Assembly: GCF_035594765.1 (NCBI RefSeq)
Contig: NC_085847.1
Coordinates: forward strand, 5,394,001 to 5,458,000
Reading direction: 5' to 3'
DNA length: 64,000 nucleotides
Origin: Anolis carolinensis
Lineage: Eukaryota
In this document: positions 1 through 64,000 of the stretch, piece by piece
Layout of the letters: every line of letters starts with the position of its first letter
Numbering within the stretch: position 1 is the stretch's first letter
Notes under the pieces: generated by a model
Database searches by the model: none
What the model was told of the DNA's origin: nothing
What the model saw: only the letters and a program-made list of their open reading frames with translations
Program-made: the position numbers and the translations under genes

Positions 1-1038
1 ATTATATTATTAAATATTATAATATATTATATATTTTATATATTATTATATTTACTATTTTATTATTATTATATTATTAATTAATTATTATTATATATTG
101 CTATATTATATTATATTATACATTTTTAAATATATTATATTATTATATTTACTATTTTATTTTTAAATATTATTATTTATTGTTATATTATATTTTAGTT
201 ACTATATTATTATATTATTAATTACATATTATATATTGCTATATTATATTATTTATTTAATAATATAATATAATATAATATTAAATATTACATTATAATA
301 TAACATAGCAATATATAATATATAAAATATTTAATAATAATAATAAAATAGTAAATATAATATAGCAATAAATAATATTCAATAATATAAAATAATATAG
401 TAACTAAAATATAATATAATAAATAATATTTAATAATAATAATATAGTAACTAAAATATAATATAGCAATATATAATAATATATAATATAATAATAAAAT
501 AGTAAATATAATAATATAATACATCAATAAATAATAATATTCAATAATATAAAATAATATAGTAACTAAAATATAATATAACAATAAATAATAATATATA
601 ATATAATAATAAAATAGTAAATATAATAATATAATACATCAATAAATAATAATATTCAATAATAATATAATAAGTGACAAATTTTATATATTATTATATA
701 CTGCTATATTATACTACATCATCATATTCAATATTTTATTTTATTATTATATATTATATATTGCTATATTATAATATATAATAATAAAATAAAATACTGA
801 ATATGATGATGTAGTATAATATAGCAGTATATAATAATATATAAAATATATAATAATAGTAATTATAATAAAATAAAATAAGACATGATAATATATAATT
901 ATATTACTTTAATAATATAATTATATATTTATTATTTTTATATTATTATATATTATAATATTATTATATGTATTGTTATACATTATTATGTTATTATAAT
1001 AATACACATAATAATAAATAAATCATAGTAATAATAAA

Positions 1039-1076
<38 letters not shown>

Positions 1077-1099
1077 TACAAACATTTTAAAAATCACAT

Positions 1100-1670
1100 A
1101 AATACTCATGAAAATATTCACAAAAAATAAAATATTCATGAAAAATGATCAGGAAAATATTCACAAAAATTATTAAAAAAAATCAGGAAAAATAATCATG
1201 AAAATATTCACAAAAAATAAAATATTCATGAAAAATGATTAGGAAAATATTCACAAAAATTATAAAAAATTCAGGAAAAATAATCAGGAAAGTATTCACA
1301 AAAAATAAAATATTCATGAAAAATGATCAGGAAAATATTCACAAAAATTATTAAAAAATTCAGGAAAAATAATCATGAAAATATTCACAAAAAATAAAAT
1401 ATTCATGAAAAATGATCAGGAAAATATTCACAAAAATTATTAAAAAATTCAGGAAAAATAATCAGGAAAATATTCACAAAAAATAAAATATTCATGAAAA
1501 ATGATCAGGAAAATATTCACAAAAATTATTAAAAAATTCAGGAAAAATAATCATGAAAATATTCACAAAAAATAAAATATTCATGAAAAATGATCAGGAA
1601 AATATTCACAAAAATTATAAAAAAATTCAGGAAAAATAATCATGAAAATATTCACAAAAATGATAAAATA
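1100..1670. repeat. ~90-bp AT-rich tandem repeat, ~6 copies
   Basis: Recurring AAAATATTCACAAAAAATAAAATATTCATGAAAAATGATCAGG. Confidence 0.85.
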
Positions 1671-1713
1671 TACGAATAATGTGGATAATGATCTCTGGAC
1701 TTTGTGCACGTAC

Positions 1714-2511
1714 ATAGTTGTGGAGGAGGCCCTGCGCGGAGAGGCGTAGCTGCTGGACCTGGCACTGGACCTGCGGGTAGAGTGTCCCTGCGCAGCCGGG
1801 CCCGGCCTCCGACCCCTTGACCGGCAGCTGAGCCTCTGCCTTGACCGGTCCGCCCAAGACCTCATTGACGCCCTTGACTTCGATGCTTCTGCGCAAAGGA
1901 AGGGACGAGAGGACGAGGAGGAGGAGGAGGAGGCCGAGGAAGGACGACCCTGGACAAATAATAATAATAATAATAAATAATAATAATATAATAATAATAA
2001 ATAAATAAAATAGAAGAAAATAATAAAATAAAATACTGGAATAATAATAAATAATAATATAATAATAATAAATAATAAATAAATAAAATAGAAGAAAATA
2101 ATAAAATAAAATACTGGAATAATAATAATAAATAATAATATAATAATAATAAATAATAAATAAATAAAATAGAACAAAATAATAAAATAAAATACTGGAA
2201 TAATAATAAATAATAATATAATAATAATAAATAAATAAAATAGAACAAAATAATAAAATAAAATACTGGAATAATAATAAATAATAATAATAATAAATAA
2301 TAATAAATAAATAAAATAGAACAAAATAATAAAATAAAATACTGGAATAATAATAATAAATAATAATATAATAATAATAAATAATAAATAAATAAAATAG
2401 AAGAAAATAATAAAATAAAATACTGGAATAATAATAAATAATAATATAATAATAATAAATAATAAATAAATAAAATAGAACAAAATAATAAAATAAAATA
2501 CTGGAATAATA

Positions 2512-2563
<52 letters not shown>

Positions 2564-3348
2564 ATAGAACAAAATAATAAAATAAAATACTGGAATAATA
2601 ATAAATAATAATAATAATAAATAATAATAAATAAATAAAATAGAACAAAATAATAAAATAAAATACTGGAATAATAATAAATAATAATATAATAATAATA
2701 AATAATAAATAAATAAAATAGAACAAAATAATAAAATAAAATACTGGAATAATAATAAATAATAATAAATAATAAATAAATAAAATAGAACAAAATAATA
2801 AAATAAAATACTGGAATAATAATAAATAATAATATAATAATAATAAATAATAAATAAATAAAATAGAACAAAATAATAAAATAAAATACTGGAATAATAA
2901 TAAATAATAATATAATAATAAGTTAAAATACTTGAATAATTAATAACAATATTGAACAAATGATCATAATAAATTCAATAAATGAAAATGAATAATACAG
3001 AATAACAGAATAATAAAATGAAAAAAATAATATAATAATAATAAATATTAGAACAAAATATTAAAATAAAATACTGGAGTAATAATGAATAATAACATAA
3101 TATTAATAAATTAAAATGAATAAAATATTAGAACAAAATATTAAAATAAAATACTGGAGTAAATAAATAATACCATGATATTAATAAATTAAAATGAATA
3201 AAATATTAGAAGAAAATAATAAAATAAAATACTTGAATAATCAATAAAAATATTGAACAAATGATCATAATAAATTCAATAAATGAAAATGAATAATACA
3301 AATATTAGGATAAAATAATAAAATATTAGAATTAGAAATGCGGGATAA

Positions 3349-3398
<50 letters not shown>

Positions 3399-3414
3399 GA
3401 AGACCTCCTGCCAT
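1714..3414 (-). CDS. LIF/oncostatin-M-like IL-6-family cytokine, partial. Candidate exon 1 is 3414-3405 (MAG+G); exon 2 is 1949-1714; exon 3 would lie left of the window.
   Basis: Exon 2 has a tttgtccag acceptor (phase 1) and a TAT|gtacgt donor (phase 0). It encodes a hydrophobic signal stretch (SSFLGLLLLLLVLSS) and CAGTLYPQVQCQVQQLRLSAQGLLHNY, resembling LIF helix A (C...Q..L...A..LF.LY) with the same phases as LIF exon 2. The exon 1 donor (GAG|gtcttc) is weak. Confidence 0.6.
1960..2945. repeat. ~60-80-bp A-rich tandem repeat in the cytokine intron
   Basis: Recurring AAATAGAACAAAATAATAAAATAAAATACTGGAATAAT. Confidence 0.85.
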
Positions 3415-3586
3415 GGAGTCTTTCCTGTTCTTGGGCTGAAGGCGAAAAGCAGAAGGAGAAGAAGAAGAAAAAGGAGAAAAAGGAGAAGAAGAAGAAGGAA
3501 AAAAAGGAAAAAAAGGAAACTTGGCCGTCCCATGACTTTGACTCAAAGGGAAGGAAAGAAGGACAGCCTCCAGGGCAGAGAACAAG

Positions 3587-3642
<56 letters not shown>

Positions 3643-3850
3643 TGTCACTTTATTATTATATAACATGACATAATTATATATCATTATATATTATATTATA
3701 ATGCATTATATTATTTTATATTATATATTACATTACGTCACATCGTCATAAAACATTATTATTATTATTATATATCCTGTATTATTATAATATCCATATA
3801 TTAATATGTTACATTACGTTTTTGTATTACATTATATTATTATATATGAT

Positions 3851-4348
3851 ACTAGCTGTGCCCGGCCACGCGTTGCTGTGGCAAAGTGGTGGTGGTATCG
3901 GTTGAAACTTGTTGTGGAATTTTTATTTGTATTTTTTTAAATTAATTTTATCGTCAGTTATCTTTTTTATGTATTATATTTTATTATTTTGTCGTATTAT
4001 TTTTAGTCATTTTGTTATAGTATTTTATTGTATTAATTATTTTAGTGTTTTTCATAATTTTTTATTGTCTTATTTGTATTTATTTTTTTATCATTATTTT
4101 ATTAACACTGGGCTGAGTGGGTTGCTAGGAGACCAAGTGGGCGGAGCTTAGCCTTCTCACTGGCAGCAATTGGATAAAAACAATTATTCCTCTCCCTCTA
4201 ATTAGGAATTTATTTTTCTTTTCTTTTTGTTGTATCAACCTAGAGGCATGGATGAGGGGTTGTGATGTCAATTTTCGAGGTTGTGGGGTGTTTACTTTTG
4301 TTGTTTTGTCCGCTGCCGTGATGCCATCACTCTTTTATATATATAGAT
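3851..4348 (+). mobile_element. Non-autonomous Helitron/Helentron-like element (family copy 1)
   Basis: Starts ACTAGCTGTGCCCGGCCACGCGTTGCTGTGGC and ends CTTTTATATATATAGAT. Many near-identical copies in the window; no TIR or TSD. Class inferred from end structure. Confidence 0.65.
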
Positions 4349-4538
4349 TATATAATTTTTTTATATAATTATTACATTACCTTATTATTATTATTATTAG
4401 ATGGGGATACTTTAGAAATGAAACGCTGGTGCCATCTAATTTTGTAATGAGTTTTGGAAACATCAATCGCTGGATAATCGTTCTGGATAATCCAGAAGCT
4501 TGGATAAGTGAGGCTTGGTTAAGTGAGACTCTATTGTA

Positions 4539-6915
4539 CTTACTCTTATAAACCTGTGGCGCCTGAGAAAGGTAAAACCAATGCCGGAAAGGCAGAAAGA
4601 TATGGCGTCGCAAATTAGTTAAGTTTGAGCTATTTATTTATTTACTTATAGTTCTTACTCTTATAAACCTGTGGCGCCTGAGAAAGGTAAAACCAATGCC
4701 GGAAAGTTTGGGCTATTTATTTATTTACTTATAGTTCTTACTCTTATAAACCTGTGGCGCCTGAGAAAGGTAAAACCAATGCCGGAAAGTTTAGGCTATT
4801 TATTTATTTACTTATAGTTCTTACTCTTATAAACCTGTGGCGCCTGAGAAAGGTAAAACCAATGCCGGAAAGTTTGGGCTATTTATTTATTTACTTATAG
4901 TTCTTACTCTTATAAACCTGTGGCGCCTGAGAAAGGTAAAACCAATGCCGGAAAGTTTAGGCTATTTATTTATTTACTTATAGTTCTTACTCTTATAAAC
5001 CTGTGACGCCTGAGAAAGGTAAAACCAATGCCGGAAAGTTTAGGCTATTTATTTATTTACTTATAGTTCTTACTCTTATAAACCTGTGACGCCTGAGAAA
5101 GGTAAAACCAATGCCGGAAAGTTTGGGCTATTTATTTATTTACTTATAGTTCTTACTCTTATAAACCTGTGGCGCCTGAGAAAGGTAAAACCAATGCCGG
5201 AAAGTTTAGGCTATTTATTTATTTACTTATAGTTCTTACTCTTATAAACCTGTGGCGCCTGAGAAAGGTAAAACCAATGACGGAAAGTTTGGGCTATTTA
5301 TTTATTTACTTATAGTTCTTACTCTTATAAACCTGTGACGCCTGAGAAAGGTAAAACCAATGCCGGAAAGTTTAGGCTATTTATTTATTTACTTATAGTT
5401 CTTACTCTTATAAACCTGTGACGCCTGAGAAAGGTAAAACCAATGCCGGAAAGTTTGGGCTATTTATTTATTTACTTATAGTTCTTACTCTTATAAACCT
5501 GTGGCGCCTGAGAAAGGTAAAACCAATGCCGGAAAGTTTAGGCTATTTATTTATTTACTTATAGTTCTTACTCTTATAAACCTGTGACGCCTGAGAAAGG
5601 TAAAACCAATGCCGGAAAGTTTAGGCTATTTATTTATTTACTTATAGTTCTTACTCTTATAAACCTGTGGCGCCTGAGAAAGGTAAAACCAATGCCGGAA
5701 AGTTTAGGCTATTTATTTATTTACTTATAGTTCTTACTCTTATAAACCTGTGGCGCCTGAGAAAGGTAAAACCAATGCCGGAAAGTTTAGGCTATTTATT
5801 TATTTACTTATAGTTCTTACTCTTATAAACCTGTGGCGCCTGAGAAAGGTAAAACCAATGCCGGAAAGTTTGGGCTATTTATTTATTTACTTATAGTTCT
5901 TACTCTTATAAACCTGTGACGCCTGAGAAAGGTAAAACCAATGCCGGAAAGTTTAGGCTATTTATTTATTTACTTATAGTTCTTACTCTTATAAACCTGT
6001 GACGCCTGAGAAAGGTAAAACCAATGCCGGAAAGTTTAGGCTATTTATTTATTTACTTATAGTTCTTACTCTTATAAACCTGTGGCGCCTGAGAAAGGTA
6101 AAACCAATGCCGGAAAGTTTAGGCTATTTATTTATTTACTTATAGTTCTTACTCTTATAAACCTGTGGCGCCTGAGAAAGGTAAAACCAATGCCGGAAAG
6201 TTTGGGCTATTTATTTATTTACTTATAGTTCTTACTCTTATAAACCTGTGGCGCCTGAGAAAGGTAAAACCAATGCCGGAAAGTTTAGGCTATTTATTTA
6301 TTTACTTATAGTTCTTACTCTTATAAACCTGTGGCGCCTGAGAAAGGTAAAACCAATGCCGGAAAGTTTGGGCTATTTATTTATTTACTTATAGTTCTTA
6401 CTCTTATAAACCTGTGGCGCCTGAGAAAGGTAAAACCAATGCCGGAAAGTTTAGGCTATTTATTTATTTACTTATAGTTCTTACTCTTATAAACCTGTGG
6501 CGCCTGAGAAAGGTAAAACCAATGCCGGAAAGTTTAGGCTATTTATTTATTTACTTATAGTTCTTACTCTTATAAACCTGTGGCGCCTGAGAAAGGTAAA
6601 ACCAATGCCGGAAAGTTTGGGCTATTTATTTATTTACTTATAGTTCTTACTCTTATAAACCTGTGGCGCCTGAGAAAGGTAAAACCAATGCCGGAAAGTT
6701 TGGGCTATTTATTTATTTACTTATAGTTCTTACTCTTATAAACCTGTGGCGCCTGAGAAAGGTAAAACCAATGCCGGAAAGTTTGGGCTATTTATTTATT
6801 TACTTATAGTTCTTACTCTTATAAACCTGTGACGCCTGAGAAAGGTAAAACCAATGCCGGAAAGGCAGAAAGATAGGGCGTCGTAAATTAGTTAAGTTTG
6901 AGCTATTTATTTATT
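4539..6915. repeat. 83-bp minisatellite, ~28 near-identical copies, directly upstream of the HNF1A promoter
   Basis: CTCTTATAAA recurs every 83 bp from 4658 to 6816. The first and last units carry a 32-bp extra segment. Confidence 0.95.
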
Positions 6916-6959
6916 TCTCTCCTTCCTTCGTTCCTTCCTTTCCCTCCCTGTTTCTGTCT

Positions 6960-7075
6960 TTGCGCAACCAGCGCAGGCAGGGTCCAAAGTCCACGGGTTT
7001 TGCTGAGCGCGAGCAGAGTGCAGGCCAAGGCAAGGCCGGCCTAGCTCGCTCGCTCGCTCACTCCCGGGTAAACAC
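6960..7075 (+). promoter_or_regulatory. HNF1A proximal promoter: C/EBP palindrome TTGCGCAA (6960-6967), HNF4 DR1 GGTCCAAAGTCCA (6981-6993), forkhead GTAAACA (~7068)
   Basis: Motifs read directly. An HNF4A DR1 at this position is a known conserved element of the HNF1A promoter. Confidence 0.75.
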
Positions 7076-7157
7076 CAGGTCCGGGACCCGGAGGAGGAGG
7101 AGGAGGAGGAGCAGAGCCAGTCCGCACCGGGACCCCAGTCCGCTGTGGTGGGTGAGG

Positions 7158-14699
<7,542 letters not shown>

Positions 14700-14707
14700 C
14701 AACCATT

Positions 14708-14730
14708 AATAAACAAATGCCCAATTTATT
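14708..14730. terminator. Opposed polyadenylation signals: AATAAA (+) at 14708-14713 for HNF1A and AATAAA (-) at 14725-14730 for C12orf43
   Basis: Both hexamers lie within 10 nt of their respective stop codons. Confidence 0.7.
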
Positions 14731-14736
14731 TATACG

Positions 14737-16914
14737 TCAAGTCGGTCCGACTCCGTCTTGTTTCCCCCTCTTCCTCTTCCTCTTCTTCCGCAAAATGGCC
14801 GCCGGGGATCCGTCGGTCGTGGCGGAAGGCCCGCCCCCCGCTCCGCCCTGCTCTAGGCCACTCCCCTTCAAGATGTCCGCCGCCGTCATGGCCGCCTCCC
14901 GGCAACGGAGCCACTCCTCCCCCGAAGAGCTGGGAAAGGGGGCGGGAAGGTCAGAGTCAGGGCAAGATGGCCGCCCCCAAGGCATCAAATCCAAGATGGC
15001 CGCCCCAAAAAAATTCAAGATGGCCGCCCCAAGGCATGCATTCCAAGATGGCTGCCCCCGATGTAATAATTACAAGATGGATACCCCAAAGGCATTCATT
15101 CCAAGATGGCCGCCCCCAAGGCATCAAATCCAAGATGGCCGCCCCAAAAGAATTCAAGATGGCCGCCCCAAGGCATGCATTCCAAGATGGCTGCCCCCGA
15201 TGTAATAATTACAAGATGGATACCCCAAAGGCATTCATTCCAAGATGGCCGCCCCCAAGGCATCAAATCCAAGATGGCCGCCCCAAAAAAATTCAAGATG
15301 GCCGCCCCAAGGCATGCATTCCAAGATGGCTGCCCCCGATGTAATAATTACAAGATGGATACCCCAAAGGCATTCATTCCAAGATGGCCGCCTCAAAACC
15401 GTTCATTTCCAAGATGGCCACCCCACCCAAGACCCTCAATTCATATAACAATAATAAAATATAAAATAATTAAATAACAATATCATAATAATAATACTGT
15501 AATTCTCACCTCGAGGAGGAGGAGCATCGCCTCTTCTTCCTCACCATGGAAGGCAAGGATTCGGGTTTTTCGGAATTTTCCGGAAGCGACGAGGAGAAGA
15601 GGCGGAACCCTGCGCAGGAAATGACATCACAATTTTTATATAAACATATATATATAATTTTATATATTACTTTATTATATTACTACATTATATATTTTAT
15701 TATTGTAATGTATTTTAGATATATAATTTGTATATATTATAGTATATTATATATATAAAGAAAATACTATAATAATCTAATATGTTAATAATATATTATA
15801 TTATTATACTGTACTTATATTATATTTATATTATTACAATATATTCCTATTACATTATATTACTATACAGTATATAATACTATTATTGTATTGTATGACT
15901 CTATGATATTATATCTTATATAATAAAATAATAATTTTGTATATTTTATAATACAATAACATAAAATTATATATGTAATATTATACAATACAATAGTATA
16001 TAATACTATAATAATGCATTGTAATATAATAATATATTCATAATTATATTATATTATTGCATTACATTAAATTATTTTAGATTACAGTATTATACTGTAT
16101 TACATAATATTTTATTATTATATTGTATACATTTTACATTATATATTATCTTATATTATATTGCGCTATAATTATATATTATTATATTATATTACTATAT
16201 TATTATTTATCCTATATTATTATTATTATTATTATTGTATTAAGAAATACCGTCTCCGGGCGGCTCCGCCCCTTCCTGTTCCTTCTCTATGGTTCCTGGC
16301 GGACGATCCCAGAGCGTCACCGACCTGTGGAGGGAAATTATTCTAATTTATGCGCATACCAAATGAGCAGGGCGCTCCCTCTCTCTGTAGGGAAGCTGAC
16401 CATAGAGACCCAACTGGGAGGACCCAGGAAATTCCTAGAGCGGCAGGAGCAGCCACGCCCCTTACCTGTCCAAGATGGCTGTCAGCTTCTTGGCCACGTG
16501 AGCCTTGAACCCGGCGCTCGTTTGCAGCTCATTTGCATATTCCTCATTAGGGCGGGCTTAAAAGAAAATAAAATTGAATCGTTTTTGTGGAAGTCACGTG
16601 ATTCCTGAAGCCTTCAGAGGCCTTTCACCCCTTTAAACCCCTGTCAGGCCTTTAGACTACAACTCCCGAGAGCCTTTGCCATCCGCCGCGAGGGAAGAGG
16701 CTTCTGGGAGTTGGAGTCCGCTCAGACCGGAAGTAGGCCGCGTTCGAAGCCTACGGCCTTTCCCCGACGCCTTACCGATCGACGGCGACGGGACTCCGCG
16801 GGGAGGGACCCAGGCGGCCTCCCGGGCTCTCTGCAAGGCCTCCGCGTCGTCTTCGTCGCTGCTGCCGCCGCTGCTTCCATTACCGGCGCCATTCTTCTTC
16901 CCGGCCGCTGCCAT
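14737..16914 (-). CDS. C12orf43: Protein CUSTOS, ~198 aa. Exons 16914-16776, 16556-16466, 16324-16251, 15609-15510, 14929-14737. An in-frame upstream ATG is at 16929.
   Basis: Motifs SSDEDDAEALQRAREAA, NELQTSAGFKAHVAKKLTAILD, GFRLFSSS, EEWLRCREAAMTAADIL and a basic tail. GT-AG junctions are in phase (597 nt). Tail-to-tail with HNF1A, as in mammals. Confidence 0.92.
14962..15422. repeat. 139-bp x3 repeat built of CAAGATGG(C) subunits, last intron of C12orf43
   Basis: 17 CAAGATGG occurrences counted. Confidence 0.92.
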
Positions 16915-17261
16915 TTTTAGGAAGGCCATTTTTAGAAGCGCGCATGCGCCAACTTGAGGCGATTTCGGTTTGTTTTCCCCTGCAAAGCGGTGTGCGCATG
17001 CGTGGAAGCGACAAGGTCAGGGAAACGGCCTGAGATGAGGGAGCGCGCATGCGTGAATGCCAGAAAACGCGCATTGGGACGGCTTCGTGTCGAGCGAGTG
17101 CGCCTGCGCGGAAGTGGCGGGACAGTATTGCGGGTGTTGCGGCCTAAAGTGTCCCCCGCAACTTCCGGTTCCGGTGGAAAAAAAAACACCTCAGCGGAGA
17201 GCGGACGAGACTCGTCGCTCGACACGGAAGCGAGCGGAAGTGAGGAGGGGGCCTACATCCG
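16900..17261. promoter_or_regulatory. CpG-rich bidirectional promoter for C12orf43 and RNF185, plus the non-coding first exon of RNF185 (donor ccg|gtgagt at 17261/17262)
   Basis: Several NRF1 sites (GCGCATGCGC ~16940; GCGCATGCG ~16995 and ~17045), GABPA/ETS CGGAAGT (~17109, 17161 reverse, ~17235) and YY1 GCCATTTT. A ZNF143-type ACTACAACTCCC lies at ~16656 in C12orf43 intron 1. Confidence 0.75.
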
Positions 17262-19374
17262 GTGAGTGGGCCTCCTGAGGCTATTGAAGAGCCTCGCAGC
17301 TCCAAAGCCTGGCTGCTTCCTGCCCTGGGAGACCGGGAGGAACCCTCCGATCGTTCGGGGAGTGTTGTTAGCTGGCCCGGGTTGTTCCTTTCCTTGCCGA
17401 CCTCCCGATCAAGGATTCCCCCCCCCCCGCCTTGGGAATGCACAGAAGCAGGCGAAACGTCAGGAGGGAGTGCTGCTGCTGCTGCTTATTGGCCTTAAAG
17501 GTCCCCGGGGAAACTCCTATTATTATTATTCTAATATATGTATATATAAACCCAAAGCAGGCGAAACGTCAGGAGAGAGTGCTGCTGCGCACCTACCATT
17601 ATTATATTCTGTTATTCTATATAATAACATAACAATATATTAATAATATAAAAACAATAATATGTTATATAAACGTAATAAAATAATATATAAATAATAA
17701 TAATAATATATTATAATAGTAATATATAAATGCATTACAATATAGTATCTATAATAATATAACCATATATAATAGTATAATAATCTATAAATGTAATATA
17801 TACATAATGATATAATAATGCTATATCAATGGGATATAATAATATATAAATGTAATATAATATAGATATACATACTAATAGAAAATAATATAATATTTAG
17901 ATGCAATATAAATAGTATCTGTAATAATATAACAATATATAAATAATATGTAATATAATAACAATATATAAATGTAATATATATAAATAATTATATGTAA
18001 ATAATAATAAAATAATCTATAAATGTAATATAATATATACATAATGATATAATAATACTATATACATGTAATATAATAATATAATAATGTAATATAATAT
18101 ATAAATAATAGTATATAAATGTAATATAATATATCCGTAATAATAATACTATATACATGTAATATAATAATATATAAATAAATATAATAATATAAAAATG
18201 TAATATATACATATAATATATAAATGTGATATAATATATACATAATGATATAATAATATTATATACATGTAATATAATATATATGTAATGATATAATAAT
18301 ACTATATACATGTAATATAATAATATATAAATAAATAATATAATATAATAATATAAAAAGTAATATAATATATAAATAATAGTATATAAATGTAATATAA
18401 TATATCCGTAATAATAATACTATATACATGTAATATAATAATATATAAATAAATATAATAATATAAAAATTAATATATACATATAATATATAAATAATAA
18501 TATAATATATAAATGTGATATAATATATACGCAATGATATAATAATATTATATACATGTAATATAATATATATGTAATGATATAATAATACTATATACAT
18601 GTAATATAATAATATATAAATAAATAATATAATAATATAAAAAGTAATATAATATATACGTAATTATATAATAATACTATATACATGTAATATAATAATA
18701 TAATAATGTAATATAATATATAAATAATAATATGATAAAATATAAAAATGTAATATAATATATACGTAATGATATAATAATATAATAATGTAATATAATA
18801 TATAAATAATAGTATATAAATGTAATATAATATATACGTAATGATAATAATGCTATATATATATACATGTAATATAATAATATATATAAATAATATAATA
18901 AAATAATATATAAATGTAATATAATATATACATAATGATATAATAATACTATATACATGTAATATAATAATATATAAACAAAAATACAATATAATAATAT
19001 ATAATACAAATATAATATTATACTATATAAACAACATAATATACTAATGTAACAGCTGTTGTCAGACCCTTTGAAGCAGCCAGGCTTTGGAGCTGCCAGG
19101 CCCTTCACCCAGTGCCTAATATTTAAATCTTTGAGAGACGTAAACATACGTGTGTTTACGTGAACGTGGTTCTGATGCAAGCGTGTGCCAATGGCCCCGG
19201 AGACTCTTTTCCGGGGAAACCAAGGCATCCCTATGGGGATTTCTTGTCTTTTCAAGCAGCACAAGAGGAATCCCATTAATATTATTATTATTATTATTAT
19301 CTGAACGCAAACAGAGGAGATTTTGCCAGCGAGGAGGAGCCCATGCTCGTTCAGGTAATTCAGGCATTTATCCA

Positions 19375-19419
<45 letters not shown>

Positions 19420-58894: not shown

Positions 58895-60909
58895 CCCCTC
58901 CCCCCCAAAAAATACGTTTGTTTTTCTAATATTTCTACATAAATAAACAACTTGATTAATTAACATGTTGAGAGTTCGAATCCTGAGTCCCTGCCCCCCT
59001 CCTGTTTGACCCCGCCCCTCCCTGTCAATCAACATTTTGATTGACAGACGAGGGGAAAAATATGGAAATAATATTAGAATTTCAATAATAATTCTTTAGG
59101 CCCCGCCCACTTCGTCACTCCACCACTTGACTCCTCCCTTTGAAAGGGGCGGGGTCACATTTGATTGACAAGCAAAATTCTAGAAATAATAGTAAAATGT
59201 TGATTTTATGCATACCCGAATTTCAGTCGCAAGTTAACGATGGAACGTTATCTTTCTTGTTGATTAGTTGATATGAATTTTCTAATTAGTTAGCTAATTA
59301 TGAACTGAATAATCAGTTCAACCGATTAATAGAAATTAATATGATTAATTCAACTGATATTGATTAGCTAATTAATTAGCGATGGATTGCAAGCTAAGTA
59401 GCTAATTGATGTTGGTTATTGTAATTAATTAATATTAATTAGGTATTTAAGTGGCGGTTAATCACTCGTTAATTAGCCAATCAATACCAATTATTAATAA
59501 TTTGTTCCTGAATTCGCTAATTAATTAGCCAATTAATAATTTTGTTGATAGCTAATTAAGGTTAATTAATTATTGCTATTCTATTTTATGGTTTTTTTCT
59601 TAGCTACTGAAAAGGAATTAATTTTTTTAGATGTATAATAATACTAAATGGTTGATTTTTTTGTCTTCCTTTTTAATTAATGGGATTTAATTAATTATTA
59701 GGAGGAAACGATTAATGTCTTTTATATTATATTATTATATATTATATATGTATGTATATATTATATCTTATCCCAAAACGCACTCGGGTTGGAAAATATA
59801 TTCCTGGTTATTTGTTTTAATAAGGATTTTGTTTGTTTGGTTTTTCCTCTCTCTTTTTTTTTGTTTATTTCTTGACAAAACATATGTAAATATATATTAA
59901 AAAAATTGTGTTTTTTTCCCGGAGTTTTCAATTAAAGGCTTTATATAAAGTGTCGTCGTCACTATTTGTAATTTTTTTCCTATTGTGATTTTAATATATT
60001 TAAATTTGATATTTATTTGATATTATTATAAGTATTATTTCAAATAATAGATATTTTTATTTAATTCTTCATTTATTTAGTATTATTATAATTAATACAG
60101 ATATATTAGTATTTGATAATTTTAATTATTCATTTAGTATTATAATTAATATTTAAAAATATATAGTATTATTTGGCCATTATTTCAAATATATATATAT
60201 ATTTGAAAATTAATCTTTATTATTTAATATTATGTTCTATTTTAAAATCATATATATTTTTATTTAATTGTTCATTTATTTAGTATCATTATAATTAATG
60301 TTTAAAAACATTATTTGATCGTTATATTAATTAATAATTATTTTTAATTAATATTTATTATTTAGCTTAAGTACTATTTTAAAATAATATTTTAAATAAT
60401 AGGATTATGATTATTATTTTAAAGAATATATATTATTCTTTATCATTATTTATTTTATTAACATGATTACTACATTTTTATTTAATTCATTTAATATTAT
60501 TACTATAAATATTTATTCATTTAACATTATTACTATATTTTTAAATAATAGGATTATGATTATTATTTTAAAGAATATATATTATTCTTTGATCATTATT
60601 TATTTTATTAACATAATTACTACATTTGTATTTAATTCATTTAATATTATTACTATAAATATTTATTCATTTAACATTATTACTATATTTTTAGTTAACT
60701 AATTTTTTCATTTAATATTATTATAATTGCCATTTTAAATAATATATATTTTATTTGATTATTATTTGTTCGTGTAATATTGTTATAATTACTATATTTT
60801 TATTTATTCATTTAATGTTATAATTACTATATTTTTATTTAACCATTCATTCATTTAATATTATTACAATTACTATTTTAAAATATATATTTTTGTTTAA
60901 TTATTCATT

Positions 60910-61140
60910 CGTTGGGCCTGCTCTTGTTTGCCTCTCTTAAGATGGCGGCGGGCCCAATGCCCGCCCGCTCCCTGACATCCCGCGAGAGTTTCCTCATCAA
61001 GGCGTATACTTGTTTGCCTCTCCTAAGATGGCGGCGGCTCCTATTCTCGCCGTTCTCACTGGAGCCTCGCGAGATTATTGCGTGTCCCTTCGCTTCCCTT
61101 TCTGCGCATGCGCGCAGCCAGAACCATCCCGGTCGCCGCC
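60910..61140 (+). promoter_or_regulatory. DRG1 CpG promoter
   Basis: YY1 AAGATGGCGG twice (~60938, ~61025), NRF1 TGCGCATGCGCG (~61103), TCGCGAGA. Two CRE TGACGTCA sites lie just inside intron 1 (~61298, ~61345). Confidence 0.7.
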
Positions 61141-61182
61141 ATGAGCACCACGCTGGCCAAGATCGCCGAGATCGAGGCTGAG
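61141..61182 (+). CDS. DRG1: Developmentally regulated GTP-binding protein 1, exon 1 (gene continues beyond the window)
   Basis: gccgccATG MSTTLAKIAEIEAE followed by a gtaaat donor. Matches the DRG1 N-terminus, and DRG1 is the known neighbour of PATZ1. Confidence 0.92.
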
Positions 61183-62910
61183 GTAAATAAAATAGGCCCA
61201 TCGATCGATAGCGAGGCCCTGAAATCGATCGATAGATCGATAAATATATATAGAGAGAGAGATTTTCGCCGTCTCCACAAGCGCCTCGGGCCGGCCGTGA
61301 CGTCACGAAGGGGGAGGGGCCTGAGAGAGACGGAGCTGCCGCAGTGACGTCACGAGGAGGGCGGGGCTTCCCAGACATTCTCCTATATTACATTTTGTAT
61401 GATTTACTATATTATTATTATTAAGATATTTTATTTTATTATATCACCATACTGTATTAGAGTCGCTCATTTAAATATTATTTATTGAATTATACTGTAT
61501 TATCATTTTGTAAAATTATTTGTTATTCTGTATTATTGAAATATTATGTATTATATTATCATACCGTATATATTATATTATATTATTAATTTCTTATATA
61601 TATATATTTCCTATTATATATTATATTATTTTATTACATATATTATTTATATTATTATCATATTTTATATTATATATTATACTACATTTTCATATTTTTA
61701 TTTATTATATTATTATTTTGTATTATAGTTTATGTAATTTATTATGTCATGTTTTAAATTATTTTATTATTGTACTGTATTATATATTTTTATTATATAA
61801 TTGTTATGTATATAATATCATTTATTATATTGTTACATTATATTGCTATTGTTATTCATTGTGTTAATATTATATTTTAATATTATATATATATTATTAC
61901 ATCATATTATATTGTTATGTATATAATATTTATTATATTATATTGTTACATTATATTGCTGTTATTCATTGTGTTAATATTATATTTTAATATTATATAT
62001 ATTATTATATCATATTATATTGCTATGTTATTCATTGTGTTAATATTATATTTTAATATTATATATATTATTATTATAATTTTATGTATATAACATTATT
62101 TATTATATTGTTACTTTATACTGCTGTTATTCATTGTGTTACTATACTCAATTCTTCCCTTAATTAATTATATTACTAAACTCCAGTCTTATTCTATATT
62201 ATTATTTTTATATAATTTACTATGTTATTATTTTACATTATTATTCTATATTGTTATATCATATTATATTGTTATGTATATATTTATTTTATTATTATAT
62301 TGTTACATTATGTTATTCATTGTATTACTATATTATTATTATTCAATTCTTCCCTTAATTTATATTATTATGCTCCATTCTTATTCTATATTATTATTTT
62401 TATATAATTTACTGTTATTATTTTACATTATTATTCTATATCGCTATATCATTTCTTATTATTATTATTATTATTATTATATTATTATTATTTCCACTCG
62501 CTGATGCGCAGATGGCCTGTATTATTACATAATAACAATGATATAATAATATACTGTAATAAATATATGATATTACATTATGTAATATATTATTATACTG
62601 TATATATATAAAACAGTACAATGCAATATAGCAATAATATAATGATACATAATAATAATGAAATAATGTAAGATGGAATAACATGCTATAGTAATTATAT
62701 AATATGATAATAAAATAATGTATAAAATTCAGTAGCAATTAAATAATGTAATTAAATATAATAATATATAACAACGTATTATTATTATATATCATATCGT
62801 TATATATTATTACTGTATTAGATTATTATATTTTACTATAATAATACAATATGATGATATCATAATAATATATAACATATTCATAAATTATTATATTACA
62901 ATATTATATG

Positions 62911-63357
62911 ATGCTGTGGCAAAGTGGTGGTGGTATTGGTTAAAAATTGTTGTGTAATTTTTATTTGACGTTATTTGTATTTTTTATTAATTTTATTGTA
63001 AGTTATCTTTTTATTTATTATATTTTATTATTTTCTTGTATTATTTTTAGTTATTTTCTGTTATTATAGTATTTTATTGTATTAATCTTTTAGTGTTTTT
63101 AATTATTTTTTAGTGTTTTTTATTATTTTTATTGGGTTGCTAGGAGACCAAGTGGGCGGAGCTTAGCCTTCTAACTGGCAGCAATTGGATAAAAGCAATT
63201 ATTCCTCTCTCTCTAATTAGGACTTTATTTTTCTTTTCTTTTTGTTGTATCAACCTAGAGGCATGGATGATGGGTTGTGTTGTCAAATTTCGAGGTTGGG
63301 GGGCCTGTTGTTTTGTGGGTTGCCGTGATGCCATCACTCTTTTATATATATATAGAT
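62911..63357 (+). mobile_element. Helitron-like family copy (5'-truncated)
   Basis: Same family. Confidence 0.6.
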
Positions 63358-63546
63358 ATTATTACTATATTATTATTATTATTATTTTATTATATTATTA
63401 CTAGTAATTATTATTATTACTAGAGCTTTTAATCTATTTTAATATTTTTAATCAATATTTGTATGTATGTATTTTTATCCTTTATCCTTTTTATCTTGTA
63501 AATCGCCTAGAGCATCGTGGATGGAGGGCGATTAATAAGTAATTAA

Positions 63547-63582
<36 letters not shown>

Positions 63583-63652
63583 ATATTATTATTCCTACTC
63601 ACTGGTGCGCAGATCCCCTGTCTTCGTCTTCTATATTGTTATGTTATTTATT

Positions 63653-64000
63653 ACTAGCTTTGCCCGGCCACGTGTTGCTGTGGCTGATGGGAATCCTTTG
63701 TTGGCCAGGTGGAATAGCAGTGAATAGCCTTGCAGTCTCAAAGCCTGGAGTAGCTGGAGAGGCATGGATGCGGGGTTGTGCTGCCAAGTTTAGTGTTTCT
63801 GGGATGTGTGTAGTTTTGTTGTTTTCCCCTAGGCCGAAACGTCACTACCCTTTTATATATATAGATATTACTATGCTCTATCATGATGATGATGCCGAAA
63901 CGTCACTACCCTTTTATATATATAGATATTACTATGCTCTATCATGATGATGATGCCGAAACGTCACTACCCTTTTATATATATAGATATTACTATGCTC
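63653..64000 (+). mobile_element. Related Helitron-like subfamily copy followed by a ~62-bp tandem repeat of its 3' end plus flank
   Basis: Starts ACTAGCTTTGCCCGGCCACG; repeated unit GCCGAAACGTCACTACCCTTTTATATATATAGATATTACTATGCTC. Confidence 0.55.

What the first reader, a model, noticed from the sequence alone, without database searches (positions are those of the whole stretch)
14697..14739. HNF1A and CUSTOS stop codons only 37 bp apart, with two opposed poly(A) signals between them
Seen: TAA at 14697-14699 (+), AATAAA at 14708-14713 (+), AATAAA at 14725-14730 (-), TGA at 14739-14737 (-). Known: cleavage occurs ~10-30 nt past the hexamer, and mammalian HNF1A has a 3' UTR over 1 kb. Inference: both mRNAs have ~30-40-nt, mutually overlapping 3' UTRs, and each downstream element lies in the other gene's coding exon. 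This is extreme compaction for a vertebrate, with loss of miRNA control and potential transcriptional collision.
Basis: partly seen in the sequence, partly recalled or inferred. Interest (0 to 1): 0.7.

Follow-up and report, generated by a model that had tools for sequence, protein, structure and literature searches.

The report
Anole gene pair 37 bases apart
In the green anole lizard the liver transcription-factor gene HNF1A and its head-on neighbour CUSTOS end only 37 bases apart, and that gap likely serves as one shared two-way 'end of message' signal, a likely anole-lineage shrinkage of a gene overlap already known in humans and mice.

Summary
HNF1A (10 exons, +) and CUSTOS (5 exons, -) are intact, and the CUSTOS protein matches a green-anole record. 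Their stops are 37 nt apart. The two AATAAA hexamers are the only ones on either strand in 7,727 bp, each 6-8 nt behind its own gene's stop. CUSTOS has no other A[AT]TAAA for about 7 kb; HNF1A has a fallback 753 nt away. Public contigs confirm the splices into both last exons, and one contig bridges the spacer, but no poly(A) ends were seen, so the 22-44-nt UTRs remain predicted. The tail-to-tail overlap itself is known: a 2006 table lists it as conserved in human and mouse (2.6 and 1.4 kb of overlapping span), so the collision potential is not new. What is new is the scale. Both proteins are shortened at the C-terminus in both sampled anoles but not in Sceloporus or other amniotes, which points to deletion-driven erosion in the anole lineage. 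The CUSTOS lysine-rich codons would double as HNF1A's downstream element. Verdict: new variant of a known kind; moderate interest.

The parts
7158..14699 (+). HNF1A coding span, 10 exons (7158-7423, 8707-8906, 8993-9185, 10251-10471, 10549-10775, 11871-12054, 13900-14049, 14260-14348, 14440-14533, 14620-14699), 567 aa
   Evidence: open frame, GT-AG introns; HNF-1_N, homeodomain, HNF-1B_C; exon 6 100% identical to anole HNF1A-like P0122; last three introns seen as joints
14620..14699 (+). HNF1A last coding exon, ending in TAA at 14697-14699; lacks the last 6 residues and 13 internal residues of other amniotes
14700..14736 (.). 37-nt AT-rich (73%) spacer between the stops; predicted shared poly(A) cassette; holds an imperfect 10-bp inverted repeat (14709-14718 / 14724-14733)
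14708..14713 (+). AATAAA, 8 nt after the HNF1A stop; likely HNF1A poly(A) signal
   Evidence: use not shown
14725..14730 (-). AATAAA, 6 nt after the CUSTOS stop (with an overlapping TATAAA variant starting at 14734); likely CUSTOS poly(A) signal; next A[AT]TAAA on this strand is 6,959 nt away
   Evidence: use not shown
14695..14717 (-). U/GU-rich stretch downstream of the CUSTOS hexamer (55% U); candidate cleavage zone and downstream element, overlapping the HNF1A hexamer and stop
   Evidence: inference
14753..14790 (+). U/GU- then pyrimidine-rich stretch, the antisense of the CUSTOS Lys/Arg-rich codons; candidate downstream element for HNF1A
   Evidence: inference
14737..14929 (-). CUSTOS last exon, ending in TGA at 14739-14737; tail about 55 aa shorter than in other amniotes
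   Evidence: (loose end joins exon 4)
14737..16914 (-). CUSTOS (C12orf43) coding span, 5 exons (16914-16776, 16556-16466, 16324-16251, 15609-15510, 14929-14737), 198 aa (203 from an ATG five codons upstream)
   Evidence: PF23999; P0002 has the same sequence
15453..15474 (+). next AATAAA (15453) and ATTAAA (15469) on the HNF1A strand, inside CUSTOS intron 4; fallback site of the main rival

Best explanation
HNF1A and CUSTOS are intact, spliced, convergent genes of the green anole whose stop codons lie 37 nt apart, and the AT-rich gap likely works as one shared two-way cleavage and polyadenylation cassette that would give each mRNA a 3' UTR of only about 22-44 nt. Shown: gene models, stops, hexamers, splices into both last exons, continuous contig cover across the spacer. 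Inferred: each hexamer recruits the cleavage machinery on its own strand; HNF1A would be cut near 14725-14740 using the antisense of the CUSTOS Lys/Arg codons as downstream element, and CUSTOS near 14715-14700 using the U/GU-rich complement of the HNF1A hexamer region; the mature RNAs would overlap by a few tens of bases. Inferred origin: an ancestral tail-to-tail pair (overlapping in human and mouse) was eroded by several deletions after anoles split from Sceloporus and before the two sampled anoles split; the same process would have trimmed both proteins.
For: Only two AATAAA in 7,727 bp, each on the strand of the gene that ends there and 6-8 nt behind its stop. CUSTOS strand: no A[AT]TAAA for 6,959 nt; only three weak variants (12418, 12351, 10512) before HNF1A intron 1. 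Joints for HNF1A introns 7, 8 and 9 in 2 of 4 laid runs, from two studies; contig 4 of X10 (526 nt) runs HNF1A exons 8-9-10, the spacer and CUSTOS exon 5, then a loose end of which 28 of the 30 letters shown equal CUSTOS exon 4. HNF1A: of 53 hits, 37 carry the terminal ETFI-x-x-Q motif; the 2 anole ones stop there and the 35 others run 6 residues further, with 20 rather than 7 residues before the motif; Sceloporus keeps the long end (P0208). CUSTOS tail from the conserved Trp: 58 and 57 aa in the two anoles, 92-121 (median 112.5) in 16 other amniotes, Sceloporus 106. The human and mouse pair is listed as a conserved cis-antisense pair (PMC1449890 Table S2).
Against: No poly(A) tail or transcript end was observed; all laid runs were contigs, which cannot show ends or strand, and are only guessed to be RNA. 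In X5 an unspliced contig runs from 14619 through the spacer into CUSTOS intron 4, which fits HNF1A read-through as well as pre-mRNA or DNA. An unbroken contig needs roughly 30 nt or more of overlap between the two RNAs (inference, assuming 31-letter words), more than the 19 nt that cleavage 15 nt behind each hexamer would give; so the cuts lie late in the window or some molecules run on. No UGUA element on the CUSTOS strand in 14560-14900. The stop-to-stop distance could not be measured in any other species, so the dating rests on protein ends only. 16 of 53 HNF1A hits lack the terminal motif and were not scored.
Confidence: 0.65

Rival explanations
1. CUSTOS ends in the spacer, but most HNF1A transcripts skip the proximal hexamer and end at the AATAAA/ATTAAA cluster at 15453-15474, giving a UTR of about 0.8 kb antisense to CUSTOS exon 5 and intron 4.
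For: The cluster exists 753-769 nt after the stop. X5 holds an unspliced contig from 14619 to beyond 14960. The contig bridge in X10 sets only a lower bound on the overlap. A long overlap is the state in human and mouse.
Against: The proximal hexamer is canonical and is followed by U/GU-rich sequence at a usual distance. The distal cluster lies in low-complexity AT-rich intron sequence where hexamers abound (724 in the window). X5 also holds unspliced contigs over HNF1A introns 7 and 9, so its unspliced piece need not be mature mRNA.
Confidence: 0.2
2. Both genes run through the spacer and end at non-canonical sites inside each other, so a long sense-antisense overlap as in mammals is kept and the hexamers are by-products of an AT-rich remnant.
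For: Continuous contig cover across the spacer. Given the spacer's own composition, a + hexamer arises in 11% of shuffles.
Against: A - hexamer arises in 1.7% and both in 0.15% of shuffles. An AT-rich island kept only here in GC-rich surroundings itself suggests function. The CUSTOS strand offers no recognised variant for 2.3 kb.
Confidence: 0.08
3. This is a decaying duplicate, and the compaction reflects relaxed selection on a spare copy rather than the working locus.
For: Both proteins are named '-like' and occur twice in the species' records, on contigs of 11,084,792 and 218,106 bp. The HNF-1A_C family is not listed for the green-anole protein.
Against: The two copies differ by 2 residues in CUSTOS and 1 in HNF1A and share the same C-termini. 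Frames are open, the DNA-binding region is almost unchanged and spliced RNA exists. The A. sagrei proteins named HNF1A and CUSTOS have the same short ends.
Confidence: 0.05
4. An assembly collapse removed sequence between the genes.
For: The region is rich in tandem repeats and the window has two N gaps elsewhere.
Against: Contigs of two runs from two studies (X10, X5) cross the spacer with no listed substitution, insertion or deletion there.
Confidence: 0.02

Closest known systems
Human TCF1 (HNF1A) / opposite-strand partner and mouse Hnf1a / 6430539H06 conserved cis-antisense pair (PMC1449890, Table S2)
   Same: HNF1A tail-to-tail with a partner that the mouse row calls a lysine-rich hypothetical protein; reading it as C12orf43/CUSTOS is my inference. 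3' ends overlap.
   Different: Listed spans overlap by 2,611 bp (human) and 1,423 bp (mouse), computed from the table's coordinates; in the anole the stops are 37 nt apart, the predicted overlap is 9-49 nt, and both proteins are shortened.
Convergent (tail-to-tail) cis-antisense pairs of vertebrates in general (PMC1449890; PMC10491648)
   Same: [quoted passage not shown]
   Different: Those figures describe overlaps of transcripts, not stop-to-stop distances; here both UTRs themselves would nearly vanish. I found no distribution of stop-to-stop distances to rank 37 nt against.
Shared polyadenylation regions of convergent genes in Arabidopsis (PMC3032780) and bidirectional termination zones in yeast (bioRxiv 10.1101/2022.11.02.514956); SV40-type bidirectional signals (recalled)
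   Same: One short AT-rich region ends transcripts from both strands; the complement of one signal reads as U-rich sequence for the other.
   Different: Those are compact plant, fungal or viral genomes with mapped ends; this is an amniote locus and its ends are unmapped.

Membership tests
HNF1A (HNF1 homeobox A) | N-terminal dimerisation and POU-like region (PF04814) plus atypical homeodomain | tested here: met
   HNF-1_N E 1e-8 and 1e-36 on exons 1-2; homeodomain split over exons 3-4 (each below cut-off alone); near-identity to HNF1A
HNF1A (HNF1 homeobox A) | Alpha-type C-terminal region (PF04813) rather than HNF1B | tested here: inconclusive
   No Pfam hit on exons 8-10 alone and PF04813 not listed for P0122, but listed for A. 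sagrei P0124; terminal motif aligns with HNF1A; every named hit but one hypothetical fish protein is HNF1A or its fragment
HNF1A (HNF1 homeobox A) | Synteny with CUSTOS/C12orf43 | tested here: met
   Adjacent in the window; both genes on contigs of equal length in A. sagrei, Sceloporus, Crocodylus porosus, Mauremys and Eudromia, an indirect sign
CUSTOS (C12orf43) | PF23999 profile along the protein | tested here: met
   hits on 4 of 5 exons in profile order (each below the whole-protein cut-off alone); P0001 carries PF23999
CUSTOS (C12orf43) | Two C-terminal Lys-rich clusters as in other amniotes | tested here: not met
   anoles keep the first cluster only; this marks a shortened orthologue, not a different family
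Tail-to-tail cis-antisense pair | Two genes on opposite strands, convergent | tested here: met
Tail-to-tail cis-antisense pair | Mature transcripts overlap at their 3' ends | tested here: inconclusive
   one contig links both spliced ends across the spacer, but contigs give neither strand nor ends
Canonical vertebrate poly(A) site (both strands) | AAUAAA hexamer after the stop | tested here: met
Canonical vertebrate poly(A) site (both strands) | U/GU-rich downstream element | tested here: inconclusive
   40-45% U at 30-80 nt behind the + hexamer; 55% U at 0-30 nt behind the - hexamer, 10-30% after that; composition only
Canonical vertebrate poly(A) site (both strands) | Cleavage and poly(A) addition 10-30 nt behind the hexamer | not testable with these tools
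   only contigs were offered; no poly(A) loose end listed

The most novel reading that the evidence does not exclude
Anoles run a master liver transcription factor with practically no 3' UTR: a 37-nt two-way terminator ends both genes, and the lysine/arginine codons of the shortened CUSTOS tail are held in place because their antisense is the HNF1A downstream element, so one gene's protein sequence is constrained by its neighbour's 3' processing. The erosion extends to other genes of this GC-rich, minisatellite-laden segment, and HNF1A polymerase running on through the 2.2-kb CUSTOS gene represses CUSTOS in liver, kidney and gut.
Probability: 0.2. Interest if true: 0.62.

Novelty: new variant of a known kind. 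Interest (0 to 1): 0.36.

Why it matters
If the ends map as predicted, this is a natural experiment in an amniote: a developmental transcription factor whose 3' UTR, long in mammals (recalled), has been reduced to about 30-40 nt, and a minimal vertebrate two-way terminator small enough to mutate base by base. It would let one test whether long UTRs and long antisense overlaps of conserved gene pairs are needed. It also flags lineage-specific erosion of the HNF1A transactivation region and of the CUSTOS tail in a model lizard. It does not reveal a new mechanism: overlapping 3' ends and shared poly(A) regions are known.

Tried and rejected
No whole genome is held for this window, so genome-wide stop-to-stop distances and other copies could not be examined. 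No RNA holder on record was listed (24 runs, 18 holders, RNA status only guessed). 4 of the 24 runs were laid: X13 gave only unspliced pieces and none over 14672-14805, X14 only 14901-14960; both are uninformative. X10 shows no cover of CUSTOS intron 4 or of HNF1A introns 8 and 9; a part without cover proves nothing and is not counted as evidence. Contig depths were not used, as the tool says they cannot rank parts of a gene. A hairpin role for the spacer's inverted repeat was rejected as weak: z -1.93 on + (9 of 200 shuffles as stable) and -0.19 on -; the repeat follows largely from the opposed hexamers. Rfam found 0 matches in 6500-18000. One large deletion removing both protein ends and both UTRs was considered; the several separate in-frame gaps in HNF1A favour stepwise erosion, and the 6-residue loss fits an in-frame slip between the repeated S-x-Q motifs that keeps the old stop (inference). 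An alternative HNF1A end in A. sagrei ordinatus (P0123 stops shortly after exon 6) was noted; P0207 from the same taxon carries exons 7-10 with the short anole end, so this looks like a split gene model. X-linkage of the segment was considered from recalled chicken-anole synteny but not established; the one preprint searched (10.1101/2025.10.06.680020, passages only) does not mention HNF1A. Ten paper searches found no description of the anole locus; the library lacks most subscription papers. The CCIVR2 supplement (1 file) had no hit for the gene names; file 13 of PMC1449890 was not searched and bioRxiv supplements are closed. Earlier scan notes gave nothing.

Full report
Observation. The spacer is 73% AT, while no 37-mer of 13860-14960 that does not touch it exceeds 51%. 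Between 7726 and 15452 these are the only two AATAAA on either strand; placed uniformly, both would fall in the spacer with probability 1.7e-5, and shuffles of the spacer's own letters give both in 0.15% of 200,000 trials. Over the whole AT-rich window an opposed pair is not rare (11 found, 7.25 expected), so the weight lies in the position.

Genes. Ten GT-AG exons from 7158 to 14699 give an open 567-aa frame with HNF-1_N on exons 1-2, a split homeodomain on exons 3-4 and HNF-1B_C on exons 6-7. Five exons on - from 16914 to 14737 give 198 aa with PF23999 CUSTOS hits on 4 of 5 exons in profile order. The CUSTOS last exon is 100% identical to a record named protein CUSTOS-like of Anolis carolinensis; the window's translation equals P0002, and HNF1A exon 6 equals P0122 on a contig of the same length. 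The window is therefore green anole. Near-identical second copies of both proteins sit on a 218,106-bp contig with the same C-termini; whether this is a second haplotype or a duplicate is open.

Alternative ends. On the CUSTOS strand the next A[AT]TAAA after 14730 is 6,959 nt away, in HNF1A intron 1; of 18 recalled hexamer variants only three weak ones (12418, 12351, 10512) lie in between, apart from a TATAAA overlapping the signal itself. On the HNF1A strand the next AATAAA is at 15453, inside CUSTOS intron 4. The proximal site is thus nearly forced for CUSTOS and likely for HNF1A. Cleavage 10-30 nt behind each hexamer (established rule, recalled) gives UTRs of 24-44 and 22-42 nt and an overlap of 9-49 nt. 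One UGUA lies upstream on + (14650), none on - in 14560-14900.

RNA evidence. The run search listed 24 runs, 18 holding the stretch, none on record as RNA. Four were laid, all contigs. Joints matching HNF1A introns 7, 8 and 9 appear in 2 of 4 (X10, X5; two studies). Contig 4 of X10 runs HNF1A exons 8, 9 and 10, the spacer and CUSTOS exon 5, and ends in a loose piece of which 28 of the 30 letters shown equal 15513-15540, CUSTOS exon 4. Both last exons are therefore used as modelled and the spacer is no assembly artefact. A contig across two genes shows no single transcript, and no poly(A) end was listed. If contigs are built from 31-letter words, the bridge needs about 30 nt or more of overlap (inference), which fits cuts late in the 10-30-nt window or some read-through, and sets no upper bound. 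Against my reading, X5 holds an unspliced contig from 14619 into CUSTOS intron 4; X5 also covers HNF1A introns 7 and 9, so this may be pre-mRNA or DNA. X13 and X14 were uninformative.

Evolution. Of 53 HNF1A hits, 37 carry the terminal ETFI-x-x-Q motif: the two anole proteins stop there, the 35 others continue for six residues and have 20 rather than 7 residues between the preceding motif and this one; 16 hits lack the motif (fragments or other ends) and were not scored. The anole proteins share further in-frame gaps through the C-terminal half. Sceloporus HNF1A-like (P0208) keeps the long end. For CUSTOS I aligned the query with 17 of the 120 listed hits (287 found), chosen as full-length named squamates plus a crocodile, turtle, bird and mammal: the tail from the conserved Trp is 58 and 57 aa in the two anoles and 92-121 aa (median 112.5) in the 16 others, including Sceloporus (106) and Phrynocephalus (106); the second Lys-rich cluster is missing in anoles. 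Both genes lie on contigs of equal length in several sauropsids, an indirect sign of synteny. I infer stepwise, deletion-biased erosion in the anole lineage; the inter-stop distance itself could not be measured in any other species. The segment has GC3 of 0.90 (HNF1A) and 0.76 (CUSTOS) and minisatellite-filled introns. Other genes in the window give mixed controls (names recalled from the translations): stop to first A[AT]TAAA is 47 nt for a PATZ1-like gene, 112 for an RNF185-like gene and 1,229 for a PIK3IP1-like gene, and the latter two converge with stops 2,679 nt apart. Compaction is therefore not uniform.

Mechanism. Most likely each polymerase transcribes through the spacer, the hexamer on its strand is recognised, and cleavage follows a few tens of bases behind the stop; the complement of one signal and the partner's coding sequence supply the U-rich downstream elements. 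The steps from hexamer to cleavage are inferred. Polymerase run-on would enter the partner's gene body, and CUSTOS spans only 2.2 kb, so interference is plausible but untested. Confidence 0.65; the main rival (HNF1A ending near 15470) 0.2.

Comparison with what is known. Table S2 of PMC1449890 lists human TCF1 with an opposite-strand partner and mouse Hnf1a with a lysine-rich hypothetical protein as a conserved cis-antisense pair; the listed spans overlap by 2,611 and 1,423 bp (I saw passages of the main text and of that table; naming the partner C12orf43 is my inference). The same paper gives median exon overlaps of 159 and 172 bp. PMC10491648 (abstract, passages and one results section read) reports that ends of convergent coding genes cluster across 11 species and may share poly(A) signals. 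PMC3032780 (abstract only) shows shared polyadenylation regions in Arabidopsis; bioRxiv 10.1101/2022.11.02.514956 (search listing only) reports bidirectional termination zones in yeast. PMC5464927 (passages) describes Custos as a beta-catenin partner. bioRxiv 10.1101/2025.10.06.680020 (passages) did not help place the locus. Ten searches found no account of the anole arrangement; subscription papers and bioRxiv supplements were not visible and could bear on that.

Verdict. The feature is real, and its class is known, as is the overlap of this very pair in mammals. The new elements are the extreme, probably anole-specific collapse to 37 nt, the matching shortening of both proteins, and the possible dual use of CUSTOS codons as HNF1A's downstream element. 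New variant of a known kind; interest 0.36, rising to about 0.6 if the ends map as predicted and the dual use is shown.

Noticed in passing
window 14050-14259 (HNF1A intron 7): A contig covers the whole intron from exon 7 into exon 8 in X10 and X5 beside the spliced joint; possible intron-7 retention, reminiscent of a mammalian HNF1A isoform (recalled).
   Followed up: no
window 14113; 15511-15512: A>G at 14113 in all 3 runs that cover it; the first two loose letters of the X10 contig differ from the window at the 3' end of CUSTOS exon 4, probably an allele.
   Followed up: no
P0001/P0002, P0122/P0175: Both genes occur twice in the species' records (contigs of 11,084,792 and 218,106 bp), differing by 2 and 1 residues; second haplotype or duplicate unknown.
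   Followed up: partly
window 10549-10600 (+): Both anoles carry a Gln-rich insertion of about 13-17 aa at the start of HNF1A exon 5, just after the homeodomain, absent in the other aligned amniotes.
   Followed up: no
window 16557-16775 (-): Green-anole CUSTOS lacks about 15 residues that A. sagrei has, and up to about 27 that other squamates have, at the exon 1/2 border; possible loss of a small exon.
   Followed up: no
window 16914-17270: CUSTOS starts head-to-head with a likely non-coding first exon (donor near 17261, +) of a RING-finger gene (RNF185-like, name recalled; RING hit at 20635-20790): a probable bidirectional promoter of about 300 bp.
   Followed up: partly
window 58892-58947 (+); 27316-27436 (+); 29998-28768 (-): Stop to first A[AT]TAAA: 47 nt for a BTB/zinc-finger PATZ1-like gene, 112 nt for the RNF185-like gene, 1,229 nt for a PIK3IP1-like gene (names recalled).
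   Followed up: partly
window 25437-27120: The acceptor and first codons of the RNF185-like last exon recur several times in tandem ahead of the complete exon, near an N gap.
   Followed up: no
window 7790-8543, 9606-10197, 10913-11729, 12430-13856, 14963-15425: Each long intron of HNF1A and CUSTOS intron 4 holds its own minisatellite (43, 167, 29, 27 and 139-nt units), while the other HNF1A introns are 77-210 nt.
   Followed up: partly
window about 39740-39880: A long near-perfect inverted repeat flanks a (TA)n run just upstream of the PATZ1-like gene.
   Followed up: no
window 1680-1973 and 3392-3594: GC-rich, coding-looking islands upstream of HNF1A that I could not assign; Pfam gave nothing convincing for 1750-1950.
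   Followed up: partly
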